Of a DNA stretch of 64,000 nucleotides, positions 1-64,000 are shown piece by piece. The notes under the pieces are model-generated. The model was not told where the DNA came from. It ran no database searches and saw only the letters and a list, made by a program, of their open reading frames with translations. Location: positions 76,632,001 through 76,696,000 of the forward strand of contig NC_083282.1 of the NCBI RefSeq assembly GCF_963506605.1, read 5' to 3'. Numbering within the stretch: position 1 is the stretch's first letter; each line of letters opens with the position of its first letter. This stretch comes from Zootoca vivipara. Its lineage: Eukaryota. A program made the translations under genes and the position numbers.

Positions 1-232
1 AAAACTAACTGACTTAACTAACTGAGGTTCTGCGCCCCCAACATAAAGCCTGCCCCCCAACAAAAATCCTGGCTGCAGCCATGCTGTGTACAACGTTAAT
101 GCCTCACATCAAACGTTGCTGATTTGTAGAAAAGATTCTATGCCTGAAAATAGAGACAACACATGTCTTTTTGTAACCCAAGAAAATATAGAATGCTCCT
201 TCCTTGCCTGGATGGAGAATAGAAAGGGGCCA

Positions 233-708
233 CAGTGAGGGGGGGGAGTATTTGATAAATTGCTAAATTTGCCCGTTTGCCCTCTGACGAAGAAATGACC
301 AATCCATATTTTTAATGGTAGGTTTATTGTAGCTGTGAGAGACAGAATAACAACAGGAAAACCCCCAGAAAACAAAAGTCAGAGATGGACGTGCATTATA
401 ATGGATGAAATAAGTATTTGATCCCTTTGCAAAAGATGACTTAGTACTTGTTGGCAGTTACAGAGGCCAGACGTCTCTTGTAGGTGGCCACCAGGTTTGC
501 ACACATCCCAGGAGGTATTTTGTCCCACTCCTCTTTGCAGATCCTCTCCAAGTCAGTATGATTTCGAGGCTGATGTGTAGCTACTCGAACCTTCAGCTCC
601 CTCCACAGATTTTCGATGGGATTAAGGTCTGGAGACTGGCTAGGCCACTCCAGGACCTTAATGTGCTTCTTCCTGATCCACTCCTTTGTTGCCTTTCCCC
701 CTTCACTG
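233..708 (-). mobile_element. Internally deleted Tc1 (DD34E, IR/DR-type) DNA transposon
   Basis: Transposase C-terminus [35 protein letters not shown]...; termini CAGTGAGGGGG (233) and CCCCCTTCACTG|TA (708); direct repeat AGTATTTGAT at ~247 and ~413. Confidence 0.92.
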
Positions 709-2334
709 TATGTAAGCATGTGCAGAAACTAGCCTACAATACAAAGGTAAAATTCACCTTCATTGCCTTGCCCACTTTTGTCTCTGGCTCCACCCACCAC
801 TCACACAGGACCCCCAGAAAATTGCCAAGGAGGGAATGAGGTCCTTGGGCTAAAGATGGTTCCCCATTCTGATTTACTGGGTTCTGAGTGTTGGTAACAA
901 ATGCACTTATTTAATAGGGTCGCATGCAGCCTCCCAGTAGCCTCCCTTTAATAAAAATCCCAAACTAGGCTTCTGATAGTCTAAGGAAAGACAGAGGGGG
1001 CCCAAGGCAAGGGAGGGGTATGTGGAATCTGGAAGTGTGCTATGAAGTCCACCTGGCGCCAACATTAATATCCTTTTGGCACCAGGTTAGAACTATCCTC
1101 TTCTCCCAGGCATTTGACAGCGTGTAATATTCTGGTTGCTATATCTTAATTATTGCAGATATGAGCTGCTGATAATATTCTTTCCCTTACTGTTATAATG
1201 ATGTTTTGTACTGTAACAGTTTGCATGCTTTTGAAATCACTGTGAATTGCCCACAGACCATTACTTTTACCTATCAAGCAACTAACAACAGAAGTATTTA
1301 TAAGCTGGTTATTTAAAGGTGCAGTACAATGCAAACACATTTTACCGGAGTGCAACATCTTGTTTGATTTAGAGCACACACAGGCATTTGGATCCAGAGC
1401 AGAGTGTTGTCATACTTGCTTTTGTGGCCTCGAATTAATTTGTCTACATTAAGGCAGCTCCGTAGCTGCACTGATGGCCTTAAAGAGCAATTTCCCAGGA
1501 AAGGCTGCAATGCCTTGATGAAATGGATTTGGAGCCTTCCTTTCAACTCCACTCTTTCTCCATCAGGAAAACAAACCTATTCCTGGAGTAAATCCTATGA
1601 TCATTAATCAGCTGCTGCCATCACCTGGTTAGCGAATAAAAATGAAATTTTTTGCAGGGCATCTCCTCTTTACGCTTGAGCATCCAAGAAGGGGCAGGGG
1701 TTTGAAAGGTTCCTTTTTGGCAGTATCTATTATGTTTGGCAGTGCCTTTTATGTTGATATAACATTTGGCAGGACGTGTTGAATATAAAAGCTGCTCGTT
1801 GATGAATGAATGGACCAAGCCAGGAGGACTATCACTGAATGATGGTACCAAGCCAAGGCTGTGTTGACTATTTAAGAGCTATTCTTTGCTGAATGATTGT
1901 ACTAAGTCGGAGCTATTTTTTGGTTTAAGCAACCAGAAAATAATCCATTGGAAATAAATGTGCTTTTTTCTCTCACTCATTTTTTTTTCTGAAAAGAGCA
2001 ACTGAGTCCTTGGACTCAACTTTACTGCAAAGGGTGTTTCATAAAGCAACAAGTCTATGCAGTGGTGACTTCTGCCAGATCTGCAGAGTCCACCGCATTC
2101 ATTGTATTGATTCTGGTAACAATCTCCCCTTCCTATCCTGGAAGCATTAAGCAGCAATTTGTGGTGCTATTGCAAAGGGACTTTATGCACCTCTCCATTT
2201 TCATAAGATGTGTAAGAAAAACCTCCAAACCATAATTGAGCAATCAAAGAACATCCTCTGACTAATTGCCAGGGAGGTTCATGTTACTAGGTGGCTACAG
2301 AAAATAAGACACAATATCCTTTTCCCTCCTTCCC

Positions 2335-2810
2335 TTTAACATAACTTTATTGAAATTCATAAATAACATACATAATATATATAATATACACACTCTTAAT
2401 TCAACAAAAATGAATTTTTCTTTGGATTCACAAAAATTAAACTTAGTTTAAATTTATACAATCTCTTTTTTCCTATCTTTTTACTAACATAAAACAGACT
2501 TCCTATCATTTCCCGATGTAAACTTTCTTTCTAGTGTTGAATGACCTTACTCTTTCTGTATTTTCTAATACCTTCTTACAACAGTTTGTACTCATTACCT
2601 TATTTCTTAACAATTACTTTAAACAAGAGTCATTCAGATGCTGCCATGGATATTATACCACCATTATATTTCTGTAAATAACTCTTATGCATATCCCATT
2701 TTTTAATAAATGATTGTCTTGTATTGCCTCTCTGTCTGTTGGTCCATTCCGCCATTTCCGCACATTCCTGTAATTTGCCTTGCCCATCTGATAAAGTTGG
2801 ACACGATATC
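2335..2810 (-). mobile_element. L1 LINE 3' end (ORF2 C-terminus + AT-rich 3' UTR)
   Basis: KLQECAEMAEWTNRQRGNTRQSFIKKWDMHKSYLQKY resembles the squamate L1 ORF2 C-terminus; followed by an A-rich tail on the minus strand. Confidence 0.65.
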
Positions 2811-4011
2811 TTATTGAGGGAGCACATTCCTCTGCAGGAAGCTGCCTTCTCAGCTGAGCTTTGCACGAGGTGCCCGGGGGTTGCACTTCTCATGACTGGG
2901 AAGGAAAGATTTGGAGCTTCGGAGGGGCAAGGAAGGGCAAAAGAACATCAGGGCCAGCCTGCCTGTGAGGCAAAATGAGGCAACCATTTTGAATTGGCTT
3001 GGATATGCTGCTCAGGCAAAAATAACTTATCAGGCAAAAGAGGGATAGGATTAGTACAACAGAGGTGCACATGGACCTCATATTTTATATAGTGTCTGTT
3101 GGGCAGGGCTGTGATCCTCTGTAGCGACAGACTGTTTTTGTGCTGCAGGAGGGAGTTAAGAAGAGGAAGACTGGTCACTGTAGGTCATTAAGGGTGCTGA
3201 GAATTGTAGCTCTTTGAGGGGGTAAAGTACAGTTTCTGGGACTCTTGAGGAAATCACATGCTTTAGGTGTATGGTGTGGGTGTATTCTGACCCTAACCCA
3301 TGAGCCAAAGTGGTGCCTGTAGTTTGCACCTAGCTTATGCACCGGTCTTATTCAGTACTCTTGGCTTCTACACCAGCCTAAAAAAATATATGGGTGCACA
3401 GATAGTGAATTCATAGGGCCTGTATCTCTGATGGGTGATGGGTGATACATTCACCATGTTCGCCGTCTTCTTCACTGTCACAGAACAAAATGATTCTGCC
3501 CATGGTGTCTTCTGATAAATGATACATGGTGATTGATGCATCTGGCTGCACTAGATCTCGTTGCTCGTGAAATTAACTGATGGTCATCTCCAAAATATCC
3601 AGTGAGCTGTTTTTTTAGCCACGCATGCAATGACTCAAGTGGCGTCATAAAGAAAAGGTACCTGTCCATCGAGCTACACAGTCAGCTGTTATTCTGGGCT
3701 AAGATACCAGAGTATAGAGAAAGAGCTCTTCCCTCTACAGCAGGGGTGCAGGCCCTTTGACCCTCAAGGGTCCATTGGACTGCAGGTCCCATAATCCCTG
3801 GCAACTTGCAACATTGGCTGTGGGGAACTGGAGTCCAGTGACATCTAGGGGACCTCAGGCTGAAACTGAAAATATATCAATACATGCTGCTGACCAATTG
3901 CTTATTTGAAGCTGCTCGACCTGTGTACACACCACACATTTAAAGCACATCCTCTCCTGCCCCAAAGAATCCTGGGAACTGTAGTTTAGTCCTGAGGGGT
4001 TGATTATTCCC

Positions 4012-4102
4012 AGCACCTTAAAGTCCAACTAAGTTTTTATTTTGGTATGAGCTTTCGTGTGCATGCACACTTCTTCAGACCAACACGGCTACCTACCTGT
4101 AA
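4012..4102. mobile_element. Penelope-like element remnant with hammerhead-like motif, interrupting an older MITE (3931-4011)
   Basis: Shares agcaccttaaag..ccaactaagttt..ggtatgagctttcgtgtgcatgcacacttcttcaga and gaccaacacggctacctacctgtaa with the copies at 24078 and 30400. Confidence 0.75.
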
Positions 4103-4725
4103 CAAGCAATACAAGGACTGTGTTTTTCCACGTGCTGCTCGCTACCAACAGAATAACAATGTCAATGCAGATGTTACCTTATTCTCTTGACATAATGGAG
4201 AGCAGGAAACCAGAATCTGTCACTGTAAGCTTTTCAGGTTTAAAAGGGGGTGGCTGAGGCTCAAATTCTGCTCAGTCACAGAGTTCAGAATAAGCCTGTC
4301 AAAATCAACCTTGCAAAAATTTTGTTAGGGTAAATGAGATATGACATTTAAGGCACTTAGTGAGGTAGTTGTGGCTTCTGTTTTATAGCTTGCTCCTGTA
4401 TCTGATCTTTATTTCTTTCTCTCTCTCTTGAACTGCAGTCCAGGCGGCTCTTGGGCTCCCTCCCTGCACAGGGTTGTTGATCACTTTCTCTATAACGTTC
4501 CGAGTTCATGCAAAGAAACCGCAAATATTGTAGGTTCCCTGTGCCAAAGCTGAAGCAATTAGTTTCTCAGATGTGACAGGCATATTATTAGGGCCATATG
4601 GCACTGAACGTACTTGATACATTCACTAATCAGAAGCAGCGTCTTCTCTCTAGAAATATGTTTGATGTTAATCAGCAGCTGAGAACCACTTGGGCCTGGG
4701 TAACCCCATAGGCTTCAGCGAGATC

Positions 4726-4879
4726 ACCACACATTTAAAGCACATGGCTTCTCCCCAAGGAAGTCTGAGAACTGTAGTTTGTCAAGGATGCTGGAAATTG
4801 CAGCTCTGCAATGGGTGAACTACAATACCCAGGATTCTTTGGGGGGAGGGGCAAGTCATGTGCTTTATATGTATGGTGT
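4726..4879. mobile_element. Old foldback MITE (family also seen at ~3180-3280 and 3931-4011)
   Basis: Terminal inverted repeats caccacacatttaaagcacatg / catgtgctttatatgtatggtg; internal gaactgtagtt / aactacaatac. Confidence 0.6.
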
Positions 4880-5267
4880 CAATGTAGTAGTGACCAGTGA
4901 GGTTGCACAGGTGGGGGAGTGTTGCTCTCCTGGTTTTCCAAGCCAGGGGGGCACTGGTACATAGAAAGAGTGGGGACAAGGCATGGGAAGCTTAACATGG
5001 TTGAAGTGTGTGACAACCCAATGTTCCCACCATCAAACACCACACCAAGCTCCCCGTGCCTGCCCCCTCTCTTCCCTTCTTCCTCCAAGAGAGTTGGGAG
5101 GGATGTGGCATGAGAAAGAGACAATATTTTAAAAAGTCATCACCGTCATAAAAAGCAGCCAGAGAATTCATAGAATAAAGGGTCAGGTGTGGAAGAAATA
5201 CTGTGGTTTGGGGCACGTGCCATGTGCCTTGTGACCAAGCAGGAAATACGGTAGCAGCAATATCAGG

Positions 5268-5349
5268 AAGAAGAAGAAGAAGAAGAAGAAGAAGAAGAAG
5301 AAGAAGAAGAAGAAGAAGAAGAAGAAGAAGAAGAAGAAGAAGAAGAAGA
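5268..5349 (+). repeat. (GAA)n microsatellite
   Basis: About 27 perfect GAA units. Confidence 0.98.
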
Positions 5350-5364
5350 CACTCACATGGGTTG

Positions 5365-5600
5365 GAGCGTGGTCACTTTCTCCCAAATTTCCCACCATTT
5401 TCACTTTATCAATAAGTTCTTCCCGGTTCAACTGAGTTAAGTCCAGGATATTAGGTCCTCATGTTCCTCCCTCCCTGTTGATGCAGTTGCCAACAAGGAA
5501 AGGTCAATAATTAGTTGGATGTTCCATTCTTAGCAGATCTAGATTTCCAGTAGATATCCGGATACCTGAAATTCCCCATTAACTATTAGGACTCACTACT
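5365..5600 (-). mobile_element. CR1 LINE ORF2 endonuclease fragment (degenerate)
   Basis: MGNFRYPDIYWK...ILDL..NREELIDKVKMVGNLGESDH matches the CR1 APE motifs GDFNYPDICW and LDLILTNREEL...LGESDH, with stops and frameshifts. Confidence 0.75.
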
Positions 5601-6235
5601 GTGAAAGATTTGTAATGTGTTTCCAGAAAGCATTATCCAGTAGAGAATGGTGAAAGCAAGGTTATTTGTACCTTTACATTTATTTTTAGTTTTATTTTTA
5701 GTTTTTGCTTTTTGTTTTGTTCATTTACAATAATTGAATTTAAAACTATCCATAGTGGCAATTTTTGAAGTTCATATCCAGAGCTCTGCCTGCACTGTGC
5801 TTCCCTACAGATTCTACATAAAGTTATAAACAAAGAGAAATGTTGACATTCACAGAGGGTAGTTAAGGGACGGGTACCTTGTACTCCAGGCAAAAAACAA
5901 AAATGGGAAAACAACGATAACAAAGCAATTACTGATCTCCTAGGGCAAGGTGAGGAGGGGGATAGGGGAAATATCTATTCTGTTGGAGGACTGGAGCATT
6001 GATCATAGGACACTGCAATCTCCTCATGTTGACTGGGGTGAGAATTATAGACGGGCTTATATAGCAAAGGCTATATTTATCGGCAACTTCTTTCAACAGC
6101 CTGTGGCAGAGGAACAAGGTTGTTGGGTTTTTTTTAAAGGATCTAATATAGACAATGAACAGGTCTGCAGACTTCATCAGCTGACCTTGGAGCATGAGCG
6201 ACAAAGCATACAGGTGCCAGAGCACAGGGTTTCTG

Positions 6236-6303
6236 GAATCATAGAATTGCAGAGTTGGAAGACACCCTGTCTTCTAGTCCAACCTCCTGCAATGCACGAA
6301 TCT
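6236..6303 (-). mobile_element. CR1 3' end fragment
   Basis: gaatcatagaattgcagagttggaag...tctagtccaacctcctgcaatgca is the reverse complement of a CR1 tail ending in ATTCTATG repeats. Confidence 0.7.
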
Positions 6304-6529
6304 CAATGAAGCACTATAGGCAGATTTCGGGGAGCATGACCAGTTCAGTCACATGGGGCACAGAGCCGTGGAGGAACCACAACTATGATGCAGAATGGAA
6401 GGTGAGAGGCGGGGGTGCCAGACTTTGGCATCTCGCAGGGCACTGCTGAAATTTGAGACCTCAAGCTTCGCCACTGAAAGCATCCATGACAGATGACCCC
6501 CCCCAACCTGTGCTTAGAAACCTCCAATG

Positions 6530-6799
6530 AAGGAGGAGGAGGAGGAGGAGGAGGAGGAGGAGGAGCGTTTGGATTTGATATCCCGCTTTATCACTACCCG
6601 GAGTCTCAAAGCGACCAACATTCTCCTTTCCCTTCCTCCCCCACAACAAACACTCTGTGAGGTGAGTGAGGCTGAGAGCCTTCAGAGAAGTGTGACTAGC
6701 CCAAGGTCACCCAGCAGCTGCATGTGGAGGAGAGGAGACATGAATCCGGTTCACCAGATTACAAGTCTACTGCTCTTACACTACACCACACTGGCTCTC
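6530..6799 (-). mobile_element. Squam3-like tRNA-derived SINE with (CCT)n tail
   Basis: Minus strand begins GAGAGCCAGTGTGGTGTAGTG.. with box-B-like ggattcatgtctc and CORE-like gctgggtgaccttgggctagtcac; tail is the AGG run at 6530-6564. Confidence 0.8.
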
Positions 6800-8198
6800 T
6801 CAGTGAAGGAGAGCCCACCACAACATCCCACTGTCAAAGGAAGAAAACAGATCAGAGTCTTAGCTAAACTTCTGTCCCAGATGATCCTCCAGGGTTAAGT
6901 GCATGGCACTCTGCACATGTTCAGTCACTCTGTTTTTAATTATTACTGTGTATTCCAAAATAGGTTCAGGAATGAAGGCACTTTTTAAAAAATCACATAA
7001 ATAACTTTTATACAGTCCCGCCCTCTGCCGCCCCCCCAAAAGCTAACATAATGCTCAGAAGATTGCAAAGTACACAAACCTTGGTTCAAATTAAGTCTTG
7101 CTTGAGGGAACAGTTGATTTAACTCTAAGAGACAAATGCCTTTTGAAATGATTCTTTAAATCGTAAGGCTTTATATTATAAGCCTGTGGGCAGGGCCTGT
7201 TTTATTTTTAATTTTTGTACAGCAGCTAGCAATTTAAGGTGCATTATTATTGCTATTATTCCTTCCAGCCTTGAAAGGGAGAAATTAATGCAGCGTTTAT
7301 GGGTAGAGTGCCACAGCAAAAGAATGGAAATACAATCCTCAGTCAAATTTCAATAAACCATATTTTGAAACCACATATTCAACTCCTTAGTATCTCATCT
7401 CCACCTACTGCTTCTGTGAACTCTTGTGCCCTTCAAAAATAGAGACAAATAAAATTTTCCCGGAATCAACAAGGATAAAGAACACTTTAAAGGTGAGAAA
7501 ATAAACTGAGGAGAAAAATACTATATTCGTGTCAACCAAATTAGATTGCCACAACTTGACAACAAAAGCCTGCTGGGAATCAATAACTAAGAAAGGAGCA
7601 GTATTAAGTGTATACACAGCAAATGGAAAAGATGTTCTGAAAGAAAGTCCTTTGAAAAGAGGCACACTTTAATGGAATGAAAATTTTAAAAGAATGAAAA
7701 CCAGTATTATACACATTCATTCACTGCGACACTGTGCAGGCAAATATCCATGCAGACCTTTTCCCTCCATATTCTGATATAATGAGATTATAATCTCCCT
7801 GAAAAAAGAAGCCTCCATCTACACACATTTCACTCTGTTCAGATTTTATGTTCTGCATTTATCCCCCCTGGTTTCCCTGCTGCCCTCCACACCAACACCC
7901 CACACCCTGACCCTGGTGTTCCTTCTCCATTTCATCCTCCTTGCTTCATCACAGCATTTCCCCTCACCATTTCACAGCATTTTACTTTCCCTCCCTTTCA
8001 GCAGCGTTATCAAACCACTAACTCCCAGAGTGCCGCTCAAGTACTGCAATACATGTGCAGCTGCCTCCTGACAGGCAGGATCCCAGCTTTGTAAGACAGC
8101 GACTTCAGTTTCCACCCAGTAAGCCATGCTGCAAAGGCCAAAGAGAAGCCAGGTGGTGGATCTGGAATGGAAGGCTTGTTTTGGGGAAGGGTGAGATG

Positions 8199-8440
8199 CA
8201 TACCCTCCAACTCCCAGTAAGAAAAATCCGGGATCAGCAGCGGCGATTTCCGGTGCCCAGATATGGGCAGAGCGGCAGCCAAAATCGGTTCTGTGCATGT
8301 CCAGACATGCGCAGAAGGAGTCTCCCTGGCAGGTAGGAAATCTGGGGGATTTACGGGATTTTTCTCTATTTGGGATAACAGCAGGAAACGGGTTTAAATA
8401 CGGGGGTTTCCAGCGAAAAACGTGAGACTTGGCAGCTATG
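8199..8440. mobile_element. Non-autonomous hAT element, CATAGCTGCCAAG-TIR family
   Basis: Ends ...cttggcagctatg; 8-bp TSD gtgagatg / gtgagagg; shares gaaaaatccgggatcagcag with the 30882 copy. Confidence 0.75.
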
Positions 8441-8548
8441 GTGAGAGGAGTGCTCTCCCACCATCAAAATACCTCCTATCCACCCAAAGGAGCATTTCAG
8501 CCAATCAAAAACACTCAACAAAGCAAGAATGAAGACAAGGTGTCCTGA

Positions 8549-8638
8549 CATAGCTGCCAAGTTATCCCTTTTTTAAAGGGATTTTCCCTTATGCTTAATA
8601 GGCTTCCTCGTGAGAAAAGGGAAAACTTGGCAGCTATG
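8549..8638. mobile_element. 90-bp hAT MITE (TIR CATAGCTGCCAAGTT)
   Basis: Perfect TIRs; perfect 8-bp TSD TGTCCTGA (8541-8548, 8639-8646). Confidence 0.9.
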
Positions 8639-9204
8639 TGTCCTGAGCCCCAACAAAGAGGGCTGGAAGGTGGCATTTGGTTCCTGAGCCTGATACTCCC
8701 TATCCGTACTCTAACCCAGTGCCCTTAACAAACAACAATTCCTGGAGGAGCACCATTTTCTGGTTGACTTCAGGCAGCAAAATGCCTAAGGCTGGCCCAG
8801 CCGGGCCCACATGCATTTCAAGACTTCTTCATGTGATGTTCTCTGCATGTGATTATTTGTGTCCATGGTAATCTTGGGGAGAAGACAGCCCATTCCATTC
8901 TTGTTGTTTTTAGCTAGGTAAATCCATGGATGACGTGGAGGTTATCAGCAGAGTTCAGTCAAGCTTGGACCACTATCTAGGCTTTGTAGCCGTATGACTA
9001 GATGGGCTGACTTCTGTGTGCACAGAATGCATCCTTAGATCACCAGCATTATTTAATGTGCATTGTCTAAGTAATCCTCAAAACAACCATGGAAGATAGG
9101 CCTGTATAGTGCTTGACTGTGGCTGAAGTGAGAAACAGGATGCTGAACCAAATGGACCTTTTCTCTGAACAAAGAGGGTCCTCCTTGTGCCCCTGTTTCA
9201 TAAA

Positions 9205-9550
9205 GGGTAAAGGGGACCCCTGACCATTAGGTCCAGTCGTGGACGACTCTGGGGTTGCGGCGCTCATCTCACTTTATTGGCCGAGGGAGTAGGCGTACAG
9301 CTTCCGGGTCATGTGGCCAGCATGACAAAGCCGCTTCTGGCGAACCAGAGCAACACACGGAAACGCCATTTACCTTCCCGCTTGAAGCGGTACCTATTTA
9401 TCTACTTGCACTTTGACGTGCTTTCAAACTGCTAGGTTGGCAGGAGCTGGGACCGAGCAGCTCACCCTGTCGCGGGGATTCGAACTACCGACCTTCCAAT
9501 CGGCAAGCCCTAGGCTCTGTGGTTTAACCCACAGCACCACCCGCATCCCC
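9205..9550 (-). mobile_element. Sauria SINE (Squam1), near full length
   Basis: tRNA-like head, core tgcaagtagataaataggtacc and ACCTTT tail on the minus strand; flanking gtttcata duplication. Confidence 0.92.
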
Positions 9551-10113
9551 CCCCCGTTTCATAGATAAGTCTTTTATACTGTACACTGTGGTGTTCTCTA
9601 GTTGTGATTGTAAGCCTGGAAGGAGAGAGGACTCTACAGTCTCCTAATCATTGTGCAAGGACCCTTCATATTATTAGTGCCATTGCTTCTAAGGGGGTGT
9701 CGTGTGATGAGAGAAGCTGTAGCTGGTGCAATTCCCCCCTTGTAGGTGTTGAAAGTACTGGAACCCTCTTATGCTCTGGGCCTGTCAGTTCTACTCTCTG
9801 ATTTGTAAAGCAATTCTTACAGAAATAGCCAGGGAAAAAAAGTATTCCCCATCTCCCCATATTCCTTTAACTGAGTGAAAAAAGCTGGATTTTGTCCATG
9901 TGGCTGCAGAATGCCAAATTCCAGGGGCTGTGCGCTAATTTGGGAAACTTGACATACACAGATGATTAGCACCATCTTCTGGCCATTCTGGGAGATAAAT
10001 GTTATCACATCCTCTCCAAATCTTTAACAAATACCTTGCCAAAAAAGGGGTAAAAAGTCCCTTTGCCTGAGTATCCACCCTGGCTGGTGTGTTATATTTG
10101 TTATTAATTAAAA

Positions 10114-10475
10114 CCCAGGTGGCACTGTGGGTTAAACCACAGAGTCTAGGGCTTGCTGATCAGAAGGTCAGCGGTTCAAATCCCTGCAACGGGGTGAGCT
10201 CCCGTTCCTCGGTCCCAGCTCCTGCCAACCTAGCAGTTCGAAAGCACATCAAAGTGCAAGTAGATAAATAGGTACCACTCTGGCAGAAAGGTAAATGGCG
10301 TTTCCGTGCGCTGCTCTGGTTCGCCAGAAGCAGCTTTGTCATGCTGGCCACATGACCCGGAAGCTGTCTGCGGACAAACGCCGGCTCCCTCGGCCTATAG
10401 AGCGAGATGAGTGCCACAACCCCAGAGTCGGACACGACTGGACCTGATGGTCAGGGGCCCCTTTACCTTTACCTT
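10114..10475 (+). mobile_element. Sauria SINE
   Basis: ggtggcactgtgggttaaaccacagag...cagttcgaaagcac...ccctttacctttacctt. Confidence 0.92.
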
Positions 10476-10624
10476 TATGTGCCTGCCTCCCAGGGTGCTT
10501 GACAAAACACATTACCAATGGCCAATACCCCCCCAAAAAGTGGTTTTGTAGTAGTATTAATGCCTCCTGATGCCAGTTGCTGGGAGTCACAAGGGGGGGG
10601 GGACTTGTTGTACTCAGCTCCTGC

Positions 10625-10716
10625 TTCCAGGCACCTGGTTGGCCACTGTGAGAACAGGATGCTGGACTAGATGGGCCATTGACCGGATCCTGCAGGCTGT
10701 TCTTATGCACTATGAT
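10625..10716 (+). mobile_element. LINE (CR1-like) 3' tail fragment
   Basis: ctggttggccactgtgagaacaggatgctggactagatgggcc...gttcttatg is a recurrent lizard LINE terminus. Confidence 0.5.
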
Positions 10717-13286
10717 TCTAAGTCATAGGCCCACTGAATTTGGCCTTTTCACTTATCATTTATACGTTGGAAGACTCAGATATGGAATGTTTGGAAATGG
10801 CTACTCCAACCGTCAGGAGAATTTTTCAAAAATCCGGAATTTTTGGTGTATGTTGTAACTGTGTCTTTTATATACTCAATTTGTGCATGTTTGAAAGACG
10901 CCTGATTCCACCCTGTAACCTTTAGCCAATTTGAGATATTTAGCTCCAGAGTTTCTATACCTCTGCAGGCTGAAAATAATCACAGAGATATTTACTGCTG
11001 GGGGTGAGGGGTGGGGGAGATAACCAAGAAGTGATTGCAATTGATGGTGAATTATTGTGGGATCATAAAAGTGCTTAACTTTGGATGGAATATGTCAAAC
11101 TCCACCTGCCCTTCTCAGCTGTAGTGCTGAAGGTGGCCAGTTACGTACTGTCAAAAGAAAATGTGGGAAATGTTATCACTGAAACGGAGGGCGAAAAATG
11201 ACATGGGATTTGTATATAATAAGCATAGGCTAAGGTATATTTATAGATGCAAATGCAGAAAAAAATTACTGAAATGTAATTATTGCAAAATTACATGCAG
11301 TATTTGTGTTGCATGTTGCAATATAAATAGAAATCTAATACATCTCATGCAGGTGGGGTCACCTGTTGGTCTGCCTGCTCAGTCTGCTGTCCAGATGATG
11401 GGTAACGTCAAGGCTCCCCCCCTCCCCTCTCTTCATACGGCTCTATCTTGAAACCAGACTTGGACCAAACAGCCCTTCAAACAAGGATGCCTTTCAAAGA
11501 GAGGACCATCCTCTGTAGCGCTGCATGGATCTTTGTCGCTTTACCTATTCATATTTCTTGAAAAGAAATTAGACAAGGAAGAAATGATAACTTTGATGAA
11601 ACAATTAGAACTGCTTTTCTACAGAAAGCGCTATTCTAAGGTTTTTGTGTGAGCCCATAGAATCTCTTCTACTTTAGAAATGTCAGCGAGGTAGGGGAAG
11701 AATACACAACAGCATCAGGACATAATCATGTTGCATTAAACTCATGCCTTAGTGGGAGAATGTGTTGTGTGGTTAGCTTTACTGTGTGATAAACCATGAA
11801 GGAGCCTTTTATCCAGAATAGTGGCATTATAGGCCGCCCCAGGAGGGAAAATTAATGTGAAAAACTTGGAAAGCAGTTGAAGTCTATTGAAAGGCGAATC
11901 AATTAATGTATAATAAGATAATTCCCAAAACTGTTGCTGCCAACGGGAGTGAGTGGAAAAGGCATTACATGGCTAATGTTTGCTGGTATCGAGTTCCATT
12001 AGCAAAGCCATTGGCCACAATCCAGCACAGAACCACATACACAAGTCAGATTGCTTTTAGATGGGCTTCATCATGTGTAACTGTATACTGAATTGCAACT
12101 TTCATTCTCTTGCACAGAGATGTAGGACTGGAAAGGGGGAGTCATTTCTAGCTAATTGGTATTTATGTCTCCTTAAGTAATTGATTAAGATCATCTCACC
12201 CCTTATGTATTTAATCAATCACTGCGCTGTTCAGGTGATAGCCTCCTACAAATACCATCTTATCATGAGGTCAGTTCAGCACAATGTAGGAATTTCATGT
12301 CATGGCACCTTCTCTTTCGAATTCCCTCTCTTTGAACACCAGACAGGTCCCATCTCTGTTGCCTTTTCAGAATCTAATAGAGACCTTCTTCTTTTACCAT
12401 TTTAAGTTGATATCTTTTCTGGTCTACATCTGTAATGGAATCATTTTTTTCCCAGATCCTTTCAAGACATGTTTACTGTTTTAAAGCTTTATCACTTGTT
12501 GTTCGTGGCTCTGGGTGCTTTTGAGACTAAGGGCAGGATATACATTTAATACACAGATAATACCGGTAATAATAAAATGAATGAAATTGTATTTCACTGT
12601 GATAGGACGTCAGAAGAAACCCCATCTCAGCACCTCTGATTAATCTTGGGGCCTAGATTAGAAGACTGTAATACTACTTTATGCTGTTGAAAAAGCTACA
12701 GGTGCAAGGGAAAGGGAGGGGGGGAGCCACCTCAACAGGAATAGGAAAAACCAAAGGAATTTTGAACACTAGCCTGGATTTCAAAGACGCTACATCCATG
12801 ACATCCATTCTTTGGATGTCAGAGAATGTATGTATGGCTGTCCATACATTCACATACAGGGGAACAACCCCAAACATTTAGGAGTAGCACCCACACCTTA
12901 GATTGGGGTGACTTTGCAACTTGCTGCACCACATTAGCAGTAATAAGACAGTCACATAATACCCTAAAATAAACTTTTTCCAAAACAACAACATAAAATT
13001 GATATCACATTTATATTGATTTGATACCAAGCCATATACAATGAATATTAAAAGGTTGAAAATCTGGGGAAAGGGGCAAGACTTGGAAGTGGAAGAGCAT
13101 CTGTCACCTTTCTGATGATGTACAATATTACAGTATATTCTTCTCAAAGGAACAGTTCAGCAAAAGTGGAGAAGAATGCAATAGCCTCCTAAGCACTGCA
13201 TCATCTGAGTTTTAACATGGAAGGGAGTAGGCAGTGCTTTTTTGGGGGGAGGATGAAGGGGTGTGCATACTCCTAAACATTTTAGA

Positions 13287-13387
13287 TTCAGGTAGGTAGC
13301 TGTGTTGATCTGACACAGTCAAAATAAATAAACAATTGTCCAGTAGCTCCTTAGAGACCAACTAAGTTTGTTCTGGGTATAAGCTTT
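13287..13387. mobile_element. Penelope-like element remnant (truncated at the start of the hammerhead motif)
   Basis: caggtaggtagctgtgttgatctg...ccagtagctccttagagaccaactaagtttgttctgggtataagcttt, homologous to the 30400 copy. Confidence 0.7.
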
Positions 13388-13994
13388 GATTGACTCAATG
13401 GGTATGGTAAACCTGTTGACGACTGAAAACATTTTGTGAATCTTTGTACTTTTGTACACTTACTGTATTTATTTTTCCCGATTTGAACTATAAAATGGTG
13501 GTTTTCTTGAGTCAAAATGAGAGTAGGTATTGAAATAAGCATTGAGTTACTCAGTTGTGAATCTATCATGGTTAGGCTTTTCAAAAAAAGCATCTTAACA
13601 TTGGGTGTTTGTGCATAATGTCTGAGGGACCTTTCCAGGAAGAGACCCACACTCTGCTCTTCCATCTTTGCTTGAACAATGTTACACTTCCTTGAGCGAA
13701 AAAGCTGGATGAGGAACCCAAGGGGTTCCTTGGGGCAATAATACCATGTGAGGTGCTAAGGAAGCCATGAAATCCAAACACTGTATCCCACAGTGCAGTA
13801 AGAGGATAAGAAGACCATGCTGGATCCATGGCTCCTTGCCCAACATTCTGTACTCAGAGCTGCCAAGCAGACACCAATGGAAAACCCAAAGGTAGGACCC
13901 AAGCACAAGAGCCCCCCCCCCTCCTTCAGAGTCCAGCAAATGGAATTCAGAAGTATTGCCGTTTCGACCAGAGGCAGAGCATTGCCATTGTGGC

Positions 13995-14737
13995 TAGGGC
14001 CTTCTTGGTAGTGGCAGCCTCCCTGTGGAACGCCCTCCCATCAGATGTCAAGGAAAGAAACAACTATCTGACTTTTAGAAGACATCTGTAGGCAACCCTG
14101 TTTAGGGAAGTTTTTAATGTTTGATGTTTTATCGTGTCACGGTGTCACGGTCCGGTCGGCGGGTGGTTGAAGCCCTGGCTGAGGACGTCAGGACCAGAGG
14201 CAAGATGGTGGTGTAGAAGCAGGAACAGGTGCAGGGCTGAGGGTCCAGCAGCAGGCAGTCGCAGGGTCAAGGAGCAAGGCAGAGGCGAAGGTCTGGGAGT
14301 CAAGGAGCAAGGCGTCAGCAAAGCAAAGGTCCAAGGGTCGAGGAGCAAGGCATCAGCAAGGCAAGGGTCCAGGGGTCGAGGATCAAGGCATCAGCAAGGC
14401 GAGGGTCCAAGGAGCAAGGGGCGAGAGGCCAGATGCAACCAGGCAGGGATAGCGTTGCTGTGGCAAAGAGCTGAAGGGAAATGCTGAGCTTTTATCCCTC
14501 CCAGCTCCTGCCACCAGGTGCAGTGAGGTATCAAGTGGCCTCACCTGAGTGGCCACTCCTTGCTTCTCCAACACAAGCTGAGGCAGGCTCCAGTCCTGCA
14601 AAGCACTACAGGCCCCAGAGCCTGACTCCTGCCCATACTCCTGACAGGGAGCCGCCCAAAGTGGCTGGGGCAAACCCAGCAAGATGGGTGGGATATAAAT
14701 AATAAATTATTGTTATCATCATCATCATCATCATTAT
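13995..14737 (+). mobile_element. L2 LINE 3' end, interrupted by the 14135-14646 insertion
   Basis: RAFLVVAASLWNALPSDVKERNNYLTFRRHL (L2 ORF2 C-terminus); resumes at 14647 gggagccgcccaaagtggctgggg..tataaataataaatt. Confidence 0.8.
14135..14646 (-). mobile_element. Probable solo LTR (Gypsy-like)
   Basis: Termini TGTCA...TGACA; ~510 bp; TATA-like GGGATAAAAG on the minus strand (~14490); internal tandem caaggcatcagcaaggc..ggtc repeats; no TSD found. Confidence 0.55.
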
Positions 14738-17700
14738 AGTAGACACTGACAGTCTTAGCCTTCATGGATTTGGGGACAACATCCCCATTAGGACGACGAG
14801 GACATCTTTCTTTCTCTTCGCACGCCCTTTAAAAAGTTGCAGTTAAGTAATGGAAAACAGGGTGTGAGGATAACTAATGGAAAACAGAGTGCATTACCCA
14901 GCCCACAGCCCTCATTCTGCTTCTGCAACACCATGTTTTTGGGCCAAGCAACAGCTCTTTAAAGCTACAATGCCCCGCACATCTGGTTTGGTGATGGCAG
15001 GAACATGTTGTGAGGGTGCCAACCCTTCACAAGCAAATGGCTTGTGACAGCTCAGAGGTTCCCACACAGACAGAAGCCACCCTCTGCCACAAACTGTGTT
15101 TGTTTCCCGACAGGAGTTTCTGGAATCAGGCTGGGAGAGCTTCTCGCAGCTGAACTAAATTAACGTACCCTGTACATACTGTTTTGATATCTACATCTGG
15201 TAAGTGATATATAGCCACATCAAACTGTTGGTTTTTTTAATTATCAAAAAAGCGATTGCTGGAGATGTCATGTAAGTAATTTGAAACTAATGAAATGATT
15301 CTGATTCCCTCTGCTCAAAGGCCTCAGAGTGCTTCTGAAGCAAGCTTCATTTTAAGTGGCATCCAGAAATCACCCAAGCATTGACTTATACACTTATTTT
15401 TCGAAAATCAAACATTTAGAGGAATCTGCACATATTTATTCATTTCAAATACCTTTGCGCAGGTGGGAAGCAACTTTCCTGAGTGAACTATAGTGTCTTT
15501 TGACACTTGAGGGGCATATTTTTTAGGACCCACCTTATTTTTGTGATTGTAAGTAGTTTTAAACTTTTTAATATTGTGTTTTGATGTAACCCTTCCTGAG
15601 ACCTGAGGGTAAAGGGCAGGCAACAAACAAACAAACAAACAACCTGGCAAGAGGATGCAGACTGTTGTTTAATGGTTAAAAAATGTTCTTCTCGGCTCCG
15701 CTCATTAAAACAATGATGGAAATATCCAAAACCAAGCATAGAATTAAATGCCTGGTGTAAAACTACATTTCTGAGAGCGGAAATTGTGTTTGCTTCTTTA
15801 AATCAGATGTTTAATTCGTCTTGGCTCAGTGATGCCATTAGCATTTAATAGATGGGCAAGTTTCGCTTAAATTGGGAGTTGAAACTTACTTTCATGCTTA
15901 CAGCTTCATACTTACATACCACTAAGCTCAATGGGACTCACTTTTAAGTAGCCATGTGCCACTGCAGGTCTCTCCATTGAGCTGAATGGGGATGACATAA
16001 TGTGCAAGAATAATGTGCAAGGTGTGTATATAATTGCACACAGCCCCCTGATCTAGGCAAATGGCTGTACATTTTCAATGTAGCTCTCCTGCAGTGAGTG
16101 ATAGAGATACTTGCAGATCTGGTGAGAAGGGCTTTTGAAAATAAATCTTAAATCTCAGATATACAGCTTCTGAACCAAATGCCAGATCTAACACAGCGAG
16201 ATGTTGAAGGCCCATTGAGCTGCTGAAGCAGAGCTGATTTTTAATGCACCCAATCTGCATTCAATCACTGATAACTTTTCTGTTGGGTTGTCAATTCTTT
16301 TTTTATGTGAATTTTTTTTGCCTCCACCATGTCATTCTTTTCCACACAGAGGTTTTGGCAGGACTAGTTTTTTGTTCTCTCATCATGCTCGTAGAAGAAT
16401 AAGGGAGTGAAAATGTGGATTATTATATAAAGTGGATTATTATATGGGCACTGCTTTTTGATAGCAGAGGAACATCTGGCTTGAAATGTAAAGAAAACAG
16501 GTTTCACCCATTTCCCATGCAGCTTATTGTGAGATTGGCTGTGTGTGAAGTCTTCCATTATTTCTATACTTCTTAAGGAGCCAAAGCAAGGTTGGTGTCA
16601 GGAGGTGGCATAGTTTGGACTCTGTCAAGACCAGTAAGGGACTCAATGCCAATCCCTGGAACTTCCTGACCCTTTCTGCTCCTCCTCCTCATTGGAAGAA
16701 CAGGCTTCATCCGTGTCATTTCCAGGTAGGGCTGGAAGAGACCCCCTGACTGAAATTCTGGAGAGTCACCACTAGTTAGTGCAGACATTGCCAAGCTTCC
16801 TCTGTGCTTCCTCCGTGCTTCACTCTTGCTGCCAGTTCACCTGCACCCTGAGTAAACAAGCACGGAAAGGAACAAGGATGAGTGTGGCCATTTACATACC
16901 TTGTCCTCACTGTCCAAGATGTGGTGCTTATTAACAAATAGACAGGCAGCAACATTGGCGGTGAGGATGGGGTCCCATGGACGTTTTGACCAAGAGGACC
17001 CCCCCCCCACACACACAAAGAAAAACACACCTTGAACCAGTGGTGACAATAAAATATTGCGGAAGCCCAGGTAAGCCCTGCCCCACACAATCGATCACAT
17101 GATGCAGTGCACAAACTCCAACTGAATGGGAATGCCCATCTACTTTCTGGGGGCCCAGCCCCCACAAGTATTTTATTGTGGGGGCCAAAGCCCGCACAGC
17201 CCCTAGGAGTTGGCTCCTATGCCTTGAACTGACATTGAATCAAATAATGATTGCACAGGGTTAAGGAGAGGCAGAGCTTGTTTTCTTGGGAGATGCAACA
17301 GCAGTGCTGCACCTAGGACCCCATCTTGGAGTATTTGCTTTTAATCGTAACAAAGAGCAACAGAAATGGGTCTAGTCGCTGAGAAACATGACAAACTATG
17401 CTTGACGGTGACAAACCATCACCACGGATTGAAAATAAGATCCTGAAATTAAAAATATGACTCAAGTCTTCACAAAGGTCTAAATGAAATGGAAAGAGCT
17501 GAGGTCAATTCATGGTTGCCAAGCAATATCGAAGATGGGTGCAAGTCAAGATGCTTTTTCCCATCCCAGCATTCATAGACAGCCTCCATCTCCACTTTGC
17601 GCCCAAATACACGCTCCCTGTGAAATCTCTTATTACATTTGTTCTCCTGCTGCTGAAGCTATTTTAAACCACCATTTTTAATAATAGCATCCAAGATGTG

Positions 17701-18104
17701 ACAAGCAGGGTGGGTACATTTGCTGGGAGGAATGCAGCATATCATTCTACTAGTTTTAGCTGGGCCTCACAGGGTAGTTTGCTAAATATATTTGTTAATT
17801 CAGCCTTGCTAGGAGAATTGTGCAGAAATTTCCACTGGCAAGCCTAAGGCTGCCACCTGGTGGTTGCTGACTCCACTCCAGTCCTTTTTATTTTACTTTT
17901 AATGTACTGTACTATTTGGAATCAACGAGATTGCCGGAATAAGCCAGGGTCTCAGGCTCATTTATTGTTGAATGTTCATTTTTTTCCAGTAACCATTCTC
18001 CATCATTTAAAAGTCAAGGCTGCTGCTGTTGCTTTAAATGCCTTCCTCAAGCAGAGAAGGAACATAACGGTTTTCAATGTAACACAATAAATGAAGGATT
18101 GGAC

Positions 18105-19579
18105 TGTTAGGAAACATTGGAGTTTATTAAATGCCCTATTTTAAGCCAAAATCAAAATATCCCTCTTCTGTGTGCTAGATACAGAAGCCACTCTAAGGAA
18201 CTTCTATGCATGCCCAACGAAAAGCATTTCAGAGGAGACTATGGCTTTTTAGTTTATTATGATATAGAAGAATGTTAGTTTTGTCTTTATGCCCCTTAAT
18301 TTTTTTGTATCTGGGTCAACATGGATGATTCATTTAAGGCACTCACTCCAAAATAATGTTACTTCTGGCCTGAGATTGCTGATATTTTTCATTACATTGT
18401 AGCAAGTAATTTGGAAACAAATTACTCTGCTAATGATAATACTGATCAAACAGAAAACATTTCTAAAACAGGGAAAAATAAAGTACATTATATACATAAC
18501 CATGATTTCATTTTAACTTACAACCCACTGTAATCTATTTTCTTTTCTTTTCTTTAAAAAATGTATTAAAGACTACTTAAATACTGCAAGGTTTTAAATA
18601 ACGTAACAATATTTTCAGTGAACTGAGATCTACTACGTATCTGCCAGCATTATTGGCCCCATTTGAAACAAATACTTCATAAATTTAAACCTTGTATATA
18701 AGGAAAAAGTTCCAAAACAGATACTCCATTCCACATAAATAAGTATAGTTTTGTCCTTGCTTCAAAAATGCTCAGCTGTTCAAATTATTGGAAAACAGGG
18801 CTGTGGTTGCTTCCCCTTTCATCATATCTTTCCATTTCAGAAAGAATCATTCATTGCTAAATCTGCCCTGTAAAATATATTGTTGTATTTCCAGAATACA
18901 TAATGGACCATTAGTAAAAAGTGTTAATTGCAAACCTTGAACTTTACAGTAAAAGTTAAAAGGAAATTCTCGTAGAAAGTCCTATGGAATGTGCACTCTG
19001 CGGAGTAGAATCTGGTTCATACTGGGCTGAAGTGGAAAATGGCTCCAGGAGAAATCCTTTGAACAAACCAGAGGTGTGTGCTATTCACAATTTCAAAGTG
19101 CAAGTTGGTGGGTTTTCTTTTTTAAAAAGAGTGTTTGTGAGGCTCTTGTTCAAGGCCACTAGCCAACACTGTGCAGGAAACAGGATGACAGTCCAAAACA
19201 GCATGACAGGTAGATGATGTGCTTCACTTAGATTTGCTAAGTCCACAATGTCCAGTCAGCACCACAATCAATTCCTTATCGCAGGGTTTTGTCCTCCTGT
19301 GATATCCTTCCTGGTACTGGGCAGAAGTCATTCCTCGGTTTCAGAACTCCTGCAGCAACCAACCGCAAAACAGAGTAACCAGGCCTGCCTATATAAAAAA
19401 GCAGGAGATGCATGGAAAGGCAGTTTTAGTGCACCAGACTGCCTAGAAGCACAGAACCCACAACCCTCCTCTCTCTTCTGGACTCAGCACCATGGGCAAA
19501 AGGTAGGATCAGTGCTCAGGAAGCATCACTCTCTGCTGAACACTTCTGTGATTCCGGGATATGGGAGTTTCCTTCACTT
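18105..19579 (-). other. PREX1: PREX1 3' UTR (approximate 3' end)
   Basis: AT-rich sequence with no recognisable repeats following the stop; AATAAA on the minus strand at 18258-18253 and 18128-18123. Confidence 0.6.
18123..18128 (-). terminator. Probable polyadenylation signal (AATAAA)
   Basis: Minus strand reads gcatttAATAAActccaatgtttcctaacag...ttattgtgtt, i.e. the hexamer followed by a U/GU-rich downstream element. Confidence 0.55.
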
Positions 19580-19622
19580 CTATAAATCTCCATCTGCAGG
19601 GGGCTGACACAACTTGTAGATT
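19580..19622 (-). CDS. PREX1: PREX1 last coding exon with stop
   Basis: IYKLCQPPADGDL* (human LYRLCQPPVDGDL*), diagnostic for PREX1 rather than PREX2; acceptor ttacag; TAG at 19582-19580. Confidence 0.95.
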
Positions 19623-19685
19623 CTGTAAAGGCGTGACATAAAAAAAGTTGATATTACAAAAGGGACACTAATGGCCAATGGAATA

Positions 19686-19926
19686 CAGTCGTACCTTGGA
19701 AGTCGAACAGAATCTGTTCCGGAAGTCCGTTCGACTTCCAAAACGTTTGTGGAAATCAAAGTGCGGCTTCTGATTGGCTGCAGGAAGCTCCTGCAGCCAA
19801 TTGGAAGGCTGCGGAAGCCCTGTCAGACATTCAGCTTCCAAAGAACGTTTGCAAACTTGTGGATTTGTGGCGTTCGGGAGCCAAAATGTCTGAGTACCAA
19901 GGCGTTCAGGATCCAAGGTACGACTG
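19686..19926. mobile_element. Tc1/mariner (Tigger-like) MITE
   Basis: TIR CAGTCGTACCTTGGA / TCCAAGGTACGACTG; TA on the left. Confidence 0.85.
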
Positions 19927-20993
19927 TGTAGCAAAATAATTTCAAATAATAACTGTGTAGTTAAAATAATTTCAAGTGATTGTCATCTAAGGGCAACAGT
20001 GACACTGCCAACACGAGGAGGAGGATGGGACTGGTGACAGGAAGAGTATGACAGGCAATCCTCTCCACTCCAGATCTCTTGGGTTTTGTAAGCCATGAGT
20101 GGTGGCTTTGGATAAACCATTCTTCAGCCCTCTGATATTGTTTTGGGTAACCTTCCTTCAGCATTTAAACATCTGTAAGTCCAAAATCTGTGTGCTAAAT
20201 CATTTTAATGATCAGACTGCTTTTTAGAACGCTTGCTGTAGCCCATAGCCAAAGCTTATGAATTATCTTTGCTTATCAGTTGTCAGTTCTGCTATTGTAG
20301 CAACTCACCATTCCTCAGGCAGCTGACAATGCCCTGACAGCCGCAAGATAACCATCACAAATTTATTTTATACAAAATGGAGCTACCCATTGCTATTTTT
20401 CTAGAAACAGAGGTGCCAGAACTGAGTTCTGGCTGAAAACAAGCCCTGGAACTACCCAAAAGGGCTAGGAGGAGTGTGAGATGACTTGAACAACAGCTAT
20501 AAAAATCCTGCTGCAACCTGTAAAGCACAGTATACACTAGATTGGGTCAGTGTTAAATGCCTATGTAATATTAGGGATGGACTGAGTTGCCACGTCCCAT
20601 GTCACTTGCGCTCAACTCAGAGATCCATTCCTTCCTTGTTTCTGCAGTTTTCTTTTTTAAAAAAATGTACAAAGCCCTTCATTTAAGCTGCATGCATTTT
20701 GTACATATCTCTATGTAAGAAGCACATTTTTGAATGCATTCATTGTAAAGCACACATTTTGTGTGCTTCTTAATGAAAAATACTCTCTTTTTTGCACTGA
20801 AACTACACAGCAAAATATGAAAGAGGAATCCAACTGGGATTTGAATTTTGATCCGCAGGAAAGTCTGGGAGTAAAAAGGGAAATGAATGAATGTTTCCCC
20901 TTTCCCTAATATCATAGAATCATGTGTGTGTGTATACAAAAAGTTGAAGATGCATTTTTTCAGGTGAAATCCTTGCTGTATAGAGTCACCTAC

Positions 20994-21061
20994 CGGGGTG
21001 CAGACTGTGGCATCTGATCCATCACTTTCAGATTTTTTGCAGAGATTTCAACTCTTGGTCC
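20994..21061 (-). CDS. PREX1: PREX1 penultimate coding exon
   Basis: GPRVEISAKNLKVMDQMPQSAP(R); ctttag / GTAGGT; 68 nt, phase 0-2. Confidence 0.95.
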
Positions 21062-21347
21062 CTAAAGAATCAAAAAACAAAAAACATTAGGTGGTGTGTT
21101 GGCAGAACGAGCGAGAGAGTGCAACCCTGGAGAAAAACCCTGAAAGACAAATATATTATTTTTCTTTGAAAGCACTTTAGCTTCAGCTACCAGCTTTGGA
21201 AAGCACCAAGGTAGTCCATTAGTCATCTGTGTTTACTTAAGATGAAAGGATTCCCAAAGCACTCTGCAACTGCTCCAGCCCAACACTGTAAGATTATCAC
21301 AATATATATGCTGTAGGCCACCCGGAGTGGCGGGGTATTTATTAGTA

Positions 21348-21586
21348 CAGTCGTACCTCGAGTTGCGAACACCTCGGGTTACGAACAACTCGGGTTACGA
21401 ACTGCGCAAACCCGGAAGTATTTTCGCCGCGTGCGTGTGCGCAGAAGCGCTGCGCACATTTGCGCATGCGTAAAGCGCAAAAATAGCGCTTTGCGCATGT
21501 GCAAAATGGCATTTTGGGGTTATGAACTTTTCGGGTTACGAACTGCGACCCGGAACGGATCGCGTTCGTAACCCAAGGTACCACTG
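21348..21586. mobile_element. Tc1/mariner (Tigger-like) MITE, CpG-rich
   Basis: TA|CAGTCGTACCTCG ... CAAGGTACCACTG|TA; internal gggttacgaac repeats. Confidence 0.88.
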
Positions 21587-21890
21587 TATTAGTATTATTA
21601 AACAGAATGAAAACAAGAATATGGACAGCATGCAGAGGACTTTGAGCACAAACATAGTATGGACCACTGCCCCTTTAAGCATAAATATTTGCAATGGGCT
21701 TATTTTTCTACTATGCCTGTTTTTGGATACCATTAATATAATGGAACATACTGACATTCTGCATGTGAAAATCTAAGGGCTTAGGACTTAAGCACAATCT
21801 GCATCCTTTGGATATACACAAAAATGCCCTGTTTGAAATATTTGCAGCTCCTGTTTTCCTTTTTTCAATCAACCCTTCATAAAGGCTTAC

Positions 21891-21993
21891 TTGTTTTCTC
21901 ATGATGTCTGTTGCCTGCATGATACACTTAGGCAGGAGTCCGTGACTTCGAGCCAATATAGCTGCTTGTTCCAAGGACACGCTCAGCGTACTC
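21891..21993 (-). CDS. PREX1: PREX1 coding exon
   Basis: [34 protein letters not shown]; ttttag / GTAAGC; 103 nt, phase 2-0. Confidence 0.97.
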
Positions 21994-23105
21994 CTAAAAA
22001 CAGAACATAAAGAATGTCACTTCCAGAAGTCAAATGCCTATTCGTATAAAGTGGCACAGGGTGCGATCCTATGGTCCCTGGGCCACAGGACTTTTGACTT
22101 TCCCTATCTGAGGGTGGATGGAAAGGTCTCCTCTCAGGGAGATTTGACCTTGCAAGGCTCCTACCTACAAACCCTCTTCTACATCCAGGACACATCCACC
22201 ACTCTCTACTCTGATGTCAGATAGAACAAAAAGGAGGCATGTCAGGATGGGCTGTGGATCTGCAGATTTCAACAGCCCCCTGTTCTTCCCGAGTTTTGGA
22301 GAAAAGCTATGCAAGCCCTGTAGCTGGTGCAGTTTATTTTCAAAGGACAACCGGCTGCAAAATGCCACATATAAAAAAGCCGCACCTCATTCCTCCCTGT
22401 CCCTTTGGATTGTTGCATCTGAGGGTTGTTGGTTCCACCCACCCCCACCCACCAGCAAAACCAATTTTCAAAACCGTTCTTTCATTTCAAAGGTCCTGCT
22501 TTCTCTGAGTTCCAGTTGAAAACTGCATTGGTTTATTTCTATTTTAAATGGCAAAGCTTTACAGTTTATCATTACTGTTTTTAATCCTGCTTTATATTGT
22601 TTCCGTGATAGTTTTTATGGTGAGCGTTTTAACTTTGCATGCAAAACGGAAACAAAAATGTGGAACTCTGGACAAGCCAAGTGAAAGGTAAAGTACTGGA
22701 AACAAATAATCGCGTAAGTATGTTGAAGGTACTCCATGCATTCGAAGTTCAAGCAAGCCAAAGATGAAGGTATAAACTAATTTATTCCAGAGTCACCTCC
22801 TCTGAGAAGCAGAAAATGAACCTAAATAACTTAGATCCAGTGCTGAAACATGTGTCTGTAGATGGTGACTCACATGATTTCTCCGTGCAAAAACAACAAA
22901 CAACACAGAAAACTGGATGCTATATTCTCCCTGACATCCAAGTTTTATATGCAGAGGGATTGTCTCTGTTTTTGAATGAAGAAGCATTCAGTCATGCAAA
23001 TCCCCACTTGCAATGGCAGAGCCCAGGGATCTACCAGTAGGTCACTTTTTAAAAAATGTTCATTCCAGAGGAACGCAACATTTGTTTTGATTTAAAAGCT
23101 CTCAC

Positions 23106-23293
23106 CTTTGCATTCCAGTGCCGCACATTACAATCTGGCAGGCTCCGAGGCGATAACAGAGTTCAGAGGATATAGGCAGCAGTCCAGCCCCTGCTACGTA
23201 ACTACTGGAATATCCCGACTGGCTGCTTTTTGTGCTGACAAAAGATTTCATTAGTCTGCAAAGCTCATCCATTGCATTGATGGGACGGATAAG
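23106..23293 (-). CDS. PREX1: PREX1 coding exon containing the CX5R-like motif
   Basis: [62 protein letters not shown](R); ttgtag / GTGAGA; 188 nt, phase 0-2. Confidence 0.96.
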
Positions 23294-24077
23294 CTACAAA
23301 AGAATACAAAGGAAGAATGCATCAGTGAAGCATCTGTACCTACAGGCTCCCCTGCCCTCAGTTATACCCAGTCTAAATGCTTATGCCAACAACCATTCAT
23401 CAGAGCAACTTCCAAAATGGTAAGTCGGAATGTGTTGTTTGCTGCAGGGGATTTAAGGCCAAACTATACATTACACTGACACTCCCAGAATAGTTTTCTT
23501 TTTGGTAAAAGCAATGGGGAGTGAGTCTACACTCAGTAGGGGTCTGTGGCTACTGTTCGTTTGTCTAATTTACCTTTTACATTTTTAAATGTACACTTGA
23601 AAAACTTAAATGTGTGAGGAGGTCCAGAGGACATTTGAGAAACTGCAGACTGAACTAATGGGGCTCATATTACATTTAGGGCTGCCTAAGGCAGATGGAC
23701 CTCCTCCAGGTGTGGCTTTTGGCGTGTGAAGTCTGCTTCCCTCTGTCCTTGCTCCTCTACCATCATATATATTCCAGGCTCTGACTCCAATGTGGACTCC
23801 TATGGCCCTTCTACATGCTCTAGGCAAGCATAATGGATCTCACGATGCTAGTAAAAAACCAAGCAGATCCCATACACCTGCAGCCTGCTCACCTCAACTC
23901 TACACAGAAGGAGAGAAGTGGCTTTGTGACTGCCACATGGGACGGCCAACCAGCGCTGTGCACAGCCAGCTTCTCCTAGAAATAAGGAGAACTGGTTGCT
24001 CCTGACCTCAGCTTGGTTTGGAAATTTGCACTTATCGCACATATGCCTAGAAGAGATAAATAACTACCTGACATTTA

Positions 24078-24280
24078 CAGGTAGGTAGCTGTGTTGGTCT
24101 GAGTCAAAGCAAAATTTAAAAATTCCTTCAGTAGCACCTTAAAGGACCAAATAAGTTTTTATTTTGGTATGAGCTTTCGTGTGCATGCACACTTCATCAG
24201 ATATGCATGCACACGAAAGCTCATACCAAAATAAAAACTTAGTTGGTCTTTAAGGTGCTACTGAAGGAATTTTTTTATTT
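24078..24280. mobile_element. Penelope-like foldback insertion with 13-bp TSD
   Basis: TSD TACCTGACATTTA (24065-24077, 24281-24293); ~70-bp inverted arms; hammerhead-like core. Confidence 0.8.
24167..24204 (-). ncRNA. Minimal type I hammerhead ribozyme motif (Penelope-associated)
   Basis: UAU CUGAUGA A GUGUG-CAUG-CACAC GAAA GC UC AUA: CUGANGA core, stem II, GAAA, palindromic AGCU, stem I UAU/AUA. Confidence 0.6.
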
Positions 24281-24414
24281 TACCTGACATTTAGAAGACA
24301 TCTGAAGGCAGGCCTCTTCAGGGAAGTTTTTAATCTGTGACATTTTAATGTATGTTGGAAGCTGCCCAGAGTGGCTGGGGAAACCCAGCCAGATTGGCAG
24401 GGTACAGATAATAA

Positions 24415-24461
<47 letters not shown>

Positions 24462-24471
24462 GTTTCTGTAC

Positions 24472-24538
24472 CTGATCAATCTTCACAGCTGTGGTATTGG
24501 AATCTGTAGGCAAGTTGGATCTCTCAAGGTAAAAAGTC
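24472..24538 (-). CDS. PREX1: PREX1 coding exon
   Basis: TFYLERSNLPTDSNTTAVKIDQ; tttcag / GTACAG; 67 nt, phase 2-0. Confidence 0.95.
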
Positions 24539-24710
24539 CTGAAAATAATAAATAAGCTGTATTAGCTTGTGGTCATCTGGTTTCAAGCATTCCTATAAGA
24601 CGTTTCTTTCTAAGGGGCTGAGGAACAAGTCAATGGAAGGCTAGATGTGGCCTATCAAATACGTTTCTGTGGCTTAAGGAATGGTGCCAGAATTAGAAGA
24701 TGCTTTACTT

Positions 24711-25057
24711 CCAGGTGGCGCTGTGGTTAAACCACTGAGCCTAGGGCTTGCTGATCAGAAGGTCGGCGGTTCAAATCCCTGTGGCGGGGTGAGCTCCCGT
24801 TGCTTGGTCCCAGCTACTGCCAACCTAGCAGTTCGAAAGCACCTCGAAGTGCAAGTAGATAAATAGGAACCGCTACAGCGGGAAGGTAAACGGCGTTTCC
24901 ATGTGCTGCTCTGGTTTGCCAGAAGCAGCTTTGTCATGCTGGCCACATGACCTGGAAGCTATAGGCTGGCTCCCTCAGCCAATAACGCGAGATGAGCGTG
25001 CAACCCCAGAGTCGGTCACGACTGGACCTAATGGTCAGGGGTCCCTTTACCTTTACC
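24711..25057 (+). mobile_element. Sauria SINE
   Basis: Full body and ACCTTT tail; flanking ttacttcca duplication (24705-24713, 25058-25066). Confidence 0.92.
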
Positions 25058-25446
25058 TTACTTCCATTAAACATGGCCAGGCTCATAGTTAGAAGCTGTC
25101 ACTGGCCTCTCCTACTATTTTAAAGGGTTCATGGTATAGGGTTTCCCCACACAACAAAATGTCAGGTAAACAACTATGACCCCATTCACACATTACAATC
25201 TTGGGACTAATAAATCATGTTTTATTGGCCTGAGAATGAGCTTTGCCCTCACTTTTCATTCTCCCTTCCGGCATCTGGCTTTGATGCTTATATCCTGGCC
25301 TTGTCAATCCATACGGTACTATGGCATGCCATCCAAATTCAGAAATGATGGTTTAAAGTGCTGTTTACAAACCAGCATATGAAGCCAGAATCGGTTACTA
25401 GAACATTTGCATCCCATCTCCAATTGCTTTCTTTCTTTTTGTACTA

Positions 25447-25686
25447 CCCTGTTTCTCATATTTTAAGACATACCCATGAAATAAGCCATAGCAGGATTTT
25501 TAAGCATTCAAGGAATATAAGCCATACCCCGAAAATAAGACATAGTGATAGGCACAGCAGCAATACCGGCCATGGCAGGAGGAGGAGGAGGAGGAAAAAT
25601 ATAAGACATCCCCTGAAAATAAGCCATAGTGTGTTTTTTGAGGAAAAAATAAATATAAGACATGTCTTATAATATGAGAAACACGG
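25447..25686. mobile_element. Tc1/mariner/pogo-type MITE
   Basis: TA|CCCTGTTTCTCATATTTTAAGACAT ... ATGTCTTATAATATGAGAAACACGG|TA; internal aaataagccata repeats. Confidence 0.85.
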
Positions 25687-25937
25687 TATATACATTAAAA
25701 AGGTTCTCTTTCTTTCATTTAATACCCAAACAAAACTTGAAGTAAGAAAATCTCAATTCAAATGTATGGATTTTCTCTCAAATGAACAGGCTCAGGTGGC
25801 AAGCACCCTGGGGCAGGGACCAGCCTTCATGTATGCTACCATGTAAAGAACCACCCACACTGATAAAATCTTAATAACAATAATAATGTTGAGTACAAAG
25901 GCTGCCAACAAGCAACATTCTTTTTATGTCACAATAC

Positions 25938-26052
25938 CTGAGTTTGCGATAATACTGCTGCACCTTCTCAAGAGAGGTGGAATTAATTTGCTGCTGGAGC
26001 TCTTCCAGAGAGGAACCATTTGGCTGGGACTGGCCTTCCAGATTTTCAAGGG
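25938..26052 (-). CDS. PREX1: PREX1 coding exon
   Basis: (A)LENLEGQSQPNGSSLEELQQQINSTSLEKVQQYYRKL(R); ttacag / GTATTG; 115 nt, phase 1-2. Confidence 0.94.
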
Positions 26053-26138
26053 CTGTAATGATTTTCATGAAAAACATCATGTATTCATTATAAAAGCTCA
26101 CCCGTTTCCTTATTTCTTCTGTCACCATCACTATTATA

Positions 26139-26274
26139 CAGGCATCCCCAAACTCGGCCCTTCAGATGTTTTTGGACTACAACTCCCATCATCCCTAGCT
26201 AACGGGACCAGTGGTTAGGGATGATGGGAGTTGTAGTCCCAAAACATCCGGAGAGCTGAGTTTGGGGATGCCTG
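26139..26274. mobile_element. Palindromic hAT MITE
   Basis: TIR CAGGCATCCCCAAACTC / GAGTTTGGGGATGCCTG; perfect 8-bp TSD CTATTATA. Confidence 0.9.
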
Positions 26275-26701
26275 CTATTATACAACGTAAAAGTACACGA
26301 CACTTCTTAGAATGCTAAGTGGTTTACAATCCTGATCGTTATTCTCCCTCACCATTTCACAGATGGTGTGCCAAGACTGAGAGTCCAATAACATGGACAT
26401 AATATGTGCAGGTTACAAAACAAGCTCAATGTGCCTGACCTTATGCTGACCCTCATCCTGTCAGCATTGTGAAACGGTTTTCTAATTTACCTGCTTCGAT
26501 TAGGTTTAAGCTTCCTTAAACTTAATTTCCACTGTCTCGGACTTTGCCTTGCAGATTTAATAAGCTGCGAAAGAGCCAAGAGCTGGGGGCAACATTCATC
26601 TTTATCACCTAAGGCCCAATTACAAGCATCGTCCACCCCAATTACATTATAGCCAGTGGCTTAAAGGAAAAAAACCGAACAAACAGAATTTCACCTGTTA
26701 C

Positions 26702-26845
26702 CTTTTGTGAAGAGCACAGCATGCAGCTTCAGACTCCCCCCGTTCTGAAACCGGGAAGGCAGTTTGGAGAAGTAGTAACTGTCTAAGTAAAAGAAGACCT
26801 TCAAAACCTGCCTGTTGCCTTCAACATGGTAGAAGACATGGGTAT
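26702..26845 (-). CDS. PREX1: PREX1 coding exon
   Basis: (N)[47 protein letters not shown]; ccccag / GTAACA; 144 nt, phase 1-1. Confidence 0.96.
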
Positions 26846-27004
26846 CTGGGGAAACAAAAAGACAGGTGTTGGAGACTGCATGAGCTTTTAGAGAGAACTG
26901 TTTTAAAAAACGACCAGTTGTCACTGTGCAATAAGAGGTACTGTGGCTTAAGCTCTCCAGAAAGTTCCATCCTCTGTCTTATGACTCTTGCCTCAGCCCA
27001 GACA

Positions 27005-27580
27005 GGAGTTCATTCAAGAATGGGATAATTTCAAAAATTATTTGAAAAGCAGCTGTAATCTAAACACGGTAGTTGCCTTTGAATGATTTCTGTAAATAAT
27101 ACATACAGTGGTTCCTCGCTAGACGAATTTAATTCGTTCCACGGGTCTATTCTTATAACAAAAAATTCATCTAGCGAATCCCATAGGAATGCATTGATTT
27201 ATTTTTTTAAAAAAATTGCCCATAGGAATGCATTAATTGAATTTCAATGCATTCCTATGGGAAACCGTGATTTCTTTAAGCGAAAATTTCGTCTTACAGG
27301 GCGTTCGTTAAGTGAGGCACCACTGTATGATGGAATACGGTATCGAAATAGAAAAGAGAATTTTTACAAAATAGTAATGATAAATTAAAGCAAGATGTTT
27401 AATATAAAGGAAAATATGGAGAGGATGGGAAGTCATAGGTTCGTGTAGAAAGCACATAGTTGAAATTGTATGTATCTTCTGTGATATCTTTATTGGACTG
27501 ACTGAAATGAAGATGACTACATGTTGTATATATATGGAAAATGAATAATAAAGCATTTAAAACAAAACAAAAAACAAAAA
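27005..27580 (+). mobile_element. L1 3' end, interrupted by a MITE
   Basis: FIQEWDNFKNYLKSSC...* (L1 ORF2 end), AT-rich UTR, AATAAA and A-rich tail at ~27550-27580. Confidence 0.65.
27106..27325. mobile_element. Tigger-like MITE
   Basis: TA|CAGTGGTTCCTCGCT ... AGTGAGGCACCACTG|TA. Confidence 0.85.
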
Positions 27581-27904
27581 CCTACTGCCCCCTAATCCAA
27601 CTCATATGAGAGGGGTGAGAAAAACATGCCCTGTTCACGCTCTACTTCATTACTATGGTAGGAACATTATAAAACAACCAGCAACAAAACAAAGCAAAGA
27701 GTTGAATTAAATTACCGGTACATTAAAAGATTAGCAACGTTCTTGCTGGGTTTCAGCCAAAATGGCAACTTTTGAAGTTTTTAGTGCAAGTCCAAGTCTT
27801 AGTGGACTAAGTAAATGGGACACACAGGGGATATGTCAGTGCCCTGCAGGAAGAAGTACAAAGATATGGGGGAAAGAAGGGACAAAGAAAAGGCATGAAC
27901 TCAC

Positions 27905-28004
27905 TTGCAACAAAACACTCATCCAGTTGCCTGAAATAAAAAGCAACTTTGTCCAGCTCTGACAAAGTGGCTTGAATATCTTCCAGCATGGTTCGTTCCT
28001 CTTT
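27905..28004 (-). CDS. PREX1: PREX1 coding exon
   Basis: [33 protein letters not shown]; aatcag / GTGAGT; 100 nt, phase 0-1. Confidence 0.95.
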
Positions 28005-29399
28005 CTGATTGAGAAAATAAGTAAATAAATAAATAGGGAAAGTTAGATGGGCTGCAAATAAGAACACACAGGCCCCTTTTCCCAAGGAATCGTGAGAAGA
28101 TAGATAGATCCCCCCCAAAAAAACCTAAGCAACGCAAGGATCAGCTGAAGGGTGTTTTCTGCCACATTATTTTGGTTAAGGCTGCATCTCATCCCATCTT
28201 TCACATTGCATATTTAATTTCCCTACATTACTGTTCTTTTAAAATGAAAAATATTCCAGCAAACAAGGAAGTACTAATCTCTATGCAAAAAACACGATGA
28301 CTATCCTTCCAGCCATAATTTTAGCATCATTTTTCAATGGATTCCATTTCCATATATCCCATCTATATAGCATAACCCTGCTTCCCGCTTCCCTCTTACT
28401 GCTTTTGATGTGTACTGTACTTCTCCCTTGCACACACATTTGATGCAATACATGATACAGCTTCTCGCCAGCAGGGGACAGAAGACGCCACACAATTTTC
28501 CACCCGCCAATGCCTTTCCTGCAGTGCTCTCTACGCAGCACCAGTATTCAACCTTTCCAGATGCAGGGCCCACCTTTTAGTACTACCTGCAACATGGGGT
28601 CCACTTTCAGTCTAACCGCACATGTGCATCTATCTTACTTTTGTTCCAGAGGTGACCCAAAGCCAGGCGAGACAGGCCTCCTGTACTTTTAATAGTTTCA
28701 TGGACTAGGGAATTATGGAAGTATGTAATGCAGGGTTTTGTTGTGTGTTTTTTTTAAAGGTTTGGAATGTAAGAACTGACATATTCTTAATCAGACCATT
28801 GGTCCATGTGACTGGTGGCTCTCGTGGATTTCAAACAGAGGTCTTCCAGACTTGCCTCAAAATGTCAGGTATTGAATCTGGGACATTCTACATGCAAAGC
28901 ACACACTCTTCCACTGATCTGCATTTGCTAAAATTCCCTCTTAACTATTAAAAGTTAACTCTGTTCTGCTTTGCAGCTGGTCATCTCTCAGACAAACCCT
29001 GGACAAATAAAACGGTCGCAATTACAACCCACCTCAGATTGGAATGCATGTGGGTTCTGAAGAAAATATTCTATGGAACAACCACGTAAATGAGCAACAT
29101 GCAACCCCGTCTAGAAATTCACAGGACATGTACATGCCTATTATATTTCTCACATCTTAGGAGCACTTAAGCGAGTCGACAGAGATTTTGAACCGAAAGT
29201 TGGGCCGGGCCTCCTTCACAGTAGCGGAAAAGAGCATTCCCAGGGCAGTGGGCCCATTTATGTTTAAAGGAAACAATAATATACAGCAAATATATCCAGG
29301 GCAGGCATAACAACCTGGTCAGGAAATGAGTAAGAAGAAGACTGTAAAGTTCGTTGTTGTTATTATTATTATTATTAGCAAACTGTATTCCACCCTTAC

Positions 29400-29617
29400 C
29401 ACAGAGGGGGAGAGCAAAGACTGGTAGTTGAGCAACACCCCCGTGGCCGCTATCTGCTCCAACCACTTCTTGCTGGCTTCCCTGCTGCTCTCTTCATACT
29501 CCCCGTTGTTATTGTATCTGTAGTTGAGAGCACCCAGTAATTGCTCGGAGAACGTGCAAATGGCAGCCACCAGAGCCTGGCAGAAAATCGCGTCTCGTCT
29601 CAGCTGCAGCTCAGTGT
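29400..29617 (-). CDS. PREX1: PREX1 coding exon, IP4P-like region
   Basis: (D)[72 protein letters not shown]; tcccag / GTAAGG; 218 nt, phase 1-0. Confidence 0.97.
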
Positions 29618-29949
29618 CTGGGAGAGAGAGGGGAGAACACACAGGAATCAGGAGTTATCATTTGCTTCATGGCATGAGCCCAATGCCAAACAGTGTTTCC
29701 AACCTACATTCATGTTTCCCCCCAAAGGAATGCTCAGTTTCCCACAACAGAGAGCACAAGGGAACGGAAGGACTGTTGGCCAATAAAAGGGGTGTCCAGT
29801 ATCACTGACATGATATGCAAGGATAATAACTGCTGTTCTGCCAACACCTGCCAAGCACTATCAAATTTTAACATTTGTTTAATGACTTTCCCCCCTATAG
29901 CACCTAAGGGGTCATTTGCAAACAGCAGCAAATCAAGGAGATGCTTTAC

Positions 29950-29991
29950 CTGTGCATTTCAGCAACGCCAAAAGCAGCTGGTTCTTTCCAT
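29950..29991 (-). CDS. PREX1: PREX1 small coding exon
   Basis: (D)GKNQLLLALLKCT; ttctag / GTAAAG; 42 nt, phase 1-1. Confidence 0.94.
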
Positions 29992-30133
29992 CTAGAAAGG
30001 AAAGAAAAATATTTTTTTTAAAAAAAAAATTTTTTAAGTGAGCATAATCACATGCCACTTAACTAAGTGCTGAGTCCCAGTAAGAGATGTTGGAATACAA
30101 GCAGACTTGGAAATTGCACCCCTTAGCCTAGAA

Positions 30134-30356
30134 CAGGAGTTCCCAAACTGAGGTCCATAAGCTTCATTTAGCTCGTATGCAGCTTTTCAGTGAAGAGCAC
30201 TTAAAATTTGAATTCTGTTGAATTCTTCCATATATTCGAATTGTAATACAGCAATTGCAATTGCTGCAGCAGGCATGAAAAAAACTTTTATGTGGTCCAT
30301 CAAAACTCCCAGCCATTTTCAAGTGGACTATGAGGATGAAAGTTTGGGGACCACTG
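30134..30356. mobile_element. Older hAT non-autonomous element
   Basis: CAGGAGTTCCCAAACT ... AGTTTGGGGACCACTG; degenerate TSD gcctagaa / atctagaa. Confidence 0.6.
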
Positions 30357-30399
30357 ATCTAGAAGGCATTGCCCCTTTTCCTCAGCTCCGCATGGGCTG

Positions 30400-30605
30400 T
30401 TTACAGGTAGGTAGCCGTGTTGGTCTGCCGTAGTCGAAACAAAATAAAAAATAAATTCCTTCCAGTAGCACCTTAGAGACCAACTAAGTTTGCCATTGGT
30501 ATGCACACTGTATCTGAAGAAGTGTGCATGCACACGAAAGCTCATACCAATGACAAACTTAGTTGGTCTCTAAGGTGCTACTGGAAGGAATTTTTTTTTT
30601 ATTAT
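30400..30605. mobile_element. Penelope-like foldback insertion with 10-bp TSD
   Basis: TSD GCATGGGCTG (30390-30399, 30606-30615); inverted arms 30453-30503 / 30543-30593. Confidence 0.8.
30510..30547 (+). ncRNA. Minimal type I hammerhead ribozyme motif (Penelope-associated)
   Basis: GUAU CUGAAGA A GUGUG-CAUG-CACAC GAAA GC UC AUAC; stem I GUAU/AUAC. Confidence 0.6.
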
Positions 30606-30881
30606 GCATGGGCTGGAATTGGTTACTTAATGGGAAGGAGAAGTTGCTTTGCACATACTCTTTGAAATTACTTCATAAGTTTCCAGCACTCAGCAACTTG
30701 GAGCCCTGACAAATCTTGGCTCCAAGAAAACAATTGTTCACGTGCACAAACTAGGAAGGGGGCAAAAGTCAGACATCATGGCCAGCTCCAAGTGTGCTTA
30801 ATTAAATCTAAAATACTGTAGCAAACTGTACATACAAGCCCCACCCTCAATGTCCCTATGCATGCTGGTGGCACTTTAGAT

Positions 30882-31277
30882 CATAGGTGCCAAGTTCCGG
30901 ATTGAAAAATCCGGGATCAGCAGTGCTGCAGCACTGGAAGTCGCTTCTATGCACTTCCAGACATGTGTAGAAGCATTTCCAAAATGTCCGCAGCGCCAGA
31001 AGTTGCTTCTACGCACTTCCGGACATGCGTAGAAGTGACTTCTGGCGCTGCGAACATTTTGGAAATGGGCACAGCGGCATTGGGAGTCACTTCTACGCAT
31101 GTCCGGAAGTGCGTAGAAGCGACTTCCAGTTCCGGCACGGCACCAGAAGAACATGGCCGCTGGCAGGAGCTCCGTAATCCAGGGGAATATGGGGTATTTT
31201 GCCATTCGGGACACCTGCGGGAAACGGTAAGAAAATACGGGGGTTTCCCGAGGATAACGGGGTACTTGGCAGCTATG
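30882..31277. mobile_element. Non-autonomous hAT element, CATAGCTGCCAAG-TIR family
   Basis: CATAGGTGCCAAGT ... ACTTGGCAGCTATG; perfect 8-bp TSD CTTTAGAT. Confidence 0.88.
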
Positions 31278-32176
31278 CTTTAGATCTTTGTGCATTACAA
31301 GTTCCTGATCGTGGAGAAGCTTCTAAGCATGTCCAGCTCAGTGTGTGAAGTGGAGTCAGTGTGCCAGGACATTGGGCCAAGGGCAGGCGTACACCCCAGA
31401 CCCCTCCCCTGTTTAAGCCCTTAGGTAGTTACTCTAATGTTTGAGGAGGACTTAAGAAAATTGGAGAAGTGGTGGTTTAAGTCAGCGGAGCCTATCTTTG
31501 GTCCTCCAGACATTGGACTACAACTCCCAATACTCCTCACCATTGCAATGCAAGGTGGGTCTGATGAGACCCGGACTCCAACAACATTTGGTGGTCCAAA
31601 GGTTAAACATCCCATCATAAGTACAGTTTGCACAAGTATTTTGGAATCAAACACACCTGAAGCTGCTCTGTATTCTGATTTATGCCTCTTACCTAGTTCT
31701 TGCCCACAAAGTGTTGAAGACAGAATGCTGGGGGCAAGACATACCCAGCCCCCAATGACAGTTCACGCCATCACACATTCATATGGATGCTTCAAGGGGG
31801 TTCTAGACTCAGCAAACTCTTCAGCTTGAAGAAATCTTTGCGTTTCTTAATGAAAGCAGATCACAACTACTCTCCTTATTCAAACTAAAGCACAGACCAT
31901 TTCCATGTCAGTGAAATGGCTCAAGATGGGAACTCCCCAAGTTTACTTCACAATGTGAAAAAAAACAAATGTCGTCAAGGGATTATGACATTATCCGGCA
32001 GCCAGCGTGCTTGTCCAGAACTGCCCTTGCACTTCCTCTTCTGACGGAGGATTTTGCTGGGGAAATTCACATGGTCAAGTCTGAGCAGCATATTCCAGTG
32101 AAAAATTAGATGGAATCTAACAAAGGAATTATTGTGAGCCTGACTTATGAGGTTTGTCAGTTTCAGATATACAGTA

Positions 32177-32330
32177 GAATCACAGAATTGTAGAAGTTGG
32201 AAGGGATCCCAAGGGTCATCTCGTCCAACCCCTTGCAATGCAGGAATCTCAGCTAAAGCATCCACGACAGATGGCCATCCAGCCTCTGCTTAAAAACCTC
32301 CAAAGATGGAGAGTTCACAACCTCCTGAGG
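32177..32330 (-). mobile_element. CR1 3' end
   Basis: gaatcacagaattgtagaagttggaagggatcccaagggtcatctcgtccaacccc...gcctctgcttaaaaacctcc. Confidence 0.8.
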
Positions 32331-32608
32331 GACATCAAAAGATCTCAACTTGGATTGCCTATAGGGAACAAATCTCATCTGTTAGAAATCTCCATCTGCC
32401 AAACACAGGCCAATTATGTCTCATCAGAAATGTTTTCAGCTCATGTCAGTGCAAAAACGTGAACCCACCCAAAACTGATCCAGTCCAATGGGTAGAAACC
32501 CAGATTTGCAATAAAGGTAGCCCAGATCAATCCCCGGTCCCTCTACTACCCTTTTCACAATACGAAAATAAACCAAAGAGCTTTCCGCCAGCATCCCTTT
32601 TCACAGAC

Positions 32609-32737
32609 CTTCCACGTATTTCTGTATGGTCTCCACAAGGTTCTTGATTCGGAGCGGAAGGTTCCAGGGATCTTCTTGGATGCTGACTTGAATCTTGTTC
32701 CTGCTCCGAATTGTGGTTTCTTCTTTCTGCTTAAATT
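32609..32737 (-). CDS. PREX1: PREX1 coding exon
   Basis: (E)[42 protein letters not shown]; ctgcag / GTCTGT; 129 nt, phase 1-1. Confidence 0.94.
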
Positions 32738-33279
32738 CTGCAGAAGAAGAGGGACTTTAGGCTGAGCAATTGAACAATGCCAGAGTAGTTCAAAACAGTA
32801 CCTGACTGCATACTGTGCTAATCCCAACTAAGCCCCCTGAAAAGTTGGCTCTGATGAAAAATTAAAGCTGCAATTATTATTGTTATTGTTATTTTAAAAT
32901 ACAACATAACTGGGCGTCTGTACAGAGCAGCAAAACTAACCTGCGTTGAAACAATGCAAACATATAGTTACATCAAATAAGTCAAACATACAATAGGGCT
33001 GGAAACTGGAACTTATGAGGAATTAATGGCTACCACTGACAGCAGCAGCACAGTGTCTTTTCCTTCTGTCTCCCCTGTAACATGATGTGATGTCAATCAC
33101 ATTCCAGGTTTTCCTATCCCCTCTCTCAAGAAAGGAGAAGCGAATTCACACATCAGAAGGAAGGAAGGAGGAAGAAGAAGGGGAACGGCTGGAGATTGAG
33201 CAAGTTGCGTCTGGACCTAGCTGTAAAGTTCTGAGAAAAGCAAGATTATCCTGGGCACATGATGTTCTGGCAAGTTTAC

Positions 33280-33370
33280 CTTGTAAACTGTGGTCCATTG
33301 GAAAATGTTTTGTTTCTTCAAAAGCCTTGCTTATTACTGGTCCTTTGAGAAGGGCATTGATAGCATCCAC
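33280..33370 (-). CDS. PREX1: PREX1 coding exon
   Basis: [30 protein letters not shown]; ttgcag / GTAAAC; 91 nt, phase 0-1. Confidence 0.96.
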
Positions 33371-33848
33371 CTGCAAAGAAGCACATTTAGTGAGTCTTGA
33401 AAATTCTTCAAGAGTTTCCAGAGAGGTGGTTTTTTTATTTATTTTTCTAGGGGAAACCATGGGCGGTAACATATCTCATCAGTGCAAGAAATTCTGCTTA
33501 CACAACTCCTTCCCCCATGTGTGCCCCATGCCCTCCCCAAATCGCAATAGCTAAATTGGTCCAAGACCAGAAGGAGTATATTTCTGAACACCAAGTGCTG
33601 TGGGCGAACAACCGAAGACAACTGTCATGCTCTGAGGCACTCAAGATGAAGCCAAGTAGATGAGCCATGGCCTGAATGAGCAACAGAATATTTGTTGAAC
33701 CCCATCACAGAGAATGTCAAGAAAAGAGCACCCAATTGCTAATCAACGTTACTGGTTCCTAAGCATCTGGAAGAGCACGCACTCTATGAGAGTATGGCAA
33801 AAGCAGTGAAGATCACTGTTCTACATAATAAGCGTTTGTGTCACTCAC

Positions 33849-33931
33849 CTGGTTAAATAGATGCTCGAGGCAGCCGTGCAGTTTGTCTTGTTTGTCTGAA
33901 GGTATCCTCATGTCATTGGGGAGTTCATCAC
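33849..33931 (-). CDS. PREX1: PREX1 coding exon
   Basis: (G)[27 protein letters not shown]; cattag / GTGAGT; 83 nt, phase 1-0. Confidence 0.96.
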
Positions 33932-34393
33932 CTAATGGTGGGAACAGTAAAACTTGGGGCTTGTTTTCATGCAAACATATTCCAATGGAAAGAATGTCAG
34001 AAGTAAAGGCCTATCTAGAAATTTAATATATAATGACAACAGCAATATCAATTACAACTACTTTAGGCTGTAATCAACCACCTCCTTATACGGTATCTGT
34101 CTGAAGGGGTGAAAAGGAAAGAAGGAGAACTGAAAGTGCTCTAAGAACCAAGATGAACAAGATGACCCAACTGATTTTTGAAGTTTCCCTTTCCACTTGA
34201 ACATAGCGTATGGCATGGGCTTTTTTTGTTCCATAAGCCTGCAAGGAGGGTGGTTGCTATGGGGACACTAAGAAAACACAAGTGAGCAGCTAAATAATAG
34301 ACTGGCATCTACTGGAGAATTGGCTCATGGTCCACACATTGTTGAACCCTGCTTTATTAATGGTCTCATTATAGAAGCACAGCGTTCACTCAC

Positions 34394-34482
34394 CTGATCC
34401 CATCTCATCACTGCCCAAATAAGAGCTGTTACTCCGTACGCTGGTGTAGGAAAGCACAGAGTCCCGGTTACTGTTGCACTCA
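34394..34482 (-). CDS. PREX1: PREX1 coding exon, Ser-rich loop
   Basis: [29 protein letters not shown]; ttccag / GTGAGT; 89 nt, phase 2-1. Confidence 0.96.
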
Positions 34483-35714
34483 CTGGAAGAAAAATGTGTA
34501 GAAACTAAGAATCTCTTCATATGGAGAATTTCAGCTATGCATAGTTAGCACCTTGGGGGAGAGGGGATATCCAAGGGCATTCTTTCATTTCTCTCCTGCC
34601 TGTCTCCAAGGGTTTAATGTGGTGTACAATGGGCAACACAGTAAGAGGATACCATCCTTTAGTGACAGCAAACTTTTGAACTCTGTCCTAGAATACTTCA
34701 TCTTTCACTGATGAAGACAGATTGCAGAACTGTAGCATTACTCTTTGCTACCAGAGCTCATCTCAGTGACTAAAGACGAGGGTTAGAAGTTCAAACTCTA
34801 ACCCAAATTTAGTTGATTCTTTGACCACAGGGACTTCGTCATTGAGCTTCCATGTTCTGTTGCTTGACTCTAAAGTTCAGATTTAACTTAAAACCACACT
34901 GTTTTTTTATTAGAATGCACAATGATGGAACACTGTTTTCGGTACCTGTTTTGTGACATTTCCAGGTGTATCCCTGGATGGTCACAAGGACAGTCACTCA
35001 GCTATTCTGCTGAGTCCAGACTTCCCTTAAAACTACCTGCCACTGCCGCCTTCTGACTTAAAAAAAGGAGTAGGACTCTGGTTTTATCATCATACTCAAG
35101 TACATCTACACAAAGCATGTCGGGTGAGATACAATTGCCATAGAATCTACCCAGACTAGAACACAGATTTAAACATAAACATACATTTTTATTAGAGAGC
35201 ATAATCTGCAGAACCAGCAGCAGAATTCTTTAGAGTTCCAATTTCCCGACCTAACGTAACTATCCTAAGTTTTCTATTAGCTATTCTTACTCTTTTACAT
35301 AGGAGTCAAAATGGGTCACATGCTAATGGTGAAAAGAAGCAAGAGTATGCCTCAATCAATCAATCTAAATATGACATCTGTGCAGTAAGTTTGTTTCAAA
35401 ACACACCCCTCTATATTGTCCACCAAGGTGAGCAAGAAGGCATTATGAGAGTTCAAGGTCACATTCTGGCCAGGCAAAAACATTTATGGAGGCCCTGAGA
35501 AGTGTGGCCTAGGGAAAATCCCAAGGATCAGACAGGGAGGTCTGGAGGACCACATTTGGCCTCTGGTCCTGATGTGCCACAACGTTAACCAATCAGATGC
35601 GACTGGAGGCACCTTCTCTGAATGGGATATAATTTATGCAACATTATTGAAATGAACACTGCAGTCTTTAAAATATGCTCCAAATGGGATATAATTTATG
35701 CTTCCATAAGGGAA

Positions 35715-35790
35715 GTCTTTTTTGCTCCCGTGTTGAAAATGGGAAATGAAGGTCCAGGGAACCACAAGCCCATGAGTTTGGTGATACCTG
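35715..35790 (+). mobile_element. Degenerate CR1 ORF2 fragment
   Basis: APVLKMGNEGPGNHKPMSLVIP resembles the CR1 pre-RT motif VPIFKKGKKEDPGNYRPVSLTSIP. Confidence 0.5.
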
Positions 35791-35830
35791 AATTCACATG
35801 TATGTGGGATTCAAGTCTGAAACTCCATAC

Positions 35831-35920
35831 CATAGCTGCCAAGTTTTCCCTTTTCTCGCGAGGAAGCCTATTCAGCATAATGGAAAATCCCTTTAAAAAA
35901 GGGATAACTTGGCAGCTATG
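35831..35920. mobile_element. 90-bp hAT MITE (reverse copy of the 8549 element)
   Basis: TIR CATAGCTGCCAAGTT; perfect 8-bp TSD CTCCATAC. Confidence 0.9.
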
Positions 35921-36004
35921 CTCCATACCCTGGGCTACCACAGGGGACTTTGCTATGGAATAGACCCTTATGAGAACTTGTTAGCTCCTTGGATACAGAG
36001 ACAT

Positions 36005-36150
36005 ACCCAGAGTGTTGGACTAGGACCTGGGAAACCAGGGTTCAAATCCCCACTTGGCCATGAAGCTCAGTGGGTTCACCTTGGGCCAGTCACTGCATCT
36101 CAGCCTTTCCTAGGCTTCCTCTTAGGGTTGTTGTGGGGATTAAAAAATGA
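36005..36150 (+). mobile_element. Older CORE/Squam3-like SINE fragment
   Basis: box B ggttcaaatccc followed by ccttgggccagtcac...gggttgttgtgggga. Confidence 0.65.
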
Positions 36151-37534
36151 TGAGCAGGAGAATAATATGACATGATACTTTTGTCTGTGTAGATCTGCAA
36201 GTTGCTGCATCTTAACAGCACAGGATATCCAAGAGCTGTTTCATCTTAATCAAAATGACAGGGGGGGGATGAAGGAGAATGCTCCACTTGATTTCTGCTA
36301 TCAACATATAAGTTGTTCTCAAAGGTATCTATTTCTCTTAATTTCTGAAAGGGATATACTACACTATGTTTAGGAATGTTGGGAAGAGACAAATGGCTAT
36401 GAAAGGTAAACTGATTGTCCGAATCAGATCTCGTACAACAAACCATGACTAATGCCAGCTAAGTATCTTCTTAGCTGTGCTTTACCCATTCTTGTAAACC
36501 CCGGCATATCCATTTTCTGACCAAAACCAATCAAAACACATTTGATTCCTTCTTGAATTGCTATTATATAGGTTATGTATGCTCAATCGTCTGAGTCTAA
36601 AAGAGGTAAGACTGAACAATCTCTCTCATCTTTCATTTAAATTCTGAAAGAAGTGACAGCCCCACTGGGAATCTGCCTTTGATCTCACTGTGTCATCTAG
36701 GGCAGATTAGGCTCAATTATAGAACCCATTAAACAAAACCCAGCACAGGAATAGGAGTCATATGAAAAGCTGAATAAAATTATTTCTATTGCATTAAAAC
36801 AAATTCCACTGTGAGTAGGTAGGGTTTTTTCAAACAAAACAACAACAACAAACCAACAAACCCTGAAGATACACTGCCAGCAAAAGATTAGCCTACCACC
36901 CACCAACAGCTTTTCTATGGAACCAAAACTGAGGATTTAAACCATGCAAAATGTGCTTTTTACATGTTCAATGCTCGGCTCTTAGAGGAAATAAATGATG
37001 CTAATTCCTGTGACTAGGAATCTTGACGTGCTAGAAATAGCACTTCTAATTGAATTGCCATGGCCTATTTTCTTTAATGCACAGGTTGCAAAACACGCTG
37101 GGGATTTTCTACAAGCATTTGACAGTTTTTGGCTCCCGCTCAGTAGCTTTCTTTGGTTGGTTGTCATGTTGAGAGCTCTGCTTCACACAAAATTCCATCT
37201 CCTTTGCCAACAACACAGGAGAAATACTCAATGTACCTGGATCACTACGCTCACAACAATCCTAAGGCGTGACATGTATGTGGAAATGAACACAATTAAA
37301 TTACATGTTTAAGAGGAAGGGGTCCCCTGATTAAAAAGTCCAGTATGGGTGAAAGAGCTACCAGCGCTTGAATCACTGCAGCAGGAAATGCAGTTCAAAT
37401 GTAGATCTTCCTATTGGGCTTTATTCTTCCCTTCTAGCACCAACCAGGGTGATCTGTCAAAATATCACTATTTTGGGGTTTTATACTGATTCATCGTCTT
37501 TGTTTTTTTTAAAAAAAATAAATTTTATATTATA

Positions 37535-37776
37535 TAGTGGTACCTCGGGATAAGAACTTAATTCGTTCTGGAGGTCTGTTCTTAACCTGAAACTGCTCTT
37601 AACCTGAAGCACCACTTTAGCTAATGGGGCCTCCCGCTGCCACTGTGCCGCCGGAGCACAATTTCTGTTCTCATCCTGAAGCAAAGTTCTTAACCCGAGG
37701 CACTATTTCTGGGTTAGTGGAGTCTGTAACCTGAAGCGTCTGTAACCTGAAGAATTTGTAACCCGAGGTATCACTA
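37535..37776. mobile_element. Tigger-like MITE
   Basis: TAGTGGTACCTCGGG ... CCCGAGGTATCACTA; internal taacctgaag repeats. Confidence 0.82.
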
Positions 37777-40700
37777 TGCACTGCTCAAGATTTATTTACA
37801 CACACACACAGAGGTACATAAACATTTTAAAGCTTGAACGGTGTGATGTTTCACTAGGTGACATATATGCCATGAGAAGCAGCTGGCCACTTATGCCTTA
37901 AGACAAGATTTTCAGACACAAATATTTTGGATCTCTGTTTTCTGAAACCAACTGAAAAAACAAGAAATCAGGGTAAGGGGGTGGGAAACCTGAACTTTTA
38001 TTCTTTTACTGTTTTCCCCTTCTGAGTCTTCTGGGAACACAATGTTCACAGACTTGAATAGGAAAGACTTCTCTGTAACAGCGGCTACTAGAAGTGCTTC
38101 CAAGCTACCTGAAAACTTCTGTGGTTTTATAGTGTTATATTACAATGGCAGAGGGTGGGGGTGGGGAGTGAGGGAACCACGTTTGAGGAACTGAAATGCA
38201 CAAAGCTGTTTTTCAGACAGTCTTGACTTTCTACAGCAGTCTAATAGTAAAGTCGTTGAGTATTTGCGAGACTCATTTCCATAGTGACAGGAGTAGTCAG
38301 GAGATATTTGAACAATATATAAATCCGCTCCTATTAGACTAAAAAGGTCTCTTCAAAATAGCATTGCCTGCAGAATGGTTGGATGGAATTTCTGTTCTGC
38401 AGTACAGGTGCCTTAGTTCCTTATTGTTATGATCCACTAAATAAAGAGTATTTGAATTTTAGCTCTGGTATTGGATTGAAATCAATTGAGATGAAGAGCC
38501 AGTTCAAACTGGTTGTGGTTTTTTTTACTACTATGAAATGACTCCCCCCTGCCCCGTCGTCACCATTAATTACCTCATGTTGTTGATGTGCCTGGCAAGA
38601 GGGGGAACTATTAGAGGAAAGCCTTGTGTATCTTGGCCTAAATCCATTTTGTATCCTCTGTATTGCTGGAACCTAATTTAGCTTATTTGCTCCTTCAATC
38701 AGCAATACAGAGGAGTGGGCAACTTCCTTGCATCTTTAGATTCCCTTGTTGGAACAAGTGGACAGGGACCAAGCTATCTTTCACTTGTCAGTTTTCACCT
38801 GGGGGTGGTGGTGGTATGAGTCTCGTAATGCCCTCATCGAAGGGCTATGATTCAGGCAGCGAAAAAGCCTCTAGCTGGTTGGCAGCCCCTTCAAAAACAG
38901 CGTATTCTGTTCTCTCCTATCCTTCTCATGTGTGATCCAGAAATTGTTCCACTTAGGACACAAAACCACAAAGTAAAAAAAAAAAGTGCATTACTTGAAA
39001 TCTCTTGTGAGATCTTCCAAACAGCAGGGCTGTGGTTAATTCAGTCTACTTCCATGTGCCTCAGACTGGTGCCTGCTGATCTGAGTAATGCAAAAAAAAT
39101 CCTGCTGTAGATGTAATCGTTATAAAGTCCAATTAGTCTGTGTTTTCTGTGGATTGTGTGTTTGTACACATAAGACAACAAGTTAACAGTTCTGCAAACA
39201 ACAGCTGCAGAACCAGTCTGAAGCTAACAGGCGTCTACTCCTGAAAAACCCACAAAAGATTCCCTCTTCCCAGTTGCGATGCTTCACTGGATAGAGGAAA
39301 ATTCCTCCCTCTGACCTCACCTGACCTGCCTTGATCACTGAGGCCCTGCTGTAAGTTGATCCTGTGACTGACATGTGCACCATGTCAAATTGTTGTGAAC
39401 TCTGGACTGGATGCACTTAAATTCGTACTGTGCAAGTAATGATTAGGGCCTGGCCCATGTCATATGTGCTCTACTGTACATTTGGGAACAGTCCTAAGTA
39501 TATAAGGAGCGATGATCCATTTGTTAGCAGATTTTAAGCACAGAGTGCTTTTTAAAGAGGGAAAGAATTGGTAAGATTTAAAAACATGTGGATTTTAGCT
39601 TGTTAGGGCAGATGAGATTAGGAAAACCATGGAGAAAATCAACTGAATTTGTCTGGAGTGATGGAATGTCCTTCCTATGAAGAGGGACAAATTCCTCCTA
39701 CCTTGCAATGCAGATGTACTAAACAGTAAGAAGGTATTGCTACCGTAGCTAGTGGGTAGCTGTTGCTGTGAACATTCTGTGTCACTGAGAACAGCATTAG
39801 TCAAAATGCAACTATTTGGAGTCACTTCAATTCCCCATTGCTTTTCCCTTCATCCTGCATCACTGCACAAAACATTTAACTTTTGTTTGTAAATCTTACA
39901 AGTGGCCTCCCATATGGTAAGTCATTCTAGAATAAAATGTGGTAATGTACAAACAACCAGCAAACCAGAAGGGCAATAGATGGGTTATGATTCTGCTCTA
40001 TTATCAAAGTGCAAGAACCCTTTGAGTAAGAATGTAAGATTGGTAGGTGTCTATATCTATAAGACAAAGGACACAATTTAAAGAAACAAAGGACACAAAT
40101 TTAATAAAGGTTAGCTGTGGCTAATCTCCTAATTTAGCCATAGTTAACATTTGCTGGAATGGATTCACAGATTGTGGTGCAACAAACATTTTTCTTGTGG
40201 TGACACATAAAGAAGTGTGCCAGCCCAAAAGGCATGTCTTGCATGTAATAAGCAGAATTATAGGCATCACAAAATGTGCACAGGGGCTATGATATACCAG
40301 AGATCCTTCTTGATATGTCATGTTCTAGCGGTGGTGGACTTTGGGTTCTCAAATTTCAGTGGTGCCCTGTGCAATGCTAAAAATCCCCCCCCCGCCTCTC
40401 GTGCTCCGTTCTACATCATTGTTGCAGCACCCCCTGCAATACCAGCACCCAGTGTGGGACTACACTAAAACCGCCTCTACTTCTAGCTTAGTGCATGTTC
40501 TCAAATGCATTCATTAATAACTAGGACCTGCAATACAATTCTGTGGGCTCAGTCAGAGAGAACTACTGATCTCTGGAAAGGGAAATTTCAGCGGTCAGAA
40601 AGAGAAAAAAAGGTGAATTTTCCCCTGCTCCCCAGGGATTTTCCCCAGCTGTGCTGCTGGGCCCAAATTTGAGCATTTCAAAGCTATATGGGGCCGGTGC

Positions 40701-41328
40701 AGTTCTGGAGGATGAATAAAGGGAAATGAATCCTTTTGCTTTGCGGCCCTTCTGAAACATCCATGTACAGAGTGGGTGGTTGTGGGGAGTTTTTAGATCT
40801 CATGGCCCACATTCCTTCCACCCAACTCACAATCTCTCTTCTCAAGGATAGTTATAACAAGCTGTCAGGGGTCCCTGGGTCACACACCTGCAACCCTAAT
40901 CACCCCTCTTTCTATGACCCTTTTCATAACTTGTCAGGGGCTCAGGCAGTACAATTCTTTAGACATTTCTCTTTCTCTCAACTACCATCATCACCCTGTA
41001 TGCTCTTAAAATCTTGTTGCCAAGGGGCTTCCTTCTCTGTTTCTGCTCTCTCGCTCTCTATAATTTTCTTTTATTTTACAAATATACTTCTGGGAGTTCT
41101 CCAAGGATGCAAAAAACTTATTTTTAGGTGGTTCTTTTTTCACTTCCTGATAGGTACTCCACTACCCAAGTCTGCTACTAGATGAAACCATCAAGCAGAA
41201 GAACATGAGGATTCTTGATATCACCAGTTTTAACAGCAGTATGTGATTCATTTGATTATACATGGACGTATAATCTTCTCAGTATCCAAGTGAAATGGCT
41301 TCCGATCAGTGCGACTCACTGAACCCAC

Positions 41329-41532
41329 CTGTATGAGTCTCTGTAACTCATTGTATCATGTCCTGAATCTTCCTGGTCCTCCTCAGACACTTTGAAACAA
41401 ACCTTCTTCATCCCATGCTCTACTTTGTCAATATCGCTCTCTTCCGAGACCAAGGATGTGGCGGGCATCTCCTCCATGGAGGGAAGCTCGCATAATCCTG
41501 CTGCCGTGGGTTCAGTAATGGTGGACAAAAGC
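41329..41532 (-). CDS. PREX1: PREX1 coding exon containing the KVCF PP1-docking motif
   Basis: [12 protein letters not shown]...[26 protein letters not shown](S); ctgcag / GTGGGT; 204 nt, phase 2-2. Confidence 0.96.
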
Positions 41533-41815
41533 CTGCAGATGCAGAATGTATCATGGTAAGAAGAAAAACAAGCCAAGGGCTCCAGGAGTCAGAAGTGTAA
41601 TCTCTGCTATAGATACATGGGGACACCTGTAGGCTGAAGCTCTGTAAATCTCCCCATGCTTTTAAACCTTAATCGAGGCTCTGCATCACCCCTGCTCTAA
41701 GGCATGCTAAAGCTAAAGGCACATTGAGAGTTATAATTCAATTCTAACTTCAATCTCCCCCCCCCCCCCGACTGAGCACAAATATTTCTAAAGGCAAGAT
41801 GTTAACCCAACTCAC

Positions 41816-42092
41816 TTATTTATCTGAAAGACGTATTGTTTCATTTCTTTAACTGCTACATCTAGTTTGTTGAAGAGCTGCAAGTAGGAGTCCTGTATCT
41901 CCCGATCTTCTTGCTTCAACAGAAAGGTGAGACCTCTCTCCTCCTGAGGAGTTCCTCCATTCTCTTGGCCATAGCAACCATCGTATTGTCCATGTGGGTT
42001 GAGGTCCCCATTTTCTGGCGCCAAGCATCTCCATGACGGTGCAGCCATGCTGGCTATGCAGTGCTGAGTATACGAGACTGGATTTAAGCTTC
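41816..42092 (-). CDS. PREX1: PREX1 coding exon
   Basis: (G)[22 protein letters not shown]...[41 protein letters not shown](K); taacag / GTGAGT; 277 nt, phase 1-2. Confidence 0.95.
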
Positions 42093-42343
42093 CTGTTAAA
42101 CATTTGAAAATGCTCGTTACAAAAAGCACTTGTCTTTAAAGCTTCTTTTAAGGAGCAACCTCAAATTATTTTGTTTGTTATTTATTGAACTGTTTTCCAA
42201 AAGGGGGAAGATATAAGTGACAGATGGGAAGAAATAAGGAATTGCGCAGAATTTCCCTGCCCCAGAAGACCCTTTGTAGTCATCGTAGAGAAATCCTTTA
42301 AAATTTACCTAAAGGTTAGAACTATGCTTATGAAATTTATTTA

Positions 42344-42700
42344 GGTAAAGGTAAAGGTAAAGGGACTCCTGACCATTAGGTCCAGTCGTGACCGACTCTG
42401 GGGTTGCGCACTCATCTCGCATTATTGGCCGAGGGAGCCAGAGTATAGCTTCCAGGTCATGTGGCCAGCATGACAAAGCCGCTTCTGGCAAACCAGAGCA
42501 GCACATGGAAACGCCGTTTACCTTCCCGCTGTAGCGGTTCCTATTTATCTACTTGCATTTTGACATGCTTTCGAACTGCTAGGTTGGCAGGAGCTGGGAC
42601 CAAGCAACGGGAGCTCACCCCGTCACAGGGATTCGAACCGCCGACCTTCTGATCAGCAAGCCCTAGGCTCAGTGGTTTAACCACAGCGCCACCTGGGTCC
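42344..42700 (-). mobile_element. Sauria SINE with TSD
   Basis: Full length; TSD cttatgaaatttattta (42327-42343, 42701-42717). Confidence 0.93.
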
Positions 42701-43206
42701 CTTATGAAATTTATTTACTTATCTGGAATTATCAGCAGGCTAATAGCTGTACTCAAGCTTGTCAAATTCTGTAAATACTAGGGCAAGAACAGCAACCATG
42801 ACCTAGTCCTAGACCTTTGGCCTTCCTTTCCCTGTTGCCAGTATCTCAGTTGTCCAATTGCCTACTTACAGCTGCCAAGCCTTGCAGCCACAACATATTT
42901 GCATGGTGATGGATCTCTTGTTTCAAGTTTCTTTCCCAGTCAATAAACCATCCCTTCTATACAGAAAAGGGGGCAATTTGCTTAAGGCTGCTTGGCTGTC
43001 ATGTGCAGGATGATAGCCATGCTCATCCCCACCCACCCTATTCCTACTATTATGCTGTGCCCTATGACAGAGTCAGATGTTTTCATAAAAACTTCAAAGG
43101 GGATCGGGCATCTTAGTAGAAGCATTCTTCTTGAATTAGGTCTTGACACAACAACTGGGTGTTGCTCCAATGGGTATGCAAAGCTCTTAAGAGAGATAGT
43201 GAGCAC

Positions 43207-43417
43207 CTTGTTCTGGATCTAGGCCAATAATAGAAGGCTTCCGTCCGATGCGAATGCTGAACGACCTAGCCACCGAGGTAGTGTTTTTGGGATACGACAC
43301 TTCCATGAGGTTAATGTGGCAGTTGGTGGGGCAGAAATCCATGCTGCTCAGAGGGTGAAGTTCCGTTGTGGCTCGTTTGAAGGGTGGGCTCACCTTGGTT
43401 TTCAACTCATCTGCGAA
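43207..43417 (-). CDS. PREX1: PREX1 coding exon
   Basis: [70 protein letters not shown]; ccctag / GTGCTC; 211 nt, phase 0-1. Confidence 0.95.
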
Positions 43418-43618
43418 CTAGGGAAAGAAAGAAAAATGTTTCAATTGTACTAGCACACTAATCCACAAACTACTTGCCCCTGGGTCTATGCACTTATAAA
43501 TAAACCGAACTACCTACCACAGCTGCTCCCCCCCCCCATTTCCATCAGCAGCTCCACCCACAAAAGAAAAAAAAACTCTGTGGCCCTCTTTCCAATAAAT
43601 GTATTTCCTTATTAAGTA

Positions 43619-43907
43619 CAGTTGTACCTCGACTTACGAATGACTCGACAACAAAATTTTCCGACTTACAAATGGGGCTAATAGCTTACAAATGTCTCGA
43701 CATCCGAAAGGAAACTGCAGCGGTTTTAGACAGGGATTTTTCGACTTAGGGATTTTTAGATAGGGTTGCTTCGACTTACGAATTTTTCCGTTTCCAATGC
43801 ATTCCCATGGGAAATCGCGATTCCAATGGCGTTTTTTGACTTACGAATTTTTCGACCTACGAAGGTGCCTTCGGAATGGATTAAATTAGTATGTCGAGGC
43901 ACCACTG
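43619..43907. mobile_element. Tigger-like MITE
   Basis: TA|CAGTTGTACCTCGAC ... GTCGAGGCACCACTG|TA; internal cgacttacgaa repeats. Confidence 0.85.
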
Positions 43908-44085
43908 TAACTACATAAATCTATGTATAGTATGCTTCAAGATGTTCACAGAATACAGGAGAGACCAGAAATGATGTAGAAAATAGTCCATGATAGCAGG
44001 TGAATACTTACATCCCATGATGTAAACTGGGGCTCTGTTCCAAAAGACTGTGCATGGAGCTGTGGGTTCTGGATATGTGCTACTC

Positions 44086-44137
44086 ATTTATTTATTTATT
44101 TATTTATTCGTTTATTTATTTATTTATTTATTTATTT
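44086..44137 (+). repeat. (TTTA)n microsatellite
   Basis: Near-perfect ATTT array. Confidence 0.9.
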
Positions 44138-44488
44138 AAAACCATAATCCCACTGATTTTTGATGAGGAGGGTAGATAGGAGCCCCTTACTCCTGCTTCC
44201 TGTCTGATCTGCAGGCGTCATATCTTGGCTTTGTAAAATGAGCTGTGTGCATCCAGTCTGAACTGTCAGATTGTAAAGCCTGCTTCTGTGTGAAGAAGGC
44301 CCTTAACTAGATATGGTTCAAGTGTTTCACAATCTGCAATCTCAATAAAACCAGAAAGCCATCTAAAAGTTGAAAGCACGTAACCTAATGCACACCTATA
44401 CCCAGGCAACCTCCTTGAAAGGGGATTTGAAATCTAAAGGCATCACTATGCTCCAGTGTCATGATGTTGTTGTGCACAATGATCTCAC

Positions 44489-44650
44489 CCCTTGATAGCT
44501 GGCAACCCTTCTGCTGATGCTCTCCAACTTTGTGTCACAAATCTGCCGGCACTCATATTGTGGCATGGTGACCACAGCATTGCTGAGGGACATAAGCCTT
44601 CTGCAGTTCTTCACAAAGAAGCTGTCATCTGTAGCAAAGGTCTCCAAAAT
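44489..44650 (-). CDS. PREX1: PREX1 coding exon
   Basis: [54 protein letters not shown]; ctttag / GTGAGA; 162 nt, phase 0-0. Confidence 0.94.
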
Positions 44651-45089
44651 CTAAAGCAGGAGAAAATAATTACCTTGCTTGGTTCTAAGCAAGCCTCTAA
44701 GCAGATGAAACATTGGAAATACAACATCAGCCGGGACTGCACAATTCCAAAGGCAAACAAACATGACAACTGGGCAGGTAGACATGCTTCCTGGCGTATT
44801 TCAAGGGAACACTTTGGAAAGGCAAATTGTAACGCAAGTGGTGACTCACATTTTGTTCTTTGTTTTTGTGGAACCCTCATTCCACAAAAAGTGAGAGGGA
44901 AATTCATTTCTGTGGAAAGTAGATAGATTTCTAAGAATGTTTTAGAAGAGGTGGGGGTTGACTTAACAGAATGTAGTAATGAGGTGTTGGATGACAGGTT
45001 TTTCCTTGGTGTGTCCCCCCCCCCCACTGTTTTAAAAAAAAACTTTGCCAGCTGCAATCTGCAGCGAGTCTCAACATCTCTGCAGCCAT

Positions 45090-45625
45090 CTAACTTTTTT
45101 TTTTAGTTTCTTTAGTTTTACAGTTACATCTCCTTTTGCATACAATATACAATAAATCTATTTGACTTCCCACCCAGCGTTTCATGACTGTTCTTTATAC
45201 ATATTATTTGGCTGCATATACACTAGTTCTTCACCTAATTTTCCACAATCTCTTATCTTTTATAATGTCAACTGTTGGCCACAAAGCACCCCCTAACCTG
45301 GAAGTCATATTTAAGGTCCAATAAATATCCCCCTTGGTATTCCCACTCACAACCAAGTCATCTTGGTTTCTTATTTCAGATGTCATACTGGCAAGCTTGG
45401 CATATTCAATTAGTTTGCATAGCCATTATTTTTTCCATGGGATTTCTCTTAATTTCCAACATCTTGCATATACTATCCTTGCTGCTGGTTGTTGCGTATA
45501 AGAATAGGTTGTGGGCTTTCTTAGGCAATTCATTCCCAATTACACCTAGAAGAAATGCTTCTGGTTTCTTAGGAAAGGTACATTTAAATATTTTCTTTAA
45601 CTCATTGTACACCATCTCCCATTAG
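45090..45625 (-). mobile_element. L1 LINE 3' end
   Basis: MVYNELKKIFKCTFPKKPEAFLLGVIGNELPKKAHNLFLYATT is typical squamate L1 ORF2 C-terminus; poly(A) appears as a T-run at ~45093-45104. Confidence 0.8.
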
Positions 45626-45716
45626 GTTGTCTGTCGTCAACAGAGGGTCCTTTTTCATTGCAAATGGATTTTAATATACTTCAATATATTTTAACACATT
45701 TCTATATACATTTGTT

Positions 45717-46066
45717 GGGATGTGGGTGGCACTGTGGGTTAAACCACAGAGCCTAGGGCTTGCCAGTCAGAAGGTCAGCGGTTCGAATCCCTGCGACGGG
45801 GTGAGCTCCCGTTGCTCGGTCCCAGCTCCTGCCAGCCTAGCAGTTCGAAAGCATGTCAATGTGCAAGTAGATAAATAGGTACCGCTCCGGCAGGAAGGTA
45901 AACGGCATTTCCGTGTGCTGCTCTGGTTCGCTAGAAGCGGCTTAGTCATGCTGGCCACATGACCTGGAAGCTGTACGCCGGCTCCCTTGGCCAATAACGC
46001 GAGATGAGCGTCGCAACCCCAGAGTTGGTCACGACTGGACCTAATGGTCAGGGGTCCCTTTACCTT
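45717..46066 (+). mobile_element. Sauria SINE with TSD
   Basis: Full length; 14-bp TSD TATATACATTTGTT (45703-45716, 46067-46080). Confidence 0.93.
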
Positions 46067-46157
46067 TATATACATTTGTTACTCTATTGAGCTTCAGGGA
46101 CAGGGAAAAGTGGATGCCTGGTTGATGCATTAAAGAATAACACCGAATGGTATAAAC

Positions 46158-46345
46158 CTTTGCTGTGAGGTTGAAGGACCCCTTGGGTTCAATGATCTTC
46201 TCCAGGACAAAACTCCTGATTCCAGCAGTGCTGACGTATTCATACACGACGCCATGTTCCAGGTGAACATTGTCCACCGTTAGGCTAATAAGAGAAGTGT
46301 CTTCTCTGATGATTAACGGGGAGTCAAAAGTCTGAAGGGCCAATT
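46158..46345 (-). CDS. PREX1: PREX1 coding exon
   Basis: (E)[62 protein letters not shown]; cttgcag / GTTTAT; 188 nt, phase 1-0 (acceptor chosen by phase). Confidence 0.92.
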
Positions 46346-48455
46346 CTGCAAGGCAAAGTTCAGTCATTAGAAGAGCACAGAGATGGATGTATCATATCAA
46401 AAGAATTCTCAGGATCCCCGAAGCAGCACAAAAAGCCATATATGCACAGGAGGAGTGAGAACATGCCATAATTAAAATGCCCTCTTGGCATTTATGAACA
46501 CTGTGATATTACTGAGTTCATTAAAAATAAAAACAAAAACCATCTCACGAGTGTGTCCACATAGCACAAAGGAGGACTTGACCCTCAGGGTCCCTTCCAA
46601 GTCTACAACAAATTACAGTCACAGGTAGAGGGTGGGTCATGAAACTACACATCTCAGGTGTCAAAGACCACAGTAAAGGCGTGTGTATGTATCTGAAGTG
46701 CAACTCCCATAATCTCTGACCTCATGAAACCTGGGATTGTTGAGAGGTGGATGTTTAAAACATTTGGCAAGGACTACAATGCTATCCCTACACTTATTTG
46801 AGAGTGAGTACCACTGAATTCCATGCGGCTCATTTCTGAACAGGCACGATTAGGATTACACTGTCAATCATTCAGTCAAAGCACATGCCATCACACTGCG
46901 AGTCAGCCAAGAGCACACAATGCAAATATGAATATTCAAAAGCTTTTAAAAATGTGATTATCACTGATGAACTTTAAAAGCCCTCCTCGCTTCTGCTCAG
47001 TCAACAAAATTACTTGAAATTCTGGCAGTGATGCTTCTGCCAATTATAAGCCATCAAAAGAAATGTTAAAAGTTAAAAGTCTTGAAATGTCTTGGGAGAG
47101 GGGGCGACACTGACAGGTAGTACTAGACACAACTGGTGGGGCTGATTCTCAAACCTCTTAGGATCCTATTGAGCAAACACTCAGTCTCAATTTTAAAGCA
47201 CGTTTTAATTTCATTCATTATTTTGCTGAAATATGATGCTATGCAACATCCTATTAAGGTATTAATTTTATTTATATTTGCACCCAACTCTTGCTTGAAG
47301 AAACTCAAGGTCTCAACGCTATACCCAGTTTTATCTTCACAGTAACCCAGTGGGGAAAGTTCGGCTAAGTAAAGCATACTTCCTTTCAAAGAGAAGCTAC
47401 ATAGGCAAAATATCAAATGGGACTCAGATGTCTTAATACTCTCATCTCTTGCCATCTTGGTTAGTCCCCACATTACAGCTTCAGCCAAATATAGCATTGT
47501 CAGTAAATAGAATCCCACAATCCCCTTTTCTCAATAACATTCTCATTAAGAATCCCACAGTTTAGCTACAAGTCAGTCGCATCCAATTTGGGGTAACAAG
47601 TTGAGAGAAAGACTGAGCTGGCATCCTACGTGGCACAAGGGATACAAGCAATTCAGTAAAATATAAAATAAAAACACTGCCCAGTGTGATATATGTCAAC
47701 CACAAGCCAAGGCACTGTGTAATTATGTTGGGTTTGTGGCTTGACATTGCAGCTGCCAAGTCAATTTCCCTACAACACTGCATCCTGGGGCTCAGTGATT
47801 TTTCTCTAGTGCACAGCTAAAGAGGTCAATAAAAACAGATGTACTGTTTTGGAGACAAAGTTTGTATATATGAAACCAGTGTGAGAGACCACAGAGGAGG
47901 AGATGCAGGAATGAAGTTCTGCACATAGGCTTCTCCTTGCGGCATCCTGAGTGATCTACCAGATTCCTCACCCACTGACTCACACTTGTATAGCACAAAG
48001 CAGGAAACTGACACGGTCCGGGGAAATGCCCAGTCTCCAGTCCCTGTAATAGGCAAGGGTTGAATGGCAACCCTTGAAGACTGTCTGTTGAAGACAAGAA
48101 AAGAACCCCTGTTCCAAATTAAACACCCACAGTGATTCAGGTATCAATTATTGTCTCTGCCACCTTGCCTTACCAGAAAGGCATATCCACCTCCCATTCT
48201 ACTGATGTAAAGTACGAAAAACTGCATTATAATGAACCAGATCATAGGTCTATCTAGCCCAGTACTTTAGAGGGCAGTGGCTTTTCAAGGAAAGTCTTTT
48301 ATAGACCTACTATTTTATAGACCTACTAAGAAGGGGGGCCAGGAGGCCTTTTGCATCACCAAGCTACCCCTCCCCACCCCAACCCCATCAGAGGACAGCT
48401 ACAGATCACTGCCTAGGCCCTAGATCATTTCCCTCACTGGCAAGGAATGTCTTAC

Positions 48456-48618
48456 CTTCGTCTTGCTGGCTGTCATTAAGGGGATCATTTTCCTCGATTG
48501 AGAGATCTCCTTTACAAGATTCAGAATGACTTCCATTCAGGTATGAGTTGGAAGCTGACTGCCGAGCTCTGTCCTCTTCTGCGTCTTCATGTGTTCGGTA
48601 CACCCATTGATAAAAACC
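48456..48618 (-). CDS. PREX1: PREX1 coding exon, post-PDZ acidic linker
   Basis: GFYQWVYRTHEDAEEDRARQSASNSYLNGSHSESCKGDLSIEENDPLNDSQQDE (human GLYQWIYHTHEDAQE...); ctttggAAG / GTAAGA; 163 nt, phase 0-1. Confidence 0.9.
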
Positions 48619-48939
48619 CTTCCAAAGAAAGCAGGGATGTTAGAGAGACATTTTCCCAAGTTTCACTGCACATTGGCTTTTGGATGGATTTACAGGTATC
48701 AGCAACCTGGTCTGCTCCAGATGTTCTGGACGAGCATGGCCGATAATGGGATGAGTATGGCCAATGATGGATGGCCAATGGGGGTGATGAGGAACATCAG
48801 GGAGAGGAGGAGAATGATAAACAGGACCAGAAAATGTGAGAAAACCTCATTAAAAATACAGTATCTGAAATCCATAGAGTTAGAGAGAACATCTGAGCAG
48901 AGCAACCACAACCCCACCAACATAGAGCCAGAATTACTC

Positions 48940-49190
48940 AAGATCAAACACCCTGTGGAAAAGAACAGTCTTCACAGCTCTGTGAAAGGCTTGCAATGTG
49001 GGGACCACATGAACCTCCAAGAAGAGGGAGTTCCACAACCTGGGTGGTACTGCTGATAAGGCCTGGTCCCACATGACTACTGACCATGCCTCATACTGAG
49101 GCAGGATATGAAGCAAAGCCTCAGATGATGATCTTAATAACTGAGCAGATTCATATGGGTCTGGGCCAAAACTGTGTAGGGATTCTAACA
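48940..49190 (-). mobile_element. Degenerate L2 ORF2 C-terminal fragment
   Basis: LLRSSSEALL...QALSAVPPRLWNSLFLEVHVVPTLQAFHRAVKTVLF matches the L2 motif RAFSVAAPRLWNSLP..FRR.LKT.LF. Confidence 0.7.
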
Positions 49191-51036
49191 TGACCTCTCT
49201 GTTAGCTTAACAGGGAGAGGCAGTAGTCACAGTTTATTAGCTCCAACGGTTGCAGCAAAAGAGGAGGCCTGGACTAGTAGAAAGGGTTAAATCCCCACTC
49301 CCAACATGCCACAGACCAGATCCACCTCACCTTGAAATGCCCCTCCCTCCACCCATGGCTGCTATTCAAATAACAAGTCTGGTTCATTAAGTGCATAGAG
49401 GTGCTTAATGCATTGTCTAGGTTGACCCTGACAGTACCATGGTATCCCTTTTTAATATAGCGGATGGAGAGAGAGCCTTGTGATGGAGGAGAATAGTTGT
49501 TTTGCTGACTCCTCCCTCTTCTGTGAGCTCCTTTTACTGTTATAAAGTAAAAGCTCCCACTCTATTTATGTAAAAATATTTGGGGTGGGGTGGGGGGAAG
49601 TGGTTGTTAAAATACATTTTGGCAACCTGAAAATCATCTCTCTGTTCTTCAGTCCTTCTTCCAGCCACTTCTTGCATTGTGAAATCACAACATGCAATAC
49701 TCACCGTTGTGCTTCAAATGTAACAGATTAAGCATGTACTACGTTGTATTTAAAACAGCTGCACGTGTCCATTTCATTTCATTGTGGACGCAAGGTGGAA
49801 CAGATGTGTGTAGCTGCTTCCAGCATGACGTTGCACACTGATTTTGCTTAAAACAGCACTGAGAAGGTACTACTGAAGGCTGGGATACATTTTCTTTCTT
49901 TCTAATATAGTGTTTTAACCTGGTCATCTTTACAGTAATTCTGTGGGATTATGACTTTAAGGATGGGGAACTGAAGCAGAGAACTAGAGTGGTCCTGCAA
50001 AGCTGTGCCTGAGTAGGGATTGGGACCTGTCTTCCAGATCAGAGTCCACCAGAGTCCTTTATGCGGCAGTGCAACAAGTAAAAAGGCATTGCATTATCCC
50101 CCATCACCCCAGGGAATTTTCCCTCTATTCACCAGTTCCAGTCTTCTGTCCATGGACTGCTTTTTCTTCATCTTGTGTGAAAACTGCCTCCCTCCAATGC
50201 TGCTGTTTGCCCCAGAGGGAAACCTGATATGGGCAATAGCAGCTGGGGGGGGGATATATTTTCATTTTGACTGTAGCATGGAAAAATAGGGGTTAAACCC
50301 CCACCACACACAAGACAAATGCCCCACCCCATGCCACAGTCCCAATCTTGAACACTTCCTCCTATGGCTTCTCTTCAAATAACGAAAGTCAGCTGCATTA
50401 AGTGCATACAGGTATTTCAGATATTATCTATTTTTGTCCTCAGTGAATAGAGATAGGCTTGAGAGGATTGTGCAAAAATACCCATATATGACATTTTTTG
50501 TTGGGGTTCCCCAATGTTTGGGAAACACTGGCCTATTGGATAAATTTAGTCTACCCATACTTAGAGCCACAGCCCAGTTTTGGTTTAAGAGGGTTGGGAG
50601 TGAAGTCAATTACTAAGAATTATAAAATGCACTGAATTTCATGAGAAGGATGTTAACATTCAAAACCAGCTCTGGATCTAGAGGAAAGAGCTCTGCTTTT
50701 AAAACTAGGATACAACAAAAATCAAGAGATTTTATAAGGGGGAGTGTTCAGGTCTTAGAACCAAATCTAATTTAGTATTTGGACTTGTCCCTGCTAACTT
50801 GACAGAAGCTGCTTTTTGCCATCTGAACAGGCATATTTTGCCATCTGAACAGGCAAAGTTCTGCTTTGGTGTGAATTCTAAGCATCCTCCCTGGTTGATG
50901 AGGGGATGTAAGTTCAAAGCTGATTTATTCAGCAGAACAGTTGCACAACAGCCTGATACAGTGTTTTCTTACCCTCTAAAAACATTATAAGAAAACGACT
51001 GCCTCCCTAACCAGTTTCTCACACCCATGCACTCAC

Positions 51037-51173
51037 CAGATATTCCTGCTGCCTGTTCCTGTATGCCGCAAAGTGCTCCAGAACCTCAGTGTAATTTTCA
51101 TTCATCATGTTATTCCCGCTCACTTTCAAGACACACTGTCCTGGGTGAAGCCCCACAGCACTTGCATCTGATC
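51037..51173 (-). CDS. PREX1: PREX1 coding exon, PDZ2
   Basis: (G)SDASAVGLHPGQCVLKVSGNNMMNENYTEVLEHFAAYRNRQQEYL; ctcttAAG / GTGAGT; 137 nt, phase 1-0. Confidence 0.93.
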
Positions 51174-51329
51174 CTTAAGAGAGGTGGACAGGAGAGGGGT
51201 TTAGAAAGCACAGCTACAGAGTAAGCAATAAAATAAACAAGATATTTCTGGTCAAGTGAGTGGTGGATATGACAGATTTTCTGAAGCAACCCTAGATGGG
51301 CCATTCGCTCTTCTTATGTTCTTCTAGTG

Positions 51330-51598
51330 CAGGCATGTCCAACCAGTAGATCGCGATCTACCGGTAGATCCCTGGTTGATCCTGGTAGATCATGGGATCA
51401 CCCCCCCCCAAAAAAAGCTAAACAACTCTGTGCAGGGCAATTCTCTGCACACAAAAACTCAACAACTCTGCTCAATTCTCCCTTTCCACCCACCCACCCC
51501 ATGCACGCTCCTCCTCCCTCCAATGACAATGGGTAGATCACTGCCAGTTTCTTTATACTGGGAGTAGATCACAATCTCTTGGGAGTTGGACGTGCCTG
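51330..51598. mobile_element. Non-autonomous hAT (Charlie-like)
   Basis: CAGGCATGTCCAAC ... GTTGGACGTGCCTG; perfect 8-bp TSD TTCTAGTG; GTAGATC subterminal repeats. Confidence 0.88.
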
Positions 51599-51748
51599 TT
51601 CTAGTGTAAGCTGTATTATACCGAGTCAGACCTCTCCAGGGTTTCAGGCAAGGAACATTTCCACCCCTAACAAAATATGTCAGGGATTAGACCTGGGACC
51701 CTCTTTTCTACCCCTGAACTACAGACCTTTCCCTCAAAAAGGAAGGAG

Positions 51749-52037
51749 CAGTGGCGGAGCTTCATGCTCCGGCACTGGGGGTGGGGCTGGCGCCCGTTCT
51801 GGGGGCGGGGCATGCCTCCCGGAGGGGCAGGGCACACGTTCCAGAGCCGTGGTGCGCCTCCCGGAGGGGCAGGGCGCACGTTCCGGGGGGTGGGGCGCGC
51901 CTCCTGGAGGGGCGTGACATGCGTTCCGGGGGCAAGGCGCACATTTTGGGGGCAGGGCGGGCGCCCGCGATGGTGCCCCTTGGAGCCCGCCGCTCGGGGC
52001 GGCCCGCCCCTAACCCCCCTATCTTCCTACGTCCCTG
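51749..52037. mobile_element. GC-rich non-autonomous hAT
   Basis: CAGTGGCGGAG ... CTACGTCCCTG; perfect 8-bp TSD GGAAGGAG; internal ~41-bp tandem gcctcccggaggggcagggcgcacgttcc. Confidence 0.82.
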
Positions 52038-52380
52038 GGAAGGAGCAAGGTTAGTTCTTTTACTAATGATCCTACAATATGTTTAGAAGGCCAATCCTAT
52101 ACCCATTTATCTGAAACTCAATGGGACTTTATTCTGAATGACCACGCATCGGATTGCACACTGAACTACTTTTTGTTTTAGATTGTCTACATTCAATAAG
52201 TTTATACCTTGCTTTTCCTACCAACAGTACTTTACACATCTTAAGACCCGGGGGGGGGGGGGCGGCAAGCTAGAATCAGATCTAGACCTTCCAATGTCAG
52301 TGGCTTTTTCTGGAATAAGGAGCCTGAAATGGAGCAACGAAAAGGCCCTGCTCTGTTATCCAGACATAGCAGACCAGGCT

Positions 52381-52595
52381 TAGGGTTGCCAGACTCAATA
52401 GAGGACGGGACTTCTGTGCCTTTAATTGCCCTGCTCTCTTTTGAGTCTGGAAACCTTAAAGAGAAACCAGCACACCCTTTGCTTGGAAATTAAACAAAGG
52501 GTCTGCTGGTTTCTCTTTAAGGTTTCCAGACTCAAAAGAGAGCAGGGCAATTAAAGGCACAGAAGTCTTGTCCTCTATTGAGTCTGGCAACCCTA
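52381..52595. mobile_element. Foldback hAT MITE (near-perfect 100-bp palindrome)
   Basis: TAGGGTTGCCAGACTC ... GAGTCTGGCAACCCTA; perfect 8-bp TSD ACCAGGCT. Confidence 0.93.
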
Positions 52596-53368
52596 ACCAG
52601 GCTTCCAGTATTTATACCAGGCATACTAATAAAGAGGCTGCATCTTGCCTGCTAATAGTAGGGACCGATGCTGCAGAGATTGCAGCATAGTAGGGAATGA
52701 CCTCTAGGTGCCTCTGTGCCTGACAATACCAGCTCCAGATCTGAAGAAGCCCTCAGCTAGGTTGACATCAGTGACCCTCCACCCAGCCATGAGCTTACCA
52801 AGCAAATGGGGCTTGCATTCTGTGCCTTTTAAATACGGTACCAATACAAGCCCTGGTGGGATTTTGTTCCACCTAGGAGCTCCCAAGTAGAGCTGACCCC
52901 TGCCCAAAATGTGAGGGTCCAGTTTTTGGCAAGAATCTTTGCAGGTGCAGCTTGAATTCAAGCCACAGCTGCACAGCTGACTCTTTCTCTGCAGCTCTGG
53001 ATTAAACTAAAGCCAAGGCCACAAATAAAGAATAAAGTATCGGAAGCAAACCTACAGTTAACTCCCAGTGACTGACAGGTGGACAGCCCCACCCACCTGT
53101 CACATGGCCCACGGAAGATCCAGCCCACCAATCGGGTCCAGTTCCCCACATCTGATGTGAACTGTAGAATTTAGCAAAATCCACCACATAGCATCTTGTT
53201 TTAATGTACCTTGTTAACATTTTTTTAAAAGGCTATTAGTGTTATAATTAAGACACAGGGCACGATTCATCCTATATGTTACTCCTGTTATCCAGGATAC
53301 AGCTCATCTACCTGTATACAGCTCCCCTATTCTGTGTTCAGAGCTCATTTCACATCCCCCTTTCTCAC

Positions 53369-53454
53369 CTCTCCCCACAGCATGAACATATGGTGGTGCA
53401 GCTCCCCGAATCTGGAAGCACAGCTTTTCGCTGCAATCTGGGATTTTGATAATC
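53369..53454 (-). CDS. PREX1: PREX1 coding exon, PDZ2 start
   Basis: [28 protein letters not shown]; gacag / GTGAGA; 86 nt, phase 2-1. Confidence 0.95.
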
Positions 53455-54023
53455 CTGTCAAAAATAAAAGGGATGTGGATGACAACAGTCCTGCTTAGTT
53501 ACATCACTGGTATTCTGTACACATGCAGTTATTCTTCATCACTTATTAAGTAATGTCTTGGGCTTGGATTCTAAGGGGAATTCTGTGACTATAGGCAAAC
53601 AAACACAGCTCAGCAGTCAGACAGGGGGGAAAAACCTCATAAGATCACATGAGAATGAAACGGCATCCAGCAGCTCTAAAAGCTCTTTCTCCCAGAAGCA
53701 GGGATGTCACGCTGGGGAGTTTTTCATGACTAGTAAATTCATGCTATCCTTAATTCAGTATCATTTGTATGCTAAAGCTATTAACTCTGACGCATGAGGC
53801 ATACAATGAACATTAACTATAAAAAGAAAGGCATGATTTATGATTTTATAATAAGTGGTTTAATGTGTACGTTTGCTCTCAAGACTGCACTAGAGTGTAG
53901 AATTGTAAAATGTTTACATTGCCTTCATTATAATAGGCATTAATATATATATATAGTATTAACTGCTCAGAATCCGCTTCCAAGAGCAACCAAGGCCACG
54001 CCTGGATTTTTCTGGCCACTTAC

Positions 54024-54172
54024 TCTTTTGCCTTGATTGCCACAAGAAGCCGAAGAGGTCTCCGAGAGCAGAAAGACTGGTTCAATATCGTCTCCACCTC
54101 TTGAAATGGACGCAGGAACACCAGATCCTCATTCATGGAATAAATCTTCCGCCCAACCTGCAACCCAGCCAT
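54024..54172 (-). CDS. PREX1: PREX1 coding exon, PDZ1
   Basis: [49 protein letters not shown](E); tttcag / GTAAGT; 149 nt, phase 0-2. Confidence 0.96.
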
Positions 54173-55486
54173 CTGAAATGACACACATAAGTTATAAACC
54201 ACTCCACGTTTATCATTCCATCCTTTATCATTTGAGTAGCATGTGGCAGGCGGTATGTGAGATAATGGATTTACAGCTGCTTTCTGGGCAGCCCAGGAGT
54301 TCCTTAGAAGGTTATCAAGTTTTCCTATAGGAGAATGTCAGGTGATTCATTCTGGGTGTGTTCTAGATCACACAAGGTCAACTGCAGAAGGGCACAAGGT
54401 CAACTGTGTGTGTTTTAGGCCACACAAAGTTGGCTTTTTATTTACCTCTGGTCCCCCAGATCTTGCTAAGCTACAGTTCCTATCAACCCTAACCCATAAA
54501 ACTATGATTTTATTAAGCCAAGCGCTGCCTATAAATGTACACCAGAACCCTTTTTTTTTAATGAATCAGGATTACTGAATGTTCTTTCAAAGGGTGAGAT
54601 AAAACCTAAACAAATGAGAGTAATGATCTACAGTGGTTTCTGTATTTCCTCTGCTTTTGCTACTCTTTATAAGCGAGCACAGTTATCTGGATAATGAGAT
54701 GCTGGCTTTGTGCAAGAGCTATCTATCGATTGGACAAGGGCCAAAATGCTTTTGGATACAGCTCAGCGAATTATCAGACATCTGCTTGTCGATTGTTCCT
54801 TCAAAGCATGGCAGTAAACATGCCTCCCAATGGAAGAATGCTTTTGTTGTCGCTCTATCCTGAGATGTTGTGGTTGTATCAATCACAAATTAGTTCCAGA
54901 ATTAAAACATGCAGAGATGAAGTATTGCAATAAATACCTTCAACACAGAATTATTCTACCATATGGAGCGAGAATGGGGAACCTTGTTCAGTCCATGTGG
55001 CAAAGGATGTGGAGCCAGGGGCAGAAGTGGGTGGAGTAACAGGTGTAACTCTTGCCAAAGTTAAAGGCTTCTACCCACATGCACTTATATATTGATCTGG
55101 TCAATCAAGAGACAAGAGCACTTGAGGATGGAGGATTAGGAAGGGTGGCCAAGACAGACGTGAGGGCCAGACAGAAATGTCTAGACTAGAGGCTGCATTT
55201 GGCTCCCAGGTCAGAGGTTCCCCACCCTGGTTGTAGATAAATTTCAAATAGAATTAAAGCAATTTACAGCAGAGGTCACCAACATGGTGCCCATGGGCAC
55301 AAATTTGCCCAAAGTGGCCATATCTGATGCCCACGGGGTCCCCTCCCCCATTTCCCACACTGAAATTAGACATTAAGCAAGCATTCTGTTGTGGCCAATA
55401 GAATACGTTGTGCTGCATGGATGTGGTGCCTACAACAATTTCTCTTGTTTGTGCATGTGATCATGGTCCCAAAAATGGTTGGCAAC

Positions 55487-55716
55487 CAGGGCCGGCCCTA
55501 CGGCCAGGCTGGGTGGCGCAGGGCACCACGGCGCCAGCCCGCCAGGGGGGTGCCGCGAGCTGCGCCCGCCCGCTGGCCGGCCGGTCCGCCGTGCAGCTGC
55601 GCCCACGGCCCCCCCGCTGTGCCTGCCTGCCTGCCCACCGCGCTGGGAAACGGGGCGGGGGGGGCACCGGAGGAATCCAGCGCACCACGGCGCCAGGGGC
55701 GCTTAAGACGGCCCTG
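55487..55716. mobile_element. GC-rich non-autonomous hAT nested in an older hAT (~55269-55729)
   Basis: CAGGGCCGGC ... GACGGCCCTG; perfect 8-bp TSD TTGGCAAC. Confidence 0.87.
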
Positions 55717-56179
55717 TTGGCAACCCTTGATCCATGGACAAATGCAAAATAAGCATTTTGCAATTCAAAAAATGCGCAGAATTAGATTGTCTCTTTTTGT
55801 TCCCATTGAACAACCGGGACTATTCCTAGGCTTGAAATTTTGTGGGGGGAACGTCTCTTGAAATGAGATAAACAGAATAAGATTAACAAATTGACAGCCA
55901 GGACTTCAATGTCCTATATACTGTAGCTACACAACTAGCAGACTGCTTCAGGCAAAATTTACAAAACAGGCAAAATTTCCTGATTTGCATCAGATGTCTG
56001 AATTTAGGTTTTCTTGATTGAGAGCTTTGATTTTTTTAAAAAAACTTGTTTTGGTATAGAATAACATCACAGCCAAGCTTGTGGAAGTGACTGATTAGTT
56101 TGGGTTAAAGGGATATATTGGCAGCAAGGGGCCAATTCTTACATATCCCCTATTTTCCAAAGAAAGAATCAGGACGCAA

Positions 56180-56256
56180 CATTCCTGCATTGCAGGGGGG
56201 GTGGATTAGATGAGCCTTGGGATCCCTTCCAACTTTACGATTTCATGATTCTATGA
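56180..56256 (+). mobile_element. CR1 3' end
   Basis: attcctgcattgcagggggg...gatcccttccaactttacgatttcatgattctatga. Confidence 0.75.
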
Positions 56257-56509
56257 CATGAGCTGCAGGGTCCAGTTGTGAGTGAGAGATGCAGGAAATA
56301 ATGGAACATTGAGCCCTATGCCTCTATGCCCATCACTTTTTGTGTGGTGCATATGAACACAGGTGTGCTAACATTTTTATGCATCAGATATATACCAGCA
56401 TGGCCTATGGAAGGAGCAGAATACTTAAATGGCTCAGCTGTGAGTTGCAGTCACTCACAGTCTTGAATTTCTATCTGGGCCTCAGACACCCAGGGATAAC
56501 AATACTCAC

Positions 56510-56674
56510 CTCCGTTACTGGTTTGCTGTAAAAAGTACTAAGTGCTACATAAATGCTGTTATTATATTCTCTGGCACCTGAAGAACTGCAAAACATGGTC
56601 CAGAACAGTTCCAATTCAGATCTGTGTAAGAGAACCTCATATACCCATCGTGTCTGCCTGTCCAGCACAATAAG
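56510..56674 (-). CDS. Candidate unannotated alternative exon of PREX1 (cassette 56674-56510, or first exon with ATG at 56596)
   Basis: Stop-free 165 nt between ctttttcttaatgcgcTAG and GAG|GTGAGT; phase 0-0 like the flanking exons; internal ggACCATG. Confidence 0.4.
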
Positions 56675-56719
56675 CTAGCGCATTAAGAAAAAGGATTGCT
56701 TTGGTTAAGATCTTTGTGG

Positions 56720-56843
56720 GTTTCCAGATAACCATGAGGCCTGCCAAATTCCCAGTTTTTAGATTAATCACTTGCATCTGCAGAACCTGCCTGTTGTTGC
56801 CTTTGGTTATGCAGATGGGAGCAGGCTAATGTTGCTAAGCAAC
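56720..56843. promoter_or_regulatory. RFX X-box-like motif cluster
   Basis: GTTGCTAAGCAAC (56831-56843), GTTTCCAGATAAC (56720-56732) and GTTGCCTTTGGTTAT (56796-56810). Confidence 0.4.
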
Positions 56844-57823
56844 GGCAGCACAGGGAGACAATACTGCATCTCTGGGTCTTCTCTCCCAAAACCTTTGGAA
56901 GGCAGAATGGAGGGAGATGGGATGCTTAACGCACCCCCATAAAGGAGCTGCACACACAAGTGGATACCCAGACTTCATATGCTGCTGCAGTAGCAAGAAG
57001 AGGTTCCCCAGCCTACTGAGAAATCCTGACAGGTGAACCTGTCACCATGATGTCACTCAGCAATGGACCAGCACATATGGAATCATCAGTCTGCAATAGA
57101 TGCCTAGGAGGAAGGGCTGCAGGCGGGGAATTAGCTGGGGGGAATGCCTTGTGCAGGGTTAATTAAGGGGCACAAAGTGGCCCGCTACCAGGACAGGGCT
57201 GATAAATGGGTCAGTGGTACATGCCAGGAGGTGGTGGCAAAATCTACCTCCAGGGAGGTAAGACCTGCTCAATTCATTATGTGTCATTATGTGGACCTGC
57301 CACTGGTGCCGCAGATAATCCAATCCAACCAGCACCTCATTGCTACTCCTTTCTCAAATTGTGCACACCAGGAATAAGGAAGAGCACTCCCTTGGACAAA
57401 CTGATAATAGTGCACAGTGTGCTAGGCTACGTCACCTCAGGACAATTGTATTAAGGGGTCGTCAACACACAGTGGCTTTCACCAGTCAGTGGCCAAATGT
57501 GGTGGTCTTATCCAGCTCAGCTGCACTGAGGGATCATCCTCAGGGCCTGCCCAACATTATTTAGCTCTACCTGAGGTGGAGCAGCAAATGCTGCCCACCA
57601 CCGCCGCAAACTCAGACAATATTCCTAGTACTACTGATTAAGCACAGAACTGGCTTTAAAGGAGAATTTTGTTTCAGATCGGTAGGTAGACCAAACATAA
57701 TCTACACTACTGCTCACTTGCCTCTTCTTTCCAAAGGACTCAACTCAACATATGAGTTCCTCAAACCCAAAAGAACTGAGGCAGGACCCTAACTGAATAT
57801 TTGCTAGAAGGCACGGTATATCC

Positions 57824-57949
57824 CAGGCATAGGCAAACTTGTCCCTCCAGATGTTTTGGGACTACAACTCCCATCATCCCTAGCTAACAGGGCCAGTGGT
57901 CAGGGATGATGGGAGTTGTAGTCCCAAAACATCTGGAGTTTGTCCTATG
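57824..57949. mobile_element. Palindromic hAT MITE (26139 family) inside an older hAT-like element (~57541-58096)
   Basis: ggactacaactcccatcatccct...agggatgatgggagttgtagtcc; right end degraded. Confidence 0.8.
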
Positions 57950-59766
57950 GATTTATACATGCTTTCTCTCCTGCTCCTCTTTTTTGGCTGCATTTACCCA
58001 TTAAGATTTACTTGTGTAACCTGATCAATTCATATCCCTCACCATCTGCTGCCCTAGACAGCTGCCTCTTTTTGCCTAATGTTAGGGCCGGCCCTGAAGT
58101 AGGTGGTTAGCCAGACCAAACACCTCAAATTAAAGGAGTGAAGAAAAGCACAGAAACAGGAAGTTTGTGACAGGAAAAGTCATTCCATCAGATTAGATGC
58201 TTTTAGTTGCCAATGGATCAAGAGGTCAAAGAATTTGGGAAGATGGGTTGCCTACTGTACAAATATGTGAATTCTTCCAGATTCAGAAAGGAAATGAGTA
58301 GATGTTACTCAGAACTAACTTAACGAAGCTGAACATATATTAAATCATAGTAGGCCTTTAACAGTGGCTAGATGTTTTTTCAGGAAAATAGTATTTGTAT
58401 AAAAGCCGATTTGTTCCTAACAAATTCAGAACTGAAGATGAGAACAAAGAGTTGGCTGATATCAATCTGAGGGTCACTTCCAATGTCACATTTTTGCTCC
58501 ATGAAGAAGCACATTTGGAAAAACACAAAACAGAATGTCATGAGTGTAAAATCTGCATGGATTTCATTCAAAAAGTCTGTAAACACTTTTTGCAGTCAAC
58601 TTCTGAGATGTTTCCTGAAAAGCCCTCGTCATTGTGAAATAACGTTTTACATATTCACTCTTCCATTGCTTAAAAATATTATGGAAGAATCTTCCTGGCA
58701 TGATTAGGAAGAATCAGAGTGACATAGCAAGCAGTAAAGAGATCCTTTGAATGTGTGTTTAATTTGTGTGCCAAGGGGTTGCAGAAAAACTGCAGAATGT
58801 GGTACTAGGTAAAGAATGCCAGCTTTCGTTTAAAAACAATAAAATAATTTCTAGTTCTTGAGGCTGTAAAGACAAGCTTGAAAATGTGCAGCAATGCCTG
58901 ATGAACTTTCAAAAGCCAGAATAATACTGAATAAAATATACTCAGTCAAAACTGGGGTTCCAATGCCTGCCCATTCCCTTCGCCAACAAAACCAGAATTA
59001 TGCAGAATAATGGGGAGGGGAAACCATTTCAGAGTAAGAAATATAAATGATAAGTGATTTGGATTTGCAGAGTTGAGATAATTTGCACAGGTCACAGAAC
59101 TTCTTATGGCACAGCATAAAGATTGCCTGGGTGCTGAGTTTTAGTTTAGGGCGGACTACCCTATCTATAATTAGGCCACACACATGAAACCTTATCTCTG
59201 TTCCATCACGTTTATTGTGATTAAAGTGAGAGTGGCTGACTCCCAATTTGGAGACCCCAGCTGGCCTGCCAAGCAAATTTTCCTGGCCCCTCAAGACCCC
59301 ACTGACTTTGGCTGTCGCAGCAAAAACCCCACAAAAATTAAAGCAGGCATAGCACTTGAGTGGAGAGGGGACCATAACCACCCTCCTCAGCTGATCTGAA
59401 TGGTGCCTGCACATGCACACCCTATGTGTATTCCATGCACACTGGTGTGAGAGAGAGCATGGGATGCCTTTTGCCGCACCCACGGCTGGCAGGTGACCTC
59501 TAGAGGGTTGGCCAGTGGTGAATGTGGCCCGCGGGCCGAAGAAGGCTAGCTACTCCAGCATTAAAGGCGAATTACGGTACTCAATCGGCTCAAAATGCTT
59601 TCCATGTTTACTATTATATTCTAATGGATTACTGAATATTGCTTTATTTTGTTTATGTCATTTGTTTTAAAGTTATGCTTTTACCTTGACTTTTTTTGTA
59701 TTGGATCAGATTGTTATCAGGTTGTGATCTTTGCTGTCTGTTTTGTTGTGTCTTCAGCCTGTAAAC

Positions 59767-59903
59767 CAGGCACAGGCAAACTCGGCCCTCCGGATGTTTC
59801 GGGACTACAACTCCCATGATCCCTAGCTAACAGGACCCAGTGGTCAGGGATGATGGGAATTGTAGTCCCAAAACATCTGGAGGGCCGAGTTTGCCTGTGC
59901 CTG
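59767..59903. mobile_element. Palindromic hAT MITE (26139 family)
   Basis: TIR CAGGCACAGGCAAACTCGGCCCTCC / GGAGGGCCGAGTTTGCCTGTGCCTG; TSD ctgtaaac / gcgtaaac. Confidence 0.87.
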
Positions 59904-60827
59904 GCGTAAACCATCATCGTGTAATATAGGAAGGTGGTATACAAATTAAAAGTGAAATGAAATGAAATCTAAAAGCTCAGCAATAGGAATGTGGGCACCA
60001 CCACATTCAGACTATTGGTTCATCTAGCTCATTACTGACTATAAAGACTGGGGGAGAGCGAGCCAAAAATGGATTTCTATTGGACACCCTGTTCTCCCCA
60101 TCCCTCCCCTCCCTGGAGAGCATCAGGCCACCAGAGGGTTTTCCAAATGGTCTGCAGCTGCTGTGCTGGCCTGGAACCATATGCCGGATAGCTTTGTAGT
60201 ATCAAAAAGCAATTAAAGAGCCCAAGAATGCAATAAAAGGCATTATTGCTAGGTTTCAAATCTTTTGTGAATTGAGCCGACGGCTCTCCTGTTCACCAGG
60301 ATTCGGATTGGGTTCATATTTAAAGCAGTATCTTAAGGCCAAATGGGAAAGAAGGGCAAATGGTCAAAGCAAGATTTTCTTCGAAGGTCAAGACAAAGAT
60401 TCCTTTGCAAATTGTGTGCTTCTGTAGTCTCAAAACAGAGAGAGATTTCCCTCCCCATCCCAACACTGAAATGTTCTATGTGGGCAGCTTTCCAAGGAAA
60501 TGACGAAGGGATTATCTGTCAGTCAGGCAGTGGCTTACCAAGAGGCTTGTATTCTGCTAAATCACGGTCTAGTGAAACATTTAAATGTAGTCAGTACTGG
60601 TATTTACAAAAATAAAAATAAAATAAATTCTGTAGCGTGCATTTGAAACTATAGAGCTAGTATTTGCAAATGGTTCCAGTGTTCCGAGGATGTAACACTT
60701 TTGCTTAATTTGCCTATTTCTTCCCTCTCTTGTGATCTCTAGCACACCTATGATTCTGATTCTGCACCTGTATATCCTGTGCCTAGTATCATTTACATAC
60801 TTTACGTCCCAAAATATTCAGAATAAG

Positions 60828-60904
60828 TCAAGGCTCAGAACTGAGGCTCAGAACTGAGTTTCAAGGCTCAGAACTGAGTTTCAAGGCTCAGAACTGAGTT
60901 TCAA
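60828..60904 (+). repeat. 20-bp tandem repeat (AGGCTCAGAACTGAGTTTCA) x3 plus a partial unit
   Basis: Direct inspection; the three full units are identical. Confidence 0.9.
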
Positions 60905-61082
60905 ACAAGGAATGCAAATTTGGCAACTTTCTGCAATACAGGAACATTTGCCAGAGAGAGAGAGAGGGAGAGAGAGAGCTGCAAGCATGCAGAATTAGAA
61001 ATATCTTTGAGTTGTTCCTGAGCATATAAGCAACCATCACAATTTACACTGTGCGACTACCTCCAATATATAATGCACTATG

Positions 61083-62470
61083 TAGATAGATAGATAATTT
61101 ATTACGGTCGGAGACCAGCATATAAAACACACTTGGTGGAACAACCCCAAAAGGAACACAAACATTTTAAACATTGAACAACAGTAAATTTAACATTTAT
61201 AAATGTGATAAGCGTATAGACGCTAAAAACCTTGAGATAAGCTACCGCAGAGACATGACCCAGAATCACCCGAGGGACCGAGTTTGGGGATTTTCTTGAC
61301 AAACTAGTTTGGATCGGGGGATGGTCTGCGCCTATAGATCTGTACACAGAATCTGGTGACCATCCGGGTCCAGAGAAGCGGACACGGAGCAACGGATTCA
61401 AACTACAAGAAAGAAAATTCCACCTAAACATTAGGAAGAACTTCCTGACAGTAAGAGCTGTTCGGCAGTGGAATTTGCTGCCAAGGAGTGTGGTGGAGTC
61501 TCCTTCTTTGGAGGTCTTTAAGCAGAGGCTTGACAGCCATCTGTCAGGAATGCTTTGATGGTGTTTCCTGCTTGGCAGGGGGTTGGACTGGATGGCCCTT
61601 GTGGTCTCTTCCAACTCTATGATTCTATGATTCCTCTTTTGATCTTTGCCTAACAGGAGGAGATCAAATTTTTGCTTTTCCGGGAGGTCGGCGAGCCTCA
61701 CCAGCAGGGGATCAATGGTCTCACTACGTGCCTCTTCATAAAAGGGACATCTAAAAAAGAAGTGCTCTGGGCTTCCTATCTCCCCCAATGAACAGGCGCA
61801 AATTCTGTGAGCATATGGGACTTTTTTAAAGGATCCTTCCAGGACCGGTGAGCGCAAAGCTGAGCTTCTGGCGAGAGTAAAAGCCCTTCTTGCATTTTTG
61901 GATACTAGAAAGAAGAGATATGCTGCCCGTGCGGCTATCTCTCTCTCGATTTCTCCAGTTTTATAGTCGGGGCACCTTGAGCAATCCTGTTGGCTCTCAG
62001 AGTCTATGATTCTTTGCCTTAACCATAGCTTTTGCTTGGCTCAACCCCAGAGTTAGAAGGGCTTGAGGGGCAAAACCCAGTTTCTGAAGGGTGTTCAGGA
62101 CTGCTGTCTGCCAGCCTGACTGGAACTGGTTGCAGAGGATCAGTGGGGCTATTCCTCGGGGGAGTAGATTCGATGACAGCCATTTGCAGATTGATGTTAG
62201 GCAGATATAAGCCTCCACTCTCATCATCCCCGTTTCTAGTCTGACCCATGTGTTTGAAACGCATCTGGGGACTTGTAGGAGAGCTCTAAGAAGTTTTGAT
62301 TGAATTCTCTCAAAGGGGGAGAAAGCAGAGGAAGGCAGGCCCAGAAAGGATCCTAAGTTATTTAACAGAAGCCTTCTATCTATAGTAGCACCCTATAGTC
62401 TGTCCCAGAGTCTGGTTCTGGAGACTGTATCGAAGGCTGCTTTTAGATCTACGAAGGCAGGGTAAATGCA
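61083..62470 (-). mobile_element. 5'-truncated, internally deleted non-LTR retrotransposon (RTEX/Daphne-like)
   Basis: RT motif AFVDLKAAFDTVSRTRLWDRL (~62460-62395); post-RT ERIQSKLLRALLQVPRCVSNTWVRLETG; RRAFTLAR...RICAC..EHFFFRCPFY Cys/His knuckle; 3' end gaccgtAATAAAat(tatc)n. Confidence 0.8.
61370..61632 (+). mobile_element. Young CR1 3' end inserted antisense into the RTEX-like element
   Basis: RTRSNGFKLQERKFHLNIRKNFLTVRAVRQWNLLPRSVVESPSLEVFKQRLDSHLSGML* plus ctatgattctatgatt tail. Confidence 0.92.
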
Positions 62471-63793
62471 CTATGTAGACTTGCATATCTGCCCAACGAA
62501 TGGCGACTTTTGCAAACAGTGAACATGTACCAGCAAAATTACAAGAGTGGATTTATGAAATTTGTCCTCTAAATGGGTTCACATAATATGGGAACAATTG
62601 GTGGCTTATGTACATTTCCCCCTGAATACATCAGACCAATGCACTATGTGGGTGGCAAAGGCAGACAATGCTGGTCTTGAGTTAAGGAGCCATATATTGT
62701 CTGGATCAATCTGCCCAACTTTTATTAATCCACTCTTGTCAGTAAGTACATATCCTTTATTGTGAACATCCTGTGAAACTACAGATTGATAGCATGGCTG
62801 GCTTTGAAGGTTTTAGCTCTCCTCTTCCCATTCATAATCCAGGCCACCATGCTTTGGCAATGTGCACATAGTCCTCCTGCTCGGCAACTATGGTGGCAGT
62901 GTTTAAAAGACCATATTATCTGCACATGTTTGTTATAAATGTGCATCCTAGCAAAAAAATCACTATCACACAGATGTTCACAAACATGGCTCTATCTTAG
63001 AGGTGTCATTTAAACCACTAATCTACGGTATTTCTGCAGCCACTGCTAGTGAGATTTTGGAAGCAGGGAAATTACAACCTTTATTGACCAAAATGTACTA
63101 CTCCATAAGTTGTGTTGCACTTTTGCTCTCTCACTTTCTTAACATGGCCCGTGTTGGGCTTTCCTTAATTTATTGTCCAGATCACTAGTGTGCGGTCTTG
63201 TGTTAAAGGCAGATAAAAATAGTGCTATTACACAGAAGACACTAATTTCCAGTTGACATAAATGCTTTTGCCTTGAGGAATCAACTAGATGTGGCATGGG
63301 ATCAGAATCTCCTGTTGTTGTTGTTGTTGTTTTTAACTTCAAAGCAGCTATGAAGGGCTGTTAATTTGGTCCTGGATTGGGGGTGTTTAACCATTTCATC
63401 CTGCACTGTTCTCTGGACCTAAATTCCATCCCAAGTTATTAGCTCTGCAGGAGGAAAAAAGCCATGTGCAGATGCTTGTTGTTTGATGCTGATCTGAAAA
63501 CAGCTTCCCTGTGGTTAGCTTCATGTCTTGCAACACAGTATGCCGCTCTGGGCCAGAGGGGAGCCTGCTGTCTTATCACTTAATTAAATTACACCGAAAG
63601 AATGCCATATAAAGGAACTAAACACCTATCAATACACAAAAGCAGTTTCCTGCAACAGGAATCACAGAAGATCCTCGGTGGCCTTCTAGATGCTACTAAA
63701 ACGAAATAACTCCCTGTATGTTATTTTGGGGGCATTTCAAAGCACCTCCTAATGCAGAAAAGGCGAATATATACAAATGTCAGGAGGTTTCAC

Positions 63794-63886
63794 CTCTGCA
63801 TGTGACCCTCGACGAACAGACTTCACCACAATGGCTTTGTTCTTGTCTTCTATGTCGAAGCCATAGTCATCCTCTTCTGGCAAAAC
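63794..63886 (-). CDS. PREX1: PREX1 coding exon (first in window, about exon 17 by human numbering); start of PDZ1
   Basis: Translates [31 protein letters not shown], matching human PREX1 [31 protein letters not shown] as recalled; acceptor ttccAAG, donor GTGAAA; 93 nt, phase 0-0. Confidence 0.93.
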
Positions 63887-64000
63887 CTTGGAAAGGAGGA
63901 GGAGAGAGAGAGAAATAACTTGTGAGCTGTTTCATCAACCAATGAGTTTGGACCTAGGTTGTGTAATTGTTGGTTGCATGTCACATCAAACCATTGTTTA

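Follow-up and report, generated by a model that had tools for sequence, protein, structure and literature searches.

PREX1 locus and intron 17

The 3' part of a PREX1 gene from a lacertid lies on the minus strand of the window, a stretch of 64,000 nucleotides that was analysed together with 200 kb of adjoining sequence (264 kb in all). The PREX1 identity, already proposed in the original prediction, is borne out by exon 18, which matches Podarcis and Zootoca proteins at 100%, and by a chain of 29 exons, whose translation is identical to the named Zootoca vivipara protein across 1259 aa; splice-site statistics use the 28 junctions of this chain. Exon 17 (63794..63886, minus strand) encodes the first half of the PDZ1 domain, and exon 18 (54024..54172, minus strand), which is placed by homologues and exon chaining, encodes the second half and has its own ATG at its start. 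Intron 17, which splits PDZ1 between exons 17 (63886-63794) and 18 (54172-54024), is 9,621 nt long, is bordered by two phase 0 junctions and contains no Rfam match. The first codon of exon 18 (54170-54172) encodes Met in 251 of 270 homologues and Val in 12. Of the two human RefSeq models, one has Val at this residue and the other Met, so an internal start at exon 18 would be allele-dependent in humans.

Palindromic MITE-like elements are found at 52380-52596, 57815-57938 and 59766-59912, with 94% self-complementarity over 219 nt at 52380; those at 57815-57938 and 59766-59912 are high-copy and abundant among RNA reads. Intron 19 has at 51775-51990 a GC- and CpG-rich 42-nt tandem array, which is probably repeat-derived and not a promoter.

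Exon-like stretch in intron 17

Positions 56510..56674 of the minus strand form a candidate exon of 165 nt, which is free of stop codons in phase 0 and is single-copy in a genome search. Translation of the minus strand from 56674 to 56510 reproduces the 55-aa peptide that had been described, and the phase 0-0 match to the flanking exons, the lack of a recognised repeat and the superiority of the donor over the canonical upstream one also hold. This donor (56504..56512, minus strand, GAG/GTGAGT) scores 11.0 on a weight matrix and ranks first of the 478 GT sites in intron 17, while the real exon 17 donor scores 6.0; a score of at least 10.5 is reached by 6 of the 28 mapped PREX1 donors.

At the other end, a pyrimidine run followed by TAG (56675..56694, minus strand) forms a putative acceptor, with a branch-point-like TTAAC at -34. 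The polypyrimidine acceptor claimed for this place is present and ordinary: by its number of pyrimidines it ranks 23rd of 638 intron AG sites, and it is level with the median of the 28 real acceptors. The open stretch begins exactly at the acceptor because the acceptor TAG is itself an in-frame stop codon.

An ATG at 56594..56596 (minus strand) lies in the same frame, 29 codons before the donor, and together with the 1018 aa that follow from exon 18 it gives the 1047 aa predicted for a product starting here. Five other ATGs (56777, 56735, 56683, 56648, and 56640), all out of frame or stopped, occur between this ATG and the X-box described below. The stretch has what a cassette exon needs, namely an acceptor, a donor, a length of 3n and a matching phase, and it also has what a first exon needs, a strong donor downstream of promoter motifs and a frame that fits exon 18.

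These exon-like features are not beyond chance, and one such decoy per gene is unremarkable, because strong unused donors and open frames are common in PREX1. The gene body of about 235 kb has 32 unused donors scoring at least 10.5 on both strands, 13 of them on the sense strand, the candidate included. In 96 donor-phase trials, which include the candidate, an in-frame cassette is found 4 times, an in-frame ATG at least 20 codons upstream 15 times, and an open stretch of at least 55 codons 10 times; each gene should hold about 0.6 cassette-like decoys by chance. The codons of the stretch look intron-like: its score, -0.085, is under that of every one of the 22 coding windows of PREX1, which themselves served to train the scoring, and falls at the 73rd percentile among 834 stop-free intron stretches, and its GC3 is 0.42 versus 0.57.

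RNA evidence

Seven of the 17 listed RNA runs were examined, none of which states its tissue; five of them express PREX1, whereas X10 and X11 have next to no PREX1 cover. X10, X11 and X12 are raw reads from the lizard species itself; the reads examined amount to about 6% of each raw run and give no cover near the X-box described below. Assembled contigs drop rare forms. None of the joints listed in the seven runs connects 56510 to 54172 or 63794 to 56674, a result that may not cover testis, since the tissues are not stated. All seven listed junction reads of X12 are canonical, joining exon 17 at 63794 to exon 18 at 54172, and this run has zero cover on the candidate. A contig of X7, with a depth of 44, also joins exon 17 to exon 18 over the entire intron, and none of the main PREX1 contigs of X1, X2, X3, and X7 (depth 23-67) continues from exon 18 to 56510.

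In RNA the candidate stretch is found in low-depth unspliced sequence alone. A contig of X1, a run from the related organism A, covers 56451-57000 and runs unspliced 59 nt beyond the donor. The X7 contigs on the candidate have a depth of 3-6, the same as other intron pieces, and overlap the donor by less than 31 nt, so they are not counted as bridging it. The unspliced X1 and X7 contigs listed account fully for the bin depth at 56402-56542. Use of the stretch as an exon, as originally predicted, therefore finds no backing in the joints of these seven runs, in the homologues, which lack the peptide, or in the codons, which are intron-like.

Two contigs from the related organism B, X2 56601-56839 and X3 56643-56816, have one end at the X-box or just below it. 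They were not counted as evidence; they are 174-242 nt long, have a depth of 3-5, come from one study, were retrieved by this very stretch, and end short of the ATG and the donor. They are the clearest unique-intron cover in those runs. Organism B is gap-free across 56601-56674, and its four listed in-frame substitutions, a small sample, are two silent and two replacement changes.

RFX X-box upstream of the candidate donor

RFX proteins recognise the X-box, whose consensus is the palindrome GTNRCY-N0-3-RGYAAC. The sequence GTTGCTTAGCAAC on the gene strand, at 56831..56843, agrees with this consensus and is the single perfect site in 264 kb. Two weaker X-box-like sites lie on the minus strand at 56796..56810 (8.7 bits) and 56720..56732 (11.4 bits), both scored with an approximate RFX matrix. 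With this matrix, which was built after seeing the site, the X-box region and the two weaker sites make the top RFX cluster of the 264 kb, about 320 nt upstream of the best donor of the intron. A CRE-like octamer, TGACATCA (57048..57055, minus strand), which we take to be a possible CREM site, is one of four such octamers in the window and is probably there by chance.

The X-box is non-random, being a motif above chance and not repeat-borne. The exact 13-mer has 459 copies in the genome, versus 28 and 21 copies of two shuffled controls of the same composition, a 16-22-fold enrichment, so most genome copies are not chance occurrences; the expected chance share is about 5%. Roughly 7 of the 30 sampled copies are repeat-borne, and the flanks of the X-box in intron 17 differ from theirs. 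Two of the 30 sampled copies are CpG-island-like and none has a donor of at least 10.5 within 30-500 nt, which indicates that such sites mostly are not a promoter plus exon.

The sampled copies L024, L025, L030, L037, L041, L042, and L043 share flanks that are 72-84% identical, which suggests that RFX sites were carried through the lizard genome by an old repeat family. A comparison of 313 nt finds no difference between loci L032 and L044, which lie 45 Mb from each other on C1, pointing to a recent or an assembly duplication.

The position of the X-box relative to the donor bears on the possibility of an internal promoter. A donor of at least 10.5 lies equally near, on either side, at 52 of 600 random positions, and an X-box upstream of so strong a donor is a coincidence of about 1 in 20 on the sense strand; among the 32 decoy donors this is true of the candidate alone. 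The comparison of 52 of 600 random positions with the 6 of 28 real donors that are this strong gives a likelihood ratio of about 5 for a promoter, applied to a low prior. As originally predicted, the X-boxes favour a promoter with an alternative first exon over a cassette.

Sequence conservation of the region appears marginal. Among the differences listed, none falls inside the main X-box; both weaker sites are mutated in organism B, at 56800 and 56721. In organism A, 18 of 546 positions differ around the stretch (3.3%) versus 87 of 1479 in other intron pieces (5.9%; p=0.011), a contrast that falls to p=0.14 once the most diverged piece is removed and that comes from a run found using this stretch.

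Other RFX sites occur in the adjoining sequence, where coordinates continue from the window. Intron 1 has, about 28.7 kb past the PREX1 start codon, a strict X-box (226009-226023) that adjoins a CpG island (226251-227500) and could match the 5' RFX peaks of mouse Prex1 (+34.7 to +50.3 kb). The second-ranked RFX cluster of the 264 kb lies at 259507-260257, about 5 kb upstream of the CpG-island promoter of PREX1, and includes a strict X-box at 260204.

Homologues and the predicted truncated product

The canonical exon 17-18 junction is found in 258 of the 270 PREX1 homologues holding exon 18; the remaining 12 models read through an intron, skip an exon or are truncated, and the 55-aa peptide occurs in none of the 270. 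A protein search with the peptide gave no match, further searches gave two repetitive low-complexity chance hits, and no Pfam family matches it. No assembled or annotated protein begins with the N-terminus that a start at 56596 would give, and the named Zootoca, Lacerta and two Podarcis RefSeq proteins have no isoform suffix (15 of 20 cluster members listed).

Both P0263, a fish gene model, and P0261, a partial fish protein, have the exon 18 Met as their first residue. They may be truncated models, and the Met is in addition just a conserved residue of the PDZ domain. AlphaFold gives a mean pLDDT of 42.6 for the truncated P0263 and 34.5 for a control with intact PDZ1, so both predictions are poor. 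A protein translated from the candidate first exon would lack the DH and PH domains, in keeping with the predicted catalytically dead product; it would also lose the DEP domains and a core IP4P strand, which weakens the idea that it acts as a scaffold.

Possible RFX regulation and proposed GEF-less forms in other species

The mouse Prex1 gene is about 150 kb long. Its expression is down in Rfx2-null testis at P30 (logFC -1.43, p 6.9e-4), with no ChIP peak at its promoter, according to PMC4498915 (Table S1). The same study places about two thirds of the RFX2 peaks of mouse testis away from promoters and finds RFX motifs clustered at the start sites of RFX2 targets. In PMC7498320 (Table S8), mouse Prex1 has intragenic RFX1/2/3 peaks at +34.7, +42.6, and +50.3 kb in ependymal cells, and the peaks then jump from +50 to +242 kb, which leaves none at the inferred position of intron 17. 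Together these mouse data fit RFX input to this gene. The lizard site differs from the ependymal peaks in its inferred position and in being a sequence motif. It resembles the intronic Rfx3 sites described in bioRxiv 10.1101/2024.09.24.614849 for mouse Triobp, which is an enhancer, and Myo1h, which is inactive in a reporter: in each case an X-box lies inside an intron and outside a CpG island, in a gene with mouse RFX peaks.

GEF-less human PREX1 models from neighbouring introns are already in databases, unvalidated. In XP_047296290.1, a human RefSeq model of 1038 aa, six new residues precede the PDZ1 exon; in UniProt isoform 2 (CAB66514.1), of 956 aa, the join is at PDZ2. By Pfam, both have lost the DH, PH and DEP domains and have a short new N-terminus from an intron, as the lizard product would; in contrast to it, they start one intron upstream and one downstream, and have no sequence likeness to the lizard peptide. 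The testis form of another Rac-GEF, Tiam2s, reportedly keeps its catalytic domain, which the lizard product would lose. According to PMC6394906, Tiam2s is a short form transcribed from an intron 15 promoter, rises in spermiogenesis and opposes the long form; it is known from Northern blot and cDNA, and its 5' region runs directly into the next exon, while the lizard form is a sequence candidate.

For P-Rex1 itself, the review PMC4601503 treats extra isoforms as unproven and a band of about 120 kDa as proteolytic. Isoform 2 is cited as being without the N-terminus (PMC5363633), and P-Rex2b is the sole splice variant named in the part of PMC11668296 available. The open literature yielded nothing linking PREX1, RFX2 and spermatids and nothing on a PREX1 intron 17 isoform.

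Interpretation of the locus

The reading that we prefer, with a probability near 0.55, is that the perfect X-box and the two weaker sites form an RFX-bound intronic element of enhancer type, and that the splice decoy beside it goes unused. What is observed directly comprises the motifs and their enrichment across the genome, the single-copy flanks and the normal splicing of exon 17 to exon 18 in every PREX1-expressing run. From these we infer that the palindrome would be bound by a dimer of RFX proteins (RFX2/3 in germ cells or ciliated cells, RFX1/3 more widely), which would modulate the main promoter of PREX1, located about 198 kb upstream; local transcription, short or unspliced, may accompany this. 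The donor would be ignored by the spliceosome because no exon is defined upstream of it.

In a doubtful, still serious alternative, the X-box belongs to an internal promoter driven by RFX, likely by RFX2 in spermatids or else by RFX3 in ciliated cells. A first exon of about 300 nt ending at 56510 would then be spliced to exon 18, and translation from the ATG at 56596 (1047 aa) or from the exon 18 ATG (1018 aa) would give a protein without DH, PH, DEPs and half of PDZ1. The place of the top RFX cluster of the 264 kb just upstream of the best donor of the intron argues for it, as do the motif clustering at start sites and the fall of mouse Prex1 without a promoter peak (both in PMC4498915), the human models on either side of this intron, and Tiam2s (PMC6394906). 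Against it stand the absence of the joint from the seven runs and of any annotated or assembled protein with such an N-terminus, the five upstream ATGs, the intron-like codons, and the secondary X-boxes mutated in organism B; the fall in Rfx2-null testis may be indirect, because spermatids arrest, and the product would be left without a core IP4P strand and the DEPs. Still more specific, and decidedly improbable, is the proposal that lacertids use an RFX2 internal promoter to make a spermatid- or cilia-specific, catalytically dead P-Rex1 of 1018-1047 aa, which would keep PDZ2 and most of the IP4P-like domain and serve as a G-beta-gamma sink or scaffold.

It is improbable that nothing here is functional, the palindrome being a chance or dead-repeat copy and the donor and frame being noise. 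Such a view draws on the roughly 5% of copies expected by chance, the share of about 7 in 30 on an old repeat, the marginal conservation and the missing mouse peak at the inferred intron 17 position (PMC7498320); the 16-22-fold enrichment, the lack of shared repeat flanks and the clustering with two weaker sites speak against it. Most improbable is an in-frame cassette of 55 aa between exons 17 and 18, splitting PDZ1. Its length, phase, median acceptor and TTAAC are compatible with it, and so is the gap-free alignment of organism B over 56601-56674. Nevertheless, the seven listed X12 junction reads and the X7 contig all skip the stretch, none of the homologues carries an insertion at this point, chance alone should supply each gene with about 0.6 decoys of this kind, two of the four listed substitutions alter the amino acid, and a cassette leaves the X-box unexplained; the PDZ1-breaking exon of the original prediction is thus left without support.

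Were the internal promoter real and its transcript translated, it would provide a natural GEF-less P-Rex1 at a time when GEF-independent roles are emerging, the RFX2-driven form would be the first validated GEF-less P-Rex1 isoform, and the question of whether the band of about 120 kDa is always proteolytic would be reopened. As an ordinary intronic element, which is the reading that we prefer, the X-box would tie P-Rex1, a protein of neutrophils, neurons and cancer, to the cilia and sperm programme, a link that is drawn from the fall of mouse Prex1 in Rfx2-null testis (PMC4498915).
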